DNA of 64,000 nt from Histomonas meleagridis 2922-C6/04-290x (Eukaryota > Protista > Parabasalia). How positions within the stretch are numbered: the stretch's first letter is position 1; each line of letters opens with the position of its first letter. The DNA is taken from contig JAANOX010000231.1 of NCBI GenBank assembly GCA_020184695.1, positions 267,017 through 331,016 of the forward strand. Direction: 5' to 3'. Shown in pieces: positions 1 to 64,000 of this stretch. The notes beneath the pieces were generated by a model, which made no database searches, was not told the origin of the DNA, and was given only the letters and a program-made list of their open reading frames with translations. The position numbers were made by a program, and so were the translations under genes.

Positions 1-558
1 AAAATCCTCGTATTTTTGGAAATGAAATTTTTGATGATACATTTTTTAAAATAGATGCCTTTGGGTTAAATACCTTAAACGCAAGAGATAGATTTAAAAG
101 TTGGGTTAAAATATTTTTAGAATTGGAATCAAACATAAATAAGGAATCAGTGAATTGTTGTTTTTCATCATCAAAATTTGTATCAGGCCAGTTCCCAAGT
201 AGATGTGTTTGAACTTTAATGATATTAATTATGAAAAGAAAAAAGAAAATCATTTTTAGGAGGATTTTTGAGGACGTTAAAAAAAAATCTGTTTGTTTTT
301 AAATCTCAAATTTTTTCTTTTTTCTCCCAAATCCATAAATTTGTGATGCACAAAATGTAGTATAAAAAACAATATTTTGGCAAATAGGATCAATAATATA
401 GAGGGAATAATCTAATTTTCTTCGAAGACCGCATGATTTGACTAAGTCTGTTTTATAAAAAAATCACCATAAATAAAAATCAAAATATTATTTTGTCTAT
501 ATTTTATAATAAGTTCTAAAATAAATAATTTTTCAGATCATAAATAATTTAAATATAT

Positions 559-1185
559 AAAAAACAAGAAACAAACCGAAACATTACAGTCTATTGAACA
601 AATTATTTTTGGTCTAAATGAAGAAAATATTAATGAATCTATAGATTCTTTGATGAATATTTTTTCACAAGAATTTTTTTATTCATTTAAATTATCTGTT
701 TGCAGATTTTTATATTCATATTTTGTATCAAAAGATAATTATAAATTATGTTTTGTATTTTTAAAAATAGTTCAACAAAAATAGAAATTATCATTGATCC
801 AAACAATAAATCAGATATTGATATTTTTATAGATCTTCTTCTCATTTACAAAATAACTCAAGAATCAAGTTATCTTCTTGAGAAAATAGTTGAAAATGAT
901 TTGTACAGACAAACTCAGATTCAAATATTTACCATATTTTGTATATGTAAATGATGAAAATGATTTATGGTATTAAGGTTTTAAGGATTTCATATCAGAA
1001 CATTATGATGAAGTATCAAATAATAATTGGGAACTTCATAAAAAATTAATTAAAGAAGGGCTAATCCAAATGAAATTGCGAAAAGAATACGAAATGATGA
1101 TATCAAAAGACTTCAAGAATTATCATCACAAGAAAACTTTGATATAAATCAAGCAATTGAACCATCACTTTATGAAAGATGTTCA
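559..1185 (+). pseudogene. Degenerate ankyrin/DUF3447-family gene remnant (N-terminal part)
   Basis: Joining frames gives ...SIEQIIFGLNEENINES...QESSYLLEKIVE...SNNNWELHKKLIKEG/NPNEIAKRIRNDDIKRLQELSSQENFDINQAIEPSLYERC, with several frameshifts and stops. It is colinear with the remnant at 19003-20090. Confidence 0.7.
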
Positions 1186-1477
1186 TCATTTTCGTCGTCA
1201 TCATTTTTCATTTTTTGATGTTTTTTCGGCACTTCTTTCAATACGCATTAAGTAATACAGTTGCAACTCACAATTAGTCAGCCTAAACTGGTTAGTTTAT
1301 CAAATAACATGTTATTGTGGAAACCTTATTCAGTTCTGAATCTCCTTATTCTCTATTATTAAATGACACTGAGTTTTAACGTTTTTTTATTCGGTTTTTC
1401 TTTTGCAGCAATTTTTTGTCAATTTTGAATATGGTATAACGTACTCTTATTGGAATAAGAAAAAAAAAAAACAACAA

Positions 1478-3046
1478 ATGTATTGGGGAAAAGCACAACC
1501 ATCATATACCGAACTTCTGAACTTAGTACAAACTAATCCACCAGATTATGAAGCTATTCTCGAAGATTCAGATTTGATTCCATTATTTAGTTCAGGAAAT
1601 AAAATTTTTACTTCATTCTTGCAAAACGAAACCAATGCTCGGTATATCCTTCAGCAGCTATTTTCAAATGAAAACGTCAAGATATCACAAAAAATCATGC
1701 AAATGTCAACTTCTTATTCATCACCTTTGTTAAACTACCTAATTACACACCATTCATTCTCAGAGTCATTTATCCAAAATATTGAATGTGGTGATGATGT
1801 TCGTATTGGATATTTATCTCGAATATATTCATATGCGTTTGATCTTCGTCTTGATGGAATAATAAGCTTATTCTCAAACTCTGTTCCAATTATTGTAAGT
1901 CTCCTCAAATGCATTCATACATCTTCAATTTTTAGTCTCATTGAATCTTACAATAATTCCATAAAACCTAATATGAAATGGCTCCCATTTGTTTGTCTTA
2001 AACTTATTTCCCCACCAGGCTCAAATATTCCTATACCATCTTATCTTAGCAGTTATTCCAATAAAATCGATTCAGTTTTCGATCAACTTTCCGAATACAA
2101 TTTCACAAATTCACATTATTCTAAAATGGCGCTTCTTATTCTTCATACACTTAACACAGGTAAAGAACCAAATTTCCTCAATTCTCTCAACGATGTTTTA
2201 AATGGAATTTATACACAACATAACGGCATAAAAGTTCGAAATATAATAATTGAACTCGCAACACTTATTCCAAGTGCACCTGGAATGAAAGAAATTGCTA
2301 TTGATCTTGTCAAAAAACCTGTTCCTTATGATGAAGATTCTGTACTTTCTTTAAAGCTTTTGAGTAAAATAGCTGATAAGTCATTAGAGAACATCGTTCC
2401 AGATATAATTGATAGATTCATAAATGATAAAAATAATACATTCCATGCAAAAGCTTTTTGTGACTTCGTTAGATCTGCTGTTGATGTACCAGAGTTATTG
2501 GATATTTTGGAGGAAAAATTTTTGCCAATTGCAATGGAAGTTGGAAGAAAAGAAAAATGGCGAGAAAATGCTGCATGTGTAGCATATTTCCTTGAAACAT
2601 CATCGTTAATCGGTCAACATTTAGCTAACCCAAGTGATGAATGGAATGAGTTCAACGAAACATCGCTGAAGGAATGGGGCACCCGAAACGAGGGACTTTT
2701 ACGGGGCAACCTGAAGTTTGAAAGCAATTATCTCGAATATGAAGAAGAAGAGGAAGATGATTATGAGTATGATGACATATTCTTTGAAAATGATGATGAT
2801 TGTTTTGTTGTTGTTGGAAATAATACTGAGGAAATTAATGAAGATTCAGAAGAACAAGAAAACAATGAAACAACAACAAACATTCAAAACACATCTTGCG
2901 ATGAAACAGAGCCATACGTAAAATACCTTAAACAACTAATTAACACAGGAAAATTTCAAAGCGCTCCTTTGGAATGCATCAAAAAATTCAAACAACCGTT
3001 TTGTCTATCGGCGGAGGACGTTATCCTTTTCAGTAAATCGAAATAA
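1478..3046 (+). CDS. SIT4/PP6 phosphatase-associated (SAPS-like) helical protein
   Basis: ORF 1403..3046 begins at TTG; the first ATG is 1478 (MYWG...). Helical repeat body and acidic C-terminal tract resemble the SAPS family. Confidence 0.55.
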   Translation: MYWGKAQPSYTELLNLVQTNPPDYEAILEDSDLIPLFSSGNKIFTSFLQNETNARYILQQLFSNENVKISQKIMQMSTSYSSPLLNYLITHHSFSESFIQNIECGDDVRIGYLSRIYSYAFDLRLDGIISLFSNSVPIIVSLLKCIHTSSIFSLIESYNNSIKPNMKWLPFVCLKLISPPGSNIPIPSYLSSYSNKIDSVFDQLSEYNFTNSHYSKMALLILHTLNTGKEPNFLNSLNDVLNGIYTQHNGIKVRNIIIELATLIPSAPGMKEIAIDLVKKPVPYDEDSVLSLKLLSKIADKSLENIVPDIIDRFINDKNNTFHAKAFCDFVRSAVDVPELLDILEEKFLPIAMEVGRKEKWRENAACVAYFLETSSLIGQHLANPSDEWNEFNETSLKEWGTRNEGLLRGNLKFESNYLEYEEEEEDDYEYDDIFFENDDDCFVVVGNNTEEINEDSEEQENNETTTNIQNTSCDETEPYVKYLKQLINTGKFQSAPLECIKKFKQPFCLSAEDVILFSKSK

Positions 3047-3086
3047 ACAAAAGAAAATATGTCATTTTGATAAAAGTTTTTCGGGT

Positions 3087-3890
3087 TTACTCCAAGTTGA
3101 TGTTAACCTTTGTAACTTTGAATTCATTATCCTTTGCAAGGATATCGCTATATTGCACAAATGGATGTGCTTCAGGTTCCTTCTGTTCCCATTGATCTGG
3201 GGTTAAGAAGGAATAGGTGGCTTCGATGGCTTTGTATGTGGCAACAAGGAAGTTAGCTGATGTCTTAGTATTACCAATTGATGATGTGAAAAGATCTTCG
3301 AAGCCAGCCATGGCTAAAAGTTTCTTGGCAACTGAACCTGCAACAATGCCTGATCCACGTGGTGCTGGAATAAGTCTAACGCGAACTGATCCGCATTTTC
3401 CTGTTACTGTATTTGGAACAGTATGTGGTTGGCCAATCTTGTTACCCCAGTAACCACGACGAACTGGAAGAATTGAAAGCTTTGCATAGATCAAAGCACC
3501 TTTAATGGCATTTGCAACTTCAGCAGAAGTCTTAATACCAAGACCAACATGTCCGTCATAGTCACCAACAGCAACAACAGCCTTAAAACGAGTACGTTGA
3601 CCTGCACGTGTTTGTTTCTGAACTGGCATAATCTTCATGACTTCATCCTTTAAGTTATCACCTAAGAGTGCATCAATAATTTCTGGTTCTTTAATTGGCA
3701 TAGCATGAAGATAGATTTGTTCGATAGATGTGATACGGCCAGAAGCAACTAAACGACCTAACTTGGTCTTTGGTTGCCATTTATCTTTTCCACCTCTGTT
3801 TTGAGCATTGCGTTGCGGGCGCTCGCGCTGTTGGCGGCCACGCATTCCGCCACGGCGTTGTTCGCCTTGCTGCTTTGGAGCTTCAGACAT
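3087..3890 (-). CDS. RPS2: 40S ribosomal protein S2 (uS5)
   Basis: [61 protein letters not shown]; RG-rich N-terminus. Confidence 0.98.
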
Positions 3891-3909
3891 TGAACAAAAG
3901 GAAGACCAT

Positions 3910-3925
3910 AACCGTTATAACGGTT
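3910..3925. promoter_or_regulatory. Perfect 16-bp palindrome AACCGTTATAACGGTT (two inverted Myb/M3-type boxes)
   Basis: Seen directly, 20 nt upstream of the RPS2 ATG in the RPS2/pdxK divergent intergenic region. AACGGTT fits the Trichomonas M3 core promoter consensus. Confidence 0.65.
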
Positions 3926-3988
3926 TTATCCTATCGTTCATAACGGCCGACCTTAGCTCATTTTTTAAACGTGCTTTTGTACAATTTT

Positions 3989-4020
3989 GGGGTGCCTCGT
4001 TTCAGGGGGCCCTTAGTCCA
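3989..4020 (+). repeat. Two 16-bp GC-box units (ggggtgcctcgtttca / gggggcccttagtcca)
   Basis: G-tracts start at 3989 and 4005, 16 bp apart. The units resemble those of the array at 10864-10921. Confidence 0.6.
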
Positions 4021-4076
4021 GACGATAAAAATTCACCTCACGGGGCCGCTTATGAACATTGGTCAAGTAAAATTTT

Positions 4077-4979
4077 ATGAATAAAAACATTCCTTGCGTG
4101 CTTTCAATTCAAAGCCATATGGTACACGGTCGAAGTGGAAATCGAGCTGCTGTATTCCCACTTGAAGTTAATGGAATTTTTGTCGATCCATTAAATACAT
4201 GTCATTTTTCAGCACATTCAGCATATCCACGTTTCAATGGACAAGTCCTTTCAACAAGGCAATTAGATGACACAATAGATGGACTTATAGCTAATAACAT
4301 TTTTCAAAATTATACTCATCTTTTAACAGGCTATTTAGCAGATGCTTCTATTGCTCATCAAGTTTATACAATTCACAAAATGATGAATAATGTTACATAT
4401 ATTTGTGATCCTGTTCTTGGTGATAATGGTCATTTCTATAGTGGCCGTAATTTTCAAACACAATTAGATGTTATGAAAAAAGAACTTATACCAGTGGCAG
4501 ATACTGTCACACCTAATTCATATGAAGCTATGTGGCTTACCGGATATGAGTCAATGAATAATCCACACGAATTAGTTGAAGTTGTTTCATCCCTTCACAA
4601 CTTAGGCCCTCGTAATATTATTATAACAAGCACAGAATGGAGCCGTAGATTCACATATTTCTCATGGAATAAGGGTGAATATCAAATTGCTGTTGAAACC
4701 CCTTCATTTTCACGTAGCTTTGATGGGCCTGGCGATGTTTTCACAGCTTTGCTTCTTGCAAATATGATCAATTTTAATGATCAATATGAAACAATTTCTA
4801 TTCGGACTGTTAATTCAATATACTCAGTTCTTGAGAAAACCGAAGAATTACATGAAAGAGAACTTGCTATTTATGGATCAGTGAACGTGATGCGTGATCC
4901 TGTTCTGAGGTTTGGTTGTATTTCTTATGAAGAATTTGTGAATCTCCAAGCCGAAGCAAATGATTCATCACAAGTATAG
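4077..4979 (+). CDS. PDXK: Pyridoxal kinase
   Basis: VLSIQSHMVHGRSGNRAAVFPL, LLTGYL, YICDPVLGDNG, TPNSYEA, FDGPGDVF (ribokinase-fold PdxK motifs). Confidence 0.93.
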   Translation: MNKNIPCVLSIQSHMVHGRSGNRAAVFPLEVNGIFVDPLNTCHFSAHSAYPRFNGQVLSTRQLDDTIDGLIANNIFQNYTHLLTGYLADASIAHQVYTIHKMMNNVTYICDPVLGDNGHFYSGRNFQTQLDVMKKELIPVADTVTPNSYEAMWLTGYESMNNPHELVEVVSSLHNLGPRNIIITSTEWSRRFTYFSWNKGEYQIAVETPSFSRSFDGPGDVFTALLLANMINFNDQYETISIRTVNSIYSVLEKTEELHERELAIYGSVNVMRDPVLRFGCISYEEFVNLQAEANDSSQV

Positions 4980-5186
4980 TCATTTTGTCTATTTAATTGT
5001 TATATAAACCTAGAATTAAATCATTGTTGGGTAATTTTTTTTAAACGGTCTGTGTATTGTTTTAAATGGTTTACTTGACAAATGAAATCGATACCCTTTT
5101 GATTTTTTCAATTGACTGATTATTCCAAACCTTTGAAAATTAACTTTTTGAATTCAAATATTCTGGTGACCGTTTAAGTTAATGGA

Positions 5187-6500
5187 ATGTACATTCCACC
5201 ATCCCATGTAAACCTAAGCTCAGAATTCGTAGACTTAATTCCACCTGACTCGAAAGAAGGGGGATCTGTTATTGGTTCAATGGGAAGAAATATTAACATA
5301 CTACAAAAATACTTTGATCAAATTTGTTACCATGTTGACACGAAAAAAAAATTAACATATAAACTTCCAATAAAAGACCCAAATGGAAATGTTGAAAATG
5401 CAAAATTATATTTAAAGCATCTTCAGAATAAATTTCAGAAATTTAAAGGAAGCTTTTTTTCATATTACTCTGTTATAGTCTCTCAAATAGTTACATTTAT
5501 GATGCAATGCCAAGAAAGTAATCTTCCAGCCAAGTGTCATATAAAAAGTCTTAAAAGATATGTTCAAAAAGAATATACCAAAAATAAAACACAAATTAAA
5601 CTCCGTTCCAAGATCGCAAAGATCGAAGACTATATTAAACAAAACGAAACCATCTATCCTGAATATGATTTTCAATTATTACAAATTCAACTAGCCAAAA
5701 GTATTCATTTCATTGATCAAAAGACGCTTTACTCTCCTGAATCGGAAGTTGATGTTCTTATTAACCAATATATATATCCACGTATTGAAGATATTGATGA
5801 GATACTTCATGATATTCTTAAATCACAAAAACCCAAACTATTAAACTTCACGAAACTTGAAATCTTCATTAAAGAAGTCATTAATGAGTTACAACCAAAG
5901 AATGAAGAAGAATATTATATCATACGTAATTCCTTATTACGAATTTGTTTTTCACAACTTCATATTATATCGCCGAATTTACTTTTTGATCTTGACCCTA
6001 TCTCGTTTTCTAACAGTTGTAACACTGTCATCAAATCAACTCCAAAAGATTTGTGTCTGAATGAACGATTATTTTCGATTGAAATGCTTGACAAAACGAT
6101 CATCGAACTAACCGAAACTAATTCACACCTGAAGGAAGCGACTGAAAACTTAAAATTGTTAAATTTTTATGTTAATCCCCCGGATATCCTTAATTGTGTT
6201 TTTAGTAGTTTAAAATGTTGTGAGATGTTTGTTCATGATAATACATATGATGAGAAAAAGAAGAAATCGAAAGTTCAATCGGAAATGTCGTTTGACGATT
6301 TCTTCCCTTTGTTCTTGGCAATCTTCGCGGTGAACCCGCCGCCAAACTCACTAAGAATCGGATGGTTCTTCACGGCGATGTACGGAATCGACATGGCAAT
6401 ACCGTTCTCATTCGCAAAGCTGATTCTGACATCGGCTATCAACACATTAAAAGATTTCTCACTTGAAAGGTTTAGAATGGTATCAAGTGATTCGTTTTAA
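5187..6500 (+). CDS. VPS9-domain protein (Rab5-family GEF-like)
   Basis: C-terminal ...PPDILNCVFSSLK...MSFDDFFPLFLAIFAVNPP matches the VPS9 DD-P signature. Confidence 0.65.
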   Translation: MYIPPSHVNLSSEFVDLIPPDSKEGGSVIGSMGRNINILQKYFDQICYHVDTKKKLTYKLPIKDPNGNVENAKLYLKHLQNKFQKFKGSFFSYYSVIVSQIVTFMMQCQESNLPAKCHIKSLKRYVQKEYTKNKTQIKLRSKIAKIEDYIKQNETIYPEYDFQLLQIQLAKSIHFIDQKTLYSPESEVDVLINQYIYPRIEDIDEILHDILKSQKPKLLNFTKLEIFIKEVINELQPKNEEEYYIIRNSLLRICFSQLHIISPNLLFDLDPISFSNSCNTVIKSTPKDLCLNERLFSIEMLDKTIIELTETNSHLKEATENLKLLNFYVNPPDILNCVFSSLKCCEMFVHDNTYDEKKKKSKVQSEMSFDDFFPLFLAIFAVNPPPNSLRIGWFFTAMYGIDMAIPFSFAKLILTSAINTLKDFSLERFRMVSSDSF

Positions 6501-6741
6501 ATAAAAGAAATATTATTATGGATTTTTGACTTGTTTATTTTTGGTTTTATGAAATAGTAATTTTAATAGAAAATAAAATGAAAATGGTTTCAATTGTTAT
6601 ATAAGTTTTTATTGTTGTGTATTATTTGAACTTATGTTAAACTTTCAATTTTACCTCATGTAATGGAGTTTACTCTTTTAATACATTTAATTATCTAATA
6701 TTGTCATTTCAAAATGTTCCATAGATAAACTTTGAAACATA

Positions 6742-6839
6742 TAAAGTGGTTTCCCAAACACTTCAGTTTTTGAATATAAATCCGATGATTTTTCATTCAT
6801 TCGATTCTATCGTTGGGAAACCTTTCTGCAACCACTTTA
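6742..6839 (-). mobile_element. MITE-like element, copy 1 (TIR taaagtggtt...aaccacttta)
   Basis: Perfect 10-bp terminal inverted repeat, part of a longer ~27-bp imperfect TIR. A 38-nt core (6756-6793) is identical in reverse complement to 62942-62979. Confidence 0.7.
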
Positions 6840-7125
6840 CAATGCTTCGATCATTGATATTTTATTACTATTCTTGCAAGACGTAAGCGAATATTTTAAA
6901 AAATTATAACATATTTGTGATATACAATTACATTTTAATGAATTTTACTATTTTATATTTCATTAATTATCAAAAAGTATTAAAATTCTTGGAAATAATA
7001 TAAAATACACAATAACTCATACAATTACGCAAACTCAACAAAAAATAAGAAAATGAAAAATATTATGAACCTAATACCCAAAGAAAATATAAAATAAAAT
7101 AATCTCGAATTTAAGTGAACATTCA

Positions 7126-9054
7126 TTAGTTATCTTCGAAATCATCATCAAAAGGATCATCTTTTGTTGCATTATAAAGTGGGTTCTCGTAAATTATAGT
7201 GGCATCCTTTTCAATGCTACCATTCAGTGCTTCTCCTATAGCTGAAGCGCCAGCAGAAGAACCGAATTTCTTGAAAATAGCAACAGCAGCAGCCACAATT
7301 GCAGCAACCCCAGCAGCAGAACCGGCAATTATATAATATTTAAGATTGCTATTTTCTTCGCCATTACCTCTTCCTTGTCCTTCATCCTGAGGTGGAATTC
7401 CATTAATAAATGAAGCAGAAGGTGATTGTGAAGCAGAAATTGATTTTGACGGAGATGCTGATGCTGATATTGAACGTGACGCAGAAATACTTTCGGAAGG
7501 TGAACGAGAAGGCGAAGGAGATTGAGAAGGTGTTGGATCAGGAATTGGAATTAATACTTTTTGCATCGTGCCAACATTACCAGCACCATCAACAGCTGCA
7601 ACATATACACGCATACCATTTGTTATTTGTTCTGATGTAAGTGGAATGAAATTATCTTTTGTGGTATTAACTAATTCACTTAATCGTACTTCAGGTTTTG
7701 AAGTAATTATATATTTATAATGATCAATTCCAGTAGTAACTTCTGTTTCAACTACTGGAGATTCAGCATAGAGTTTATCATTTGATCTTTCATGTGCTTC
7801 GACTTTAAATTTGTATGATGATCCATGATCCTCACCAAGAATATCAACTCCATAAGCATCAGGTAAATAATTAAGTCTAACTTTAGGTGCTTCATAATCT
7901 TGTGATGAATGGTCTTCAGTAAATGTTTCATAGGTTCTTTGATTTAAATAATAAATTGTATTTGCAATGACTTTCCTTTCATCAACTGTTGAATCACAAT
8001 TACTATGACCTGTTTGAATTACAGCCGTGTTGTTCTTTGTTGATAAGTAAAAGTTATGTTGGAGTCCATTTGTATCCTTCTTTGTAGGATTAAAATCATT
8101 ATTTGTATCACCTAATGTCATCCATACATCACCAAGTGTTGCATGAGAATTTGTATGTGTAGTTGGAATGGATAAAACTGTACCAACATCTCCAATTTCA
8201 TATGGATAATTAGTTAATAAACCTTTACGAACAATCGTAACTTTGTCTTTTTGGATAAAGTTATAAGTCATTGATTTGCCTTCATATGTTTGATCTGTGT
8301 ATAAAGATTTAATGCCGAATGAATCTCGAATTTTAAGTAAGCTTGTTGCTTGATTACCAACATAAAAATCATGCGCAATTGAATCATGTCCAGCCAAGAA
8401 ACCGTAACCTTTATCAATGTATGGTTTTATATGTTTTTCAGCAGTGGTTGTCTTAATTCCATAATGAGAACTAGCATCCCAAGTTCCGAAAACAATTACT
8501 TGATAATCATAAATGAATGAACTATTTGCTGTTATGTTAGATTCAAAATCATTAATTGAGATTGGTGTAACAAAAATTAATTGTTTTCCAATTTGGTCGA
8601 TACCAAAAGCTGTGAAATTGGTTACTTTGGTTCCTTCTCGAATTTTTCCACCTTCCATCCAAACTTTTAAGGCTGCTGACTTAGATAACCGATGCCAAGG
8701 TTTATTATCATCTTCACCTGCAAATTTAAATTCGACTACTTTAGTTTGATAATTAAGATTATTATATTTAGATCTTTGACCATTGTTTCCATCTATTTGA
8801 CTTGGATATATATTTAAAACATCAACACGTGTGCCAGCTTTATATGTACTTATTTGTTTCCAAGATGCATCCCATTCCCCATTAGTATTTTTAGTTTTTT
8901 GGAAAACCTTATAATAAATGTCTTGACCAGTAATTGATGACCAACTTAAATATGTACCACCTTTTCCTGATGCATATGAAGCATTTACAGTGACTTCCAA
9001 GTCTATCTTTACTGCATTATTAGCAATGCCTTGTACAAGTAAAAGAGAAAGCAT
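7126..9054 (-). CDS. Type I membrane surface protein with a bacterial-like (DUF5057/GATase-like) ectodomain
   Basis: Signal peptide MLSLLLVQG; domain with YQVIVFGTWD...GYGFLAGHD...TNYPY...TAVIQTGHSN...DERKVIANTIYYL; P/S-rich stalk; Ala/Val TM helix; tail ENPLY...DDPFDDDF. Confidence 0.75.
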   Translation of the reverse strand: MLSLLLVQGIANNAVKIDLEVTVNASYASGKGGTYLSWSSITGQDIYYKVFQKTKNTNGEWDASWKQISTYKAGTRVDVLNIYPSQIDGNNGQRSKYNNLNYQTKVVEFKFAGEDDNKPWHRLSKSAALKVWMEGGKIREGTKVTNFTAFGIDQIGKQLIFVTPISINDFESNITANSSFIYDYQVIVFGTWDASSHYGIKTTTAEKHIKPYIDKGYGFLAGHDSIAHDFYVGNQATSLLKIRDSFGIKSLYTDQTYEGKSMTYNFIQKDKVTIVRKGLLTNYPYEIGDVGTVLSIPTTHTNSHATLGDVWMTLGDTNNDFNPTKKDTNGLQHNFYLSTKNNTAVIQTGHSNCDSTVDERKVIANTIYYLNQRTYETFTEDHSSQDYEAPKVRLNYLPDAYGVDILGEDHGSSYKFKVEAHERSNDKLYAESPVVETEVTTGIDHYKYIITSKPEVRLSELVNTTKDNFIPLTSEQITNGMRVYVAAVDGAGNVGTMQKVLIPIPDPTPSQSPSPSRSPSESISASRSISASASPSKSISASQSPSASFINGIPPQDEGQGRGNGEENSNLKYYIIAGSAAGVAAIVAAAVAIFKKFGSSAGASAIGEALNGSIEKDATIIYENPLYNATKDDPFDDDFEDN

Positions 9055-10151
9055 AAAATATTAATGAAGCTATCAGTTGACTTACCAGCGACTTTTCATA
9101 ATTGCAGAAAAAGCCGTATCGGTTATTCAATTTTTGAAAGATCCAAAAACCTGTTGTAAAACATGCCAACACAAATAATCAAATATGATTTGTATAACAT
9201 ATGATGAATTTTTTAAACTATAAACCATATAATATTAATCACTTATATATATTTCAAGTAAATATAAATCACAATGATTAAATAATCTGAATATAGCAAT
9301 ATAAATCTATTTTGGAACAAAAAACTGGACGTTCAGAACGTCATAGCTACTTTTTCAAAAGAATATTTTTTTTTGAATGTTGGACAGACGATATGATGTT
9401 TGTAAACTAATCAATCAAAATTGACAACAAACTTAGTCAAAAACAAACGATAGAATCTAACTTAGTTTTTTCACTGTTGTTGTGTTTTCGAAACAAATTA
9501 AATTAAATTTATTAATATCTCAACATTGGTGTTAAAACAATTCCTGCCTGTTGAAAGTGTTTAGCAAAAAGCCTTTAACATTGGGATTAAAGGAATTCGT
9601 TACATGAGATGAAAATTTTATTTACTAACATAGATAAGATATTCACATCATAAAGCAAAAAACATGCATGTTTCAAACGTGAATATGCACTTTACTGCAA
9701 GTAATAGAATAAATCACACAAATCATTTTCTGATGTACATGTTACAATTTAATAAACAACACTCAAACATACTACTTCATCAAAAATGACTTTTTATCAA
9801 ATGATTATCATGCATCATTTCGAATGTTATTTGATCAAACATAAATCTATGTTTCTATTCATCAATAAATTTCAAAAAATAATTTTCCAATTAAAATAAT
9901 TTGCAAATTATATATTCTTTTCCGGCAAAAAATCACCACAAATACTTAATATAATTAACAAATTAGATTTCTTTCCCAAACGATATGTAACACTTTCAAA
10001 AATATTATTTTGATGTGCATAAGTTAAGGCCATTTATCCATTCATATTTGAATTTGTACACTTATCGTTTTATTTGAGATTCTGGGGAAAATGGGGGTGC
10101 CCCGAACTCAAATTAACCTACCGTTTTCGTCACTTTTTTCAAGGACAAGAA

Positions 10152-10877
10152 ATGAACAGGAAAGACAATTCAAATAATAACTATAAAAAAGAGTACCAAG
10201 ACAACCAGTTCCCCGACTTTGACTCTAGCCGCGGCAGAGGTTCTTATGATGAAGGACTAATAAATGAATACGATAAATTTAAACAAAATAGAAGACAACG
10301 CTCAACTAGCCCTAGGGTAGGGAACATACCAAAGTCACATTCTGTGGGTCATATGCCTTCCAAAAGAAATCCTTTCTATTATGAGCCAGCGAAGGATGAT
10401 CGATCACAAACTTCAATGCCATCACCAATCCAACCTAAACATGATCCTACTCCTGAGTTCGAATTTAAACCAGAACTCCTTGAAGATCACACAGACAATC
10501 AATCAAATAAACAAACCCAAAGCACAACGCCAAAGTCATTACCTTCAGAACGTTCACAACAAATGAATACTTCATCACAATCAGGACAGCGTGGACGAAA
10601 TAATCAATACAATCAAATGAACAGAAACAGACAGGGCCAAAAGTCCCAACATGAACAACCATCACACTCTCCATCCCATCAGCAAGCAGAACCTCCAAAA
10701 GAAAACTCAAATTCGGAGAAACAAACTCCCAATAAACCATTTAATGCCTTTAACATGTCTCCACAAAAAGGTAGCCAAAGTAACATGCGCAACCACGATA
10801 ATTACCACAAAGGATACCGCGGGGGAAACAAAAAGAATTTCTATGATTACAAGAGCAACTCCAAAGGCACCCCATAA
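10152..10877 (+). CDS. Low-complexity Q/N/S/R-rich disordered protein
   Basis: ORF 10074 begins at TTG. First ATG is 10152, preceded by Inr TCACTT (10130-10135) and an ACCGTTTT box (10120). Confidence 0.7.
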   Translation: MNRKDNSNNNYKKEYQDNQFPDFDSSRGRGSYDEGLINEYDKFKQNRRQRSTSPRVGNIPKSHSVGHMPSKRNPFYYEPAKDDRSQTSMPSPIQPKHDPTPEFEFKPELLEDHTDNQSNKQTQSTTPKSLPSERSQQMNTSSQSGQRGRNNQYNQMNRNRQGQKSQHEQPSHSPSHQQAEPPKENSNSEKQTPNKPFNAFNMSPQKGSQSNMRNHDNYHKGYRGGNKKNFYDYKSNSKGTP

Positions 10878-10921
10878 ACAGAGCACCCCGTAAACGGAGT
10901 ACCCCGAAACTAGGGTGCCCC
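10864..10921 (-). repeat. Four-unit degenerate 16-bp tandem array with CCCC/GGGG tracts
   Basis: CCCC at 10870, 10886, 10902 and 10918. Minus strand reads GGGG-caccctagtttc-GGGG-tactccgtttac-GGGG-tgctctgtttat-GGGG. Confidence 0.85.
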
Positions 10922-10984
10922 GTTGCTGAAAGCAACCAAATTGATTAAAAGATTTATACATTGTATTCTTTAATTTTTTCGCGA

Positions 10985-12058
10985 CTAAAAATCTTCGAGC
11001 ATGAAGTTCTGATAGCGGTCTATTGATTGTTGTTGACTTGTTCCTTCACCAAAAGATGCAATGTGCATAAACATTGAGCTTCCAGGATGATCCTCATCAA
11101 CACTTTCGAGCATGTATTTCCATGAGCTACCATCTCCGACAGTTGGTTTGTCTGCCGTTTCGATTTGTATCTCTTGTTGATCATCTTCAGATACCTGAGG
11201 CTCAGTAACAGAGTATCTTCCGAGAATCGTCGCAATCGATGCGGTCTTCTTTAGTGTCTGCGATATTATGGAAAGGAGAATATCTTTGAGTGGCTGCGAT
11301 AATCCACGAGTTGTATCAGTTTGTGGAAAACGAGCAATAACATTTCCTTTCTCTTTTGGCCATTCCGTAGACATGTTCTTGTAACGAAGAATGTTGTTTT
11401 TGGCTTCGTTAAGTTGCATATCAAATGAACGGATTTTGTTAATAAGGCTTATGGTGTTAAGACCTTGATCAATAGCTTCACGTGCTTGCTTTTGAAGATC
11501 TTCAATGTCTAAATTCGCAGGATCTAAGTCCCCATATGTCCTTAATAAATAAAGTATCTTTTCCCTAGAAAGAACATTCGATTCTTCTTTTGTCAAACAA
11601 CCAGACCTCAAACGCCACCATGACCAAACGCTTCCGATGGCTTGAGAAATGTTCATACGCTTTGGTTGTCCATTAACATATAATCTGACATCACCAGAGC
11701 CTGCTGTTTTTGAATGAATTTGATAAAAGAAATCAGCCTGACTACTTATAGAAGCAGCACGGACTTGGAAGCCTGGCTGATGAGTGAGGTATTTTTCTAT
11801 GTAAACATTAATACCATTACTACAAAGGGTTGTAATAAATTGGTCAGTTAGTGCTTTCACTTTTGCGTTCCCAAAGTCGCATACAAAAACATGAACGAGT
11901 GGTTGACGTGGAGTAATTAAATTTGATGGACTTTGAGGATTTGTTATTGAATAATTTTTAGGTTGCTCTTGTGGACTCCTTGGGTTTGTGTTTGGAGGTC
12001 CGAAATGAAGTCCTCGAACAGGCCTTTGAACAGTGATATTAATTTGGTTTTGCTTCAT
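10985..12058 (-). CDS. Hypothetical protein
   Basis: 357-aa ATG-initiated ORF; ACCGTTTA box at 12075-12082 just upstream. Confidence 0.8.
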   Translation of the reverse strand: MKQNQINITVQRPVRGLHFGPPNTNPRSPQEQPKNYSITNPQSPSNLITPRQPLVHVFVCDFGNAKVKALTDQFITTLCSNGINVYIEKYLTHQPGFQVRAASISSQADFFYQIHSKTAGSGDVRLYVNGQPKRMNISQAIGSVWSWWRLRSGCLTKEESNVLSREKILYLLRTYGDLDPANLDIEDLQKQAREAIDQGLNTISLINKIRSFDMQLNEAKNNILRYKNMSTEWPKEKGNVIARFPQTDTTRGLSQPLKDILLSIISQTLKKTASIATILGRYSVTEPQVSEDDQQEIQIETADKPTVGDGSSWKYMLESVDEDHPGSSMFMHIASFGEGTSQQQSIDRYQNFMLEDF

Positions 12059-12241
12059 TAAATTTTGGAATGCGACCGTTTATCTAAAATCACTTTTGTT
12101 TATATTTTTGAAGGAAAAGTTGGACAAAATGAATAAAATCTTGGCTTAACTAATGTTAGAAGGTATTTAAGCTCGAATTTTTTTTAGTAGTTTGATGATT
12201 TAATTGTTAAGTAACTCTTTGATAATTATTAAATTTTTCTT

Positions 12242-12703
12242 TTATTCATGAATCTTAGTTTCCTCAGGTTGTGTTACTTGTTGTTGTGTATCTACAAATG
12301 ATAGCATAATATCGTTCTGTTTCACGAAATTTTTGATTGAATAATTTTTACTTTCTATTGAAAGCCATTTCTTTTTTAAATCTCTTCCTGTTCTTCCAGT
12401 AGGACCAAAAACTGTATGAAAACTTCCAAGAATTTGAGCCCATTTTCCTTTTCCATATTTTTCGACACCTGCTTTTAGTGCTTCGATTTCAACAGATGAC
12501 CAACGAATTGGAACCCTTTTACCGTCAACTATTTGTCTGTTTTTTTGTTCTATCACGTGTATTACCGGTTCATTCTTATTTAATTGATATTCATTTTTCA
12601 TATAAATTGAATAGCACTTACATAAATCTTGATGTGTGAAATTTAACCTTGGTAATCTTTGTATAAGCTCATTTAAACTTTCATTTTCTGCTGTTTCCCC
12701 CAT
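12242..12703 (-). CDS. Single-Myb (telobox/TRF-like) DNA-binding protein
   Basis: RWSSVEIEALKAGVEKYGKGKWAQIL...GRTGRDLKKKW resembles TRF-type Myb domains. Confidence 0.8.
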   Translation of the reverse strand: MGETAENESLNELIQRLPRLNFTHQDLCKCYSIYMKNEYQLNKNEPVIHVIEQKNRQIVDGKRVPIRWSSVEIEALKAGVEKYGKGKWAQILGSFHTVFGPTGRTGRDLKKKWLSIESKNYSIKNFVKQNDIMLSFVDTQQQVTQPEETKIHE

Positions 12704-12976
12704 GGAGTTTTGGCGGGTTTATTAAAAAAAAGCTAAAATTGACTATGTCTGTTTGATTTTACGAAAAACTTTTACTCGAGTTATATTTTATTTATACAAG
12801 TAAAAATAGATATTTCCTTCATATTTTATGTTTACGCATTCCAATCATTCATAAAAACATCCATTTTGAATATATATCAATACTTTAATTTTACAATTAA
12901 ATCATCAAAAAAAAAATATTTTAATATAGTAAAAAGATTATTTTTTATTCAAATGAAATATAATATTTGAACAATT

Positions 12977-14305
12977 TCAATTTGCTGTTGGCTCTCTCGA
13001 CAATATCAGTGCCAATATTCCAACCACCATTGATACTGCGGATAGCCCCCACATTCCCACCTGATAAGCCTCGAATGGGTAATGTTTGTAGCTTCCGTAA
13101 GTTCCGATTATTCCGGAGCTTATCATTTGGTAGACAGCGCCGCCAACGAAAGGGCCGCAGTTACCACATCCGACGAATGTTCCGGACAAACTCAAATCAC
13201 AATATTCCTTAAAGATAGCCAAAATAACTCCTTGTGAAGCGGTCGCTCCGACTCCAAAGAAGAAGAATAAGATAATAATAAGGACAACGTGTAATTTCTT
13301 TGCAAATGTGAGAACAAGAGTACACACTAATGACAAGATGGCAGCAATTGTGATCACACGTTTGCGGCCAAATTTCTCGCCTAACATGGGAAGGGTCGGA
13401 GATCCGACAATGATTGACGCGGAAAGTGTCATAGCGATGAACGATGCAGCATCTGCGCTAATGCCGTGAACATCTTGAAGATATGGAATGCCCCACATGG
13501 CTGATGCATCTGTGAAGACGCCTGGTCCAAGGAACATAAAGATTTGGAGAATCCAGAAATCAATATTGATAACAACTTCTTTGAGATTACGGAAAAGTTG
13601 GATAACTGTGGTCTTAAATGGAGTCTTCTCTTGGAGTGGAATAGGTGAATAATAACCAAGCTTACGTGGATGTCCTCGGACAAAAATAAATGATAACGTC
13701 CCAACAACAACACTGATGATCGCAACGCCATTAAGACACCAACGCCATCCTATGGCATGACCAAGCATTGAAAGTGGGGCTTGAGAGAGAATAGAACCAC
13801 ATCCACCAATTGCAATTAATGAACCTGAAAATATACGGAAGGCTTTGGCTGAAAACCAGTTGGAGGCAATTTTAGTAGTGGGCACAAAGATACCGGAACA
13901 CCCAAAACCTACAATAAAACGTCCAACACAGGCAAGACCAAGATTTGATGAAAGACCGCAAAGAAGTGAGCCACCAGCAGATAATATATTTGATAGCCCA
14001 ATCATCATACCAGGCTCTAGAATATCAGAAAATGATCCGATAAATGGTTGCATTAAACCATAAGGCCAAAAATACATTGATGAAAGAATACCAAGTGATG
14101 TCTTTGGAACACCAAGATCTTTTGCCATGTCGTCTGCAAGAACGGCTGTTGTAAAACGATGAAAATAAACAAAAACATATGAAATTGCAGCAATAACAAC
14201 TGCAAGCCATTTCCTGAAATTATACATAAAACCTTCAGCTGGTTTAAGGTCTTTTTCAACAGAGATTAATGACATGTTCATATCCTGGGTTTCGAGAGAG
14301 TTCAT
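12977..14305 (-). CDS. Major facilitator superfamily transporter
   Basis: About 12 hydrophobic segments; YVFVYFHR, GRFIVGFG, GEKFGRKRV (MFS motif A-like). Confidence 0.9.
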   Translation of the reverse strand: MNSLETQDMNMSLISVEKDLKPAEGFMYNFRKWLAVVIAAISYVFVYFHRFTTAVLADDMAKDLGVPKTSLGILSSMYFWPYGLMQPFIGSFSDILEPGMMIGLSNILSAGGSLLCGLSSNLGLACVGRFIVGFGCSGIFVPTTKIASNWFSAKAFRIFSGSLIAIGGCGSILSQAPLSMLGHAIGWRWCLNGVAIISVVVGTLSFIFVRGHPRKLGYYSPIPLQEKTPFKTTVIQLFRNLKEVVINIDFWILQIFMFLGPGVFTDASAMWGIPYLQDVHGISADAASFIAMTLSASIIVGSPTLPMLGEKFGRKRVITIAAILSLVCTLVLTFAKKLHVVLIIILFFFFGVGATASQGVILAIFKEYCDLSLSGTFVGCGNCGPFVGGAVYQMISSGIIGTYGSYKHYPFEAYQVGMWGLSAVSMVVGILALILSREPTAN

Positions 14306-14913
14306 TTTGTTGCTCTAGGACGATGAAAGATTAAACTATTCAAAAATAGTTTTGACATCACAATATAACTTTTTCAGAATCGTGATGCATCGTTTTTTAT
14401 CTAATTGTGTAAGAATTGAAATTTGTATTGAGCGTGACTTTTTTGATAAAATTACAACCACCCGCCCTAAACAGAATGAACGAATTATCGTGCAATACAT
14501 AAATTACGACTTTTTTTGTATTTTGTTGATATACATTCAATGGCTTCAAGCAACTTAACAATTTTATATGAATATTACTAATATTTTGGGTGGGTTGTTC
14601 TAAAAATCAATAATATTTAAAGATTTATGTGATCTTTGAGTTGATAATGAGTGTGTTTCCTAGTACAGTTGAGGACTCCTTCATAAAGAATTAAAAACAG
14701 AATTTTAGCTTATTGAACCTCAATGCTATATCCTTAATCAGATGCATAAGTGCTGTTAATCAAACAAAACAAACAACACACAGAACAAGTAAATGATTTT
14801 TTTACATGAATATATAAATAATTAATAGCATATTAAATGCAACACAAATTCGATAAGATAAATTAAAAATTCTTATTAAGTTGAGTCAACTTTTAATCAT
14901 GATTACGTTTAAT

Positions 14914-15836
14914 TTAGAAGCACTTGCGGTGGACAATTCCTGGACCGGCTTCGTTGTATTCGTCACGTGTGATAACCATTTGTGGGAATGTGGCAAGGGA
15001 GGGTTTGGTCGATACCTTCGAATTCGAAGCCATTGAAGTGTGGTTTGAAAAGAAGTTCTGGGCACCTGAAGCGCTCGTTGGCGATGGTGATGACGTTGCC
15101 ATCTGGAAGTGTGTATGAGATGTCGCATTCGGATGTTGTGGCGGCCTTGTTCATTTCTTCGTCGAAATCAAGTGCAACATATGCGTGCTTCTCCTTGATA
15201 TCACGAACAATTTCCTTTTCGGCGGATGTTGTGAAGGTGTAACCACGTTCGTTAAGGATCTTTTGGAGGTAGGCTGTGAGATCACGACCGGCGAGGTTGA
15301 TACGCATGATGGCGTGTGGAAGGGAGTAGCCTTCGTAGGTGGAACTGTGTGGGAAACACCATCACCTGCATCGAAAACGATACCGGTTGTACGACCTGAT
15401 GAGTAAAAGGGAAAGAACGGCTTGGATACCAACATAGAATGCTGGAACGTTGAATGTTTCAGATTGGAGTTGGATCATCTTTTTCACGGTTGGCCTTTGG
15501 GTTCATTGGGGCTTCTGTAAGAAGAACTGGGAGTTCAGATGACTCAACACGTAATTCGTTGTAGCATGTGTGGTGCCAGATCTTTTCCATATCGTCCCAG
15601 TTGGTAACGATACCGTGTTCAATTGGGTACTTAAGGATAAGGATACCTGCCTTAGCGCATGCTTCATCACCAACATATGTATCCTTGTTTTGACCACCTG
15701 CGATTGTTTGGACATACTTTGGACGACCAACAATGGATGGGAAAACTGAGCGTGGTGCTTCATCACCAGCGAACCCAGCCTTGCACATACCGGAACCATT
15801 ATCGATAACTAATGTTTGAACTTCGTCTTCAGCCAT
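14914..15836 (-). pseudogene. ACT: Disrupted actin gene (three 1-nt indels plus a ~69-codon internal deletion)
   Basis: [21 protein letters not shown]...HRKCF in four frames. +A at ~15482, +T at ~15406, -1 at ~15349; GIDQTL is joined out of frame directly to LATFPQM. Confidence 0.85.
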
Positions 15837-17149
15837 TAGGATAAATATGAAGTGATGGCTAAGGTGACGTGACTCATACAAAAAATTGCGGACAAACCGG
15901 GCATGCTTGTGCGGCTTTTTTACAACAGTTGGCCGTTAAATTATTGAAAAGCCATCTTTTTTTCTATGCACAACGATGGAATTACAACACTTTTTGTGGA
16001 ATGATTCATTTTTAGATAATATTAATCTGATTTTCATCATGAATATCAAACCGCTTGACCAAGTATCGCACTTTTTCAATTTGTATGTATGCATACATTG
16101 AGCTCAATTTGCTTAACTTTGTACACTCAGTTCAAAACCCCGTTTGCTTTTTCAAATTGAACTCAAAAGCATTCAAAAGTGTTCCAACCGCCTGAATGAA
16201 GCTTTAATGAGGGGTGAACGCTCGAAGTGCCTTCAAGTATTCCTGTCATTTTACAAAATAATATTATATACATACAATATGTAATGTATAATATATTTAT
16301 CATGAGGAGAATTAAAATATAATACTTAGTAAGGCGCTGAATTAAGCACAGAAAGAAAACGATATTAAGTTCTAAATATAGAAAAAATAAATCCATTAAG
16401 GCATTATGTAGATTATAATTAAAATTATTCTAGTTTTTTTGCTGTATGTTTTTATAAGGAATTAAGGTAGAATTTACTTAAATTATAATTCCATCTAAGA
16501 AGTAATTTTTTACTTGATTAAAATATATGATCTCTTGAAACAATTTGTTATTTGTTATCTATATGTTGTTTCCTCCTTGATGTAATATTATTTGTAATTT
16601 TGATGAAAACCAATAAACAAAGACGAATGCCTTTCTTTACTGAATGGGTGTTATAGTCTCTATTAAAACAAAAAAATTTTGCACCCAAAATATTTGCACT
16701 TTATATAAATATTAATAATTTTATATTTCAAAATAATATTTGGAAATCATTGAAAATATTTTATACAGCATATAGGATTGCAGTTTCATGGAATCAGATA
16801 GAAATCGTTAACGATTTTTTATGGAGATCAAATGATAGAAGATATTGATTTTAAATTGATTTTTTGCTATTTTTATAATCGGATTTTGATAAAAATATTT
16901 TTGACATTGCAAAATGCTGTGTTACAGGTGTTATTTTATCAGCAAAAATCATATGATGGTGCTTTAACAGAGTTTATTTTTCTGGTGTTAATTAAGTGAT
17001 TATTTAAAATGAAATGAAAAATGAATGATTTGTCCAATGAATATTCATTCATTTTCACAAACTCACTTTTCAAGTAAATTTTTTGAGTTTTTTTCTTTAT
17101 TTAAAATAAACGGTTTTCATTGAAAACTCATCTAAGAAATCCAAGAAAA

Positions 17150-18361
17150 ATGGGGACAAACCAAAGCAGGGGCACAACAAACGTAGCCCCTCGTCCTCAA
17201 ATTTTAGGGTTGCGTTCCTCTGAAGACAACCCATACCAAATTCAAGATGATGCAGAACATAATAATCTATTTGTTGGTGGTAAGTTATTAATTAAATCTG
17301 CTTTTGCTGGAATATGGTCGATGAAGGATTCTCCATCCAAGCTTTGTCCCCTTCCACGCATTGGTCATTTCACTGCTGTTGATGAAGATAATAATTTTGT
17401 TTATATTGGTTATGGAGTTTCATCAAAAAGCGAATTACTTAATGATGTATGGAAATTCAATTTATCCACTTTCGAATGGACGCAACTCAATCTCACTGGA
17501 AACATTGCAACACCTCGTTGTGGGTCACGAGCCGTATATTCAGATGGGAAAATTTATATTTTTGGAGGGTTTAAAGATCCTGAATACTATGGTGATCTTC
17601 ATGTCATTGATACAAATACAAATGAAGTTTTATTCCCAGTTTGTCGAGGCTTCATTCCACCCCCACGCTCGACCCCAATTATGGGGATCTACAACAACAA
17701 GCTTTACGTTTTGAGTGGTTTCTATCATACATGCGATAGGAACATCAACATACTGGATCTTTTGTCTTTCACATGGACAACAATTGATTCCGGCATTTCA
17801 GCACGTACAGCGGCTCCTTCTGTTATTTATCAAAGTCAGTTATTCTCATATGGAGGATCACAGATTGGAGGAGTTTTTTCTCTTGACCTAGAGACGAACA
17901 AATGCGACATGCTTGAAACTCGTGGTCCATGTCCGCCCATCACTACAATGAATGCGGCCATGGTTCTTGTTGAAAATTACGTTTTTTTCATCGGCGGGAA
18001 ACGGGGTGCCCAATACACTTTTGTTTACACCTATGACATCAAGAAGCAATGGTGGTTTGTATTTCATATAGAACCAGATGGAATAACACTTTCGTTCCAA
18101 GATGGATATTTAAATAGTCATGGGCTATTTATGGTGCCATGTTATCATTCGTTTTCTGCTTGTTACATTAAGCAGAAAAGAGAAATTTTGATGTTCTTGG
18201 GTTCGCAAATGATCGATCCGCCACCGCTGTTCTCTATTGATATTGGCGATGCTATGTCATTCATACATTTAAGAGATGACATGTATGATGCACTGATGGC
18301 ATTCGTAACACCTAAAAAGTCTCCGGAACTTAATGATTGTGATCAATATAACGATGCGTAA
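17150..18361 (+). CDS. Kelch-repeat protein with predicted N-myristoylation
   Basis: First ATG gives MGTNQS; repeated GG/Y/W Kelch blades (IYIFGGF, VFFIGGK); TAAACGGT box at 17107. Confidence 0.85.
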   Translation: MGTNQSRGTTNVAPRPQILGLRSSEDNPYQIQDDAEHNNLFVGGKLLIKSAFAGIWSMKDSPSKLCPLPRIGHFTAVDEDNNFVYIGYGVSSKSELLNDVWKFNLSTFEWTQLNLTGNIATPRCGSRAVYSDGKIYIFGGFKDPEYYGDLHVIDTNTNEVLFPVCRGFIPPPRSTPIMGIYNNKLYVLSGFYHTCDRNINILDLLSFTWTTIDSGISARTAAPSVIYQSQLFSYGGSQIGGVFSLDLETNKCDMLETRGPCPPITTMNAAMVLVENYVFFIGGKRGAQYTFVYTYDIKKQWWFVFHIEPDGITLSFQDGYLNSHGLFMVPCYHSFSACYIKQKREILMFLGSQMIDPPPLFSIDIGDAMSFIHLRDDMYDALMAFVTPKKSPELNDCDQYNDA

Positions 18362-19002
18362 AATGTATACGTTGAACTTAATTAAAATGTGAATTTATAA
18401 CTAAAAATAAAGTTATGTTTCTTACAAAGAATTCTTGACTAGGGATTTAAAAATGGGGAAGCTTCTGACCCCAAAAATTATGAATTAAAGCACCAGCAAA
18501 GCCTTTGAACAGAATATTTTTACACTTTTTTAAAAGATTTAATGCTGTGTTTTGAAAGAAATTTAATCGTTTTGGACGATTAATACCAATTTAAATTTAT
18601 TTTTTCAATTGAAAATCGTTTTTTAAATAGGGGAAAAAGAAAAACATGAATATTTTCGTTAAATATCAAGACTTAATGAGTCTTTCATTTAATGAAAGTA
18701 TACATTTGGTTCAACCAACAACAATAATAATAAGACCAAGATCCATATATTCAAATCAATTTTATTCATGAATGTTGTGTAACCATTTGCATGTTTCTAT
18801 AAAAATTTAATAAAACAAATGTTTATTCATAACGTTAAATTGGGATTCGATTTCCATATGTTTCTATAAAATAAATTTGTAATAAATTAGCAAGTAAGAA
18901 ACAGAAGATAAATAATATAATTTTGAAATTTTGTTTATTTAATGATCTATTTAGCTTCTATTTTAAATAATAAAAGTTTATTCAAAAGTTAATTTGAAAT
19001 AT

Positions 19003-20090
19003 CTAATTATTTTGGTAAACTTTAGCTTTGCTTGCTATTAATTCTTCTCGTTCACGAATCAATTCAACTATTTCAGTATGACCATTTTCAGATGCACTCA
19101 TAAATGCTGTTTGAAATAATTTAAATAATTTCCAAATATTATTTTGAAACATAAAATTATTAAGATAAATTTTATATAAAACAATCAAATACCTTTAGCA
19201 CTAATATCAATTCCTTCTTTTCCTATTATGTATTTAACAAGTACAATGTTTCACGATTCTGATGAGAAAACTAAAATACTTTTTGGGATTTTATAATTTA
19301 TAAGAAAATGTTTTCCAAGAAATATATTTCCAACTGCATATTTACCTGTGTTTTCTACTTTTGCACCATTCATAAGTAAATATTTAAAGCATTTAACTGA
19401 TCCAAAAAATGCTGTATAATCAATTAATGTAACTTTTTCTTGATTAATAAATTCACATCTTTCATAAAGTGATGGTTCAATTGTTTGATTAAAATCAAAA
19501 TCATTTTGTGATGATATTTTTTGAAGTTTTTCTATTTCATCATTTAGGATTAACTCCTTCTTCAATTTATTGCTTATGAAGTTCCCAATCGTTTGATGAA
19601 AGTTCTTCATAGTTCTCTTCTGGTATGATCATATATCCATCTGCAATTAATTTTTTGATTTTTTCTTCAGGTAAATAATGCACAAAATATAAATTATGAC
19701 GTATTTTAAGTTTTTTTGATTCTAGCATTTTGTGTTTAATCATATTTTCAAGAAGATAATTTGATTCTTGTGTTTTCATGTCAAGAAGAAGACGAGAAAA
19801 TACATCAAAAAAATTTATTTTACTTTTATTTTTATCATCAAATGTATCGAATTCCTTTAAAAAATGAAAAAACGTATCAAAATCATTAATTTTTGTAACA
19901 AATAATGTGTGCGCCATTTGGCTGATAATTGTATTAAAAGATAATGGATAAATTTTCGAATTTTTTTTCAATATAATACTTGATTTAGTAAAATTTTCTT
20001 TACCGAAGCTAAAAACTATGTGCTTAATGGATACAAGTAGTTCCCATTCACTTAGTATAAATTTTCTTCATCAAGATTTTCCTGAAAAGG
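19003..20090 (-). pseudogene. Degenerate DUF3447/ankyrin-repeat gene
   Basis: ELHKQ*IEEGVNP, FNQTIEPSLYERC, LIDYTAFFGSVKCFKYLLMNGA, TAFMSASENGHTEIVELI; in-frame stops and frameshifts. Confidence 0.75.
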
Positions 20091-20368
20091 AAATAGCCGT
20101 CATTTCCATTCAATCCAGTTCCGGTTAGAAGGGGCACCCTGTACCACTTGGAATAATGTTAGATTTGATACAATAAAGAAAATAAAATTGTACATAAACC
20201 CTATGTGAAATATGTGATTAAGATGATATGATTTTTTTTTAAATGCATTTCCCATAAAAAACATGTTGCAATTAGATCCTATCGTCTTTTTGATTGTGTT
20301 GAATTCGAAAAAGTGCCAGATTCATCTAACGGTCTCTCTAACTGAAATTCATGGTGTGAAAACAAATC

Positions 20369-21316
20369 ATGGAAAACGACATTATACCACCAGACAATCA
20401 TGAACCTTCTGAAACAAGTACACAAGAAAACTCACAACATTCAATTGAATCAGATAATTCTTACCAAGAGCCAACAACCGAAAATAATTCTCAGCTGAGC
20501 AATGCTAGTGCACGAAATAATGACTTACAATTTGTTGATCCAATTACAGGAATTCCGATTTCAGAAGAAGATCTTTCAAATCGAGAAGCGGAACTTGCAA
20601 GGCGAGAACAAGAAATTGAAAAATTAGAACAGCAACTCCGAGATGGTACCATAAGCAGCCGACCTAAAAATATTCCACCTTTTTTCCCATTATGGTCATA
20701 TTATCCAGATGATGATCTTCCATCCAGTAAGGTAAAAATTGCCAAACAAATATTTATTATCTACTGCATCTGTGGCGTTGTTTATCTTATCAACTTAATT
20801 GGTGCAATTTCATGTTTTGATTCAGATACTTCAAAACACACAACATCTCCTGCCACCAAATTGGTTCTTTCCATTATTTACCTCTTTGTCTTTGTTCCTT
20901 TGTCATTCGAGTGTTCCTACTTTGTCTTATATGATTCTCTCATATCTGGTAAAGGGCTTCGATTCTTCTGGTTCATGGTTACATACTTCATATGGTTTGC
21001 TGTTTTGGTGATAAATTTAATTGGATTAGATGGTGGAGGTTCTGTCGGATTTATTCAAATGGTCAATTTGTTCGGAAGTAAAACGAAAGCTGCTGCAATT
21101 TTTGGGCTATTTTTTTGTTTGCTTGGGATAGCGGAAGCAGCAGGAATGGTGTATACGTTTATAAAACTTATAAAGATATACAAGTCAGAAGGATTAATGG
21201 GAAAAGCACTAGATGATGCTTCTACGTTAGCAATGCAAATGAAAATTGATAGTGGAAGTCCGGTTTCGCAAGAAGAATATGTTGTTGGATCTCAAACTTA
21301 TGAACCAATGAACTAA
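20369..21316 (+). CDS. SCAMP (secretory carrier membrane protein) family
   Basis: Coiled coil (EAELARREQEI), N(I)PPFFP motif, four TM helices. Confidence 0.8.
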   Translation: MENDIIPPDNHEPSETSTQENSQHSIESDNSYQEPTTENNSQLSNASARNNDLQFVDPITGIPISEEDLSNREAELARREQEIEKLEQQLRDGTISSRPKNIPPFFPLWSYYPDDDLPSSKVKIAKQIFIIYCICGVVYLINLIGAISCFDSDTSKHTTSPATKLVLSIIYLFVFVPLSFECSYFVLYDSLISGKGLRFFWFMVTYFIWFAVLVINLIGLDGGGSVGFIQMVNLFGSKTKAAAIFGLFFCLLGIAEAAGMVYTFIKLIKIYKSEGLMGKALDDASTLAMQMKIDSGSPVSQEEYVVGSQTYEPMN

Positions 21317-21593
21317 ATAAATTATACTATGTGCCAATGAATATTTTTAATTTCTCATCAAAGTGCTGGCTTATTTAGTGTTAGAAGGATTACAGTATTT
21401 TTGAAGCTAAAATTTTAGCATCACAACGGTTATTTATTGAAAACACAAAAAACCGACAGTTGTAAACGATTGTCATAATGAATGTTTCGATGGAAAATAA
21501 TCGTAAACGATAATTTAAATTCAATTTTTTTAAAGGTTTATATGTGGCGAAATACCCTTTGAATTTTTCTGGTATGAAATTTCATTATTTATT

Positions 21594-23087
21594 ATGTCGA
21601 AGCATCCTAAGGTTGATCCTAGTTTGATTCGCATGGTTGAGCCATGCGTCTATGAAATACCAATTGGTTTTGTTCCAAACATGCGCGTACCAGGAAAATT
21701 CTATGCAACACCTGATATGGCAGAATTAGCATTTAGCGAGCTCCAAAATTGGATTGATAACCCTAATACTGGCCTTCCATCTATTATTCAAATTGCTTAT
21801 GTTGCTACACTTCCAGGCATTTCCCAAGCCTCCATTGGTATGCCTGATATGCATTCAGGATATGGCTTTTCAATTGGAGGTGTTGCTGCCTTTGATACCA
21901 GTGATCCCAATAGCATTATCTCACCTGGTGGTGTTGGTTATGATATCAATTGTGGTGTTCGTTGTCTTACAACCAATCTTACTCTTCCTGAGATTGAGCC
22001 TGTCCGAAAGCAACTTATTGATTCCATTAATCGTAACATTCCTACTGGTGTTGGAGGAAAGCGCAAGAAGTTTATTACCAAATCAGACATTCCAGATATT
22101 CTTACAAATGGTGCCAAATGGGCTGTTGATCATGGTTATGGTGTTCCCGAAGATTTAGCCAATTGCGAAGAAGGGGGATGTGTTTCATATGCAGATGCAA
22201 GTTTAATATCCGAACGAGCCATTCTCCGTGGCATGGACCAAGTTGGTACATTAGGTTCTGGAAATCACTATGTTGAAGTCCAAGTTGTCGACGAAATCTT
22301 CAACGAAGAAGCCGCAAATGTCATGGGCTTATTCAAAGGGCAAGTTGTTGTAATGATTCACACTGGTTCTCGCGGCTTGGGTTACCAAGTTGCCGATGAG
22401 TTCATCAAGGAAATGGAAAAGAACTATAAAGACGATTTACCCGATCGCCAATTATGTAGTGCGCCACTTAACAGTGAGCTTGGGCAACGTTATTTGCACT
22501 CTATGGGCGCTGCAGCTAACTTTGCGTGGTGTAATCGCCAAGTCATTATGCATTTTGTTCGCGATTCATTTAAGCGCGTCATGAAACGGGATGACTTAGA
22601 AATGCATTTGATTTATGACGTTGCACATAACATCGCAAAAATCGAGAAACATGTCGTCGATGGAGTCGAAAAGGAATTTGTTGTGCACCGAAAAGGCGCA
22701 ACAAGAGCATTCGGCCCGGGCCGAGAAGAAATCCCCGAAAAGTACCGCGCGATTGGACAGCCAGTTCTAGTTGGCGGGTCACTCGGCACAGCTTCTTACA
22801 TATTGTTGGGTACCGACGCTGACAAGAATAAGTCATTCGGGTCGACTTGCCATGGCGCTGGAAGGACGATGTCAAGGTCGAAGGCATTGCGAGAGATTAC
22901 TTCCCAAAAGATAAAGGGAGAGCTCAAGGAAAAGGGAATAGAGGTCAGAGCAGCAAACAATAAGACAGTGATCGAAGAGGCGCCGGAAAATTATAAAGAT
23001 ATAGAGCAGGTGGTCGAGGCATGCCAAATAGTAGGCGTGTCTTCAAAGGTCGCAAGGTTAGTGCCGATTGGAGTCATTAAGGGATGA
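21594..23087 (+). CDS. RTCB: RNA-splicing ligase RtcB
   Basis: MPDMHSGYGFSIGGV, VGYDINCGVR, GTLGSGNHYVE, IHTGSRG, HNIAK, VHRKGATR, HGAGR, EEAPENYKD. Confidence 0.97.
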   Translation: MSKHPKVDPSLIRMVEPCVYEIPIGFVPNMRVPGKFYATPDMAELAFSELQNWIDNPNTGLPSIIQIAYVATLPGISQASIGMPDMHSGYGFSIGGVAAFDTSDPNSIISPGGVGYDINCGVRCLTTNLTLPEIEPVRKQLIDSINRNIPTGVGGKRKKFITKSDIPDILTNGAKWAVDHGYGVPEDLANCEEGGCVSYADASLISERAILRGMDQVGTLGSGNHYVEVQVVDEIFNEEAANVMGLFKGQVVVMIHTGSRGLGYQVADEFIKEMEKNYKDDLPDRQLCSAPLNSELGQRYLHSMGAAANFAWCNRQVIMHFVRDSFKRVMKRDDLEMHLIYDVAHNIAKIEKHVVDGVEKEFVVHRKGATRAFGPGREEIPEKYRAIGQPVLVGGSLGTASYILLGTDADKNKSFGSTCHGAGRTMSRSKALREITSQKIKGELKEKGIEVRAANNKTVIEEAPENYKDIEQVVEACQIVGVSSKVARLVPIGVIKG

Positions 23088-24484
23088 TAATGATTTTGAT
23101 CTTATTGTTTATTGAATCAATATAAATATTTAACTCGAAATAAACAATAAATAATTTTATGTTTTTATTTACATTTTAAGTTTTGCTTTCGTGATTTATG
23201 AAGTACGCGGTGCCGAAGTTCCGGCCCACCAAAAAAATATTTATTCTCAATGATTATTAAGCACCTAATGAAGTTTTTGATAAATGCGTCGAAAATAATT
23301 TAAAGCTTTTCAAATATGAAATCGTCAAATATACATATAATTTTATTTGTTTATCATACCATATGAATTTATCTCGTAATTAGTTTGGAATATTCAACCA
23401 TTTTCCACTTTCGTACGCCGATCAACCTTCTCCGTTATTTTTTAAATTCGATGTCATTAAGAGAAGTGTTTTAGGATGGCATTTAGGAGACTACTTTTTT
23501 TTTATGGAAAATATTCTGTAGAGAAAAGGTTGTTATTACAGTATTACCCTAATTTTATCAAATTTATTAAAAATATACATTCCGCTTAATAATAAATCAT
23601 TACAACTTAGGTTAATAAAATTATATGCTATTATTGAAGGCCTCAAAAAAGAGACGAAATTCAAAAATCGCAGTATTTATTTTTTGATAAATTAATTGAT
23701 ACGAAATTTCTTGCACACAATAATATCAAAAGAACAATTTTTGAGCACTTTTCTGACCATAAAAATATAAATATCTCAATAAAGAATTAAAATTATAAAA
23801 AATAATATGTTTTTTTTAAAAATTTAGTTTATTTTTATATTATAGCTAGAAAAAATGGCCACTGCCCCTTCATAAAACTTTTTAATATAGAATTCAAAAA
23901 AAAGTGAGAAAAAAATGAAAAAAATTATCCTTTAAATTTCAAGAATTACCATTTTAAAAATAAAATATACATCAAAAATAATTAAGATTGGTCTCAAATA
24001 ATACTTATTTTGAAAAAATTGATTTAAAAATTTTCATTTTGATCTGATTATTTTCCCCTCAATTTGAAAGCATACTTTTATTCATGTGATGATAAAGATC
24101 TAATAAAAATCAAAAAATTCACCAGAATATGTTTGTTTTCAGTTTGATTACTCTAAAGATTCAAAAAAAGCAAGCTATTGGCTTTAATATGTCATTCTCA
24201 CCAACCTTGGAAAATCACAAAATTCCTTAGGGCTTATCAAATATATGTATAAAAAAAATTAAATTCATATTATTTTTTTTAATACTTGGTTTCTAAACAT
24301 AAGCATCTAATATATGTAAACAAAATCTTTATATTAAATTTAAGAAGAAAGTATTTGATTTTATTTCAAAAAAAATTGTCATTTATTATTTCATGAAGTA
24401 TAGTAAATGATTGGTTAAAGTATGGTTCTATTATTAATTGAAATAACATGTAAAAATGAAATTATTTTATTTAAATATTTTACT

Positions 24485-24807
24485 TATATAATGGGCTTTT
24501 CATTGTTTAAAGTTAAATCGGATCAGATGAAAAACATCTTTGCTTTATTTGGCAAATTCTCCATCTTTGAACTTTTTTTTTTTCAAAGTTTAAGTTATCA
24601 TATAACCAATCCATGCATCCTTCGTAGTCTTTGTGGTACATTTTTGCATCTGATGGAAATGTATTATCTAGATGAAGTACTAATCCCAATAAACCGGGAG
24701 TGTGGCCAGGCAAAGTGGCCACTTCGACCAGGGAATAATTCTTTGTTCACATAATTAATTTCTTTTCGAACTTGGAAAATTTGATCTCTAATATACCAAC
24801 CATGCAT
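24485..24807 (-). pseudogene. C-terminal remnant of an N-acyl-homoserine lactonase-like metallo-beta-lactamase-fold gene
   Basis: Frames join as MHGWYIRD...KELFPG/EVATLPGHTPGLLGLVLHLDNTFPSDA...LYDNLNF...AK(M)F.SDP..FKQ*KAHY. Frameshifts are present and the HxHxDH half is absent. Confidence 0.65.
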
Positions 24808-24839
24808 GGTTGTATAATGTTTGTACAAACATTGTTTAT

Positions 24840-26165
24840 TTAATACGTAACATACACAGGGTTCTCGGGGTATATTTGATTCAGCAAGCTTTCGCCTGCC
24901 TCTCTCAGCTCTCCATCGTCACTCGCGCGAAGCATCTCGAGCCATTCGATGAATTCGCTGTTTTCGCTGAGGAACAGTCTCAATTTATCGATTATGTCCG
25001 GCTTTCCGTTTGCGAATCCCTTTCTTATGATTCGGAGTGCCCATCTAATGTCTATTTCATCAATGATGTTGACACTGTCAACAATGATTGTGTAACATCC
25101 TTGCTGATAAAGACACCAATATAACATTGGCGATGCTAAAGCCATCGATATGATACAAAAATGAACAACTGACTTAAGTAATCCTGCATTAGAATTATTA
25201 TAAAAAATGTCAATGATGTCAATGGTAAGTTGTGCATCATATATCATGCCAATGGCCTCTGGAATGTAAAATGAAAGGTCAGAAAGTAAATCTATCGCTT
25301 TAGAAATCAGAAGATCTTGATATTCATCATTGAGGAAAAAATGAACAAACTCAATGACCTGATTATCAAGTAAGTATCGAGCTGATTCTTCGTTGAAGTT
25401 GCATATAAAAATTAACATATCAAATAATGATAATAAATAATCTTCATTGTTCGTTTGTAACTCAATAAATGGTTTTAGCATATCAAAGTGTAAAAAAGCT
25501 AAAACAAAATTGTCATTAGAGCCTAATAAGTGTAGAAAAGAACGAATAATATTGAAGCAACTTTGATCGTCACTCAGATAATTGAGAAGCTGTTGAAAAA
25601 GTGTAAATATTTTTTGACCGTTAACTTGTTCATATTCGATTTTTTTGTTAACCAAGGAAAAGCAAAGACGTGCAAGAACATATGGAGGTGTTTCTGTCTC
25701 GAACATACTTTGAATATGTTCAATGTACCCATTCTCAATCAAAATTGAGCGATATTTTCCATTTGAAGATGATAATAAGTAAAACAAGGAAAGAAGTTCT
25801 GGTGAATAATTTTGAAACATAAAATCAAGAAAACCATTTTCTACAAGTGTATCTTGCATTACTGACTCGAATTTAATAATATTTTTTAATACATTTATTG
25901 TTTTTTGTTTAATTGGATCATCATAGTTTTGTAATAAATTCATTAAGCGAATCAAGATTTTATCTTCAAACATATATTCGATGGTTTTAAATGTTTCGAT
26001 AAACCAATCAAGTGACTCTTCGATTATTTGAAGATCTTCTGAAAAGAGCATTTCAGTATATTCTCCAAGATTATCAACTATGTACTCGAATAGTTCTGTT
26101 TGTTCATCGTCTGTTGGAAGTTTTCTGTTTTTATCGACAGGATTTTTTTTGTAAGCAGCATCCAT
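24840..26165 (-). CDS. ARM/HEAT-repeat protein (importin-alpha-like helical)
   Basis: 441-aa ATG ORF with amphipathic helical repeats (LIRLMNLLQN...TINVLKNII; LISKAIDLLSDL). Confidence 0.6.
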   Translation of the reverse strand: MDAAYKKNPVDKNRKLPTDDEQTELFEYIVDNLGEYTEMLFSEDLQIIEESLDWFIETFKTIEYMFEDKILIRLMNLLQNYDDPIKQKTINVLKNIIKFESVMQDTLVENGFLDFMFQNYSPELLSLFYLLSSSNGKYRSILIENGYIEHIQSMFETETPPYVLARLCFSLVNKKIEYEQVNGQKIFTLFQQLLNYLSDDQSCFNIIRSFLHLLGSNDNFVLAFLHFDMLKPFIELQTNNEDYLLSLFDMLIFICNFNEESARYLLDNQVIEFVHFFLNDEYQDLLISKAIDLLSDLSFYIPEAIGMIYDAQLTIDIIDIFYNNSNAGLLKSVVHFCIISMALASPMLYWCLYQQGCYTIIVDSVNIIDEIDIRWALRIIRKGFANGKPDIIDKLRLFLSENSEFIEWLEMLRASDDGELREAGESLLNQIYPENPVYVTY

Positions 26166-26261
26166 TCCAACCTAATTGAATAACTTTGTTTGCTTTAGGT
26201 TTTCCAAAAGTGGCATTGTTCATAAACCCAGATTTCTTAGAAACCAACATTCAAAAATTCA

Positions 26262-26706
26262 ATGCATTTGTCCGGCCATTGCATTGAAATATACGGTTTT
26301 GTTTGGTCTTTCCCAACAAGGCTTCCAGACGAATTTTGACCCTAACGATCCGTCTTTCGTCCGGATTCTTGAGCTTCGCACTGAAGAAAGGCGGCTTGAG
26401 AACCAAAGGGAAACATATGAATTAATAAAAGAAGAAGATACTTATAATGTTGCTCTTCATTATCCAACACACTATTTCATCGAAGCAGGAGAAGAGTTAA
26501 ACCACGATTCTATATCACGTGTTTTCGATCCTGAAAAAATTGCTCCAAATCAATTATCTTATGCAACCTCAGATGTTATCAAGTTAACACAAGTCCATGA
26601 TATTTTAAAAGCAACCAAGGAAGAGTATACAGAAAGCATAAAGAAAAATGAAGAATTATCAGAACAATATTCAACATTTTTTAAAACAGTATTTTCTGAA
26701 AAATAA
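26262..26706 (+). CDS. Hypothetical protein with one frameshift (extra T in 26334-26337)
   Basis: ATG 26262 gives MHLSGHCIEIYGFVWSFPTRLPDEF; removing one T joins it to DPNDPSFVRIL... of the listed ORF, which has no ATG of its own. Confidence 0.55.
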
Positions 26707-27089
26707 ACTCAAAAGCATTGAAGGAAAAAATCTTATTCGTATGTTTTTCACATAGTGCAGTAATAATTTTGTACTTACCAACACTATATCAAAAAATATA
26801 TTCCAACATGTGAATGCCTTCGATATTCACTCTTTCTTTTCGCTCAAAGGCAGTGGCTTTACAAAACTTATCACAGCTGATCATCCCTTTCAAAACCCCG
26901 GCCACGCCATTGACACAGTTTTACTCACAATTCACCCATGCCCTCATTCAAAATTGTCCATTCAAAATTCAGACGAAGCCAACCATGCATCGACTTTTTG
27001 ATAGAGTGGGTAAAAAATTGAATGGCGACGGTTTTTTGCGTTTTGGCCGTGTGTTTTATGGGTTTTCATATCATTTATCCTAAAGACAG

Positions 27090-27719
27090 ATGGGAAAAAC
27101 ATACATTATTGGAGTCGCTGGAGGAACAGCATCCGGCAAAACAACAATTGTCGAGAAGATCAAAAAGGTATTCCAAAATGACATCGAAGTTCTTAACCAT
27201 GATTGTTATTATCTTGCGCATAATGACATGCCTCTTGAAGAGAGAAAGAAACTTAACTATGATCATCCGAATTCATTTGATACCGAAAGATTCATAAAAG
27301 ATATCAAAGAATTGAAAAGTGGTAAAATTATCCAAAGGCCTGTATATGACTATTGCATTCATAATCGCTCGTCCGAAACTGTAACAGTTTGTCCGAAGCG
27401 AGTGATAATCGTCGAAGGAATTCTTGTTCTTGAAAATCCGAAACTTCGCGATCTAATGGACATAAAGATATTCGTCGACACCGACGCTGACATCAGACTG
27501 ATGAGGAGAATCAGTCGTGACATGAAAGAGCGAAATCGTAGTCTCGATTCGATCATCTCACAATACTCGGAAACTGTGAAGCCAATGCACGAACAGTTTG
27601 TGGAGCCAACAAAGAAGTACGCAGACATTATCATCCCAAGAGGAGGACACAACAAGCCTGCAATCAGCTTGATGATTCAGCATATCAAAAATGTAATAGA
27701 AAATGATACAAATCAATAA
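27090..27719 (+). CDS. udk: Uridine kinase (bacterial type)
   Basis: IIGVAGGTASGKTT, HDCYY, NYDHPNSFD, PVYDY, IIVEGIL, DIKIFVDTDADIRLMRR, VKPMHEQFVEPTKKYADIIIP. Confidence 0.95.
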   Translation: MGKTYIIGVAGGTASGKTTIVEKIKKVFQNDIEVLNHDCYYLAHNDMPLEERKKLNYDHPNSFDTERFIKDIKELKSGKIIQRPVYDYCIHNRSSETVTVCPKRVIIVEGILVLENPKLRDLMDIKIFVDTDADIRLMRRISRDMKERNRSLDSIISQYSETVKPMHEQFVEPTKKYADIIIPRGGHNKPAISLMIQHIKNVIENDTNQ

Positions 27720-28207
27720 ATGATATCACAAACTATATTCACAAAGCAGTTCGTTTTTGCATATGAATAAATGCATCGCTGTCACTGCTTTCGTTTGTGA
27801 TACTTTTGGTAAACTTATTAAACGTTTGTAAGTAAACGGATTTCGAATAAACGTTTCTCTTGAGGAATGACAAAGGATTATTCCGATGGATGAACTTCTC
27901 TGAAAATGCTAATTAGCATCTTATAATTTATTTATTATTTTGATATGTGTACAAATTAAAATTTCATGAAATTTGTTACAGAGTTTGATACTAACTAATT
28001 AATAATTACAAAATTTGTATAAATAATTATTGACGTGAATTTATTTAACGATACGTGATTCGAAAGATTATACATGCTAAAATATTACAGCTTGAAATGG
28101 CATCTCACCAAATGACGAAAAAAAGAGCATTTCAAAATGCCATTCAAAAATTGTGCTGAAATAAATTTGTCATGATAATTGTGAGAAAAAAGTGTAATAG
28201 AAATAAC

Positions 28208-31200
28208 ATGGGAGAAGATTCCGTTTTATCACAGAAAGAAATCAAAGGAATTCAATTTGCAGCGCCTCCTGTTATGTCAGTTAGCTCAGATGATTATTTT
28301 CTTTTCCTTTATTCAGATGGTTCAATTCATACATTTGATTCAAATTCTCTTAAAACTTCAACCTTACCACCTCATTCAAAGTCTGTTTCTGCTAGTTCAG
28401 TTACAACAATTGCGGTAAATCCACCACATACACTTGCTGCTATCGGTCTTGATGATGGAACTTTACTATTTTATGATCTTGTAGATTCAAAGATGCTCAA
28501 AAAGATGGCAAAAGCTGCAAAAGGTGCTGTTATGTACTCATTATTTTTAGGTGATTTTACATATTTATGTTATGATATATCAGGAAATGTTACTGTATAT
28601 AAGATTTCCATATCCAAACTTGGTGCTTCAATTTCATTTTTAGGCTCTGCTATTACTATTAAAGAATCTATATCAATTACAATTGATCAACACATTTATC
28701 AAATATCAGCGCCAATGATATTCCATTCCATATGTATACCACAAAAGATTACGCAAAACTCAAAATGTGATTCGGAAGCGTTTTCGAATATTGTTGGTAT
28801 TTCTACAGAAAATTCATTTCTTCTCACGAATTTTTCAACCGAGTTTAAAGTCATTACAGAGCAACAAATATCTAACTCATTAATAGCCTTTTCTCCAGTA
28901 GTCGAAGATGTCATTTATTATGCGTTAGCCAATGAATCTCAATTGATAATTTATTCTCTTGATTCAACTAATTTCCAATCAACTGAGTTATATAGCCAAG
29001 ACAGCTCAAAGCGGCCAGTCTTTTTAACCTTTATTTCACCTTTTATTTTGTCAATAATTTATGAAGATAATTCATGTTTGTTACTTTGGTTCAAAGAATT
29101 CTACAAAGTTGAAACCACCATACCATTCCAAGGTACGTTTTTACATGGCGTTTCTAATTTCAGGATCATCACAAATGATAAAATTTGGAAATTCTCATTA
29201 TTTTCATTTGCGGAGAAAATTGAGATCTTCCAAGAAACTCATAACCATCATGGTGCCATTGAGTTTTGCAAGAAAGCTAAGAACAATGAGCTTCATGGAA
29301 TTGTTGGCCTTCCTCAAAACCCATCACAGAAGTCACTTTTCATTGAGCGTCAAATTTCGGTTATTCTCGAGCAAATGTTAAATGAAGAAATCAAGACATC
29401 TGATAAGAACAAAATCTCAGAATCAATTGATTTCTTAATCCAACTTTCTAAAGACTTATCAATGAGTGATTGGATTACATCTAATGCAATTCGATATTTC
29501 AAATCGAGCGAATATTTAAAAATTTTCTTCGAACATATAATTAAAGGTGATCCAGATGCACAATTCTTTCATTACACAAAGAACTTTGTTGATTTATTAA
29601 TAGAGACATATCCTGACCCATCGATACGTGACTTCTTATTAAAGTTACCATCGAAAGCTGCTCCAACGACATCATTACTCAAGTACTGTCTATCGTCCAA
29701 AGATTTGAACCTACTGAAGAACGTTTACATCGAACGTTTAAACGATCCCTTAACGTGCGTCAAGATCTTTGCCAACTCAAAGGATTACGAAACCGTCAGC
29801 GATATTATACTTGATGTAATCTCGAATGATTTTAATACAAACAACAAAGCTAATAGTTTAATTGAATGGTTATTTTCATTTTCAGATGAATTCCGATTTA
29901 CACATTTCCGTAATTTAATGGAATTAAATCATAATCAAACAATTCAAGTTGTCTTTAATTATGTTGAACGTAATCAACAACCGATGACTTCCAAACAATT
30001 TATCAATGATTATATTTATATCTTAAATCTTAAACAAACGCCAACAAATGATCGATTATATAAATTGATGGAAAACTTTATATTAGAATCACAACCAATA
30101 CTTATTGATTTATCACTTAAATATGTTTTACCTAAAATCTTTTCGAATGAATATACTGAACCTGATCAACGTGATGAAGTATTATTAGTGATACTTAAGA
30201 CAAGTTTAACACCAACACTTCAATCTAAACTTATACCATTTTGTGAAGAATATAACTTTAGTAAATCACGAAATTATTTATATGAGAACTCGAATAATTA
30301 TGAACGTATTACACGGAGTTATTTATTATATGGTAACGATGATCCATTTTCATATATTATAAATGTATTACAACAAAATAATGAACAATCTAAAGAAGGA
30401 ATTAAGAAAGCGTTATTAACAAACGCAGTATTACTTATCACTAAAGATATTCATCAATATTTGAACATTATATTAAAGTATTTTCCAAATGATTTCCATA
30501 ATGATTTAATCAAAACATTAAAAGATGAAACTATTTTAAATTATTATATTAAATCATTATTCGAAACATGTCCAAACCCATCAATTAATTATAATGATTT
30601 AGATCTCAAAAATTATTTGGAATATCTTTGTAAATATTTCCCAGATGAAGTATATTCGTTTTTAATATCATTACGTGATATTGACGTCGAATATTTAAAG
30701 TTATGTAAGAAGTATTGTATATTCGATGCATGTACTTACTTAAGTTATCGAGTTGGTGATGTCGATGAAAGTTATCATTATTTATATGAATATTTCGAAA
30801 CTAAATTAATGGATTTTGTTGAAGATAAAATTAATGACATTAATCCATTAATTCTATTTATTAATGATTTCTTAACAAAGTTTAAGATATTGGATTATGA
30901 AACTATAACATTATCAATCATTAAGTCATTCATATTACCATTATACGATTGTAAAAACAAAGAAAAGGTTTCAATATTATCGGAAACATTAAGAAAGATT
31001 TGTAGCATAGCTATAGATTATGTACCATTTAATTTAATACTTAAAACAATTATAATCGAATTCGCTCCTTTTAACGTCGATACAATTCGTAGTTCGTTAT
31101 GCGGTATCATTAATGACTTTAATTATGATATCGATACAACGAAATCACTTGCAAACTTGTTTAGAAACGACGAAAGAAAATCTCAAGAAAAATATATATT

Positions 31201-31531
31201 GCAATCAATTTCGGGTACAAAGTTCTACGACGGAAAATGCGGTACATGCCATAGATCGTTGACAAGTGGTTCGTCATTAGTAAACATATTCTCATGCGGA
31301 CACGCGTTCCATGCCAACAAAGATTGCCTGCCGAAGCAAATGTGCCCGATCTGTAACCCAGAAATTAAGTTGGACCACGAAGTTACACCGCCGTCTGCAA
31401 CAATCGGGCAAATGGAAGTGATGAGGAAGTTGAGGAAATTCGAGTTCTGCTTGAATAGCAAAAATATTGTCAATAATACGATGCAAAAGAAAGGAAATAT
31501 TGCAATATCTGGAAATATGTCTTTGATTTAG
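28208..31531 (+). CDS. Vps8-like CORVET subunit (WD40 + alpha-solenoid + C-terminal RING)
   Basis: N-terminal beta-propeller blades (LAAIGLDDGTLLFYD), helical middle, CGTC...CGHAFH...C...CPIC RING. ATG 28208 is the likely start. Confidence 0.65.
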   Translation: MGEDSVLSQKEIKGIQFAAPPVMSVSSDDYFLFLYSDGSIHTFDSNSLKTSTLPPHSKSVSASSVTTIAVNPPHTLAAIGLDDGTLLFYDLVDSKMLKKMAKAAKGAVMYSLFLGDFTYLCYDISGNVTVYKISISKLGASISFLGSAITIKESISITIDQHIYQISAPMIFHSICIPQKITQNSKCDSEAFSNIVGISTENSFLLTNFSTEFKVITEQQISNSLIAFSPVVEDVIYYALANESQLIIYSLDSTNFQSTELYSQDSSKRPVFLTFISPFILSIIYEDNSCLLLWFKEFYKVETTIPFQGTFLHGVSNFRIITNDKIWKFSLFSFAEKIEIFQETHNHHGAIEFCKKAKNNELHGIVGLPQNPSQKSLFIERQISVILEQMLNEEIKTSDKNKISESIDFLIQLSKDLSMSDWITSNAIRYFKSSEYLKIFFEHIIKGDPDAQFFHYTKNFVDLLIETYPDPSIRDFLLKLPSKAAPTTSLLKYCLSSKDLNLLKNVYIERLNDPLTCVKIFANSKDYETVSDIILDVISNDFNTNNKANSLIEWLFSFSDEFRFTHFRNLMELNHNQTIQVVFNYVERNQQPMTSKQFINDYIYILNLKQTPTNDRLYKLMENFILESQPILIDLSLKYVLPKIFSNEYTEPDQRDEVLLVILKTSLTPTLQSKLIPFCEEYNFSKSRNYLYENSNNYERITRSYLLYGNDDPFSYIINVLQQNNEQSKEGIKKALLTNAVLLITKDIHQYLNIILKYFPNDFHNDLIKTLKDETILNYYIKSLFETCPNPSINYNDLDLKNYLEYLCKYFPDEVYSFLISLRDIDVEYLKLCKKYCIFDACTYLSYRVGDVDESYHYLYEYFETKLMDFVEDKINDINPLILFINDFLTKFKILDYETITLSIIKSFILPLYDCKNKEKVSILSETLRKICSIAIDYVPFNLILKTIIIEFAPFNVDTIRSSLCGIINDFNYDIDTTKSLANLFRNDERKSQEKYILQSISGTKFYDGKCGTCHRSLTSGSSLVNIFSCGHAFHANKDCLPKQMCPICNPEIKLDHEVTPPSATIGQMEVMRKLRKFEFCLNSKNIVNNTMQKKGNIAISGNMSLI

Positions 31532-32385
31532 TTTAATTAAAAATGAATAAATTTGGAAATTTATTTGTTTTGAATGTTTTAGATCTTCAAAAATATATAA
31601 ATTTGTGGATGTAATTTAAGTTGATGGAAAAAAGCCATTTTTTGAGTGATACTTAGTAAATAAGGAAATAATTTCCAAGAAATATAATTACATTGCCGCC
31701 ATAATATAATTGAAGGAAGTATGTATTATAAAGCGTTATTTACAGATTTTGGATGAAAACTGAATTTCATAAATTTTGATTTTTTTTATCATCTTACAAA
31801 ACGATTTTCCCAATCAAGTTTACAATATACATCATTTTTAACATTTTTTTCAAAAAATATCTCTTACGAAAATTTTATAATAATTATGTAATTATGCAAT
31901 TAATATCCTAACTATAACTAAAATCATATGTTTGATAAAAAAATGATAAAATATTATCATAATTAACATGATATATATGTCATACTCATTTGAATGATAA
32001 GGATCAAAAACAACTGAATGAAACTTTTTCGCTGTATTCAAAAATTGTATTCAGTTCTGGGGTTAACTGTAGGCCATTCTTTGACAAATGTTTGTCGTTA
32101 ACGGTCGGATGTAGATCAAATTTTTCTGTATAAACAAAACAAAATTATAATTGTTGGGGTGGGACCGAAAAAAATCATCTTTAATTTTCTTGTTATTTAG
32201 CCAATATTTTATATTATAGTTATGATATGATATTAACTGACAAGAGTATTTATTAAGTTTCCAAAATTAATGATTAATGATTAATATTTTTGATAATATT
32301 CATAGATTAAATTTCTTATTCTGGTTCTCAAATTTTCAATACTTTGAACGTATAAAATTCAATTAACTTCGTATCGGCTTCCAAA

Positions 32386-35176
32386 ATGTTTTTACTCTTC
32401 GCTGCTTTCTGCTTATCAGAATATTACACGATAGATGCCGCAGAGGATGCCTATGACAATGGAATCGATGGATATGTCTACGATGGAAATTATATACCAG
32501 ATGATAATCTTGAAAATGAATACAATAAAGAATATGTAGATACATATGAAGAAAATGATTATGCATATGATGGGAGATACATCCCAGATATTGTTAATGA
32601 GTATTCAGTTAATGAACCAGAAGAAAATGGATATGCATACGACGGTACATATATTCCAGAAGATGTCAACGATTATGTAATTTTAGATGAATCAGAAGAG
32701 AATGGTTATGAATATGATGGCACATACATTCCAGAAGAAAACCTGGAAAACGAAGGAATCTTCTATGAAGACTTCAAAGAGTATGTTGACACATATGAAC
32801 CAGAAGAGAACGGATACGCATACGATGGCACATATGTTCCACAATATACCAAAGAGTATGTTGATGCATATGAAGCAGAAGAAAACGGCTATGCATACGA
32901 TGGCACATACATACCAGAGCAAAACAACGAATATGAAATTTTGGATGAACCAGAAGAAAACGGCTATGCATATGATGGCACATACATTCCAGAGGAAAAC
33001 CTTGAAAACGAAGGAATCTTCTATGAAGATGGCAAAGAATATGTAAACGCATATGAAGCAGAAGAGAACGGCTATGCATATGATGGCACATATGTTCCAC
33101 AATATACCAAAGAGTATGTTGATGCATATGAACCAGAAGAGAACGGCTATGCATACGATGGAACATACATACCAGAGCAAAAACAACGAATATGAAATTT
33201 TTGGATGAACCAGAAGAAAACGGCTATGCATATGATGGCACATACATTCCAGAGGAAAACCTTGAAAACGAAGGAATCTTCTATGAAGATGGCAAAGAAT
33301 ATGTAAACGCATATGAAGCAGAAGAGAACGGCTATGCATACGATGGCACATATGTTCCAGAAGAAAACGGATACGCATATGATGGCACATACATTCCAGA
33401 AGAAAACGGCTATGCATATGATGGCACATACATTCCAGAAGAAAACGGATACGCATATGATGGCACATATGTTCCAGAAGAAAACGGCTATGCATATGAT
33501 GGCACATATGTTCCAGAAGAAAACGGATACGCATATGATGGCACATATGTTCCAGAAGAAAACGGATACGCATATGATGGCACATACATTCCAGAAGAAA
33601 ACGGCTATGCATATGATGGCACATATGTTCCAGAAGAAAACGGATACGCATATGATGGCACATACATTCCAGAAGAAAACGGCTATGCATATGATGGCAC
33701 ATACATTCCAGAAGAAAACGGATATGCATATGATGGCACATATGTTCCAGAAGAAAACGGATACGCATATGATGGCACATACATTCCAGAAGAAAACGGC
33801 TATGCATATGATGGCACATATGTTCCAGAAGAAAACGGATATGCATATGATGGCACATACATTCCAGAAGAAAACGGCTATGCATATGATGGCACATATG
33901 TTCCAGAAGAAAACGGATACGCATATGATGGCACATATGTTCCAGAAGAAAACGGCTATGCATATGATGGCACATACATTCCAGAAGAAAACGGATACGC
34001 ATATGATGGCACATATGTTCCAGAAGAAAACGGATACGCATATGATGGCACATACATTCCAGAGGAAAACCTTGAAAACGAAGGAATCTTCTATGAAGAT
34101 GGCAAAGAATATGTAAACGCATATGAAGCAGAAGAGAACGGCTATGCATACGATGGCACATACATTCCAGAGGAAAACCTTGAAAACGAAGGAATCTTCT
34201 ATGAAGATGGCAAAGAATATGTAAACGCATATGAAGCAGAAGAGAACGGCTATGCATATGATGGCACATACATTCCAGAGGAAAACCTTGAAAACGAAGG
34301 AATCTTCTATGAAGATGGCAAAGAATATGTAAACGCATATGAAGCAGAAGAGAACGGCTATGCATATGATGGCACATACATTCAGAGGAAAACCTTGAAA
34401 ACGAAGGAATCTTCTATGAAGATGGCAAAGAATATGTAAACGCATATGAAGCAGAAGAGAACGGCTATGCATATGATGGCACATACATTCCAGAGGAAAA
34501 CCTTGAAAACGAAGGAATCTTCTATGAAGATGGCAAAGAATATGTAAACGCATATGAAGCAGAAGAGAATGGCTATGCATATGATGGCACATATGTTCCA
34601 CAATATACCAAAGAGTATGTTGATGCATATGAACCAGAAGAGAACGGCTATGCATACGATGGAACATACATACCAGAGCAAAACAACGAATATGAAATTT
34701 TGGATGAACCAGAAGAAAACGGCTATGCATATGATGGCACATACATTCCAGAGGAAAACCTTGAAAACGAAGGAATCTTCTATGAAGATGGCAAAGAATA
34801 TGTAAACGCATATGAAGCAGAAGAGAACGGCTATGCATACGATGGCACATACATTCCAGAGGAAAACCTTGAAAACGAAGGAATCTTCTATGAAGACTTC
34901 AAAGAGTATGTTGACACATATGAAGCAGAAGAGAACGGATACGCATATGACGGCACGTACATTCCAGAAGAGAACGGATACGCATATGACGGCACGTACA
35001 TTCCAGATGATAACAGCGCTGAAGCTGAATACGACGACAACGGCACATATAACATTGGCGATGCGCCTTCTTATGAACAAAACTCTGATAACGAAGTTAC
35101 AGACAACAGCAATGAGCAATTTGAGTACGAAGACAATGGGATCTACGACATAGGCAATGCGCCTTCATATGAGTAA
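32386..35176 (+). CDS. Secreted acidic Tyr/Gly-rich tandem-repeat protein (~929 aa after correcting three indels)
   Basis: Signal peptide MFLLFAAFCLS; EENGYAYDGTY(I/V)P modules throughout. Versus sister repeats: +A (~33181), +T (~33200), -C (~34382), which explains the three ORFs. Confidence 0.85.
33321..34061 (+). repeat. Coding tandem array, 19 x 39 bp
   Basis: 741 nt = 19 units encoding EENGYAYDGTY(I/V)P, flanked by 108-bp (36-aa) higher-order repeats. Confidence 0.95.
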
Positions 35177-35375
35177 ACTCTAAAACGAGGTGACGTACTG
35201 AAATGTTTGACGTATTTTTTTAGTTTTTGACTTTTTTCAAAATCGAAATTTGGTTTCACCGATGTTAATTTTATCGGAAATTGTTACTTTAACTATTTGT
35301 CCAAGGCTAAAACAAATGATAAAACAGAAATTTAATTTTTAATTGTTCCTTTTCAATGAAAAGTGGCAGCTAATA

Positions 35376-36035
35376 ATGATTAAAAGTAACCCTTTAGCTC
35401 CTGGCTTCAAAGGAAATAACCAAACGTTTCGCAACCCCGGTCTACGAAATCACGCACACCAGACACATGGATCTACAACAAGAAATATTCAATTCGAAAC
35501 ACTGGACAAAAATCTTGAGGCAATTATTAGCTTACCTGAAGGAGAAGATAAAATAGAATGGTTTGCTTACAACGTTTTTGACTTTCACAGACAAGTAACA
35601 ATGCTTTTTTCTGCAGTAACTGAGTATTGTACAGTCGAAAATTGTCCTGTAATGACAGCAGGAAGTGGTTACAAATATTTATGGAGTGAACAAGGATCAA
35701 AGCCTTGTGAAGTATCTGCTCCTGAATACATAGCAAGACTTCTTAAATGGATTCAAAATCTTTTAGACGATGAAAACATTTTCCCATCAACACCAGGGGT
35801 TCCATTTAAAAACAACATTGAAAGCGTTATAAGAACCATAATGAAAAGACTTTTTCGTGTTTATGCTCATTTTTATTATCATCACTTAAAACATTTCAAG
35901 ATTTTGCAAATTGAAATTTACCTTAATACTTCATTCAAACACTTTATTTTGTTTAACAAACGATATCAACTTATTGAGCCGGCATCTTTGGATCCTCTCA
36001 GAGACCTAGTCAACTTCATCACCAGAGAAAGTTGA
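35376..36035 (+). CDS. MOB1: MOB1/phocein family kinase activator
   Basis: SLPEGEDKIEWFAYNVFDF, CPVMTAGSGYKYLW, SAPEYI, DDENIFPS, KRLFRVYAHFYYHH, LNTSFKHF. Confidence 0.95.
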   Translation: MIKSNPLAPGFKGNNQTFRNPGLRNHAHQTHGSTTRNIQFETLDKNLEAIISLPEGEDKIEWFAYNVFDFHRQVTMLFSAVTEYCTVENCPVMTAGSGYKYLWSEQGSKPCEVSAPEYIARLLKWIQNLLDDENIFPSTPGVPFKNNIESVIRTIMKRLFRVYAHFYYHHLKHFKILQIEIYLNTSFKHFILFNKRYQLIEPASLDPLRDLVNFITRES

Positions 36036-36608
36036 TGCATTAGTGTATTCCTAGTTGTAACTTTAAATAACATTTTTTGTTCGAAATGGAAAATGCAACA
36101 AATAAACGGTCGTTTGAGGAAAGATATCCTTTTTCTGGGAATACAGATAAGAAATCAAATAATTATGAAAAATATTAAATATACATAACAGATATTTTTT
36201 AATTTTTTATTAAAAAGAAAATTTTCTGATGTTTAATTTAATCAATTTGATTAAAAAAAATTCAAAATTTCCCTTTGGAATTGACTTTTAAAAATAATAC
36301 ACAATGCTGAATATATTTTATGATGTTGTTTTAATAAATAAAGAAATATGAAATATCAATAAAATCGTATAGCAAAAAGTTATTAAATTTTTTGTTATTC
36401 ATATGAAATATATTTTGTGTCTTCAAATACATCCTATGGAGATTTTTCATTATTTCTTTCTTTATTTTTTTGAATCACAAGATCATTTAAGCGAAAAAAC
36501 TTATTCTCGAACGATAGTAAAATGTTTAGCAGCGGTTTTTCGACACATCAGAGCCCTATTTAAAAACAAGACACTTTTGAATAAAACAAAGAATGTTCCA
36601 GAAAATTT

Positions 36609-37094
36609 TTACCAAGTTTCACGGAATGGTGTGAAGCAAACAGCCTTAATGACTTCTGGCTTTACAACGTGTGCTTCTTTAGGTTGAGCTGGGAGACGCT
36701 TAAGAGCTGACTTTTCAAGTTTGATTCCCTTTTCCTTAGCTTCTTTCTTAAGTTTTTGTGTTTGTGCAACACGGTTCTTGAAGTCATCTCTGCACTTTGA
36801 ATGTTGGATGTGCTCTGTGCGAACATAAATGCGCTTTGGAGCAATATGGTTATTAACACGACGATAAATCAAAAGACCGACTGCGTGTGGAGAAACGTTC
36901 CAAACTGTACCAGTGCGACCATTGTAAAGGCGATGTGGCATACCCTTCATGACTGCTGAGTTCACATGAACATCGACGATGTCTCCGATTCTGAAAGTAC
37001 GAAGTTGTTGTGATGGAGCTGGCATTCCATGCTTCCTGAACTTACGTGCGAAAAGGTATCTTGTTCCCCAACGAAGACCTGCTGTGTGACCCAT
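36609..37094 (-). CDS. RPL21: 60S ribosomal protein L21 (eL21)
   Basis: GTRYLFAR.FRKHG, GDIVDV, KGMPHRLYNGRTGTVWNV, KRIYVRTEHIQHSKCRDDF. Confidence 0.97.
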   Translation of the reverse strand: MGHTAGLRWGTRYLFARKFRKHGMPAPSQQLRTFRIGDIVDVHVNSAVMKGMPHRLYNGRTGTVWNVSPHAVGLLIYRRVNNHIAPKRIYVRTEHIQHSKCRDDFKNRVAQTQKLKKEAKEKGIKLEKSALKRLPAQPKEAHVVKPEVIKAVCFTPFRETW

Positions 37095-37189
37095 TCTGAT
37101 AAAGGTCGACCAAACCGCAAAAAACGTTTAGTAATGCACAGAGACCGTTAACACGAGGAACGATAACACAAATAAATAGTTTACATAGT

Positions 37190-38629
37190 TCATGGAAAAA
37201 TTGCTAAAATTTCGTCAACAAATCTTGTGAGCAAATTAGGACCAAACCTTAATGATTCTAAAGTCCCTCTAATTATGTTCTGTAACTCATTCTTATCAAT
37301 TCCAAAATCTACTCTTATCAATGGCATTGGTAATCTGCACCATGGATAATGATTTGGAATGGTGAAAACAAGTGCAAAACGAACGTTTCTAACTTTCGAT
37401 GAAACTACAAAAGAAACGTTTTGGTGATCAAGAAACAAATATGGAACTTTTGACAAGAGCGAAATCATTTCTTGATGATATTTTTTGTCGCGTGAATGTA
37501 TTGCGATATGACTAAACAACGGAACTGTGTTTGTTGAAGTCAATTTTGCATTTGAAATTTGTTTATATTTAGAAATAATCGAAACTTTGAATGTTGTATT
37601 TGTCATGAGACAAGTAACTTTAAATGGTAAACATTTACAAAGGAGAGTATACATCGCTTTAGAATTTTCTTTTGGCGAGTTTGTTCTGTTTTGAAGAGTA
37701 CTGATTGCTTCATTAAGTTGCCTAGTTTTGTCGACCGTTTGGGTCATGGGTAAAGTATTGATTTTGGCTGCGGGTAAAGCATTGATTTGGGTTGTAGGTA
37801 AAGTATTGATTTGGGACGTGGGTAAAGTATTGATTTGGGTTGTGGGTAAAGTATTGATTTGATCGTTTTTGGGGTACTCCGATTTATTGATCGTTAAATC
37901 TTCTTCTTTCTCTTTGGGTTTAGGTTGTTTTTGTTGGAGTTTAGATTGTACTGGTCGTAGTGGAATTGTGTCATCATCTAAATCTAAGTTCAATTGTCGA
38001 TTCTTTGAGAGGATTTGATTAAAAGCTGCTGTATTGAGATCATCAATTGGTTGTTTCTTTAAAATTGATTTCTTTGGAAGGAGGAAAATTTCGTCTGTTG
38101 TATCATTAGGATTGGATGTGAATTTTGATTGAACAGGTTCTCCAAATGAAATGTGATCATTGTTTTGTGTTTTAGGTTTCATATCAAACACAGCTTCACC
38201 GCCTCTCTTTAACAAATTGAAGTCATGATTTGTAACTAATGGTGATGGACGAAAACTTACTTTAGATTTGAAAATGCTTGATTCAGGTGATTCTTGGAGA
38301 CCTGCGACTGTTGGTGTTCCAGGAGTCATTACCTGGCTTTGTTGAAAATTATTGAAATCTTTTAATAAATCTGATAAAGTTGGAATTGAAATATTTAAAT
38401 GACTTAAATTGTTTTCTTGCGGTTCTTGTTGTGGCTGTTGTTGAAAAGGATCAAATGCTAATGTTATTGTATCAGGATCGTCAAATTTAAGTTGCTTTTT
38501 AATATTTGATGGTTTAGAGACAAACATCTTTCCTCCTGCATTAAGGTTTCTGTTTTCGATGCCTCTTCGAAAAGAATTTCCGGGTTTTCGTGGTGGTAGA
38601 TCAACTTGAAAAGGCGGGTCTTCAAACAT
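37190..38629 (-). CDS. Hypothetical protein, KNL1/Spc105-like candidate
   Basis: First ATG 38629. Disordered N-terminal two-thirds with KVSF and SILK motifs; C-terminal globular domain with an RWD-like HYP motif. Confidence 0.4.
   Translation of the reverse strand: MFEDPPFQVDLPPRKPGNSFRRGIENRNLNAGGKMFVSKPSNIKKQLKFDDPDTITLAFDPFQQQPQQEPQENNLSHLNISIPTLSDLLKDFNNFQQSQVMTPGTPTVAGLQESPESSIFKSKVSFRPSPLVTNHDFNLLKRGGEAVFDMKPKTQNNDHISFGEPVQSKFTSNPNDTTDEIFLLPKKSILKKQPIDDLNTAAFNQILSKNRQLNLDLDDDTIPLRPVQSKLQQKQPKPKEKEEDLTINKSEYPKNDQINTLPTTQINTLPTSQINTLPTTQINALPAAKINTLPMTQTVDKTRQLNEAISTLQNRTNSPKENSKAMYTLLCKCLPFKVTCLMTNTTFKVSIISKYKQISNAKLTSTNTVPLFSHIAIHSRDKKYHQEMISLLSKVPYLFLDHQNVSFVVSSKVRNVRFALVFTIPNHYPWCRLPMPLIRVDFGIDKNELQNIIRGTLESLRFGPNLLTRFVDEILAIFP
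37742..37861 (-). repeat. Coding tandem repeat, 5 x 24 bp (QINTLPTT)
   Basis: Seen directly in DNA and translation. Confidence 0.9.
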
Positions 38630-39482
38630 CTGATTATTGTAAACGGTATACAAAAATAAACGGTCTTAACACTTTTCCTGACTTTTTGTGTGAATTCACA
38701 CATCAAAAAATAAACATGATGAGTTTAAATGACATGTTTGCATAACGAAATAGTAAAAATTCTATTAAATTTACAATAAATATACAAACATACATATAAT
38801 CCAATCAATCGCTAATTTATTATCGGGAAGTTTTAATTATCATTATCCGTTAATATATAATTATTCTAAGGTGGCGGATAATATGCTTTTTATATGTTGC
38901 AAATATAATGTTTGAAGAAAAGATTTTTGTTATCCAGATATTTATTTAAAGCATCCATCGGATCTAAATTCATATGTTTCAATATATTGTTTTTTCATCA
39001 TATGATCCTATAAGAAGACATTTGTTTGCTATTTTAATCCTGAATCAGATTCTGATTAATTTGATAAACAAAATTGAAAATACATTTGTTTCAAATCTTT
39101 CAAGTTATTAAGAAATAGTATTTGATAACATTCAAATGAAAAATTTTGTTGTTTGATGAGAATTTTCTTTTTGACAAATTTCTAACAAGATTTAACGATC
39201 TCCATAACGTCTTTCGACAGAGGACAAACAAAAAGATCTACATAAACCAGTCAAATTCGGTTCACAAACGATTATTGTTGTAAGCGTTGTATTTGTTGTA
39301 AAAACGCTTTTTCTGTAACGAAAGTAAAAATCGTGTACAATTTGTGTCAAATATTTTCAATTGAAATTGTTATTTCAAAAACAATTGAAAAGCTTTTCAA
39401 TGTGTTAACAATTTTTTTTATTAATTTAGCTTTATCATGACAATTAACTTCAAACGAAGTTTGAACATTAATATTTTCTATT

Positions 39483-40724
39483 TTATGCTTTAACGCTTTT
39501 TGGGATTGATCTTGGTAAAACAGGTGGTCTTGGAATTGCAGGATTACTTCTCGGGAATGTTAATTTCACTTCTTTTTCTTCGCGAATCTGATCATCTAGC
39601 GAGTGTGTTTCTGATGAGCAGCTCATTTCATCTTCTTTCTTAAAAAAATTCATTAATTCATTTCCACCAGAAGAGGAATCCATATCAGAAGTCTGATATT
39701 GGACTTTCATTGAGTTGCGATTGCTTTGGGTTGAGCAGCAATTACGGCTGATAGTATTAACACGTGTTTGTGCGAAAAAGGTCTTGGGAGAACTCCGAAG
39801 TGGTGCTTGTGCGGAAGAAATAATGGTCTCCTTTTGGAATGTGTTCGATATTGTCCAGTCATATTTATAATCGTATTGATAGCCATTGCTTATGAAAAGG
39901 TCGCGGAACATTTTGCGATATCGAGAATACTCAGGTTCATCTGTGAACTCCAGTTGCCTAACAAGACGGAGGTATTCAGCAAATTCTGGTGGGAGGCCTT
40001 CGCAAACTCGAGATAATGGAATGATTTCTTTATAATCGCAGATCATTTGGAATTTAGACTTATTCCTACTACCAGATAAGCCAATCCATGGAAGTGATCC
40101 CTTAAGAAGATAGACCAATACATATCCAAGAGATTCCATATCATCACGTCTAGACTGCTCAAACCCTTTGAGGGCATTAACAGATGCATATCTAGCAGTT
40201 CCCGTGAGATTCTTTCCTTCAATTAGTGGAATATGTTTTAACTTTGAATCCCTATATTTCTTGGAAAGTCCAAAATCAATAATGTATAACTGGTTGCCCT
40301 TGCTCCCAAGACCCATAACAAAGTTCTCGGGCTTTATATCTCTATGAATGAAGGATTTTTTGTGGAGATACTCAACACTTGATATCATTTGATCAGCTAA
40401 CATCAGTACTGTCTTCAAAGATAGTTTCTGACGAGTGTTGAATAAGGATTCGATTGATTTACCGAATAAATCCATCACCATTATATCATCTGTTGCTTGA
40501 CTTCCAAACCAATAAATTTTCCCTGTGTTAACAGACCCTGCAAATACATTGTAAAGTTTTGCTTCATATTTAAGTTGTGGGCACTTAGTACGATTATCCT
40601 CAATTTTGGCTGCATAAAGACGGCCGCTTTTGTCTTGACATACAAAGATTTCTCCGAAACTTCCTGAGCCAATCTTGTTGAGCAAGTTATACTTGTTCTT
40701 GATTTTAAGTGGTTTGCACTTCAT
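39483..40724 (-). CDS. CK1: Casein kinase 1 family Ser/Thr kinase
   Basis: IGSGSFGEIF, QLKYEAKLY, HRDIKPENF, IIDFGLSKKY, LTGTARYASVNA, EQSRRDDMESLGY, LPW.GL. Confidence 0.96.
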   Translation of the reverse strand: MKCKPLKIKNKYNLLNKIGSGSFGEIFVCQDKSGRLYAAKIEDNRTKCPQLKYEAKLYNVFAGSVNTGKIYWFGSQATDDIMVMDLFGKSIESLFNTRQKLSLKTVLMLADQMISSVEYLHKKSFIHRDIKPENFVMGLGSKGNQLYIIDFGLSKKYRDSKLKHIPLIEGKNLTGTARYASVNALKGFEQSRRDDMESLGYVLVYLLKGSLPWIGLSGSRNKSKFQMICDYKEIIPLSRVCEGLPPEFAEYLRLVRQLEFTDEPEYSRYRKMFRDLFISNGYQYDYKYDWTISNTFQKETIISSAQAPLRSSPKTFFAQTRVNTISRNCCSTQSNRNSMKVQYQTSDMDSSSGGNELMNFFKKEDEMSCSSETHSLDDQIREEKEVKLTFPRSNPAIPRPPVLPRSIPKSVKA

Positions 40725-41520
40725 TCTGATTTTTATTGTGAATCAAAAAATTTTACAACAAAACCGTATTTTTCTATACATTATATCATACTTGAATTCC
40801 GTTTGTCACAAATACAATAAAAAACCTCCAAAATAAAATCAAAATTCTCTCTTTAGTTCTCTGAAATTGTGCTTATTAACTGGAAACTATAGCATATAAA
40901 ATAAAACCAAAACAATGAATTAAATTGTATTTTATAAATATGGATATAATACATATTTGTCTCATTTATATTTTTTTTTTTATTACTTTATGTATTGATA
41001 ACTGTTCTCTTCAAAATTGTTCGATATGTATTTCTTCATATTTTCATCTGTACAGGATTCTGCAGCGGCGATATTCGTAACGACCTAATCACTTTTTGAA
41101 AGCGTAAAAAACGAGCAAATTAATTCAATAATTCCGGAACTGATCAGTTGGAAATTGAAAGGAGCATTGAAACTCAGCTGTCAAAAGTCACCAGCGTCAT
41201 CAAATTTTGAATATTGATAACTTTACAATTTACGTGGCCATTGAAAATGCCATGACAAAACGTTACGGTAAAGAAAACAAATTTTGCCTACCGTCAAACC
41301 GTACCGCAGAAAACGGTTATTATTGGAGAAAACAACAAAACCAAAGTCAATCAGTGAAAAATCGGTTCCATTGTTGTCTAAAATATGCGATCCCACTTTT
41401 TTCCAATGGAGGGCAAAGGCATCTCAATCAAAACATAAAAAATTCTTTTTTTAAAGAAAAAATATCAAAATGATTTTTGGGCAAATATTGATTTATTTTT
41501 GAAACACACCAAATCATTAC

Positions 41521-42498
41521 TCATAAAAATTTATTAATAACAAATATCATAACAGCAATTATAATTAAAACACAGAACGCCACTTTTTGGGCTCTACGTT
41601 TTTTCAAATGTTCATTAGTAATTTGTATAACCTTTATAACATCCCAATCATTTTTTGCTTGTATTGTTTCAAGTACTGTAGTTGGGTCATTAAAACTAAT
41701 TAGTTCAATATGGGCAGTACACAATTCAATCATAAAATCTGTGTGATTTGATTTGTGTAAAATTATTTGATCCCATAGCAGCAACAAATCTTTATAATTA
41801 TATTGATCAGCAAATGAAACCAATTCCCATTTTAAAGCGTAAAACATTGAAGTCGTGTTCATGCTAATGAGATATTGATATTCTTTTGGATGAGACTCCA
41901 TAACCTTTTTGTCAATAAGTGAAAAATGTTTATTGGCAAAGTTATAATCTTTTGTAAATTTTCCAATATCGACAATTCGAAGAATCTTTTGACATAAAAA
42001 GAATGCAATCGCTTCTGCAAAATCAATGGACTCTCCAATGTGGGTAGCAAATTCTAAGCTGATTGTCATGCAAACGCAAGCATATCTATCAAATCCTTGA
42101 AGATATTCATAAAAATCATCTGTAAGTCGAATTGCAACTAAAATTCTTTGGACATTTAAATCGTCTGTTGGAGCCTTAGATTGGTTAATGTTACTCTCTT
42201 TTATAAGTTCTTGATACCAAAAATGTGATCTTTGTGTATCAATTTCTATTAAATATCTTTCTTCTTCGCTTGATAAACTATCTACTGGTTTTTGAATATC
42301 TTGAATATGTTTTAGTATGTTATCATGATAATTATCATATAAAAAGAAAATTGATTTTGATAAACAATTTAAATCAATTAAATCAAAATAATGTAACCAA
42401 GCGATGACCCTCAAATAATTATCTTTATTTGAAAGCTTCTTCAGAAAGTCAATTGTTTGTGCTTTATTTCTGAATGAAGGTTGAGGAATCGCTTTCAT
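41521..42498 (-). CDS. Rab-GAP TBC-domain protein with C-terminal TM helix
   Basis: IEIDTQRS (IxxDxxR), YLQGFD (YxQG), LKWELVSF...LLLWDQI; hydrophobic tail. Confidence 0.75.
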   Translation of the reverse strand: MKAIPQPSFRNKAQTIDFLKKLSNKDNYLRVIAWLHYFDLIDLNCLSKSIFFLYDNYHDNILKHIQDIQKPVDSLSSEEERYLIEIDTQRSHFWYQELIKESNINQSKAPTDDLNVQRILVAIRLTDDFYEYLQGFDRYACVCMTISLEFATHIGESIDFAEAIAFFLCQKILRIVDIGKFTKDYNFANKHFSLIDKKVMESHPKEYQYLISMNTTSMFYALKWELVSFADQYNYKDLLLLWDQIILHKSNHTDFMIELCTAHIELISFNDPTTVLETIQAKNDWDVIKVIQITNEHLKKRRAQKVAFCVLIIIAVMIFVINKFL

Positions 42499-42552
42499 TT
42501 CTTACCGTTTACACTTTTATGTAAAACTCAGAATTTAAATTACAAATAATTT

Positions 42553-45500
42553 TTATTTATTAATTAAACACTTAACAATTGATTCGCGTATTTTTTCATT
42601 TAATTCTTCATAAATTTCATGAAGAATCTCATTGTTAGTATTTTGGTAATGTTTAAATATGTTAACACATATTTCCTTTGATTCATATTTTAATGATGGA
42701 AATATTTTCATTAATTCTTTTAATGCGATTTTTATGCATTGATTATTATAACAATTTTTCATACAAAGAATTAATAAATCGAAATAAATTTTCGAATTAT
42801 TGAAATTATTTTGAATATTTTCGATTAGCTTTAAAATAATTTCGTTATAATCGAAATCGAATTTAATTTCTTTATTACAAATTATTCTTCCGATTAATAA
42901 AGCTCCATTTTTAAGGTTATTTAAAGAGAATTTTATTATTTCCAAAAAATCGATTTTTTGAATATTTTGTTGAATGATTATTAGATATAATAATTCGAAT
43001 TCAATTTGTAAATTTTGCTTATCATTAACAATAAATTTAATGATTTCATGTGATATATTTTCGATGTTTTTCTTAATTAAAAGAATAAACAAAGAAATAA
43101 TAAGTTTTTCATTTTCTTCATTATGTTTATGTAATAATGAACTTAAAATTCCATTTATATTTTCTTTTATTAATTCGTTATCGATGTTTTCTATAATATA
43201 TGCAAAAGTTTCGAATTTAAAATCAATATTTATAATAACATTTAAAATTAATTTTAATATTTCAGAAGATTTTATTTTCATTTTTGTAACTATAAAACAA
43301 AAATCAGAAATTGTTTCTTTAATATCAAATGTTTTCGATTTAATAATTGAAATATTAATTAAATCTTTTATCAAATCTATTTCAATTTCATTTTTATGTT
43401 TATTAAGTAATAACATCGAACTTTTAATAAGTTCATTAATTTCAGTTTCAGAATTTGTTTTTGATAATTTATTTATGAAATATTTAAATGTTTCATTCGG
43501 TGTAATCTCATTTTGTAATTCTAAAAATATTAATAAAAATTGATTTTTTTCTATATTAAAATCATTATTATTAATATCATTAAAAATTTCATTCATTAAA
43601 TTAATTATTTTATTATAATTAATATCAATGAATTGTTTTATGGAATTTTTATTAATTTCATAAATTTTTATTAAAATTGGAATTACATTTAAATCGAATT
43701 TATTTAAATTCGAAATTTTTTTAGAACAATTTTCTAAATTATTTACATTAATTAAAGAAGTTATAAAACTTCCGGAAATCGAAAAATCGAAATTTAATGC
43801 GGTTTCAAATAATATTTCGAAATGTTTCGAAAATGAACTTAATGTATATAACTCATTAATTTTACCTAAAATCGGAAAACTAATTTCTTGTAATTGAAAT
43901 ATATTACTTGAAATTGTTATACAAAGAGAAACAACAATTTTATAAACATGTTGAACTTCAATATTTGTTAAAATTTTATCCAAAACTTTTAATAAAATGA
44001 TTTTCGTTAATAAATTCGGTTCAATGCCAACTTCAGGAATTAAATTATCTTTAAAGACATTATAAATAAAATCAATTACTAAATCGATTTTACATTTCGA
44101 TATTAAATTAACAACAAATTCGATCATATTACCATTATTAATCTTTTTAATTAAGACCATAATTTTAGGTAAAAATTTTATATAATTTTTCGTATTTGAT
44201 ATATAAGAAAATGCTTTAATCGATGATAAAAGTATAGAATGAGAAACATTTTGTGATTTAATAGGTTTTATACTTAATCCATTTATAAAATTTATATTCT
44301 TTTTCTTCAGTTCAACAAATGTTTCATATGTAATTCCTTTAGATAAAGTAAAAGGCGTTGAAGAAAATGAAACTAAAATAGATAACGCAGTAATATTTAC
44401 AGTTTCATCCAAATCGAAATTATTAATCAAATCAATGACAGAATTATATATTAAATATAAAACTAATGGATGTAATGAATTAGAATTATGTAATAATTGA
44501 AGTAATATATTTAATTGATTTAAACAAAATGGTTTTATTTCTTTTCCTTGTGTGATAAACATTGTAGATAATGCATGCAAAGCAAATGGTGTCGAATTAC
44601 TTGAAAAGATTTTTTCATTTATAAATAGCATAATTCGTGAAAGAAAATTCTCTTCAAGTTGCGTTTGACACATTACTGATGATATCAATAAACAAGAAGC
44701 AGAAATTTTATTCATTTCGATGAATTTTATTATTCCATTTATATATTCTTCTTTGTTTAAAATGGAATATGATATTGATTCACATGTAATTTGTATCCGT
44801 AAATAATCATTACCTTTTAATGTCTTTAATAATGAACCTATAAAATTATGTGTAATTAATTCTTTAAATGATCCGTCTTTAATAATTTGAAGAATAATCG
44901 AATGTGATAAACATGTATTTTGTTGAATTAAGGTTTGTAATATTGTTTCTTTTGTTTTTATATTACATTTTTTAAATATTTGCGGAAATTTATTAATATA
45001 ATTTTGTGCTAAAATTTTTTGATAATTTATATGTTGGATTTTCTTCTTAATTAATATGTCATCTGATACTATCATTGGACGTTGAATTTGTTTCCTTAAA
45101 AAATGTTTTCCAGGGTTTAAATCTTTACATTTATTTAACAAAATTGTTGAAATCAAATTACAATCATTAATACAATTTATTATAAAATCAATAAAAATCG
45201 ACAAAGTTAAATATGAAACATTATCAATTCTTTGTATTATAAACTCAAATAAACTTTTAGAATATATATTAAAATCATTAAATTTAGTAAGAAAAAGTAA
45301 AACATTATTTAATAACATTTCTTGTTTATCATTAAATGTTTTTATGTTAATTAAATAATTATTTACTTTCTTTAACATAGGTCCAATTAAATTAACATCA
45401 AATGAATCAATACTTAAAAATGAACAAATTCCCCAAAAATATATAAATCGATAAGATTCGAAATTATTTTCTTTGTTGATTAATGGTACATAATCATTAA

Positions 45501-46722
45501 CAATAATATCTTTAATAGAATTTATAAGATTTATATCACCTTCAAGTATAGACATCACTACAAATCCATAACTATAATTATTTGCGTCATTTATTAATGA
45601 TAAAATTGTCGATTTCAGATATTCGTTTGCAATTCGATTTGATTTCTTTGATAATTTATTAAAAAATTTCTTTGAAATATTTTTTTCATTTATATCTTTA
45701 GAAAATGATAAATTGGAACAAACGCTACACAACATATATAAATCATCTTCTTTATTTATGAGTTTGTTCATGACTATAACTTGTTGATAATTTGGTTTTT
45801 CTATTAGTAACTTATTAAACATTTCTTGATTTATTTTATTGTTTCCATAAATTATAAGTTCATCAATATCTGTTGGTGAATATTCTTTAATAAAATCAAA
45901 GAATTTTTCGTAATGTTGTTGAATCATTGTTGGATTTATAGTTTCAAAAAATCGTTGAATAGTAAATGAAATAAATTGCCGATATTTTTTGATTATTGTT
46001 AATGATTTATCATAAGAATTATCATTGCAATTTAGCGAAATATATGAAATAAGTCGAGATATTTCACTTATGATAAAAAGTGTTGGATTCTTAGAAATGA
46101 TAAAATATAGCATTTCAAAAATGGTGATAATAATGGAGGAATCATAAAAAATAAGCGACTTCATGAGTTTAATACTCATCATTAGAATATATTCAGATTC
46201 ATTTTCAATGGTTTTCTTTAAATATTTTAATACATTTTTTATATAGCGTGATAGTGAAGAATGTTTTGTAGAAAAAATAAGACGCAATGCTAATAGAGCT
46301 TGAAGTATAAGTGGGCTTGTGTTAGAAATCTTTAATAAAGAATTTATGACATTTTGAAAATGTGGTGAACATTCTGATGGAAAACAATGTGCAAGTTCGC
46401 CAATGCCAACAGTACTTGAAGCTGTAAGGTTTTTACTGAGATTTGTAAATGTTGATATAACTATTTTGTTTGTTGGGTTGTTAATTATGTGATAAATATT
46501 TACAAGCATTTTTGTTATGAATAATGAACACTGAACACTAAGTTTTCCTTCATTTACTTTATAAAGATTAATTAATGATTTTTCAATTAATCTTAATGAA
46601 TCGAATGAATTTCTTATTAAATCAAAATCTAGAGATACAAGAGTTTGTATTATTGCATGTTCTGGCTTTGAAATTCTCTTTGCCGATGAAATTCGTTGGA
46701 TTTCTGATAAAATTTCTTCCAT
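42553..46722 (-). CDS. Large HEAT-repeat protein (HEATR5/Laa1-like)
   Basis: 1389-aa helical ORF; segments such as SCLLISSV and FALHALSTMF recall HEATR5. Family assignment is tentative. Confidence 0.5.
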   Translation of the reverse strand: MEEILSEIQRISSAKRISKPEHAIIQTLVSLDFDLIRNSFDSLRLIEKSLINLYKVNEGKLSVQCSLFITKMLVNIYHIINNPTNKIVISTFTNLSKNLTASSTVGIGELAHCFPSECSPHFQNVINSLLKISNTSPLILQALLALRLIFSTKHSSLSRYIKNVLKYLKKTIENESEYILMMSIKLMKSLIFYDSSIIITIFEMLYFIISKNPTLFIISEISRLISYISLNCNDNSYDKSLTIIKKYRQFISFTIQRFFETINPTMIQQHYEKFFDFIKEYSPTDIDELIIYGNNKINQEMFNKLLIEKPNYQQVIVMNKLINKEDDLYMLCSVCSNLSFSKDINEKNISKKFFNKLSKKSNRIANEYLKSTILSLINDANNYSYGFVVMSILEGDINLINSIKDIIVNDYVPLINKENNFESYRFIYFWGICSFLSIDSFDVNLIGPMLKKVNNYLINIKTFNDKQEMLLNNVLLFLTKFNDFNIYSKSLFEFIIQRIDNVSYLTLSIFIDFIINCINDCNLISTILLNKCKDLNPGKHFLRKQIQRPMIVSDDILIKKKIQHINYQKILAQNYINKFPQIFKKCNIKTKETILQTLIQQNTCLSHSIILQIIKDGSFKELITHNFIGSLLKTLKGNDYLRIQITCESISYSILNKEEYINGIIKFIEMNKISASCLLISSVMCQTQLEENFLSRIMLFINEKIFSSNSTPFALHALSTMFITQGKEIKPFCLNQLNILLQLLHNSNSLHPLVLYLIYNSVIDLINNFDLDETVNITALSILVSFSSTPFTLSKGITYETFVELKKKNINFINGLSIKPIKSQNVSHSILLSSIKAFSYISNTKNYIKFLPKIMVLIKKINNGNMIEFVVNLISKCKIDLVIDFIYNVFKDNLIPEVGIEPNLLTKIILLKVLDKILTNIEVQHVYKIVVSLCITISSNIFQLQEISFPILGKINELYTLSSFSKHFEILFETALNFDFSISGSFITSLINVNNLENCSKKISNLNKFDLNVIPILIKIYEINKNSIKQFIDINYNKIINLMNEIFNDINNNDFNIEKNQFLLIFLELQNEITPNETFKYFINKLSKTNSETEINELIKSSMLLLNKHKNEIEIDLIKDLINISIIKSKTFDIKETISDFCFIVTKMKIKSSEILKLILNVIINIDFKFETFAYIIENIDNELIKENINGILSSLLHKHNEENEKLIISLFILLIKKNIENISHEIIKFIVNDKQNLQIEFELLYLIIIQQNIQKIDFLEIIKFSLNNLKNGALLIGRIICNKEIKFDFDYNEIILKLIENIQNNFNNSKIYFDLLILCMKNCYNNQCIKIALKELMKIFPSLKYESKEICVNIFKHYQNTNNEILHEIYEELNEKIRESIVKCLINK

Positions 46723-46843
46723 TTCTGGCCAGATAACTGGTTTAACCGCCGCAGAAACATTAAGAAATAAAAAAGAGATCCAAAGCTTTGCGATAATTTA
46801 ATTATCTTCTTACAAAACCACGATGATGAATAATTTTTTATTT

Positions 46844-48265
46844 TCAAAGCTTTGATTGTTCCGTTATTTCCACGTCTTTATACTTTCTTCCGTCAGGTAC
46901 AATCCATTTCTCACCTTCAGGCGCAGAAATCTTTACCTTTCCTTCTAAGACAATTTCTTTACCAAATGTTACATCGCCTTCAATTTCTAATTTTTCAAGA
47001 TTTACAATACTTGGTGGATATGGGAATCTTGCCTCGAAGTCTTGTACCTTTGTGTAGCATGATCCAAGCTTAAGTGATGGCAAGCCTTCGACAGTTCTTT
47101 TAGTGTTAATTAAGAACTCGCATCCACTTTCAGTATAGAAATCAGATCGCATTAACAAAAGTTCATTACATGATTTGACAGGAAGGAATCTCTTACGTGG
47201 AACTTTAACTGAAATAGAATCACTGAATGACTGAATAGCAGAGCCTGCAGCTGCTTCTAATTGGATGACACTTTTTCCATTGTATACTTTATGATTCTTA
47301 ATGACATCAAGTACAAGTGTATCATTATCTAAGGATTCTTTGAGCTTCTCAAGGCTTACCCACATGTTGTTGGAGTTGAAAATGTCGAATTTCTTGATAT
47401 CGACAAAATCATCCATATGACCTGGAGGGACTTGGGCTGTTTCAAGAAGCTTCACACGGCCTTTATAAAGGATGGGCATTCCACCCTTCCAATCATCTGG
47501 CGTTTTGGCAACGGTTTCGGCAGCATATGATCTATTCTCAGTTGCAACCTTGTTAAGAATCTTAAGGTCAATGGTAGCGCCAAGGTTGTCGATGTTTGAT
47601 ATGAAAATAAACCTTTTGCCTTCAGCAAGAAGTTTATCTAAAAGACCAGAATCACGAAGACAATGGAAAACATCACCATGGCCAGGAGGGTTCCATTCGC
47701 CAAGAGGTGACTTGTCGTCTTTTGGAACTGGTTCAAGAGTATCTTCATAAATTCTTGGGAATTTATTTTGGTTATAAGAAAGAACTCTAATATCTTTGAC
47801 CTTTTCAATTGCAGGCTTCATCTGGTCTTCTGTATAGAAAGATTGCATGAGTACAAGAGGAATATCAACATTATACTTCTTGTTGTAATAACGAACTTGA
47901 TCACATGTGAGATCGAAAAATGTCTTTCCTTCTTGGCAAACTATAAGAGACTTAGGGAAGGTGCATCCCATAGTTGTTCCAAGACCACCATTAAGTTTGA
48001 TAACAACTAATTGCTTCAAAAGTGCGACAGGATCTGAAGGCTCAGAAAGATTTTCATAAGGAAATTGTTCACTTGGTGTAAGTGGTTTTACGTAGTCCCA
48101 AACAATTTCACTTTCTTGAGCTACTGATGGAGAAAATGCTGCTTTAAACATTGTAATTAATTTTGCTTGCGCGCCTGGGTTGAGCTTGAGTGGCTCAATT
48201 TCCTTTTTCAGTTTTTCCATTGCTGCTTCTTCATTGACGCTTAAAAGTTCCTTAACTGAAGACAT
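46844..48265 (-). CDS. UGP1: UTP--glucose-1-phosphate uridylyltransferase
   Basis: KLNGGLGTTMGCTFPKS, WNPPGHGD, FISNIDNLGA, KGG, LETAQVP, FNSNNMW, QLEAAAG, RFLPVK. Confidence 0.96.
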   Translation of the reverse strand: MSSVKELLSVNEEAAMEKLKKEIEPLKLNPGAQAKLITMFKAAFSPSVAQESEIVWDYVKPLTPSEQFPYENLSEPSDPVALLKQLVVIKLNGGLGTTMGCTFPKSLIVCQEGKTFFDLTCDQVRYYNKKYNVDIPLVLMQSFYTEDQMKPAIEKVKDIRVLSYNQNKFPRIYEDTLEPVPKDDKSPLGEWNPPGHGDVFHCLRDSGLLDKLLAEGKRFIFISNIDNLGATIDLKILNKVATENRSYAAETVAKTPDDWKGGMPILYKGRVKLLETAQVPPGHMDDFVDIKKFDIFNSNNMWVSLEKLKESLDNDTLVLDVIKNHKVYNGKSVIQLEAAAGSAIQSFSDSISVKVPRKRFLPVKSCNELLLMRSDFYTESGCEFLINTKRTVEGLPSLKLGSCYTKVQDFEARFPYPPSIVNLEKLEIEGDVTFGKEIVLEGKVKISAPEGEKWIVPDGRKYKDVEITEQSKL

Positions 48266-48362
48266 GTAAAATAAATGTGAAGTGCCAAAACAACCAATTT
48301 GAAGGCTCGTAAACCACTCAAATAAACAATTTCTTCAACCTTCTTTTACGGTTTTCTTCTTC

Positions 48363-48381
48363 TGACCTGCTCCAGAGAAAT
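48363..48381 (-). promoter_or_regulatory. Candidate shared upstream motif, UGPase copy (tgacctgctccagagaaat on +)
   Basis: 17/19 identical to 50896-50914, in the same orientation relative to its gene. Confidence 0.5.
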
Positions 48382-48838
48382 GTAATTATGCTCCTTACGA
48401 AGGAAAAACTGCGAAAAAGGTTATTAATGCTAAGCAAAGATAAGAAAAAAAAAAGAAATTTTTTACTTGGAGGATTACGTGTGGGAACAAAAAGATTGCT
48501 TTGTTTTGAATGTGAATTGAAATAATGATTTTTGAATTAAATTAGGTTTCGATAGAATAATTCAAATGATAGAATTATTTGAGAGAAAAAGTCGGTTTGG
48601 AACACCGCTAATGGCACATTTCAATAAACTAAACAAGTATGTCAAATCAATTTTGCACAAGCAATTGAAAACTTTACTCGATTTTTCATGAAGTTTACAA
48701 GCGAATTGAACCATTGCTTTTGTTTCGTTTTGTCAACACCGTGATGTCAACACATAATATCAATTACAAATATTCACAAAGATTCGAATCTTTAACTTAC
48801 CAAAAAAAATATCAAAAATGCAAGCACGTAAATATTTT

Positions 48839-50821
48839 TTAATTGATGTGCATCCAGCTGCGCATTGCTGCAATAATTTCCGCATCACGGTGAACTCTTG
48901 TGTAATCAGTTCCTTCATAAGCCTTAGCATCAGCAACGTAAGCCTTTGAGTAACCTCTTGATTTACATGTTTCGCAAGTTGTTTTGCAAAGGCTGCAATC
49001 TGATTTACCATCTGGAGGAGACTTAACGCCATCCTTGAAGTAATAAGAAGAAAGTAACATACGAATTGGATAATCGTTATCATTATCAACGTTGTTACCG
49101 TAAGGATCTGTGAATAACTTAACTTCAAAAGCACGGTGCTTAGCTGGTTCACATCCTTTAACAAGAACGCAGCCTTGGTCGTGCATATCACGAGAAGATG
49201 AACCATCATTTTGTTGATCATGATCTTCGTTTTGAATAACCTTTCTGATCTTAGAAACTCTTCCTCCATCATTATCTGGTTCTACTGGATAACCACTCCA
49301 CCAGATCTTAATTTGATCGATTTCTGAATCTGTTAAACCTTGTGATTTAAGTTGATTTGAGAAGTATGTTGAATATGAATATTCTGAATCGCCGACAAGT
49401 AACCAAGATTCGCCACCAGTAAGAACTTCGAGCCATGTGAAGAAATCGACTGGATATGAGCCACCTAATCTTTCCTTAAGCTTAGCAAAGATTGCTGCTA
49501 AATCGATTGGATGGATGTGCTTTGCTGCATCAACTCTGAAACCTGAAAATCCAATAGATAAAAGATCAACGAAATAATCGGCAATTCTTGTACGTACATA
49601 ATCTTTGCTTGTATCAAGATCTGTTAAACCTGTGAGCCAACCAGTGTTCATGTTGTTAGGATCTGTCCAAGCATTAAGTGCTTTATCACAATGGAAGTCC
49701 ATTGGTCCATAAGGTACTGCTGGATATTCAAGAACATTTGATGGTTCGCCCCATGAGTTATACTTATATGTATAAGCTGGTGTGTAGTATGGTGATTGGT
49801 TTTCTTCGTCAGATGATTGTTTGCCTGGCCAATATGTGCATGAAGCTCCTGGGTTAACATGGTCTTGTGCGTCATTTCCAGATCCTGACATGTGGTTAAC
49901 AACTGCATCTGCATAAACACGTAATCCATATGAACGACATTTCTTAATCATGTTACGGAGTTGTGTGCGTGTGCCCATACGACCTTGTAAACGATATGAA
50001 ACTGGTTGATACATGAAGTACCATGGGTTAAGTTCGTTTTCAAATGGTTGTGTGGACATAACTTGTTCTTGATGTGGGAAAAGTTTAACGCCAAGATAAC
50101 CTGCTTCAGCAATGACTTTACATTCTTCAGCAATATCATCATCTGGCCAGCCAAACATTTCAACAATAGCACCCTTTTGACCATTACGATAGTCTCCTTG
50201 TCTTTCCTTAAGTGGTTCTACATTCCAGATGAAATCGATTTCATCAAGTTCAAGTGTTTCACCTGTGGCTGCAACAATCTTGACCTTGAGGAGTCCTTTG
50301 TAAGATGAGTCGAATGTCTTGGATGGTTCAGATTGACCAACTCCATCGAAATAATATGTAAGTGAAAGTTCATGATGGGTCTTCGTATAGATTGTAACTG
50401 TGCAAGATGTGCGATCTGAGTTATATTGGAGTTGAGCATAGCCAACAAGAACACGCATATCTTGATAACCTTTCTTCCAATCTTCAGCGCCACGTGGTGG
50501 TGTATTCCAAAGATGTGTAGCCCACTTTGGATCCATATCGCCTGAGGAACCAGAACAGGTTGGATTTTCGAAAATTGTGCATGCAGCATTTGATGCATTA
50601 GAATATGTAATACCAACTTTGTAAGAAGAAGCAACTGTTTGGGTTGTTGTCTTTGTGGTTGAACTTGAACGACCGAATGAAACGTATCCAATAAGAACAC
50701 CTGAAACAAGACCAATTGCAAGGCAAATACCAAGAATTGCCTTCTTTATGAGTGGAGTTTTCTCCTCTGATTGAACCTTTTCCTTGTTGGAAAGTAATGG
50801 TTCGTTTTGCAACTCTTCCAT
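48839..50821 (-). CDS. GH13 alpha-amylase, type II membrane-anchored
   Basis: RVYADAVVNHM, GFRVDAAKH, FTWLEV, IQNEDHD catalytic regions; N-terminal TM (AILGICLAIGLVSGVLIG); Inr TCATTT at 50827-50832. Confidence 0.92.
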   Translation of the reverse strand: MEELQNEPLLSNKEKVQSEEKTPLIKKAILGICLAIGLVSGVLIGYVSFGRSSSTTKTTTQTVASSYKVGITYSNASNAACTIFENPTCSGSSGDMDPKWATHLWNTPPRGAEDWKKGYQDMRVLVGYAQLQYNSDRTSCTVTIYTKTHHELSLTYYFDGVGQSEPSKTFDSSYKGLLKVKIVAATGETLELDEIDFIWNVEPLKERQGDYRNGQKGAIVEMFGWPDDDIAEECKVIAEAGYLGVKLFPHQEQVMSTQPFENELNPWYFMYQPVSYRLQGRMGTRTQLRNMIKKCRSYGLRVYADAVVNHMSGSGNDAQDHVNPGASCTYWPGKQSSDEENQSPYYTPAYTYKYNSWGEPSNVLEYPAVPYGPMDFHCDKALNAWTDPNNMNTGWLTGLTDLDTSKDYVRTRIADYFVDLLSIGFSGFRVDAAKHIHPIDLAAIFAKLKERLGGSYPVDFFTWLEVLTGGESWLLVGDSEYSYSTYFSNQLKSQGLTDSEIDQIKIWWSGYPVEPDNDGGRVSKIRKVIQNEDHDQQNDGSSSRDMHDQGCVLVKGCEPAKHRAFEVKLFTDPYGNNVDNDNDYPIRMLLSSYYFKDGVKSPPDGKSDCSLCKTTCETCKSRGYSKAYVADAKAYEGTDYTRVHRDAEIIAAMRSWMHIN

Positions 50822-50895
50822 TCTTGAAATGAATAATTAATTAGATCATATCACTTTTACATTCAATTTCTACCTGCCCAGTTGAATGCTTTACT

Positions 50896-50914
50896 TGACC
50901 TTCTCCAAAGAAAT
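50896..50914 (-). promoter_or_regulatory. Candidate shared upstream motif, alpha-amylase copy (tgaccttctccaaagaaat on +)
   Basis: 17/19 identical to 48363-48381. Confidence 0.5.
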
Positions 50915-52132
50915 TTCTTAGGTGTGATCGCCTAATTTGAATTTTGATTACAGCTGAATTCCTCTTCAATTTCAAGAATTTCCGACTCAAAGACTTTTGT
51001 TGAATTACGATGCTGCACAAAATTTGCTTGTATAATAATATGAACCCAACATAGTATATGAGATTTTGAGATGGTGACGTTCCGAAATTTAAGTATCTAA
51101 ACTTAAGTTTAGATCCTTGCTTTTGACATCAATATATTCGGAAATATGCGAATATAAATATTATTGTTATTTAGTAATAATAAATACTCTTAACACTGAT
51201 TTTTCAATTTTTTTTTATTATTTTTGAAATTTTTTTGTATTAAACATATGTCTCATATGAAATTATGCTAAAATGATTGATTTTCATCTTTACTTATTAT
51301 TTTATCTTGCAGAATATTTTGTTGTCAATTATATATATTTTTGTCAACGTGTAGCAAATTATCATTCTGATTAAATTTTGTTTTTATTTCAATATGATTT
51401 ATTTATATATATATATTATAGGATTTTCAACACTAACCATTAAAGTAAAATAGAAATCAAGATCATTTATTCTCATAATCATTAGGACTTGCTGAATATG
51501 GTATCGGATCAGATATCCCAATTGTGTTTTCCATTTATATCAATGTTTTCCATATTTAAAGTAAGTATTGATTGGTTAAACCCCAATATTCAAGTTTTTC
51601 ATATCATTTAAGTATTGAGATACTATATCTTCAAAAGCAGGTTCCTTATATCTCTAAATATCATGATTTTTTTTGATAAATAGCAAAAATAGTGGATCTT
51701 GCAAATGGTTATAAATAAATTTTGAATATTACTAGCTAACATTATATTTGCATATAGCAAAAAGATAGGAATATATCATCTTATCTTATGTCAAATTTAG
51801 CTTGATATCGAAAAAATTACGAAATATACCACAAATACTCAAACAATTTGATCTCATTTTCTCGGAAATATTCAATTTGTAGATATTAATACTTCAAACT
51901 TAAAATTTTTTTCTGGTATTCATATTAATTAATCAATTTTTATGTTATTTATGCAAAGGAGTGTAAATTCATAAAAGTTTAAGAATATTTTTACCAAAGT
52001 AAATATTTGCAAATGAAAACATTTTATCTTACACACTTAATAATAATTTATGTTATCTCTTTTTCAATCATTATCATTTTGGTAATATAATATTTTAACA
52101 TAAGAACATAAAATATTTATCTATAACTTTTA

Positions 52133-54502
52133 TTAATTACCAAAAAATTCAACATTTTCTTCATTTTCTTCAAATTCAACTTCACTATTCATTTTCTCAT
52201 TCATTACGCATCTAACTCTATCCGCGAATTCCTTCAAATCTGCTCTATTTCCTATAAATTGCAGCAGTACATTCGCAGAGAAGTTAAACGCTTTTGGCCT
52301 TGTGTTTTCTATCCACAATTTTAAAACGTTTTCATTTTGCAACACAATCAAAGGTTCCGTACACAACATTGCAGCAATAATATCGCCGACATAATTAAAG
52401 TCGAAATTTAATATCATTGGTAACCATTCATTAATTAATTGATGATTTACTTCGACGTTTTTATTATAAACAATGAAAATAATTTGCGACAAAGTTATTA
52501 ATGCGAAATAATCATCATAACTCATATCTAATAACATTTCATTAATGATATTAATAATTGGCATCAAAATAATTTGGGAATTATTAATTTGATCCTTAAA
52601 TTTCAAAACAAAGTTTTTATATATTAACGAAATTTGTATTACTTCTGTTCGTCCTTCACTTTCGAAAAAGCTAAACAACAAATTTGGAATCGAAAGATAA
52701 TTCTCATTTAAAACTTTCACATTTATTACACATCCGGAAATGATTTGCAAAAGTTCTTCAGCAAAACTTTCCATAAGACCATTCTCAATGAACTTATTCA
52801 CGCACATTAAAATATAATCGAAAATTTGTTGATTCGAAACATAAAAACAAATTTTATATATCGATTCAGAAAATTTCGATGCACTTCTTCGCGAGTTTTC
52901 TGAATCATCATTTATATAAAACTCAAATAACTCCATAAGTGTAACAATACAATTTTCGGACAATAAATTAAATTTATTTCCAAGAAATTCGATGAATGTT
53001 GGAATCGAATTTGCGATTAATTCAGTTGGAAATTGTTGACTACAAATGAATAAATTTGTTAATGCCGCTTTAATTAATTCTTCTGGTATTTGTGTTATAT
53101 CGAATTGTCCGAAACTTAATAATGTACTAAGAGCACAACTTGATAAATATTGTATAATCGGAAATGAATTTTGTGCTAAAAATGTAATACATGGAATCAC
53201 AAATTGATTTGATATTAATGAATAACATTTAGGGAAATTAATTAAAAAGATTAACGATGAACTTATTAAAATTATATTATTTGATTGTAAATAACTTATA
53301 ACAATTTGTATAAAGTTTTCTAATAATGAATTCGTTTCAAGAAAATTAATTGAAACTGTTGATAATAAAGTAATAAGTGAAAAGTTATTCCATTGATCAT
53401 CGTTTAATTGACTTGCAACAATTTGAAGTATAGTTTGTGATATAATTGGAAACAATTCCGAACATTGATGTAAACACGACGCCGCTGCTGATTTTGGCGT
53501 ATTCGTTTCGGAATATGTCGAAAAATTGTTTTCGATAAACGTTTCAGGCTCAGACACAAATGTTTGTTGCTCACTAATTCCATATGTAAATATTGGCACA
53601 AATATATGTAATATTATGTCGCCTAAATTGGGTAATAATGAATTAAAGATTGATTTATCAGTTAATATTTGAGTAAGAATATTGTATACTAGGATGGTAC
53701 TGGTATAAGAATGATATCTATGAAAGAAATTAAGGATAATTTGCATGAATTCAGGAACATTTATAAGATCGATTGAAATTATTGATGAATTATAAATTAG
53801 TTCAAACGCATCTGATGTAATATCTACAAAACTTGGACCATTAATAGTGTTTATTATATGGAAAGATAATGCAATATATGGTAAAAGCGACTGTGGATTT
53901 GGAAGATAGTTGATAAAATGTGGTACAAACGTGATGAAAAAATAATGTAGAAGAATTTGGGCAGATGGAGATTGAGAGTCATTTGATAAAAAGGCATTTA
54001 AGACATTAGAGGCGGATATGAAAATTGGATCAATGATTTGATGGAATTGTCCAAGATTTATTTTGTGAAAGTCAATCAATGAATTGGTGAGAATAAGGGC
54101 TGGAAGAATTTGATTCATTTGAATAAGATTTGAAATTGTTTGAATTAATTGTTCTTCAGTTCCTTGATTAATACTAAATTTGGCAATGATATCTGAAATA
54201 ATTTCGAGAATTGGTTGGAAGTCTGGTGAAACACACATAGAAAGTTTAACAAATATCTGAATACCACTTTGAGCTAAAAAATTAATGTTTTTTTGGAAAA
54301 CATTCCTTAGCTGTAAAATTCCTGCTTTACAAAGTTCTGTATTTATAATGTCTGGCGATGTAATAATTTCACATAATAATAATGGATATTCTGGATATTG
54401 AAATTGTGATTCTAATTGCATTGTAGCAGCTTGGATTTGTTCATTAGAAGTTCCACGAAATGTTATGATTAACAATTCCTTGATTTGTTCACCAGAGAGC
54501 AT
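52133..54502 (-). CDS. Importin-beta family karyopherin (IPO7/8-like)
   Basis: N-terminal IBN_N-like segment (QIQAATMQLE...KAGILQLRNVFQKN), F..EPETFIE...TPKSAAASCL, HEAT repeats. Confidence 0.7.
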   Translation of the reverse strand: MLSGEQIKELLIITFRGTSNEQIQAATMQLESQFQYPEYPLLLCEIITSPDIINTELCKAGILQLRNVFQKNINFLAQSGIQIFVKLSMCVSPDFQPILEIISDIIAKFSINQGTEEQLIQTISNLIQMNQILPALILTNSLIDFHKINLGQFHQIIDPIFISASNVLNAFLSNDSQSPSAQILLHYFFITFVPHFINYLPNPQSLLPYIALSFHIINTINGPSFVDITSDAFELIYNSSIISIDLINVPEFMQIILNFFHRYHSYTSTILVYNILTQILTDKSIFNSLLPNLGDIILHIFVPIFTYGISEQQTFVSEPETFIENNFSTYSETNTPKSAAASCLHQCSELFPIISQTILQIVASQLNDDQWNNFSLITLLSTVSINFLETNSLLENFIQIVISYLQSNNIILISSSLIFLINFPKCYSLISNQFVIPCITFLAQNSFPIIQYLSSCALSTLLSFGQFDITQIPEELIKAALTNLFICSQQFPTELIANSIPTFIEFLGNKFNLLSENCIVTLMELFEFYINDDSENSRRSASKFSESIYKICFYVSNQQIFDYILMCVNKFIENGLMESFAEELLQIISGCVINVKVLNENYLSIPNLLFSFFESEGRTEVIQISLIYKNFVLKFKDQINNSQIILMPIINIINEMLLDMSYDDYFALITLSQIIFIVYNKNVEVNHQLINEWLPMILNFDFNYVGDIIAAMLCTEPLIVLQNENVLKLWIENTRPKAFNFSANVLLQFIGNRADLKEFADRVRCVMNEKMNSEVEFEENEENVEFFGN

Positions 54503-54652
54503 CTGTGTTCAAGGTGTAAACTATTGGAATATCTATCGGTCTTTTTCGAATTTTTTATATAAAAATGATACATTAATGATATTCACAAATAAACTTATAT
54601 CTTAAAAGAATAAAATTATTTTTCAATTATTTATTTAGTTTTGTTTCCTGAA

Positions 54653-55198
54653 TTATTTCATTTTATGAATTTGTTCACCAAGCCAATCTAATCCTTCATA
54701 TAAACCATCTCCTGTTGTTGCACATGTTCCTTGAACTTGCCATGGACGATTTGTAATTGTGTTAAGTTTTAATCTATTTCCTAATTCCATTGGCTTAATT
54801 GCATTTGGAAGATCTTGTTTATTAGCATAAACAAGTAAAACGGAATTACGTAATTCATCTTCTTCAAGAAGTCTATGCAAAACATCACGTGCTTCATCAA
54901 TTCTTCCGATATCGTTAGAATCAACAACAAAAATAAGTCCTTGTGTATTGTGGAAATAATGTCTCCAAAGTGGTCGAATACGATCTTGACCTCCAACATC
55001 CCATACATTCATGTTAAGTCCTTTGTATTCAAATGTTTCAACATTAAAGCCAATTGTTGGAATTGTTGTTACTTGTTCTCCAAGTTTAAGTTTATATAAA
55101 ACTGTTGTTTTTCCTGCTGCATCAAGTCCTAACATTAAAATCCTTGTTTCTTTATTCCTGAACCATTTGTTATATATATCGCTAAAGAATAAGCCCAT
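54653..55198 (-). CDS. ARF1: ADP-ribosylation factor (ARF1-like GTPase)
   Basis: MG myristoylation start, [56 protein letters not shown]; Inr TCATTT at 55204-55209. Confidence 0.95.
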
Positions 55199-55959
55199 TG
55201 AATAAATGATATGACTGAATGCTTGAGCAACACATTTCTACAACTTTCCATCTGACCAAAATCGAGATTTAACGATAGAAAATTCTGAACGTTATATTTT
55301 ACATCACTTTTCCCTCTAAAAGAATTGAGCAAAATTCTTAATTTGCGTACCATTTAACATTAAAAATTTAACAAGTATTCCCGAAGTACAACAGTACTTA
55401 AAGTTTTAGAATCTAAAGATCAAGCAAAACGAAGACAATGATAATTATTTCATGAAATTTTATATAAAATATATTTTTTCTTAAATTTGTATAATATTAT
55501 AATTATAATATTACAGTATTTTCTTATAACTTGTTGTATTTAACAATGATTCAAAATATGATATATTATTATTTAACTATGTATTGTATCGTACACAAAT
55601 TTAAATGGAAAGTGACTAAATTCAAAGGAAAATTTGAAAAAATTATTATATCTTCATTCGTCTGCTGTCCTTTCTTATAGTTAGAATCTGAAATGTATTA
55701 AACACATTACAAATAATTTTAAAATTAAAAAGGAATCTATAAGAGGGAAAGTTGGTTGACAGTGTCTTTATTTATATACAGCCGAAATGATCCAAAACCG
55801 CTGATTTTGGAAACATACTCAATTCACATGCCGGTCAAATGACTAGAGGATATCGTATTAGTAAAGCTCACAATCGAGTAACGAACTGAAAACGTGATAT
55901 TATATAATATGTAGAAGCATAATCACAATCATCACATTTATAAAAGTTTACAAACAAAT

Positions 55960-58900
55960 TTAAATATTTACAAAGCTATTATCTTCTTTAAAGTCATCTG
56001 CGAATGGATCTTCTTTAATGTTTTCTGTAATCTTTCCAGTAGTGAATATATTTGTTGTTTCATCATTTCTTTCTTCTGATAAAACTACACTTTCTTCAAT
56101 ATTTCGTTTCTTTTTACGAACAAGAATTAATGTTACTATTACTATTGCTACAATAACAACAATCGCAATTGCAACACAAACTCCAATAATAATATCATTC
56201 TTATTATCATTAGTTTGTTCATAATCATATTGATAAAAAATAGTAAAGAAATCGGAATAAAAACTGATGTATTTCGAAAATATAATAACTTTATATTCAT
56301 AAAATATTTGTTTCGTATGTGTGAAAATTCCATTCGAATTAGAAATTGTATTCGATATGAATGAATTATAAAGTGTAACTGTTTGTGATAATGATATTGT
56401 ATAAGTTAAAATGAATGAATGTGTCATCGTTACATTATATTGATATGAACTTGTGAAAGTATTCGATTGTGAATATGTATTTGTACTAAGAAATATAAAT
56501 GGATGACATTCTTCAATCGTTGTTCCTCTACTAATAGAAAAACCACCAAATTTTCCATCTATATATGTATCAAGTGTCATTACTTTACTTAAATAAACAT
56601 TAGAAAATGCATTTTCAGCAATGTTTGGTTCTACAACACCATAAAAATAAATACAATCCAAATTATAACAATCAAGAAATGCGCCTTCTTCAATCAATTT
56701 TACATTTTCGCCAATGATAATTGTGTTTAACATAGAAATATATGAATTTGATAATTGTATTGTATAAGATGCTTTTACTGGTGCTTGTTGATAATAATAT
56801 GGTGAATAAAATGCATATTTCCCAATAGTTATAACAGAATTTGGAATAAAGATATGTTGTATTGAATAACAATATGAAAATGCAAAGGATCCAATAGAAT
56901 TTACATTATTACCAATAATAACTTCAAATAAATTTTGATTAAATGAAAATGAATAATTCCCAATTGATATAACAGAATTCGGTATTCGAAATGTTTCATT
57001 TGTAATACCATTCGGATATATTATAATTGTAGATATATTTTTATCATAAAGAATTCCATCATTTTCATAATTAGAATAAATTTGATTATCATTAGATACT
57101 TTAATAATTTGAAGATTTAGACATAATAAAAAAGATGTCGAAGATATTGATGTTACTGAAGATGGAATTGTTATATTATTCAAATTATTACAATCACTAA
57201 ATGCATGATCACCAATTGTTTTTAGTTTTTCTCCTAATATAACATTGTTTAAAAAATAACAATTATAAAATGAATAATCATCAATTATTTCAACATTATT
57301 TACAACAATCGATGACAAATATGAATGACCTGCAAAAATATATTTCCCAATTGTTGTTACTGATTTTGGTATTAGATATATACTATTTGGATGACCTTCT
57401 GGATATACAATAATTGTAGATATATCTTTATCATAAAGAATTCCATCATTTTCATGATTAGAATACTTTAAATTATCTGATGAAACATTAATAATTTGAA
57501 GACTTATACATGATACAAAAGCATTTGAAGATATTGATGTAACTGATGCAGGAATTGTTATGTTGTTCATATAAGAACAAGAACAAAATGCATAATCACC
57601 AATTGTTTCTAAATTTTCACTTAAGGTAACACTTTCCAAATAATAACATTCATAAAATGCATGGTCATTAATTGAAATTACTGAATTTGGAATTTCAATA
57701 TTTCTTAAATTAGTACAGTAAGCAAACACAAAGGTATTAATTGCTTTTATGTTTGCATCGAATTTAACAGTTTCCAAATGGTAACAATGACAAAGTGCAT
57801 AAGCACCAATTGATATTATTTTAACACGAATATTGATAAAAGTAAAATAACAGTAACAAAATGCATAATCCCCAATTGAACGCAAAGGACCAGGAATTGA
57901 AGCTCCTATGTTAGAAAGTCCTGATGGATAAATTAAAATTGTTTTGATATCTTTATCATAAAGAATTCCATCATTTTCATAATTAGAATACATTTGATTA
58001 TCTAAAGAAACATTAATAACCTGAAGATTTCTACATGATACAAAAGCAAGTGATGATATTGATGTAACTGATGCAGGAATTGTTATGTTATTTAAAGATG
58101 TACAATAACTAAACGCATAATCACTAATTGTTTCTATGTTTTCTCCTAATATAACAATTTCCAAATTCGTGCAATCATAAAATGCATGGTCATTAATTGA
58201 AAGGACTGAATTTAATATTTTAATCTCTTTTAAATTAGTACAACAAGCAAACGTATAAGAATCAATTACTTTGAGATTAGGTTCTATTACAACAGATTCT
58301 AAATTACTACAGTAACTAAATGCATAAGCACCAATTGAAACATATTTCGAAATATAAATTTCCCCTTCTTTATCATAACCATAAAATGCATAATCTCCAA
58401 GCGAATCTACAGAATTAGGACGAGCAGTTTTTGGATTCATTAAAAGTGGAAAAATTATAACTTTTGTTAAATTTTTATTATAAAGAATTCCATCATTTTC
58501 GTAGTTAGAATACATTTGATTATCTGAAGACACATAAATAAATTGAAGATTACGACATAATAAAAAAGCTGTAGAAGATATTGATGTAACCGAAGATGGA
58601 ATTGTTATATTACTCAACGATGTACAATAACTAAATGAATATTCACCAATTATCTTCAAATTTTCTCCTAATATAACAATTTCTAATCTGCTACATTCAC
58701 TAAATGAATTGGAATTAATTGAAATTAATGAATTAGGAATTGAAATATTTTTCAAATTATAACAATAATAAAATGCATAATCGTTAATAGTTTCTAAATT
58801 TCGTCCAAATGTAACTGTTTCTAATTTATCACAATGATAAAATGCAGATTTATCGATGATTTTCAAATTATCTCCAAGTATAACATTAATCATATTACTT

Positions 58901-59595
58901 GAATCAAATGCATTTTCACCAATAGAAATTACTGAATTCTTGATATCGATTGTTTGGAAATAAGAGTTTCGAAATATTTGATATGGAATATGTTTTATTT
59001 CACCATAAATTATGACGCGTTCAGCATAAGAATATAAATGCCATTTTTTTAATTCTCTATATTTGGTTAATGTGAGTGTTTTTGTTGTATCATCAAATAC
59101 TTCAAATCCATGAATGAAAAATATTGAAAGAATTATAAAACTAAAGAATTTTTCTTTTTTACACAAAAAATTATTCCATAGCCTCTGTGAAATAAAATTG
59201 ATTTTATTTAATAATAAAAAAATAAGTAAAATTATCGATGAGATAAAAATGTTGATTTTGTAATAAAACAACTTAAGCATGAAATATAAGATACGCGTGG
59301 ATTCTCTATTCATGTTAATGTGTCGAAGATATCGTTTCAAATGTAATTTTGTATTTAAATTAAACGGTAACAAGAATGTGTAAAAAGTTTTAATAGGCAT
59401 GAGATGATTACATTTTTTGTGCAAATGTAAATGAATGATGTCACTTGTATTTATGATATCATTATAATTTTCATGATTGAAATCGAGATTTTGATCCACA
59501 AAAACACTTGTTTCATTAATTGTTGATGATCTAGAAGCAAGCTGAGTGTGGTTATCAGTGCGTGATATAACAGACAACAAGAAAAGGTAAAGCAA
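55960..59595 (-). CDS. BspA-like leucine-rich-repeat (TpLRR) surface protein; true start uncertain
   Basis: Many IxxxAFxxCxxLxxIxIPxSVxxI repeats, S/T-rich stalk, TM helix, tail KEDPFADDFKE. The ORF starts at TTG; ATGs at 59313 and 59280 are alternatives. Confidence 0.88.
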   Translation of the reverse strand: MLYLFLLSVISRTDNHTQLASRSSTINETSVFVDQNLDFNHENYNDIINTSDIIHLHLHKKCNHLMPIKTFYTFLLPFNLNTKLHLKRYLRHINMNRESTRILYFMLKLFYYKINIFISSIILLIFLLLNKINFISQRLWNNFLCKKEKFFSFIILSIFFIHGFEVFDDTTKTLTLTKYRELKKWHLYSYAERVIIYGEIKHIPYQIFRNSYFQTIDIKNSVISIGENAFDSSNMINVILGDNLKIIDKSAFYHCDKLETVTFGRNLETINDYAFYYCYNLKNISIPNSLISINSNSFSECSRLEIVILGENLKIIGEYSFSYCTSLSNITIPSSVTSISSTAFLLCRNLQFIYVSSDNQMYSNYENDGILYNKNLTKVIIFPLLMNPKTARPNSVDSLGDYAFYGYDKEGEIYISKYVSIGAYAFSYCSNLESVVIEPNLKVIDSYTFACCTNLKEIKILNSVLSINDHAFYDCTNLEIVILGENIETISDYAFSYCTSLNNITIPASVTSISSLAFVSCRNLQVINVSLDNQMYSNYENDGILYDKDIKTILIYPSGLSNIGASIPGPLRSIGDYAFCYCYFTFINIRVKIISIGAYALCHCYHLETVKFDANIKAINTFVFAYCTNLRNIEIPNSVISINDHAFYECYYLESVTLSENLETIGDYAFCSCSYMNNITIPASVTSISSNAFVSCISLQIINVSSDNLKYSNHENDGILYDKDISTIIVYPEGHPNSIYLIPKSVTTIGKYIFAGHSYLSSIVVNNVEIIDDYSFYNCYFLNNVILGEKLKTIGDHAFSDCNNLNNITIPSSVTSISSTSFLLCLNLQIIKVSNDNQIYSNYENDGILYDKNISTIIIYPNGITNETFRIPNSVISIGNYSFSFNQNLFEVIIGNNVNSIGSFAFSYCYSIQHIFIPNSVITIGKYAFYSPYYYQQAPVKASYTIQLSNSYISMLNTIIIGENVKLIEEGAFLDCYNLDCIYFYGVVEPNIAENAFSNVYLSKVMTLDTYIDGKFGGFSISRGTTIEECHPFIFLSTNTYSQSNTFTSSYQYNVTMTHSFILTYTISLSQTVTLYNSFISNTISNSNGIFTHTKQIFYEYKVIIFSKYISFYSDFFTIFYQYDYEQTNDNKNDIIIGVCVAIAIVVIVAIVIVTLILVRKKKRNIEESVVLSEERNDETTNIFTTGKITENIKEDPFADDFKEDNSFVNI

Positions 59596-60108
59596 GTTTT
59601 ATGTGGTTTATAACGATTTTTTTGTAACATTTCGATAGTGAATTACACTTATTGAATTTGAATTTTGAAAATTTTACTAGTCCAACTGTACTTTCAATTT
59701 TCTTCGTAAATAATTGAAATTTTTTTTTGTTAGGCTCGAGCCGAATTAATAGTCAATTTGAATTGAATTTGAAAGCACTTGAACTTCTCTGCCGATACGA
59801 ATTTCACTGATTTACATAGATTTAAGGTCGTGACATGTCGTATATGATTATTTTTTGTTGTATTTTGTCATAAAAATTTACATTGCAAGTTTTTGAAAAC
59901 TTTATTTTATAATAGTTTATTTACGAGGGCAAAAACTTTTGTATAACTTACACGTAGACTTTTTGAGAGTAAAATACACTTTTTGAATGTTGTGCTGTGA
60001 AGTACGATTCGTCATAAATTATGAAAAGACATCGAAAAATTATTAATTAAAAACAAACAAAAATATAATTATCTAGATTTATTATCATTATAATCAGTAA
60101 AATAAAAA

Positions 60109-62568
60109 TCAAAGTTTTTCATCACTGTTCATGATGACGTTATTATCTGCTGTTGTCACTATGTATTCACAAGCTGATGAATTTTCTTCATCAATAGATA
60201 CAGACCCTCTCAAAAAGAAATAAACAAAAATACCAATGCCAACCAACACCAAAGCCACTACAACCACTATTATAGAAATTAAACTATTAGACAAGTAAAA
60301 ATTGTTGTTATTTTCGGTGTATATATTTAAATAAGTAATAAAATAAACAATTGAATTCGTTTTGATGTAAGTTTCAACATAATCAATGAATATTACTTCG
60401 TTTTGGTATATGACTGTTGGTATGCTATTATTGAGATATGAAATTGTTGGCGAAAACTTAGAAATTGTACTTATGTATGAATAACTTAAAATAAATTCAT
60501 TTATATAACTCATTACGTATGAAGGCGAAACATTAAATGAATAAGAAATTATTAATTTATTCGTAAATGTAAATGTATTTGATGATATAAATGAATTCGA
60601 TTGTGTAAATTCCATTGTTCGTAATGGTAAACATTCGTTTGATGATGTTTTTACTGTTAAATTACCAAATGTTTCATTTAAATATTTATTATATGTTATA
60701 ACATAATTAGTTTTAACATTTGCAAATGCATTTTCACAAATTTTTGGTTCAATATTTCCGAAAAAGTAAATACATTTCAAATTTGTACAATTTGCAAATG
60801 CTTCATCTTTAATTATTTGGATATGTTCTTGCAATTTTATATTTTCCATTTGATAACAATTGCAAAATGATTTTATACCAATAATTCGTAATGAATTCGG
60901 TAATGGTATATTATTTAATTTATAACAATCACTAAATACATAATCTGAAATTTCATAAATATTTTCATTTAAATAAATAGTTTCCATATTATAACATAAA
61001 CCAAATGTACCTTCATCAATAATTGTAATATTGTTAGGTAATATAATATTATTTAAATTATTACAACCATAAAATGAATATTTACCAATGACTTTAATGT
61101 TATCACAGAATTTTACATATGTTAAATTGAAACATTGTGAAAATGTACAATTGCCAATAATTGTAACCGAATTAGGAATTTCAATCTCTTTCAAATTATA
61201 ACAACTTTGAAATGAGTTATCGCCAATAACACTTAAATTATTTCCAAATTTTACTTCTGTTAAATTATAACATTCTAAAAATGCTGCATAACCAATTTGT
61301 TTTACTGAATTAGGAATTTCTATAAAGTTTAATGATAAACATCCACAAAATGAATAATTACCTAACACTTCGATACTATTGCCTAATGTAACATTAATTA
61401 AATTTTTGCAATAACTAAATGAATATTGTCCTAAAACTTTAACTGAATTCGAAACTTTAACATATAACAAATTGGTACATCTAAAAAAAGCCCTATTTCC
61501 CACTTCTGTCACTGTATCTGGAATTTCTATAAAGTTTAAGTTACTGCACATTTCAAATGCTGAATCTCCAATGGAATTTAGTGTGTTAAGTAACGTAACA
61601 TTTATTAAATTTTCGCAATTATAAAAAGTATAACGATTGATAGTTTCCATATTCTTACTTAAAACTACAGATTTAAGTTCAGTACATTCATAAAATAAAC
61701 GATTGCCAGTGTAATTAACTGAATTCGGTAAAATAATCGATTTCAAACTTGTACACTGAGTAAACACACTGCTAGCAATTGTTTGTAAATTAGAATTATC
61801 TTCAAATTCAACTGTTTCAAGATTACGACATAGTCCAAATGAAGACATATTAATCATAATGAGAGATGAAGGAAATATTAAATTCGTTAAAGAACTGCAT
61901 AATGAAAATGCTTGTTCTCCGATAACCTTTAGGTTTTTACTAAAAGTTACACTTGTTAAGAAAACACATGAAGAAAACGCATATTGATTAATAACAGTAA
62001 CAGAGTCTGGAAGAGTAATTGTGCTTAAGAATGTGCATTGAATAAATAAGGAAAAATTAATTTCTTTTAAATGCTTACTAAGACTAATTTCTTTCAAATT
62101 AGTACAAAAGCCAAATGAAAACATGCCAATGCTTTCAACATAATTAGGCATATCAAACGTGGAAAGGCTAATGCAACTTAGAAATACATAGTTTTCAATT
62201 GTGGTAAGATTGGAAAGAATTGTCATGTTTTCTAAATTAGAACAGTCTGAAAATGATGAAGATCCGATCTTTTTAACACCTTTCCCGATCAAAACCGTTT
62301 TTAACGAAGAACAAGAAGAAAACGAATATTCACAAATTTCTTGAACTGAATCTCCAATAACTACATTATCAAGACTTGACCATTGATAAAAAGCACTATT
62401 TCCAATGCTGATGACACCCTCATAAATTTGAAGATTTTTAATTCCTGTAGAAGTATATTCATTTGCTTCAATATATGTATTGTTTGAAATAATAAGAGTG
62501 TCACTGGGCGGATCAGAACCATTGTTTATATTTGCTCTTATGTAAATGAAAAACAATAGAAAGAGCAT
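60109..62568 (-). CDS. BspA-like leucine-rich-repeat surface protein
   Basis: ATG 62568 with signal peptide MLFLLFFIYIRA; TpLRR repeats, S/T stalk, TM helix; Inr-like TCATTG and ACCGTTTA box (62613) upstream. Confidence 0.92.
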   Translation of the reverse strand: MLFLLFFIYIRANINNGSDPPSDTLIISNNTYIEANEYTSTGIKNLQIYEGVISIGNSAFYQWSSLDNVVIGDSVQEICEYSFSSCSSLKTVLIGKGVKKIGSSSFSDCSNLENMTILSNLTTIENYVFLSCISLSTFDMPNYVESIGMFSFGFCTNLKEISLSKHLKEINFSLFIQCTFLSTITLPDSVTVINQYAFSSCVFLTSVTFSKNLKVIGEQAFSLCSSLTNLIFPSSLIMINMSSFGLCRNLETVEFEDNSNLQTIASSVFTQCTSLKSIILPNSVNYTGNRLFYECTELKSVVLSKNMETINRYTFYNCENLINVTLLNTLNSIGDSAFEMCSNLNFIEIPDTVTEVGNRAFFRCTNLLYVKVSNSVKVLGQYSFSYCKNLINVTLGNSIEVLGNYSFCGCLSLNFIEIPNSVKQIGYAAFLECYNLTEVKFGNNLSVIGDNSFQSCYNLKEIEIPNSVTIIGNCTFSQCFNLTYVKFCDNIKVIGKYSFYGCNNLNNIILPNNITIIDEGTFGLCYNMETIYLNENIYEISDYVFSDCYKLNNIPLPNSLRIIGIKSFCNCYQMENIKLQEHIQIIKDEAFANCTNLKCIYFFGNIEPKICENAFANVKTNYVITYNKYLNETFGNLTVKTSSNECLPLRTMEFTQSNSFISSNTFTFTNKLIISYSFNVSPSYVMSYINEFILSYSYISTISKFSPTISYLNNSIPTVIYQNEVIFIDYVETYIKTNSIVYFITYLNIYTENNNNFYLSNSLISIIVVVVALVLVGIGIFVYFFLRGSVSIDEENSSACEYIVTTADNNVIMNSDEKL

Positions 62569-62894
62569 CGATAATTTTGGTTGTTTTCTATTCAATGAGA
62601 ATATTTTTGGAGACCGTTTATTGGTTTACAGCGCACATTCAATTCTTCATCCAATCATCGCACACACATTAATGTGCTTTTCTTAACTTTTAAATTTATT
62701 TTTATGCAACCTGAAAAAAGAAGAAATTATATGCAAAATATTTTCAATGAAAAGGATAATTTTTCAAATTTGAAGTATTCAACAAAATTAATATATAGAT
62801 TAAAATATTTTGATAAGAAACATTATTTCACATGATATTCATTGATGCTTATTGTATTCAGGTGATATGTCGCATGATATTATTCTTAAAAATG

Positions 62895-63005
62895 AAAAGT
62901 GGTTGCATAAAAATTTTTACAACGATAGAATTGAATGAATAAAAAATCATCGGATTTATATTCAAAAACTGAAGTGTTTCGGAAAATCTTTCTTCAACCA
63001 CTTTA
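62895..63005 (+). mobile_element. MITE-like element, copy 2
   Basis: aaaagtggttgcataaaa...ttcggaaaatctttcttcaaccacttta; ~27-bp imperfect TIRs; 38-nt core identical to copy 1. Confidence 0.7.
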
Positions 63006-63899
63006 TTCGAGGAATCGTATTTTCATAGCATAACGGTCGTTTTCATTGAATTATTGTATAGTTTATGCTTTCAAATTCTTTGTTTTTTTCCGATAAGTGA
63101 CTCTTTACACCAAGTGAAATTAAATTAATAAAATTGAATGCAATTGTCGTTTTGCATTGATCAAAATTGAATGTAAAAATTCAATTTCATAAATCATCTT
63201 GTAGATCAAAGATCGAAAGAATTTCATTATCGTATCAATCATAATTACGTGAACTTTGTTTGTGTGAATAAAATCAAATATATATTTCGAATATTAATAT
63301 AAATGCAGCAAAAAATCGTCTATTAATACAGATGAAATAGATATAATAAAAATTTTGTTGAATTATAATTTGATTAAAAATATGTGTGAATCGTTTAATA
63401 AGTATCTTTTTTCCTGAATATATTATATATTTATTATGAAATAAATAGCATATGTGATATCACATGTTCTGAAATTAGAGAAAAAAAAATTAAGATTAAA
63501 AATTTCGTTGTCAAATAAATAGTAATTATCATAAAAAATAAATATAAGTTGATTATTCATCGAGTGGGTCTATGTGTGTCAGTGTGTATATTCATAAATA
63601 GTAAGATTAGTCATATGTAATTAGGGATAAGATATAATTTTATCACTTTGGTTTTAGTCAACTTATATAGCAAAATAAAAAGTTCATATAATTATCACAT
63701 ATAAGCAAATATCAAAATCTACATTTCTGATTTCATTTAATTTTTCGAAATAGTAGTGTGAATGATAACAAACTACTATTATATTGTGTGAATAATATCA
63801 AATAATAAATAAATAGTAGTGTAAATTGTATTTAAATCAGTGATTTAATACATTAAATAAATTTTTTATAAGTTTTTATTATTATTTATGCTAATATCA

Positions 63900-64000
63900 G
63901 GATTATTGATATAATATTATCACTATTATATATATTATTATTATTATTATATATATTATTACTATTATATATATTATTACTATTTAGTAATATTTTATTA
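63900..64000. repeat. AT low-complexity / (TAT)n-like tract
   Basis: tatattattattattattatatatattatt etc. Confidence 0.6.

Follow-up and report, generated by a model that had tools for sequence, protein, structure and literature searches.

The core promoter elements described for Trichomonas vaginalis, namely Inr, M3/M3BP, M5 and MRE, are short motifs found in the roughly 100 bp that precede the start codon, and the promoter papers on T. foetus and T. vaginalis deal with Inr, M3, M5 and MRE only (PMC9203502, PMC12539116). The T. vaginalis M3 consensus, [AGT][AG]C[GC]G[TC]T[TAG], lies upstream of the Inr (PMC9203502), and TAAA is regarded as the polyadenylation signal of the same species (PMC4693282). 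This parabasalid has very short 5' UTRs. In the compact genome of yeast, Reb1, Abf1 and Rap1 occupy short, well-defined sites at the promoters of housekeeping and ribosomal-protein genes; these general regulatory factors also have some sites at the ends of genes, and when bound there they constitute a roadblock.

For Histomonas meleagridis, the genome paper on an attenuated strain gives a GC content of 28.8% and contains no promoter analysis (PMC8529796). Here we describe a GC-rich palindrome, GGGGYRCCCC (the box), and a tandem array of four full or worn copies of it between two convergent genes. The array was analysed within a 64-kb stretch of H. meleagridis DNA (the window), and the genome-wide counts cover an assembly of 43,133,364 bp in 281 contigs.

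The GGGGYRCCCC box among parabasalid promoter elements

The nonamer GGGTGCCCC is present in 504 copies in the genome as compared with 9 for the reversed control (56-fold), and the related pattern GGGGNNCCCC has 566 sites against 32 for CCCCNNGGGG, which bears out the original prediction that such a GC-rich motif recurs beyond chance. The two central positions read YR in about 88% of sites (among the first 50 listed, 62% are TG/CA, 16% TA and 10% CG); together with the genome counts, this defines the element as the palindrome GGGGYRCCCC. Sequences flanking the box are unrelated across 100 listed copies, and in a weight matrix built from 75 sites the information is confined to the 10-mer, with a weak preference for A/G after CCCC and with G in 72% and A in 21% of sites at the first box position. 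All in all, this AT-rich genome holds about 500-1100 copies of the box, and within the window the form GGGKRCCCC was observed 4 times against 0.04 expected. A dispersed repeat or transposon end was ruled out by the unrelated flanks and by the single-copy nature of the array region described below. Two further observations concern individual loci. A 35-base context around the box is shared at C11:770545, C21:98855, C48:30814 and C54:50265, where three copies are identical and the fourth has two mismatches, which points to a putative multicopy gene or element that carries the box. At C32:210598-213606, a long GC-rich ORF in the otherwise AT-rich genome holds three boxes and several near-copies in 1.4 kb.

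The position of the box was assessed for 77 copies in 3-kb contexts, window included. Of these, 23 lie at most 70 bp upstream of an ATG, a zone that makes up 3.3% of the sampled DNA, which corresponds to a 9.1-fold enrichment (p 3e-16) and agrees with the positional bias anticipated for the GC box. These promoter copies occur in either orientation at a distance of 9-68 bp from the ATG, frequently in the space that two divergent genes share. The genes that they precede are largely housekeeping genes, such as those for the ribosomal proteins L19e, L17/L22, L23a and S2 (the last one in the window), a proteasome alpha subunit, an RRM protein, an HMG-box protein, clathrin light chain, syntaxin 6, MFAP1, a kinase and a nucleoside phosphorylase. 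A further 41 of the 77 boxes lie inside ORFs of at least 100 aa, and 9 lie elsewhere. Given these ORF copies, promoter binding cannot be all that there is to the box. A peptide motif as their cause was ruled out, since all six frames are used (14/7/6/6/4/4). Copies within ORFs favour the last third of the gene, where 14 of 23 boxes in complete ORFs are found at 0.64-0.92 of its length.

Within the window, the related sites that had been listed at 3989, 10094 and 20131 do exist, and a further copy lies inside a 522-aa ORF (2676..2684, minus strand), which was absent from the earlier list. The perfect box GGGGTGCCCC (10094..10103) is found in the promoter of the gene at 10152..10877, 48 bp upstream of its ATG; a CCGTT core (10121-25) and then an Inr-like TCACT (10130-34) come after it, and this promoter looks typical. 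The right flank of this box, CCCCGAAC, resembles the third unit of the array. A weaker pair of boxes, GGGGTGCCTC (3989..3998) and GGGGGCCCTT (4005..4014), lies 16 bp apart in the divergent promoter of a ribosomal protein S2/S5 gene and a pyridoxal-kinase-like gene. A single box, AGGGTGCCCC, is located on the minus strand (20131..20140) between two divergent genes, one of which is a SCAMP gene, 213 and 229 bp from their starts.

With respect to the described elements, the box resembles those of T. vaginalis in its closeness to the start codon (about 100 bp or less upstream), and Histomonas box promoters also carry M3-like and CCTTT motifs. It differs in that it is GC-rich, palindromic and 10 bp long, matches none of Inr, M3, M5 and MRE, and is also found inside ORFs. 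The original prediction did not recognise it among described parabasalid promoter motifs, and we found no description in the accessible trichomonad promoter literature either; an exact-word literature search for the box returned primers and unrelated matches only. The likeness to the yeast general regulatory factor sites concerns the class of promoter and goes without any sequence relation; moreover, ORFs are depleted of the yeast sites but often contain the Histomonas box. As regards sequence, GGGGTGCCCC fits the kappaB consensus GGGRNNYYCC letter for letter, which is a resemblance only, and on one strand it holds the CACCC known from Sp/KLF CACCC or GC boxes. The Rel-homology profile PF00554 has no match in the H. 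meleagridis genome, nor in any of 14 control genomes, and to our knowledge Rel proteins are not known in parabasalids. A palindromic 10-mer, as in the dimer sites of Rel/NF-kappaB, suggests a dimer. Since the box is non-random and positionally biased and since no description of it was found, a DNA-binding protein is a reasonable guess, and the box most likely represents the site of a putative dimeric one.

The promoter of L19e permits a comparison across sources, which comprised Histomonas, three paralogs of T. foetus and two parabasalids from metagenomes, one of them a relative with 96% identity. An M3-like AACGGTTTTGACGG and CCTTTT just upstream of the ATG are common to these four sources, and among them Histomonas alone has the box upstream of L19e. 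Conservation in related parabasalids, which the original prediction proposed to check, was not encountered in the L19e promoters examined outside Histomonas. About 94 kb of foreign parabasalid DNA contain 2 nine-mers, which is too little sequence for a density comparison. The metagenome relative is represented by the ENA contig k87_663172 (ERZ25039391), whose L19e protein is 96% identical to that of Histomonas and whose promoter motifs lie at 50-115.

A tandem array of four partly worn boxes between convergent genes

The array consists of four 16-bp units, arranged head to tail over 58 bp. Its CCCC tracts, at 10870-73, 10886-89, 10902-05 and 10918-21, follow each other in exact 16-bp steps, as the original prediction had read them, and TRF reports a tandem array of period 16 on the plus strand (10867..10910; 2.8 copies, 86% matches, score 60). 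Simulation of 100 windows that preserve the dinucleotide composition produced 0.47 arrays per window with a period of 10-30 and a score of at least 55, and the consensus GC stayed below 0.5 in every one of these arrays. The real 64-kb window contains about 7 arrays of the same size class (about 1 per 10 kb), of which the array at 10867-10910 is the sole GC-rich one, the remainder being AT-rich or coding. The simulation result thus identifies the array as a true duplication and rejects a chance alignment. Elsewhere in the window, a very large coding tandem-repeat block, with periods of 39, 78, 108 and others, was reported by TRF at 32548-35014.

The four boxes differ in how well they have been preserved. 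Unit 1 carries AAGGCACCCC (10864..10873), which matches GGGGYRCCCC at 8 of 10 positions and overlaps the final codons of the plus-strand gene, and unit 2 carries AGAGCACCCC (10880..10889), likewise at 8 of 10. Unit 3, GGAGTACCCC (10896..10905), and unit 4, AGGGTGCCCC (10912..10921), match at 9 of 10 positions, and unit 4 contains the very 9-mer that is counted above in 504 copies against 9. Genome-wide, the form of unit 3, GGAGYRCCCC, has 221 copies against 14 in the control (16-fold). The forms of unit 1 (AAGGYRCCCC, 104 against 39) and unit 2 (AGAGYRCCCC, 48 against 22) are weakly enriched, and the bare half-site HGYRCCCC, which corresponds to no unit, is no commoner than expected by chance (1191 against 1164). 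The forms of units 3 and 4 are therefore clearly enriched and motif-grade, and units 1 and 2 are worn. Across the four units there are six departures from GGGG/CCCC, all of them G-to-A changes in the left halves, and the four CCCC tracts are intact. Directly after the array follows a perfect inverted repeat, GTTGCT gaa AGCAAC (10922..10936), with 6-bp arms and a 3-nt spacer.

This arrangement is found at no other locus. The exact 16-mer unit matches the genome at two array units only; with 2 mismatches allowed there are 33 matches in total, 31 of them outside the array as compared with 11 in the control, and no second array is among them. A genome search with the 91-bp array region finds itself alone.

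The array fills the 107-bp gap between two genes that face each other. On the plus strand, a small low-complexity gene (10152..10877; 241 aa from the first ATG, no Pfam family) carries the array at its 3' end, and on the minus strand lies a convergent neighbour (10985..12058; 357 aa, no Pfam family), whose stop codon is 63 bp away from unit 4. The array is thus located 0-44 bp past the stop codon of the plus-strand gene and at least 63 bp past that of the minus-strand gene. For the two flanking proteins, look-ups for transcripts or other strains gave no match. The placement of 10-70 bp upstream of a start, typical of the box, does not apply to the array, and no gene start lies downstream of it; the array is not at a promoter, as a promoter-like reading would have it, but where two convergent genes end.

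Gene ends also account for part of the repeated sequence. The stop codon of the plus-strand gene (TAA, 10875-77) together with the following A forms TAAA (10875..10878) inside unit 1, and its duplicate lies in unit 2 (10891-10894). A duplicated stop codon plus TAAA poly(A) signal therefore accounts for the TAAAC(A/G)G half in the first two units. On the minus strand, TAAA occurs at 10972-69 and 10956-53, and the zones in which the two mRNAs are predicted to be cleaved border the array or extend into it.

According to the original prediction, each unit couples a GC box to a Myb-like half-site, and the composite, recurring every 1.5 helical turns, would be read by a DNA-binding or insulator system. 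AAAC does follow the box in units 1-3, as AAAC(A/G)G after units 1 and 2 and as AAACTAG after unit 3, and the predicted TAAACGG is present in unit 2 (10891-97), where it supplies an AACGG core; nothing similar follows unit 4. The M3 8-mer is not found in the array, as the CCGTT/AACGG core occurs in unit 2 only and its flanking bases do not fit. A small gene for a Myb-domain protein lies two genes away (12245-12703, minus strand), the weak boxes of the S2 promoter provide one other case of a pair 16 bp apart, and Myb-like cores are frequent near boxes. The last point is explained by the fact that M3 and the box are simply both promoter motifs: M3 (Myb-like) was matched in 40% of the promoters with a box and in 38% of neighbouring promoters without one, and the AACGG core in 30% and 32%, respectively, at a variable distance from the box. 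Together with the unconserved flank in the 75 sites, these figures argue against a Myb-like half-site as a fixed partner.

The proposed 16-bp phase fares no better as a general property. Pairs of GYRCCCC lie 8-28 bp apart in 39 cases against 12 in the control, and their commonest spacing is 12 bp (8 pairs), which corresponds to two boxes 2 bp apart. A spacing of 16 bp is represented by 4 pairs outside the array locus, and three consecutive equal steps are found at the array alone; around 76 other sites, second boxes matching at 8 or more of 10 positions show no peak at +-16. The genome-wide motif scan that the original prediction called for consequently supports the box, which recurs with a promoter bias, and not the 16-bp composite unit, which has no other copy. 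TAAAC, moreover, is accounted for by the stop codon and poly(A) signal, and the array is not at a promoter. The phased composite has been largely refuted by the genome-wide counts and we consider it very improbable.

A different role would follow if the four boxes formed a working cluster of binding sites, in which the promoter factor for GGGGYRCCCC is recruited in several copies, similar to the yeast general regulatory factors, and thereby maintains a nucleosome-free gap, a roadblock to read-through or an insulator. The strongly enriched forms of units 3 and 4 and the position of the array exactly between the predicted poly(A) signals of both genes are consistent with such a cluster. So is the metagenome contig k87_663172 (1.8 kb), whose one box (857-865) also lies between two convergent gene calls. 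Four other boxes are found shortly after stop codons; yet this amounts to 4 of 77 within 70 bp downstream of a stop against 3.2% expected, a 1.6-fold excess that is not significant (p 0.32). Units 1 and 2, moreover, have forms that are just 2-3-fold over control, and the genome holds such an array at no other locus. All in all, a binding cluster at this site seems doubtful.

Predicted folding of the minus strand

The array can fold because direct repeats of a palindrome are at the same time inverted repeats. In the minus-strand RNA, RNA folding predicts a hairpin of 72 nt (10855..10926) with 28 bp including 7 G.U, in which unit 4 would pair with unit 1 and unit 3 with unit 2. The outer stem of this long hairpin includes the left arm of the inverted repeat at 10922-10936. 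For the minus-strand RNA of 10855-10930 the predicted energy is -44.2 kcal/mol (z -7.5), and the structure makes up 51% of the ensemble; the plus-strand RNA reaches -21.6 kcal/mol (z -2.6), a strand difference of 22.6 kcal/mol. Folded as DNA, the minus strand yields -14.9 kcal/mol (z -3.9). The strand asymmetry results from the one-sided wear, that is, from all six G-to-A departures lying in the left halves with the CCCC tracts intact, and all 7 non-Watson-Crick pairs of the minus-strand hairpin are G.U. A G-quadruplex was considered and is not favoured: the four GGGG tracts of the minus strand have loops of 12 nt between them, the mean G4Hunter score is 0.71, and the hairpin is obtained even when the folding allows for a quadruplex.

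These values were compared with a null model in which four boxes received an equal number of transition decays placed at random. The better strand of such simulated arrays had a mean of -36.4 (sd 3.9), with means of -36 to -38, and 3.6-9.4% of them reached -44.2. Most of the modelled stability of the hairpin would therefore come automatically with tandem palindromic boxes. The strand difference of 22.6 kcal/mol, by comparison, was reached in 0.5% of the simulated decayed arrays. Such one-sided wear appears unusual when set against neutral decay and, as a single post-hoc observation, hints at a constraint that may act on one strand.

On these grounds the array could act as a minus-strand RNA hairpin, which would either help the minus-strand gene in 3'-end formation or termination, or be the precursor of a small RNA. 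Its start coincides roughly with the expected cleavage of the minus-strand mRNA, 27-46 nt past the two TAAA signals, and the strand contrast in energy, z-score and ensemble share, the exclusive use of G.U among the non-Watson-Crick pairs and the rarity of the strand difference in simulations all speak in its favour. Against it stand the largely automatic stability (p 0.04-0.09) and the post-hoc nature of the asymmetry. An Rfam search at E<=1 yielded two chance bacterial sRNA matches and no family match, a tRNA search yielded none, and the region is single-copy, so that neither a curated match nor a recurrence with compensatory changes assigns it to a structured-RNA family. We also know of no hairpin-dependent mechanism of 3'-end formation in trichomonads. 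An RNA role of the modelled hairpin is unlikely.

Origin of the array and its meaning for parabasalid transcription

We consider it probable that the array is a one-off slippage duplication of a 16-bp stretch that was seeded on one box, with the phasing and the Myb pairing as by-products. We infer that a 16-bp stretch at the stop codon and 3' flank would have been duplicated by replication slippage, so that each copy would have inherited a full or worn GGGGYRCCCC. As the duplicated stretch would have included the stop codon and TAAA, both the regular phasing and the pairing with AAACRG would be expected as by-products. Units 3 and 4 may still be occupied by the putative box-binding protein, presumably without a dedicated role.

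The comparison with short tandem repeats is consistent with such an origin. Like these, the array is arranged head to tail, decays with distance, mostly through transitions, and is confined to a single locus, and its TRF score is above chance, all of which are features of a slippage product. It differs from ordinary short tandem repeats in being GC-rich and in having a unit that contains a genome-wide cis-element. It also differs from the typical box, as it presents four phased and partly worn copies at a 3' end together with a strand-asymmetric hairpin. By our own estimate, overlaps between boxes and arrays should be few but present by chance: with about 1 short array per 10 kb and about 1000 boxes, a handful of such coincidences is to be expected. 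Two observations hint in the other direction, namely the one-sided G-to-A wear and the right flank of the 10094 box, which resembles unit 3. We also weighed the idea that the array is a purpose-built boundary, in which four phased sites and a minus-strand hairpin together end transcription between the convergent genes, and regard it as improbable.

Under the slippage duplication, the array locus itself adds little to the biology of Histomonas, other than an example of how local duplication can multiply the box and a natural four-site probe for pull-down, and the phased composite architecture should not be generalised. Should the boundary element prove true, it would give a first handle on RNA polymerase II termination in compact parabasalid genomes, and the strand-asymmetric hairpin, if it reflects true RNA biology, would bear on 3'-end formation between convergent genes. 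The GC palindrome, for its part, is one of the sharpest signals that the Histomonas sequence offers. It is a pointer to a DNA-binding protein and to a set of housekeeping promoters that have no prior description, for this poultry pathogen or its relatives, in the literature searched, and it thereby provides a usable entry point into the control of transcription in parabasalids.
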